From contig NW_026889805.1 in assembly GCF_033153115.1 (NCBI RefSeq), forward strand, positions 5,580,001 through 5,644,000: DNA of 64,000 nucleotides, read 5' to 3'. The notes below the pieces were generated by a model. That model was not told the origin of the DNA. It made no database searches and saw only the letters and a list, made by a program, of their open reading frames with translations. The stretch comes from Saccostrea echinata. Taxonomy: Eukaryota. The position numbers and the translations under genes were made by a program. Below are positions 1-64,000 of this stretch, one piece after another; the first letter of the stretch is position 1, and the number at the start of each line of letters is the position of its first letter.

Positions 1-80
1 AACTTGCATCACTTATTGCATCTTTTTCGCTGTTTTGAAATATGTTAGATTCCACAATTATAACTAGTTTGGTATGTGTT

Positions 81-168
81 GTTTGGTCCCCTGTCCAGCA
101 GCGCACGCACGCCACAGCTGAAGCAGTGTTTCCTAATGGCATTGGCATTGCACTGTCCCTTCTAATAG
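81..168 (+). pseudogene. Degenerate third copy (3' half) of the duplicated SLC49A4 exon
   Basis: Translates VWSPVQQRTHATAEAVFPNGIGIALSLLI-G and ends at a donor ATAG|gtagg in the same phase as exons 190-353 and 526-686. The GQxLNGLAGP 5' half is missing. Confidence 0.65.
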
Positions 169-189
169 GTAGGACCACTTCTCTTCCAG

Positions 190-849
190 GACGGTTAATA
201 TTGGTCAGTTTCTGAATGGTTTGGCGGGCCCGGTTGCCATGGGTGTTCCGCCAGTTTTGTCAGCTTTGTGGTTTCCTGTCAAAGAACGCACAACAGCCAC
301 AGCAATTTCCTTCGTTGTTTCAAGCATCGGTATCGCTGTCTCGTTTTCGCTTGGTACGTCTTGTTGAATTAAGTACTTACCACATCTTGTCTTTGAACAA
401 TTTAGCCAACAATCGAAGCACTGCAAATCCATACACACGGCTTATCAGCACACATGTATCCTAGCATACAAGAAGACAGACTATACAGGTTCAATCCAAA
501 ATGTACGCTCAAATATACTCTATAGGTCCGTGAACGTAGGACAAATGTTGAATGGGTTGGCGGGACCTGTAAGCGCTGTTCCACCCGTACTATCGTCTGC
601 TTGGTTTCCAACAAACCAGCGATTGACAGCTACTGGTGTCACAACTGCGTCATCATTTCTTGGCATCGCATCTTCCATGGTAATAGGTACAAGTAATGTT
701 ATTTGGGTTTCCCTTCGAGTATGTCACTTGTACTCAAAATTTATATCGGTCTTTTTTTTAATCTAAGAGCATAAATGGTACTATTTTTCCTGGAAATATT
801 ACCGTGTAGAAAAAAGTTAAATGTGAAAATTATTTGTATGGCACATCAA

Positions 850-880
<31 letters not shown>

Positions 881-3800
881 AATTAAATACTGCTTTGATT
901 TTGAGATTTTAGATTCAGTCTCCCTGATTATAAATAACGGTTTCTAAACCACAGTTCTTGATGTCAAAGTAAACTTACTAAAACTCTTACATCCACTGTA
1001 TCAGCAATTTGAACCCAGTACTTCCACACTTTGATTTGAACCCAGTACATATTTTGAATAAAATACCTACACATAACTCTGCATATCAAATATTTTTTAA
1101 AGGTTTAATTCATATATCATATATGTACACAGGCACTCTGGCTTCGTTCAAACCTTATTTAGTATCACATGTATCCTGTTTCTAAGTTTTAGAAATATGA
1201 GCCTTTGTTAAATGGCTGATCACTTGCTGGGCTTTTTTAAGTGAAAAAATTAACTGTCTCTCATAAAAGCGTAATTACCATCCAATGATTTTGAACAGTG
1301 CCAATATGATGCTGAATTATCTATGATCATGCATATTAACTGATGTCTTTACAGGTCCATATATGGTACCGGACAGAACCTCCAACACAACCTCCACAGT
1401 AAGGTATAAAACAGTGTTACCTTTGTTTTTATATTGAACAGTTGCACTTTAATTATATGTGTTATTCGATCACATCTGTTCATAATTCGTTTCAGCAATA
1501 CCTCATTGATCAACACAACAGGTAAGCAGAAACCACATCTAGCATAATTACAATGGAATATCCATAACTATAGGCTACAATTCACTATAGAATATACAAG
1601 GTACTAGTTCAGCACATCTAAATATCTCAAAATTATATAAAGGACAGTTGATTCTATAATACAGACAAAAGAGGAATGCTACAGGAATTCAATCATATCC
1701 AGATTTAGTATTGCCATACTTTAAAAAAGAAGAAATTAAAGTGTCTCTATTTCTGCAAAATATGGAAGGGTAATTAGTGCCACGTAATTTTTTTTAAGTT
1801 GGTAATTCCAACTTAAAAGTTGGTAATTTCAACTTTAAAGTGATAATTCCAACTTTAAAGTTGGATATTCCAACTTTAATCTTGGCTTTTCCAACTTTAA
1901 AGTTGGTTTTTCCATCTCTGTGTGGCTTTATGCATTATATTCAGATACTTTGTAGCTGGACTCGTGTTTCCGTTTTCTGCATGTAATTACAATGGAAAGA
2001 AAACGTTTTAAATTATGAAATAATGATGAAAGAAGGAATTATTAATTTCATTCTGTTTTCATGTACAGAATTGATACATTTAGTTCTGTTGTATTTGTTG
2101 TAGCATGTAATATAGTGTTGAGTCATCTTATATATCGAACACCTATTAATGGTCTCATTTGTTTAAGCTTATTCTCTCAAACATAACAAAATATATGTCT
2201 GATCTCTTAAATAGGTTTGGTTGAAATCCTGTCAAGTACGTAGTTGTATGAAGTTATTCTCTATATAATTATATAAGATGGACTAAAAGAAATATAAGGG
2301 TTTTTAATTAAAAGTTGGAAGTTATATGTAAGGTCATATTGAAAGTAAGGTAAAAAATGATTGACACAGATTAATTGCACACCAGTCTATTTCAGAGATA
2401 AGATAAGATAAGATATTCTTTATTTCCCCCAAATTAATGGAGAGTTTGTATGATCAAATAATTAATTCATGTAACAACACAATACAAAAGAGAAAACATA
2501 TTTATATATGTACAAATTTAATGTAAAACATTACAGGTTTCTACAATCTATGGCAAAAAGGCTTTTGTTTTTATATACTGTTGAGGCAACGATTATCATA
2601 ATACGCTTCCATTTTGTAAAAGATATTTTTTCAAAACTTGTGCCTTGAACACAACCCATTAACGATAAAAACTGTAAATCGGGATCTTGATCTTCAAATA
2701 AAACATACTCGTTTACATCAAGTATATCTAAAATGTCCTCAAACATAGTTTCTCTGTCGTCTAATAATGTAAAACAACTTAAGATCAAGTGCATATTATA
2801 GTTACTTGTTAGCTTATTACAAAGTTGACAAAATTTACGAACAATTTTCATCGATGAAACCTGAATCAAAAAATTGATTAACAGTCTTTTTGAGGGATCC
2901 TCTCTAGCAATCTGCCACAATTTATTTGGGTTTAACATGGTATGTATTTTACTGAAAAAAGACATATCAGGATCTCCAGACAGAGCAGCACGCCATTGTT
3001 TTTCCTCTGCTGACCATATTGTTTTGATAATCATTTTTGAAAATTCCTTTTTGCCGTATATAATACTACAATTATTTTCAAACACATCTAAGAGCTGGTA
3101 TTTGTTAGCAGTTTGTAACATGTTTTTGGTTGCAAAAAATTTTTCAGATACATGAACATCAGAAATAAACTTATAGATCTGATAATGTACAGAGGTTTGT
3201 TCTGACCTATGGAGTCTACCTAAAAAAAGTAGGCGACATTTATCAATGTAACCCTGTATAGTCCACAGACCAATATTTGAGATGCTTGAAAGTGACGGAG
3301 AAAACTTTGAAAATCCTTGAATTATTCTGGAGAAGTGTCTTTGTACATATTCAAGTTGTTGCATGTCTGTTAGTGACAATGACGGCCAAATATCGCAGGA
3401 GTAGAGGGCAGACGGTAGTACGACCCGTTTCCATATTTTTGCAGATACAACGGGATGAATGTCAGAGTTATTAACACCAATAGAATATAAAGAGTGGATT
3501 TTTGATCTAGCAGTTTTGCACACTCGTTCTGTAAGTTTGTCACTTTTCATGTTGGCCTGGAGAAGGCAACCAGCATATATTGTATTTTCAGACTGAGGTA
3601 TTTCACTACCAAAAAGCGTAACGCTACAAGATAAGGAACATTTTTGTGTTTTCCTAAATACAATAAAGACACTTTTACTAGGATTATAATGGAGTCTCCA
3701 AGTAAATGCATAGTTTTCTACATGGTTGAGTAAACACTGTAAGGATCTTGGTGAATTGCTCATTAGAGCAGTATCATCTGCTAATAGAATACCTGGAATG

Positions 3801-6800
3801 TGTTAATCACCCAGTAAAAGACCATTGCCATTTTTGCATATTTCATATAATAAATCATTAATATACACAAGAAACATAAAAGCACTAAGTATCCTTCCTT
3901 GCCCTACACCTTGACAAGTTTTGAACAAATTGGAGTTTACACCACAAAATGATACAAAACATTTGCTGTCATTATACCAGTACTTTAAAATTTGCCAAAA
4001 TCTGGAGTCAATTCCAAGATTATACAACTTAAATAAGAGACCATTATGCCAGATTCTGTCAAAGGCTTTTTCATTGTCTAAAAATGCACAGAAAACTGGA
4101 GAAACTCTATCTACATAGTAGCTAATAGATTCTTTTAGGACATAACATGCTGGGATGGCACCATAACCATTTCTAAACCCAAACTGTAGATTATGTGGAA
4201 ATGATTTTCCTCTACAAATTAGACCATCTTCAATTTTTGACAAAAGTATTTTTTCAAATAATTTACTGACTACAGATGTCAATGTGATACCCCTGTAATT
4301 AGTAGGAATACATTTATCTTTGTTTTTGCCTTTATAAATAGATATAATTTTTCCTACTTTGAACATTTCAGGAACGTATTTTTCTCTGATTATAGCATTA
4401 AAAAGTAAGCACAGTTGTTCAGACACAATATGACTACTGTATATAAGGTGTTCGTTAGTGAGAAAATCTGGTCCAGGAGCTTTTCCTTTGGTAAGCTGTT
4501 CAATTTGGTATTTGACATCTTCAACAGATATGACGTCCCCATCAGTGAATATGCCATCGCTGCTCTTTAGATTATTATCGATGTTCTGCACAGTTTCATC
4601 TATAAAGTGTTTAAAATCTTCATCAAATTTACCTGGATGGTACTCTTCGTTAGCAAGGTCAGAATAGTATTCTTGCCATAAATTGCACATGTCAGTAATG
4701 TTCTCAGCAGTTTTCCCTTTATAAATTAATTTTGATGGAAAAGATGAACCTGCTCGTTTTTTATTTTTCCATGCTGTCCTATAGAAAGTTCCTATATCAA
4801 TTTCAGTGGCTTTGTCAATTTCATCGAATATTGCAAGGTGTCAGTCTTTTTGTGCAAGTCTGTGCAGTTTTCTGAATTTACGTTTTGATTTTTTATAGTT
4901 TTCATACGATTCATTTTGTTTATCTCTAGGAGATCCCTTTGATTCCCAGGTCCTTCTTGAGCATCTCATTTCATAATGGGCGCTGTTTAACTCGGATTTT
5001 TTCCAATATGGTTTTAGATGCGGATTGAATTTTCCATATGGTATATGTCGATCAGAAGATGCTAAAAGCGAAGCAGTAATATGGACAAGGAACGTATCAA
5101 TATTATCCTTATGTAGAGTTCTTGTATCTGCTTGGTTTAAAAGGTTAGCAAACGAATTTTTTAACGATTCCAGTTTGTTGGTGTCAGCCAATTTCCATTT
5201 TGGGATGTTTCTTGAATAATCTGGAGGTAACTGGGCGAAAACACCAGTTATGTCAATTTCACAGAACAGAGGGAAATGGTCAGAAACTTCATAGGCAAAA
5301 TCTTGATATATTTCGTTATATTTCACTTCTTGAGAAAGCCATTCAGGAACAAAAATGTAGTCTAGAAGCGACTTCAGTTTTTGATCTTTTGTTTGGAATG
5401 TATATTGGTGTTCAGTAGAAAATATACTACAAAGGTTTCCGTCTAGCGTATTTTCTGTAAGGAGCTTTGATTTTGGACTGCTAGTTTTGTTTTTGATATC
5501 TGTATTAAAATCACAACATAAAATTACAGGACCAGTTTCACTAAGCTCATCAAACAAGTCAAATACGTCCTGCATCACACGTTTGTATTCCTCGTAATGA
5601 AGGTTTGTTGAGGGAAGGAGGCATCCAATAATAAACTGGTTTGTTCCATAAATAATTTCAATTCCCATTATTCTTTCATTCGCTGTCTTCACCTCTTTTA
5701 CAGAAAATTCACTGTTATTTCGAATCAAAAATGCAGTCCCTCCTCTAGTGATGTTGTTTTTGGATATTCCTGGTGTTGCAAAACAGGTTATGTTATCTGG
5801 CATTGATGTACGCAAACATGATAGACAATTTTTCGGAAGCCAATGTTCAGATATAAAAACGACATCTGCAAACTTTGTTACATCAGATAGTTCTGATAGG
5901 CAGGTGAAAACGCCATGTACATTCCAGCAAGACAGAATTATAAGGATTATTATGAAACGTGTCACTGTCATCATGGATCGTCTGTACTTCCAGGGTCAGG
6001 TTCAGTATTTCTGTCATTACGGATGATCCATTCTCTGGCCGAAATAGTTTCTGGCCAGAATTTTGGATTCTGTGTTTTTTCGTAGTCATCTTCATCAATG
6101 CTTGCACGGATTACAAATGTGGGAAATCTTCTTTCTGAGTGATGTGCTAGAAGAAATATGTCCGACACTTTAACATCTCGTTCTTCACACCATTCACGAA
6201 TATCTTTTTGGACCTCCTCGAATGTTGTTCCTAGTGCCTTTATGTTAGCTAAGACAATTCGTTTAGTACGTTGTTTCCTGCGGACGAACGTATAACCTGT
6301 AAAAGTTGATCTTGGTTCTTTATTTTCATATTCATTTGGTATCCACTCATTGTCTTTTTCTGAAGGTGTAAGTACGCTTGCAAAAGTTTTCGTATTACTT
6401 AGATTTTCTTTCTGTTTTGCTATATCTACACTGCCCAGATCTTTTGTGCAGCTCAAAATAGGCGAGGGATCTTGTACTCCATCTATTTCACCTGTTTCAT
6501 CTGTCTGTGACACTGCAGACCTGTGAATCTCAGAATTTAAGATCCGTATTTGATCAGTCTTGTCATCATCCTGACTGTAATCTCGATCTTCTTCCTCATC
6601 ACTCCTTCTGCTATTAGAAAAGATGCCTGTTGTACTTACGCGGTCATGTTCTGGTTTTTCGTGTCGTGCATTTTGCTTATCAGCAGTTTTTGCTTTGGAC
6701 TGCTTTTGTGTATTTTGCAGCGATCTTTGAATTTTCTTTAATTCTTTCAAAATTTCTCCGTTTGAGTCATTAGCCTCTTCACAAGATTTAAGTTTTTGTC

Positions 6801-9800
6801 GTAGATATTTCATTTCAGATTTAAGTTGTGTTGTAAAATCTGCTAGTCTTTTTTTCTCCTCCTCATGTGATGTCATTTCCTTTTGAAGACGGTTATTCTC
6901 TGCACGCAGTTGACGGATTTCATTGTTCTTGGACCGGATTTCACACGCAAAAACTGCTTTTAATTCTGTTAGTGCTTCCCTTATAGGTTGTAGCTCTTCG
7001 TGTAAGCATCCTTTTAGGGTTTGTAGAGTTAGTCCATTTAATGCGTCTTCTTCACATAAAGTCCTATTTGCAACCTGCGACGAGTCTTGTGAAACAGAGT
7101 TCTTCATTTTATATTTACTCATAACTTCTCTTTGGAACTCAGCGGACGACACAACGCCTTCTGTGAAAGCATATATATAGTACACATCAGATGCATACTT
7201 TTCCGTTATTGACTTCCCGGTACCTCTTTGCCGCCGTTCTGTTAGGAAACCTGTAGGGAATTCTTCGATTGTGGATTTTGCATAATCATACATACTTTGT
7301 CTTATTTCATTCATCTGATCTGGATTTTCCACGTATCTTTCCACCATGTTCTCTATGAAATTCTCTTTATCGTACTGACCAAACTGTTTTCTGATTTCTT
7401 CATATATTTCATTTTCAAGTTCTTCTGCATTTTGAGTGCAGTAAACATTATTTTCAATGTAACTGTCACTCTCGCAGCCGTTTTATTCATCTTTACTATT
7501 ACTCATATCCAGAACAGCGAATTATAAACATGCTATCCTGAACATTTGGAAACACCCTGTACTTGTCAAACAGCCTAACGTGACCTCGTTACTGGACACG
7601 ATTGAGTTACACCTGGGTGATTTTTATACAGGTAAACAGATAATGTTCGACCGGAAGTGATAATAACTTGAAAATTATGCACTTTTTTGATAAACTGTCA
7701 CGATAGATATATAAACAGAGCATCAATAGCATAAAATACCTATTTTTCTACGGTTTTTGATGTCTGGATACACGTATTCGAAGCATACAACGGGTGCACC
7801 GTTCACTCACCGTTCCAAGTCGAGGGGCACCATACGGGAAAAAAAAAACTTAAAAGTTGGTAATTTCAACTTTAAAGTGATAATTCCAACTTTAAAGTTC
7901 GATATTCCAACTTTAATCTTGGCTTTCCCAACTTTAAAGTTGGTAATTCCAACTTTAAAGTTGGTAATTCCAACTTTAAAGTTGGTTTTTCCATCTCTGT
8001 GTGGCTTTATGCATTATATTCAGATACTTTGTAGCTGGACTCGTGTTTCCGTTTTCTGCATGTAATTACAATGGAAAGAAAACGTTTTAAATTATGAAAT
8101 AATGATGAAAGAAGGAATTATTAATTTCATTCTGTTTTCGTGTACAGAATTGATACATTTAGTTCTGTTGTATTTGTTGTAGCATGTAATATAGTGTTGA
8201 GTCATCTTATATATCGAACACCTATTAATGGTCTCATTTGTTTAAGCTTATTCTCTCAAACATAACAAAATATATGTCTGATCTCTTAAATAGGTTTGGT
8301 TGAAATCCTGTCAAGTACGTAGTTGTATGAAGTTATTCTCTATATAATTATATAAGATGGACTAAAAGAAATATAAGGGTTTTTAATTAAAAGTTGGAAG
8401 TTATATGTAAGGTCATATTGAAAGTCAAGGTAAAAAATGATTGACACAGATTAATTGCACACCAGTCTATTTCAGAGTATTAATTTTATTTACATTAATA
8501 AACTTGGTAATAATTTAAAATAAAAGAAAAAAGCTAAGAAAAAGGGCCAGAAGAGCTCAAATTAAAGTTGGAAAAGCCAGGATTAAGTTGGAAAATCCAA
8601 CTTTAAAGTTTGAATTACCAACTTTTAAGTTGGAAAAGCAAACTTTTAAAATTGGAATTACCAATTTTTAAAAATTATTACGTTGCACTAATAAGCTTTC
8701 GTAGCAAAACCCAAATAAGATCATTGTGTTGAAAAGAATGAAAGTCAGTCATATCATATCTATTTTTTACAAGGCCTACACAAGTTTATAGGCAGTATAA
8801 TTTTATTTTAACCATATCAATTATTTACAAGACTAGTCGCTTGATAGATATTGTTCTTATAATTAAATATCTAATTTGGTAGATATTTCTTTCAGATGAT
8901 GATAGAATTTCTCAAGAAAGACATGATATTATGATTTATATGTATGTTGGTAAGTTTCAATAATTCTAATATCTAAAATTGAACATGATTACTTACATGC
9001 GGTCCACTTTATGTATCTATTCCTTTCTCGGCTTTATTTTCCCCAGAAGCTGCCTGGGCCGCCTTTATTCTCCTGCTGATATTCATTTACTTCCCAGCTA
9101 AGCCCCCCAAACCTCCGACTTTGTCAGCTTCCGTGGAGCGCATGGACTTCAAGGCTGGCGCCAAGTGTCTTGTCAGGTTTATAGATTTTATATTTACCAT
9201 ATGAAATGTTTAACTTCTGAAATTCTCGGTGGCTGTATTATAAATGTCTGTATATTGTACAGAAATGTGCGGTTTTGGATTATATGTGCTACATATGGTA
9301 TATCTCTGGGAGTCTTTAACTGTTGGCAGAGTGTTCTTGATGTCATCCTTAAACCTCACAACATAGACGAGGTAATTAATTCATTACAATTTAACAAAAC
9401 TACAATTGATGAAATGTTGCATTGATGTACAAAACAAAAAGACACCCATTATCAATTCGTCAAGTTAAATAAAAAAAGCTAGCACAAATCATATTAAACA
9501 CCATTTTAGCTGTCAAAAGGTTTCCATAAATATGTATTAACAAATTCCATCTTCGGTGGCGAATATTTCTTTTATAGTGGATTGCACTGGGCGTTCGATC
9601 TGTTGATCACTGGTGCCATTTTGCACACGAATGTCATATAAATGGATTTTATTTCATAATTTCGACATTACTTCCCTTTGTGCAACATTACAATAAGTAC
9701 TATGGTGTATCTAAGAAATAATTATAAAATGTTTCTCACAGAACGAGGCTGGATGGCTGGGCTTCTATTCCATTCTTGCAGGTTGTGCTGGGTCAATAAT

Positions 9801-51800: not shown

Positions 51801-53013
51801 TTTTAAATATATATTCCTTTGTAAAACTTTAATCCCGCCTTGTGGCCCCATCCTCCCCTGGGGCCATGATTTGGAAAAAAAAATGAGTTTTCACTACCTT
51901 AGGATACTTCCATACCAATATGATTTATCATGGCTTTGCTGTTCTTCAGGAGAGGATTTTTTACTTTATATTTCTCCGTAAATGTATGATTCCCATTGTG
52001 GCTCCACCCTACCCCGGGGGTCATAATTTGAACAATCCTAAATCTACACTATACCTGAGGATACTTTCACATCAATATATCTTATCATGGCTTTGATGTT
52101 CTTGAGAAAAGAATTTTTTCCTATATATTCTTATGTAAAACTTTGATCCCGGAGGGGGGGGGGGTGGAGGGGGGGGGGCATGATTTAAACAAAAAACTTG
52201 AATCTACATTACCCAAGGATGCTTCCATACGAATATGACTGATCATGTCTTTTGTGTTCTTGAGAAGATGTTTAAAGATTTTTTCCCATATATTCCTATG
52301 TAAAACTGTGATCCCCCATTGTGCCCCCCCCCCACTCCAAGGGGTCATGATTTGAACGAACTTGGATGTACACTACCTGAGGATGCTCCCATATCAATAT
52401 GACTTATCATGGCTTTGCTATGTTTGAGAAGAAGATTTTTAAAGATTTTTTCCAAGTATTCCTCTGTTAAACTTTGATCCCCGATCATGACCCCTGGGGT
52501 CAGGATCTGTACAAATTTGAATCTACACCACCTGAGGAAACTTCCACATCAATATGACTTATCTTGCTTTTGCTGTTCTGGAGAAGATTTTTGAAGATTC
52601 CTATGTAAAACTTTTGTGATCTCAATTGTGACCCCCCCCACCCCCACCCCTAGGGGTCATGATTTGAAGAAACTTGAATCTACACTACCAGAGGATGCTT
52701 CCATATCAATATGACAAATCATGGCATCGCTGTTCTTGAGAAAATTTTTCTTATATATTCCTATGTAAATCTTTGATCCCCCATTGTGGCCCCACTCAAC
52801 CCCCGGGGGTCATTATTTGTTCAAATTAAAATCTATACTATATCTAATGAAGGTTACACAGAAGTTTCGACTTTTTTGCTCAGTGATTCTTGAGATGAAA
52901 ATTTTTAAAAGATGCATGCTGACAAATTTTCACTAATTCTTAAATTTTCCCCCTTGAAAGAAGGCATGGGCCAACATTTGAACAAACTTGAACCCCCTTC
53001 ACCCAAGAATGCT

Positions 53014-53045
<32 letters not shown>

Positions 53046-53101
53046 TTTCTGGAGAAGAAGTAGAAAATTTGAAAAGTTTACAGACGGACAACAAACAAAC
53101 T

Positions 53102-53145
<44 letters not shown>

Positions 53146-56100
53146 CAAAAGCAGTTATCACTACAACTAAACCTTACAAATATTTCGCAATTCTACATGT
53201 TTAATTTGAAAACCAATTGAATTGAAATAAGACTTCTACGGAATACTTCCATAAAAATATGTAAGTTAGATGAATTGAAATATAATTAAAACTACCTTAT
53301 CTGATAATAGGAATAACAAACAGTAATATAACCAAGAGATCAAGATAATTGGAGTTATTTAAAATTTAATAATGCAGTTTCACTATAAAGTTAACATTAT
53401 TTAAAGAGAATAGTTTTGTTTGTCAAAATCAGTAATTAGGTCATGTTCATCCTGTTGCAGTCATTTAATTTGTTAATACCTTTGGGCCGGAATGACTTCA
53501 GCCTATGCATCCAGAACTTTTCCTAGCTTTTTCTCTGAGCATCGGTCCATAGGTTATGATTTATAATCACGTTACTGTCAGGTATTCCAATTTGTGACAT
53601 TCAAGGTTGAAATGTTCATCAACTGGTTCATTGAGTCTCTTGGTCTTATAGTCGAACGGTGATCACTGGTTCTTCTGCGGAGATCATCAGTTTCCCCAAC
53701 ATACTTTTTTTTAAACCTTGCAGCTGATGAGATGTATACTGTTTGACAAAGTAGGGATATGAAAGTACTGTCAGTTTTTTGAAAGGGACACAAGACTCAG
53801 AGGAATTCTTCCTGCCTTGTGACATCCATGCCTCTCTTTTTTCAGACTTGTGTCCCTCAATTGCAAATATTCTAACCATTATATATTTATTACTTTCAAT
53901 GATAAGAAATATGCTTGTTGCAGATCAAATGGAATCTTTAACCCGTTTACCACCGTAAACACTTACATTTACCTCTGTATGAGCTTTACGTCACAAAGCA
54001 GCACAAAATACCTGTTCAACATGCTTACAGGTAAGTATTAATCATATGACATATTATATGTGCAGTTGCAAATAAGATAAGTAAACAAAAACAAGCAAAC
54101 TTTTTTTAGGAACAGAATGATGTTAAGACAGATATTTCCATCACTTACGATCTAAGAATAATGTAGACAAATGCTTATGTAAGCATTTGAACTGAATTGT
54201 CCAATTGGCCTTCCTTCAGGCTTTTAATCTAAAATGTGTCACCACCCTTTAAATCTGTAAGGATGCCCTTCTTGAAGAAAATTACCCCAATAGAATGACT
54301 CCCTCTAAGATTCAATTAATGGTGTATTTTTCTTTGGATATGACTAAAAAAGATAACTCTAAATTTTCTTAAATGAACATATTAAAGTTAAGGTCCATGG
54401 GCCAAAATGCTCATTTTAGCTAAACAGACCATTGAGAGTTGAGCTGTATGCCTTATCAAATTCCTTTCGACGAACCCTGATTTACCAAGTCATAGTTTAT
54501 ACCTTCAGTAATCAATAATGACAAAATGCATCCTTGTTCTTGAGAAGTTTGTATGATTCTTCTATACACCTGGCTTGACATACATGGACTATTACAATTA
54601 TGCTCCAGTAAGCCCCGTTATCCCAAATTTTTCTGTGCTTATGTTTGTTACCAGGCTAATTGCAAATTATATCGAAACTCGAACGCTTAGTCTGATGCAT
54701 GCTGTGGATGCTTTGAAATATGACATACATTTTATACTTGAATGACTCCTGTCTTTTGTCAACTTCTCACAAATACAGTGTAGTATCAAAACCAACGATG
54801 AACATATTTTACTTCAATGGATTTTTGTTTGATGTTCTATCTCAACTATAGTGCACAGTGCATATTATATACATACGGAAATTCTCTTTCAACTATGCAT
54901 ATGTCTTAAATTTCTGAAATGAACAATTGTTATTTTGCAAATAGCTGATTTTGAAGTGAAAACAAATGTTATCGAGAGAGTAATATTACGCCATGTGTCC
55001 ATAACATCTGTGACGTCATCAGAAGTCTGTAACGACCTTAGCATAGAACCTCATAGGACTCATGTAGCACTACAATCAAGTAATAAAAAAAAAGGTTTTT
55101 CTAGTTTGTTGTTAGTGGTGGTTGCTTGCTTGGGATATAGTTATATTATGAAAGAAATGCCTTATAAGCACATTTATTTTGATAAATCACTGTGGTAATA
55201 TTTTCTAGGTAATGGATACAGCTTTTTACGTTTCATTATTTTTATTTAATATAATTTGATAAATCATTAACAACTTCTTATACTGTAGTTTAAATTTACG
55301 AATATTTTTCCCGTTTAATAGAAATATCAAGACGGAAAACGTAATCCATGATTCATTAAATAATGAATATATAACATGCAAAGACAATCTAATTGAACAT
55401 CTGTTTAAATCTCCAGTTTTCAGTCACATTTCGGTTATCAACCTTTTCAAGAGTATTCATTATTGAATTATAAACAAATCTTAAAACCTTCTTCTCGGTG
55501 TTTAACATAGAATAATTAGAAATGTTTTGCCCAACTCCTTAATCGGAGAGCATTATTTGTACTAATAAAATTAAAGTTTAACATTACACAATTTTTCCAT
55601 TTGAAAAAAAAAAGGAATTTAGAAACTTTAAGAAAACATGCTTAAGAGTGGCACCAATTGATCTGGCACAATTGCTTAAAGTGTACTCACCATGATTGTA
55701 TTTGAAGCTGAGTCTGATGTGACGCCTTCTGTTCGTGAGCGTGTTATCATCAAGCACACCTCGATCACGAGTGTAAGCCAGAGTGAAGTGTGTAATGACA
55801 CATCTGATCTTGGAGTGGAAAGACACCACGTGGCACTTCAGTCTGGTATTGTTAAAATCATACTATTGTTGATGATCAAAGTATCTTAAATCAATGATTA
55901 GTTCCCCTTTTCTATAGTTTTGAAAGTATTCATGGCATTTTAACAGGTTGCTTCTCGGAGTTTTGACAAAGATCAAAATGTTTAAGTGTGACACAAGGAC
56001 GATTCATCAGACACAAAAAAATTAATGATTAAGACCCAAAGAGGCAGCAGTGCTTATAATTGTTTTCTTCCCAAATCAAATTTAAAATATAATTTAAAAA

Positions 56101-57613
56101 AATCTCTGTTTCAAAAGGATTACGCTACTATGTATTGGGAAAAAAATTATTTTAATTTCTCAACCCAAAATTGTTAAAATCATATTTGCATTCCTCTGAT
56201 AAATGAAAACACAGCTCACTAAAGAGTTCAAATTCCTTGGTAGTTTTATGCAGTTAGATTGATAAAGTGCATGTAATTGAAAACATTACATTAATGTATT
56301 TTCCAAATGTAAGTAAACAACGAGGATTTCTGTTCACTAATACTTCATTATCTTTGAACATCCATCCTGGAGATATATGGCAGGTATCCTAAGTTGAAAA
56401 TGAACTCGAGAAAATCTCAGTATGTACACAATTATTTGATTCAATTTTCTCAAAGTACAAAAAACATTTTTTCATTTGTGTTTAGAGCTTCCTTAAGAAA
56501 CAATGAACGTCTATCTTAATATGTCCATTTCGAATAATATTTTGCATTACCAAAGCAATTGGAAAACCTTGAATATCTGGAAATCCAAAATTGCAATAAA
56601 CATACAAAATACTGATATCAAACGAAAGATAAAGCTCTCGGTTTCATTGAAATCATTCCCTTTTACTAGGTTCCGAGGTTGCAGGAGCGGTCACGTGTCC
56701 CACAAGTATCCAGGGCACCTGGTCTTACACGTACACTGGACTGTCCTGTAGTGATACATATCTGGATACGTGTACAGACAAAACAAAGTTCGCATACAAT
56801 GACACTGTATGCACGGATAACCCTATGTTCTCTAGTAAGTCTACATGAAACGAAGACACTCAAATGCATGAAAGAATGTTATCATCAAATTGAAACAAAT
56901 TATAAAGAAATATTGATTTTTTTTAAAAAAAAATGTTATTAAAAATATAGATGATGGTACATTGCACTGTGTATACAGCGGAACAAGCGGAAGTAATACG
57001 TATGTCACTTTATACAATGCTGATTCGTCAGTCACAAGTCCGACCAGCTTCAAGTTTTCCTGCATGGTGCGTAGAAAAGTTCAAAACATATGGGATTTTA
57101 TGATTTGATGTGTAACATAGACATTAAAAAGTTGGGTTGTAATTTATAACAGGTTTATACAACTTCCGGAAGTACGGTATCTGCAACTGTAAATCCAGAA
57201 GAGTGTATCACAGGTCAAACCTCCACGTCCATAACTTCCACTTATGGCAAGGTCGTGACCTTTACAGATATTTCCACAAGTATGTTTACTTATTACAAAA
57301 CTGTTGCTTTTCTTCGAAGATCAATTTTTTTTCAAAGTTGTAATTTTATAAATATTTTTTACAATATTATGCTTACATTTCAGCACCCTGCAGTAAGTAT
57401 ATATTTTTTGGCTGTTCCAGTGTAATAACTTCAGATTCAGATTCAAACTATCAGTAGCTTACTCTTCATAGTACTTAAAATACTCTCTTTGGGTGCTTAT
57501 ATAGAACTGTTTTAGAGAGTTTTACTGTTATTTATATAAAAATATCTATTTGTTTTCAATCTTTTCTGAAGAAAAAAATACTGGTCATCAACTAGGTAAT
57601 GGGAAATTTTCGC

Positions 57614-57653
<40 letters not shown>

Positions 57654-60600
57654 CTGTTTTCGTCCGTCGTCGTGCGTCGTCCGTCGTGCGTTAACTTTTG
57701 AACATTTTTAACTTCTTCTCTAAAACCGCTCAACCAATTTCAACCAAATTTGGTATATAGCATCTATGGGTGAAGGGGAACATAAATTGTGAATTTCATG
57801 ATCCCTGCCCCCCTGGGGCCTGAGGGGTGGGGCTAAAACCACCAAAATTAATGCAATCTTTAAAAATCTTCTTCTTTACTCCAGGACATCAAGCAGTCAA
57901 ACTGTTGGCATCATTGTAATAAGCATGGAGCCCTCTACCAAAAATTGTGAAATTCATGGCCCCAGGGTCAGGGGTTCTGGCCCCAGGGTGGGGCTATATA
58001 GATCATATAGTGAAAGTGCATTATTTCTTTGAAAATCTTCTTCTCTGCTCCTGGGTATTAAATAAAGGAACTAAGTACATAGTTATGATGAGCAAGAGTG
58101 CCTCTTCCAAAATTGTGAAATTCATGGCCCCAGGGTCAGGGGTTCTGGTGTTAGGGCGGGGCTCTATAGATTATATAGTGAAAAAGCATTAATTCTTTGA
58201 AAATCTTCTTTGCTCCTGGGTATTAAATAAAGTAACTAAGTACATAGTTATGATGAGCAAAAGTGCCTTTTCAAAAATTGTGAATTTCATGGCCCCAGGG
58301 TCAGGGGTTCTGGTGTTAGGGCGGGGCTCTATAGATTATATAGTGAAAATGCATTAATTCTTTGAAAATCTTCTTCTCTGCTTCTGGATATTAAATAAAG
58401 TAACTAAGTACATAGTTATGATGAGCAAGAGTACCTCTTCCAAAATTGTGAATTTCATGGCCCCAGGGTCAGGGGTTCTGGTGATAAACTAAGTACATAG
58501 TTAAGATGAGGAGGTGGGCCTCTTCCAGAATTGTGAAAGCCATGGCCCCTGGGACAGGGGTTCTGGTGTTAGGGCAGGGCTCTATTGATTATATAGTGAA
58601 AATGCTTTAATTCTTTGAAAATCTTCTTCTCTGCTCCTGGGTATTATTTAAACAAACTAAGTACATGGTTATGATGCATAAGGATGCCTTTTCAAAAATT
58701 GTGAATTTCTTGGCCCCAGGGTCAGGGGTTCTGGTGTTAGGGAGGGGCTCTATTGATTATATAGTGAAAATGCATTGGTTCTTTGAGAATCTTCTTCTCT
58801 GCTACTGGAGATTATTTAAACAAACTAAGTGCATGGTTATGATGCATAAGGATGCCTTTTCAAAAATTGTGAATTTCATGGCCCCAGGGTCAGGGGTTCT
58901 GGTGTTAGGGCGGGGCTCTATTGATTATATAGTGAAAATGCATTGATTCTTTGAAAATCTTCTTCTCTGCTACTGGAGATTATATAAACAAACTAAGTGC
59001 ATGATTATGATACCTCTTCCAAAATTTTTAAATATATGGCCTCAGTTTTTGGGGTTCTGGAGGAGGGGGGGGCTCTATTGATTATATAGTGAAAAAGCAT
59101 TAATTCTATTAATCATTAATTAATCCTGTCTGCTCCTTAGTGTTGAGCTGATAAATAAATTGCTTAGCTATGATGAAAATGGGAGCTTCGAACAGAATTT
59201 TTAAATCTTGTGGTCCTAGGGTCAGTTTCTGGCATAACGAGGGGGGGGGGGGGCTTTTGATAATATAGTGGAAAAGTGTTAATTCTTTGAAGTCCATAGT
59301 TATGATGATGAGGGTAACGTTTCCAAATTTGTAAATTTCTTGACCCTTGGTCTTGGGTTCTGGTGTTAGGGTAAGGCTTTGTTGAATCTGTAGTGAAAAT
59401 GCATTGTACCTGTGAAATTCTTCTCTGCTTCTGGGCATATTGGAAGCAAACTGAGTAAAAGTTTAAATGATATGAGTAAGCGTATTTCTACCAGATTTTT
59501 AAACATCTGCACCATTGGTCTAAGCATTCTGGTCCTGGGCAGGGCTCTATTAATTTGTATTCTACTGAGAGAAGTTATTCCCCTTTTCCATTCACCTTTG
59601 ATAATTAATCACTGTAAATAATGTATTTGAAAGGTTAATAGAATAAGATAATTATGCAAGAATGTTTATCGTATAATTAAAAAAGTACTTTCTTAGTTTT
59701 AATAAACAGGTAGACCTGTAAGTAATAGATAAATAAAAATGAGACAAAAACAACTTATCTTATTAAAAGTTCTTCAAAGACCATAAGAGAGGTCAATGCT
59801 AGAGGTCTTAATATGGGTTTAAAAATAGTACAGAAGCACTAATAGTTTGTTAATAGTCTGCATAGTGTTAAGTGGGGGACAGATTAGAACTTAATTTATG
59901 AGTTGATACTGAATACTAGACTAATTATTTTGTTGATCCTGATCTTCCTACTTCTCTTGCTTTAGGGCAACAAAGCTTCAACTATCAGTGTATTTAAGTT
60001 CTAAATTGTTGTATTATACTCAGGTGACCGTTAAGGCCCTTGGGCCTCTTGTTTATAATAACAATTTGTTGGGGTTCAAATCAACAGGGTATAACTAATA
60101 ACGAAATAAGTAAATACTTTATGCAAAATGCGTCATCAGATTGGTATATCACATCTACATAACAATGTAATGAAACATGTAAATGTATTTTGTGTTATGG
60201 CGAGCTTATGAAATTATCACTAAATGATATCTTAACTTATGTTGATGTTATTAAATGTGTTATGGCGAGCTTATGAAATCATCACTAAATGATATCATAA
60301 CTTATGTTGATGTTATTAAATGTGTTATGGCGAGCTTATGAAATTATCACTAAATGATATCTTAACTTATATGTTGATGTTATTATAGATGCAGTTGGTA
60401 AGATATGGCATCGTTTATATCCCAACCCTTTGTATTGATTGTTGGATTCTCATTGTCTCTTAAACTCCTTTTTGTGTGTAACCTAGCATTTATTTCCATT
60501 TATACCCACTCCTCTATAAATATCGTATGTATTGTATACTGATAGGAAGTTTAATCGAAATGGAGCCATATCGAATACATTTCCGATTTGTGGATTTCAA

Positions 60601-63600
60601 AGAAACAAAACAATAATGAGGTTCAACCTTCTATTAATATTTTGCAAATAGAGAGTATGGATTTCATACCACTTTCATCTGTAAAGCCAATCATGGAGGT
60701 CGATAGTTAGAATAATGAATACCTTTAATTTGTAAAGAATGACCACGTCTTAGAATACTTTTCCATCGGTGTCCTGATTTAAATAATTTCCTTGTCACCT
60801 TGTCAATAAATAATGTAATTCTCCATATCAAAGACTGCAATTTAGGTGAACTTTTTTTTTTCAAATTATAGGACTGTAACTAATATTGTTGATATTTTAA
60901 AGTCATCGTCTCTTTCTAATTATTTATCAAATGATGCCAATATGCCTGATATTCACAAATCAATCCAACGTTCTTTTAAACGATTCTCAAGAGTGATTTC
61001 ACAGGAAATCTGAATTAGACATACATTTTAAAACACGAACCAAAGAAAAAAAATATATAGGGCCCTATATGTGAAGTAAGATTTGTTGATTTTATTTAAG
61101 ATTTTATACTTGAAACATGCGCATGTAAATTTTGTAATAATGGAAGAATATTGATAAGCTTATTAAAACAAAAAATACCTCAGTATAGAATAAGACTTAT
61201 CCAGCTGTTTTCATTGAAAATTAACGATTATCAAAATTTTAAGAAAAAGATGCATACTAATGTATGTTTTTATTTCCCAATTTCTCAAATCACGAAATTA
61301 TCTGTTGTTGAATGTTCTGATATCATATAAATCTATATACGTATACGGTAACTTGTGTGTTATTCATTTCCCTACGATTCGTATTCAGTGAATTTTTCGA
61401 GTTCTTTTTTTTTTAAATCCCATTGATATCCATTGTATTATTGTAATGGCATTCTTGAATTTTAAGGTTCATAAAAACCGTTTTTTAAGGGAGCAAAGAA
61501 GTCTAAAAAGATCACTTAAATAGTCTTAAAAACTCCCCTAAGTCCATGTTAAAGTGATTTCTTATAAATGTAAAATTAATTTGTATATTTTTCATGATAT
61601 CAATATAAACTGTGTCATGTTTTGTGTGTGTTTAATAAACTACATTGACTTTTTAATATATTTCTCTACATCATAGAATGTATAAATTATTTTTATATAC
61701 CTTCACAAAGGGTATATTGCTCATTGATGTACTATATATGACAAAATGTTGCTTTGGCTAAACACCTGTATATTTATCACGCTATGCTTATCCATCTGTG
61801 ATTAAAAATAAAACTATTTATACATTTGGAATACATTTCTCAAATTAAAATCAGACTTACTCGTAATTATAAAGAACAAAAACATGACATTACATCAACT
61901 AATACCAGCGCTTCCTTCCTCAACATACGGTACCAACATGTATATTTTTGGAAGCATATTATGTTCTTGATGCATACACATGCTTGTTTGACAGATCACA
62001 GAATTCCCACTTCCTCATACGTTTAATGTTAAATGTTTAAGCCTACAGTACGTCCAGGAGTCCAGTCTATCTGTGTTTTTTTACACTTTGTTTTACACCA
62101 TTTATACAATGATTTCAAGACATTGACAGAACTAAAGGAGAAATTCAAAACTTTTTTGACACAAGTAGCTAGTTAAATAAGATAAACTTATATGATTTTA
62201 ACCAATTTGAAATTATTAAATATATGTATAATTTATCTTTGTTCTATTGTATAAAGTTATAAATTCACAATCTTAGCATGTTTTCTTCAAATAATTTCCA
62301 GATCCAACCTCGACATCAGAAACAGACTTAACTTGGCTATATATTCTCCTCGGCGTTCTGATAGTTATTATCATCGTTTTAATCATCATCATTCTCCTTT
62401 GCATCTTCTGTCGTCGTCGAAAACGACCAAAAATAGATGACGAAGAACGCAATATCACTGAAGAGTCAGACGATGATAAGAGTATAGAAGACCAGAAGAG
62501 TTACCAGGAACCACCGAAAGAGGAGACCAAACCGGAAGAAGAAGATGATAAGGCTTCCCAGGATTCAGGTTTTATTCCGGATAAAATTGACAAAGAGGAA
62601 GAACAAAAACACGATGTTATATCCGGGTCAGAAGAGAAAAAAGAAGAGGAAGTCCGAGTGGAAGGTGACGGACAAACAAAGGAGGACCAGGAGAGACCAG
62701 ACACAGTTGTGGTAAGTAACTTTTATTGTGCTCTTATATAATGTATCAAAGAGTAAATACATGAAGACAAATGACTGAATTTTGGGAAGATCTCTAGGAC
62801 TATAGTTCTTGCTAGTGGCGATGGTTCGTGCTGTTCCCATGCTCTTGCTACTGAAATACATGAATACAAATTGTTTTGCTAGATACATTAAAATTATTTG
62901 ATAGAAATGAAATGCTGCGTGTTTTTCTTTCTTTACAAAGCATTTGGTTTTTCGGTCTTTAGGACAGGATAGATACATGAACTCTGCTTTCCTTTTGAAA
63001 TTCATTTAACTGTGGTAAATACAAGAGAATCAAAATTTAACATTGGTTATACTGCGACAATTTAAGGACATTACTTTCTGTTTCGTGTATTTAGCTTTTT
63101 CCGGATATCTGTCAATATATGTTGAACTTAGCGATTAACTTGGTTACATAATTTTGTTAGTAAACAAAAAACAGATGCCGAGCACTGGCAACAGAAATTA
63201 TGACTATCAATAATTCTTTCAATCAATATGACTTGTCCCATCGATTTAAAGGGAAATTTAATAGCGTTTTGAAACTCAGGACAAAATAATTTGGACCCTA
63301 TAGAGAAATGCAAACAAACGAGTAAAAGGTTTAAAAGAATTATGTGTCGGTGAAAGATCGTAACGTTGGTAAAGTGTCATGGCGAATTCCACCATTGATC
63401 ATGAATTTATGTGTATTTATTCTGTGAAAAAGTTATTGTTGGTGTTTCCCACAAAATTTCATCGTTTTCAAAGGACTTGTGATAAGCTAAAGTTGTGAAG
63501 GACAATAATTCTACTTTGGGAAAACATGAAACGGATCATTTGAACCATACTTTAAGAACTCATAACGAACTTTCATCATCGCACTGATAAAAAAAAACTA

Positions 63601-63788
63601 CACTTCATTCGAGGACATCATTGTCTAGGTACAAGGACTGAGTAATTTAGACTCTAATTTTAAGCACTCCTTTATACGATGCACAACTGTAACGCACAAC
63701 TTAATATTCACAGAGTAAAATGTCGGATCTCGGTAGCACTCTAGCACCATCAGAACAGGTAGACGGGCCCACGCCCTTTCCACAGGAG
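40018..63788 (+). CDS. Uncharacterised type I single-pass membrane protein, Cys/Ser/Thr-rich ectodomain and acidic cytoplasmic tail; 3' end may extend beyond the window
   Basis: Phase-compatible GT-AG exons: 40018-40078 (signal peptide MGGTSIISLCLLLTLCVQPT), 43319-43487, 53924-54030, 54945-55079 and/or 55708-55845, 56670-56834, 56951-57066, 57153-57279, 57384-57392, 60389-60397, 62302-62711 (TM WLYILLGVLIVIIIVLIIIILLCIFC followed by RRRKRPK and a D/E-rich tail), 63714-63788. Confidence 0.78.
45331..48020. mobile_element. Foldback-like nested inverted-repeat element plus an adjacent inverted partial copy
   Basis: 45331-45555 is the inverse of ~46910-47128. ~46670-46915 is the inverse of ~47131-47370. 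~45800-46310 is the inverse of ~47450-47960. Built from many GTAAACTATAGTTTAC-type palindromic subunits. Confidence 0.75.
48860..50785. mobile_element. HINE with ~167-170-bp satellite array
   Basis: TTAGGTCACCTGAGTCACTCAGGTGACC hairpin end, tandem units (ATGGCCCCAGGGTCAGGGGTTC...TATAGTGAAAATGCA), other end CTCAGGTGACC..TAAGGCCCTTG.GCCTCTTGTT. Confidence 0.85.
51507..53147. mobile_element. HINE with ~8 diverged ~166-bp monomers
   Basis: Repeated GAATCTACACTACCTGAGGATGCTTCCATATC units, terminus AAAAGCTCACTTGAGCTTTCAGCTCAGGTGAGCTAA. Confidence 0.8.
53465..53740 (-). mobile_element. Penelope GIY-YIG endonuclease relic
   Basis: YVGETDDLRRRTSDHRSTI, then in another frame PVDEHFN...EKFWMHRLKSFRPKGIN, typical of the C-terminal EN of Penelope elements. 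Confidence 0.7.
57614..60053. mobile_element. HINE, same family and orientation as 48860-50785, more complete
   Basis: Identical termini, a (CGTC/CGTG) microsatellite after the hairpin, a longer array and a shared ~800-bp unique tail. Confidence 0.88.
60191..60385. repeat. Three tandem ~64-bp repeats
   Basis: TGTGTTATGGCGAGCTTATGAAATTATCACTAAATGATATCTTAACTTATGTTGATGTTATTA x3. Confidence 0.9.
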
Positions 63789-64000
63789 GTAGGTAGCCTC
63801 AATCCTAAATATGTGCCTCAAACGCTCAAGCTGTAAGCTCTAAGAGAATCTCATCCCCTAGTAAGGAAGGCAGTGTTGACCTTTCATGGAACACTATACT
63901 TTCTAGTTATAGACATGGTAAGTAGGTATGAGGTTCTTTTAGAGAAGTACTCGGGCACCTGTCCATTAGTACTTAGCATCCTTCAGACTTACCTGCTTCC

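Follow-up and report, generated by a model that had tools for sequence, protein, structure and literature searches.

A LINE flanked by a probable long duplication of its target in an intron of the oyster Saccostrea echinata

An intron of an SLC49A4-like gene of Saccostrea echinata contains a minus-strand non-LTR retrotransposon (2398-7846, 5449 bp) with an ORF1, an ORF2 encoding APE endonuclease and reverse transcriptase (APE-RT), and three premature stops, bracketed by direct repeats of 588 bp (copy 1, 1810-2397) and 631 bp (copy 2, 7847-8477); positions are those of the window, the whole 64-kb stretch of DNA that was analysed. The repeats are probably a long target-site duplication (TSD), left by a single event of target-primed reverse transcription (TPRT) by a Proto2-type LINE, with the second-strand break far from the first nick. 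TPRT insertions usually leave TSDs of 5-30 bases. For this LINE family, so long a duplication is most likely an occasional outcome rather than the rule.

The repeat copies and their target

Global alignment and self-BLAST of the copies (E = 0.0) bear out the coordinates given for both in an earlier note on this DNA. On the plus strand, copy 1 adjoins the 3' tail of the LINE and copy 2, with two extra 21-bp units, its 5' end. The optimal global alignment contains two substitutions (1863 G/7900 C and 2061 A/8140 G), a 42-bp stretch present in copy 2 only, and a 1-bp indel (8426); the indel and the two 21-bp units had been described before, whereas the three substitutions then counted are obtained if the 42-bp gap is placed as two whole units. 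Outside the 21-bp array, 482 of 484 columns are identical (99.6%), against 83.6% between the arms of the MITE in which the repeat lies, which points to an origin of the two copies from the same locus. No third copy of the repeat interior occurs within the 64-kb window.

The repeat corresponds to the inner part of a ~0.9-kb MITE, each tip of which is present once: a left tip (1763-1809, plus strand) just after a TA (1761-1762), and a right part (8478-8701, plus strand) that includes the inverted arm (8562-8700) and is followed by another TA (8702-8703), the TA being a weak sign at 2 bp in AT-rich DNA. The arms (1765-1900 and 8562-8700) are 83.6% identical over 140 columns. Removal of the LINE and one repeat copy leaves a single MITE of 859 or 902 bp, with both arms and a TA on each side; the target element has the terminal inverted repeats, lack of an ORF and short TSD of a MITE. 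MITEs occur in many copies, and L1 is well known for read-through transduction; a donor LINE within another copy of the MITE might have brought 588 nt of flank with it and been placed at the corresponding site by homology. This is extremely unlikely: no second tail stands at 1810 in copy 1, an identity of 99.6% would be high between paralogues when the arms of the element are 83.6% identical, and the window holds no second full copy of the MITE, only a 35-bp, 77% match to its left tip (28345-28379).

Copy 1 passes directly into the 3' microsatellite tail of the LINE (2396-2415), four AGATA units that read (TATCT)n on the minus strand. The exact contact of repeat and tail previously claimed is confirmed, but the microhomology is the 2-nt AG at 2396-2397, common to tail and target, and not GAG, the G at 2395 being outside the tail unit. 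At the other junction, a run of 10 A (7839-7848) leads into copy 2, the last two A alone being target, and the last 69 bp of the LINE share only 7-8-mers with the target, with no sign of a templated 5' insert. Both ends of the repeat match the ends of the LINE, with 2-nt microhomology at each junction and without an extra short TSD; the repeat adjoins both ends of the element and is target sequence, as a true TSD would be, the LINE's 5' end being a presumed one, 340 bp upstream of the ORF1 ATG (7506). The presumed 5' UTR (7507-7846, minus strand) ends, on the plus strand, in eight A (7839-7846) of non-target origin.

If the interior of the MITE had been tandem beforehand, the LINE could have landed exactly at the junction without a TSD, and indeed the palindromic array is prone to slippage and some related loci have no TSD, which means that the clade may at times insert without one. 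However, such a landing demands that the LINE strike no more than about 2-3 bp from one junction in ~1.2 kb, there is no short TSD at either end of the LINE, and the right breakpoint (2397) is in non-repetitive sequence, all of which make a prior tandem highly unlikely.

The insertion is within one intron of the SLC49A4-like gene, between plus-strand exons at 1354-1401 (residues 205-220 of the S. echinata protein, tblastn of P0168) and 8889-8948 (aligning to residues 228-247, tblastn), with a probable plus-strand micro-exon, read by eye, at about 1496-1521. The exons keep their order across the insertion in all three named oyster proteins tested (tblastn). The gene also has a tandem exon pair (191-355, 530-688), which is old and occurs in other oyster genera too, and so was not made by the LINE insertion; the idea in the earlier note that long duplications could give rise to tandem exons was already in print (PMC5223499).

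The LINE and its family

ORF1 (5971-7506, minus strand, ~511 codons) is interrupted at codon 8 (7483-7485), and ORF2 (2531-5974, minus strand, 1147 codons) has premature stops at 4841-4843 and 3803-3805 but no frameshift. The stop-split segments of ORF2 match Exo_endo_phos_2 (E 1.1e-05) and RVT_1 (E 9.7e-15) in Pfam, below or near the curated cut-offs in the case of APE, and the ORF2 profile matches L1 ORF2p with E 1e-78. An APE domain upstream of the reverse transcriptase, a simple-repeat 3' tail, (TATCT)4, and the lack of LTRs and integrase are those of an APE-type non-LTR element; Pfam found no RLE-type match in the 1147 residues of ORF2, in contrast to the Dualen clade, which combines APE with RLE. 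The tail is preceded by a 3' terminal stem-loop (2418-2443, minus strand), of which the folding energy is not significant alone (z 0.0), followed by AAATAAAG; the motif GGAGGA..TAAAG stands ahead of a tail in all four related loci examined for it (L005, L006, L007 and L009). Rfam gave no matches in 1-12000.

Two direct repeats of ~0.6 kb around an ORF1 and a reverse transcriptase gene might suggest LTRs or other element-borne terminal repeats, a reading with next to no probability: ORF2 is an APE-RT without integrase, protease or RNase H family matches in Pfam, its best relatives of solved structure are L1 ORF2 and R2, and the repeats, which are without TG...CA ends and beyond the tail, form the central part of a MITE with tips on either side of the whole structure. 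The earlier view of the repeat as target DNA and not an LTR is upheld by the APE-RT, the single MITE tips and the ordered host exons.

The LINE groups with bivalve Proto2 elements of the RTE group, to judge from tree neighbours labelled by motifs. Its separate ORF1 (124 relatives at E up to 0.001) and ORF2 in 5449 bp fit Proto2 (separate ORFs, about 5-6 kb), and in a reverse transcriptase tree (quick IQ-TREE of 125 rows with midpoint root and without labelled references, the careful search being incomplete) its sequence (P0001) falls inside a 30-row clade (SH-aLRT 99) together with P0019, P0030, P0031 and P0023, which share motifs of 10 residues with M.edulis_235 and _265, elements assigned to Proto2 by tree (Table S7, PMC10294476). 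A classification as RTE-X, suggested by other motifs, gives way to Proto2 on the evidence of the tree and the M.edulis motifs; Proto2 is often named RTE-X by BLAST, and RTE-X is the RepeatMasker type of two of the three entries looked up in the tables of PMC10294476. The ESM Atlas gave no clade name for the LINE, and no S. glomerata Proto2 consensus is among the matches listed (21 of 22) from the supplements of PMC10294476.

It is possible, though doubtful, that in this Proto2 family of the oyster the 5' end is routinely joined at a distance of hundreds of bases from where the first nick fell, each insertion duplicating about 0.1-1 kb of host DNA; one copy has been seen. The 64-kb window contains no second copy of the LINE (E up to 0.01) and no other reverse transcriptase match (tblastn, four queries), and protein searches found no protein more than 85% identical to ORF2 and hence no member of the same family. 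Contig scans yielded 56 pattern matches with P0002, none confirmed, and 55 with alignment A1, of which 15 were confirmed, all 25-29% identical; the contigs of these 15 distant loci, filed as prokaryotic MAG records, look like eukaryotic carry-over. None of the 15, most of which lack flanks, has a long direct repeat on both sides, and a junction repeat of at least 7 bp is absent from the two distant Proto2-like loci with both ends definable, L006 (flanks 85 and ~390 bp) and L007 (flanks ~950 and ~1040 bp), a weak comparison as these are different families on short-read contigs, which are biased against long TSDs.

Origin and age of the duplication

As the earlier note proposed, a distant second-strand break or template jump ~0.6 kb away is the most economical cause of the duplication. 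In the most probable course of events, the APE endonuclease would nick the plus strand at about 2395-2397, as in the established TPRT mechanism, and the free 3' end (...CAG/AG) would pair with 2 nt of the UAUCU tail of the RNA and prime the cDNA, giving the junction observed. Reverse transcription would reach the RNA 5' end or nearby, with the observed A run at the end either templated or added. The break in the opposite strand would fall near 1810, at a distance of ~588 bp, within the palindromic 21-bp array of the MITE, possibly where a host structure-specific nuclease cut a hairpin, or at a pre-existing nick. The A run of the cDNA could then pair with a TT end at this second break, and the 588-bp duplex between the breaks would be unwound and both its strands filled in, leaving one copy per side; the small differences between copies may stem from fill-in (slippage in the array) or later changes. 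The 5' breakpoint falls in a predicted DNA hairpin of the array (1792-1818, plus strand, 11-bp stem), with the start of the duplication (1810-1812) 2-4 nt inside its 3' arm, which hints weakly at a structure-guided break, as the whole array folds (z -8.55 for the entire stretch 1763-1930).

The LINE has three premature stops in 4.97 kb, against two or three substitutions between the repeat copies. Under one clock, the probability of at least the observed number of stops, given the total, is 0.046-0.082 for all three and 0.089-0.137 for the two of ORF2 only. By this excess (P 0.05-0.08) the LINE seems somewhat older than the duplication and looks, from sequence, slightly more decayed than the repeats; the excess would need an already damaged donor, conversion between the repeats, or chance. 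At conserved columns, the LINE departs at 8 of 129 (three in common with P0002) and P0002 at 4 of 127, which is too noisy for dating.

An identical structure is predicted without a distal nick, if the 3' end of the finished cDNA invaded the unbroken sister chromatid or homologue ~588 bp upstream, by AA/TT pairing, and replication-type repair recopied the target. Possible primers include DNA ends exposed in replication or repair (PMC5223499). With the homologue as template, the indels (42 bp and 1 bp) and the two or three substitutions could be allelic, SNV heterozygosity in oysters being 0.6-1.3% (bioRxiv 10.64898/2026.02.10.705023), but the repeats should then look older than the LINE, and the observed skew is the opposite; a sister-chromatid template would leave the same sequence as a distal nick. 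Strand invasion is, on the whole, unlikely.

Allele-like differences between the copies would also be accounted for if two independent insertions of the same family, 588 bp apart on different haplotypes, had become one within the LINE, through crossover or an assembler merge, yielding a pseudo-TSD. Oyster genomes have 3-13% structural heterozygosity (bioRxiv 10.64898/2026.02.10.705023), and a comparable model has been discussed for the long TSDs of HML-2 (PMC5488345). Such joining is improbable, as it requires two same-orientation insertions of the family within 0.6 kb, whereas no other family copy exists in 64 kb, and simply merging haplotypes around a single insertion with a short TSD cannot yield the junction of LINE to 1810, to reason from the junction sequences. 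It is further disfavoured by a 64-kb window without N and by LINE ORFs without a frameshift over 12 homopolymer runs, which suggest that the sequence of the window is accurate. A single TPRT event with a distant second-strand break is preferred.

Long target duplications of other LINEs

Long target duplications by LINEs are already in print, including one family that has them as a rule, and the oyster locus is not new in kind; TSDs longer than 20 bp are treated as a recognised class (PMC4245944). Insertions of Dualen-4b_cRei in Chlamydomonas reinhardtii are likewise flanked by long target duplications, exceeding 50 bp in more than half of insertions, with a median of 900 bp, which the authors propose to be caused by the RLE and APE nucleases of Dualen (PMC9977147); the oyster LINE has APE only. 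Zebrafish ZfL2-2 produced one 1228-bp TSD among 25 wild-type inserts, a similar but rare event within an otherwise short-TSD family, of the L2 clade and inserted de novo in chicken cells (PMC2666801). In human L1, APE-type like the oyster LINE, TSDs longer than 100 bp accompany as many as 10% of the inserts in HeLa cells and 21 of 23 inserts in XPC-deficient cells, long TSDs characterising most inserts in NER-deficient cells and some exceeding 1 kb; they were ascribed to a distant nick with strand displacement, and exon duplication was proposed (PMC5223499). These L1 inserts were engineered, in cell culture, and such cases are common only where NER is deficient, whereas the oyster LINE is a naturally occurring, aged insertion from the assembly of an invertebrate.

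Rotifer R9 is RLE-type, and the RTE-group element Rte-1 of C. elegans was reportedly first found with a flanking direct repeat of ~200 bp. R9 resembles the oyster LINE as an animal LINE family with a long TSD, but is rDNA-specific, and its TSD of 126 bp (as cited in PMC9977147) is five times shorter. The ~200-bp repeat of Rte-1 was not confirmed in the literature searched; TSDs of 10-49 bp in 30 of 53 RTE-1 copies (PMC6007223, Table 1) mean that long repeats are at most not universal in RTE-1. TSDs of the RTE clade are mostly 7-15 bp (PMC6007223), those of its member SR3 10-12 bp, and L1 TSDs reach several hundred nt (PMC1291365). Bivalve Proto2 elements (RTE superfamily) have, like the oyster LINE, an ORF1 and an APE-RT in ~5.5 kb (curated mean 5675 bp), and the available parts of PMC10294476 give no TSD lengths for them. 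No report of long TSDs for Proto2, RTE-X or bivalve LINEs appeared in the literature searched (few subscription papers, Repbase Reports excluded), nor anything on such long TSDs in the accessible text of 10.1101/522623, PMC3156134, PMC4640811 and PMC7846101.

The agent of the second-strand cut in LINE insertion has yet to be settled, and the length of the TSD serves as its readout. Taken as an isolated event, the oyster locus is a clean natural case of a known rare outcome, in Proto2 and in oysters, where the literature searched holds no such report. If long duplication were a family trait, TSD searches with an upper limit of about 50 bp, such as that of PMC6007223, would overlook its insertions, and the long repeats could pass for LTRs. 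The family would then be an animal, APE-only counterpart of Dualen-4b in a repair-proficient germ line, implying that long TSDs do not require two nucleases, and would offer both a natural system for the question of the second-strand cut and a route to sub-kilobase tandem duplications, the LINE being lost later by recombination between the repeats.

A probable intronic target duplication

The structure is real and well defined; its best reading is that a Proto2-type LINE left a long target-site duplication (TSD) on inserting into an oyster intron. The LINE (2398-7846, minus strand), the direct repeats on either side of it and the MITE that holds both repeats all lie inside a single intron of an SLC49A4-like transporter gene. 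That the flanks belong to one locus follows from the exons on both sides of the insertion, which match three named oyster proteins in collinear order; protein alignment places residues 205-220 of the S. echinata protein at 1354-1401 and residues 228-247 at 8889-8948. The closest named matches of an SLC49A4-like exon (95%) and of the LINE protein (85% over 569 residues) are both from Saccostrea. The same gene has two tandem homologous exons (191-355 and 530-688): the first is the better fit to the proteins of S. echinata and C. angulata, the second to O. edulis isoform X2. This split suggests mutually exclusive exons of old origin that have nothing to do with the LINE.

Global alignment of copy 1 (1810-2397, 588 bp) with copy 2 (7847-8477, 631 bp) upheld the repeat coordinates of the earlier note, with two substitutions, a 42-bp stretch present in copy 2 and absent from copy 1, and a 1-bp indel besides; the third substitution counted in that note appears in a unit listing once the 42-bp gap is shifted to two whole 21-bp units. 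Private variants shared by the first two units of copy 1 and copy 2 fix the register of this palindromic array unambiguously; outside the array 482 of 484 columns are identical. The inverted-repeat arms of the MITE (1765-1900 and 8562-8700, 83.6% identical) contain 21-bp units with palindromic cores and have TA immediately outside each. Its single-copy stretches are 1763-1809 and 8478-8701, and minus the LINE and one repeat copy it measures 859 or 902 bp. Elsewhere in the window, a 35-bp match to its left tip (28345-28379; 77%, E 0.008) may be one end of a related element, and nested inverted-repeat elements with 20/21-bp arrays (45328-48023) differ from it in sequence. Arrays with a period of ~157-168 bp inside interspersed repeats (28693-29485, 49074-49825, 52324-52774 and 57932-59011) resemble the oyster elements that bear a ~166-bp satellite.

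Structure and class of the LINE

ORF1 (minus strand, start at 7506) is interrupted at codon 8, a position open in relatives, by a premature stop, and ORF2 (minus strand, 1147 codons, APE and RT) has two such stops, at positions where relatives carry W and L/V/T/S/I; there is no frameshift in ORF2, nor anywhere in the LINE between 2531 and 7506. Homologues are bivalve retrotransposon proteins, and the best matches of solved structure are L1 ORF2p and R2. A quick tree built on 125 RT rows places the LINE within a 30-row clade (SH-aLRT 99) that includes Mytilus proteins with motifs of two families, both classed as Proto2, RTE superfamily (PMC10294476, Table S7); the Proto2-type assignment is thus indirect, through motif-bearing proteins in a tree without labelled reference sequences. 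The 3' end consists of a short stem-loop, then AAATAAAG, then a microsatellite tail, and all four related loci checked for the motif end in the same way. In one related LINE (L009, 4776-5816), a 522-bp tandem duplication, 99.8% identical, lies inside the 3' UTR and is either real or an assembly artefact. The LINE is not an LTR element, and the chance that the repeats are LTRs, an identity that the earlier note also rejected, is negligible.

Junctions and the origin of the duplication

Four AGATA units (2396-2415) stand directly at the end of copy 1, and the 3' junction is of the ordinary target-primed reverse transcription type, with 2-nt pairing; the microhomology with the LINE tail reported in the earlier note is present, but its length is 2 nt (AG), not 3. 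The 5' junction joins the target 588 bp back, again with 2-nt pairing, and only the last two A of the ten-A run just before copy 2 belong to the target. There is no additional short TSD at the LINE junctions. The simplest account, and a fairly probable one, is a single insertion, in which target-primed reverse transcription would start at the 3' junction, the second strand would break ~588 bp from the first nick, and unwinding followed by fill-in of the duplex between the breaks would leave one target copy on each side. The break maps to a predicted 11-bp hairpin (1792-1818), 2-4 nt inside its 3' arm, where a host structure-specific nuclease could plausibly cut; since folding extends over the whole array, this is weak evidence.

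The same product would result from a close variant of the single insertion, in which the cDNA end invades the intact sister chromatid or the homologue; this is unlikely though not negligible, and a homologue template is disfavoured by the greater decay of the LINE. Three premature stops in 4.97 kb (2531-7506) point to a decay of ~1%, against 0.2-0.3% per copy from 2-3 substitutions between the repeats, and a one-clock test gives P = 0.046-0.082 for the three stops and P = 0.089-0.137 for the two of ORF2 only, suggesting that LINE decay is slightly above that predicted from repeat divergence. The skew could reflect chance, conversion between the repeats, or a donor that was already damaged and was mobilised in trans. 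That a crossover or the assembler joined two separate insertions is improbable: this requires two hits by the same family within 0.6 kb, the 64-kb window has no other copy of the family, and a simple haplotype merge cannot produce the junction of the LINE with 1810. That the LINE hit the exact joint of an older tandem duplication is very unlikely, and transduction from another MITE copy slightly more so.

Long duplications as a possible family trait

TSDs of >20 bp form an established class (PMC4245944), and those of the RTE clade are mostly 7-15 bp (PMC6007223). Dualen-4b of Chlamydomonas makes >50-bp duplications at more than half of its insertions (median 900 bp), and the rotifer element R9 makes a 126-bp TSD (PMC9977147); ZfL2-2 has a 1228-bp TSD in one of 25 (PMC2666801), and for HML-2 sites with 111 and 250 bp a pseudo-TSD alternative was considered (PMC5488345). 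In HeLa cells up to 10% of L1 inserts have TSDs of >100 bp, as do 21 of 23 inserts in XPC-deficient cells; exon duplication by this route has already been raised (PMC5223499), so that the proposal that LINE target duplications could copy exons is not new. The oyster site adds one more example to a type of event already on record. For the C. elegans element Rte-1, a surrounding repeat of ~200 bp was not confirmed by literature searches; such searches, incomplete in coverage, turned up nothing on long TSDs in Proto2 or bivalve LINEs.

None of 15 distantly related LINE loci (25-29% identity, MAG contigs) has long flanking repeats, both ends being definable in only two, and neither of these two has a junction repeat of at least 7 bp; these negatives weigh little because short-read contigs are biased against long TSDs. 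The 15 are eukaryote-type LINEs, although their contigs belong to prokaryotic MAG records; several keep long open ORFs, and one (L012), on a 1.6-Mb contig whose title names a bacterium, has interspersed repeats all around. They are probably host carry-over. Because long TSDs account for a few per cent of the inserts of ordinary families and are the rule in a few families, we consider it possible but doubtful, as a judgement rather than a computed value, that this LINE family makes them routinely. If it does, it would be an APE-only animal LINE family for which long TSDs are a routine product.
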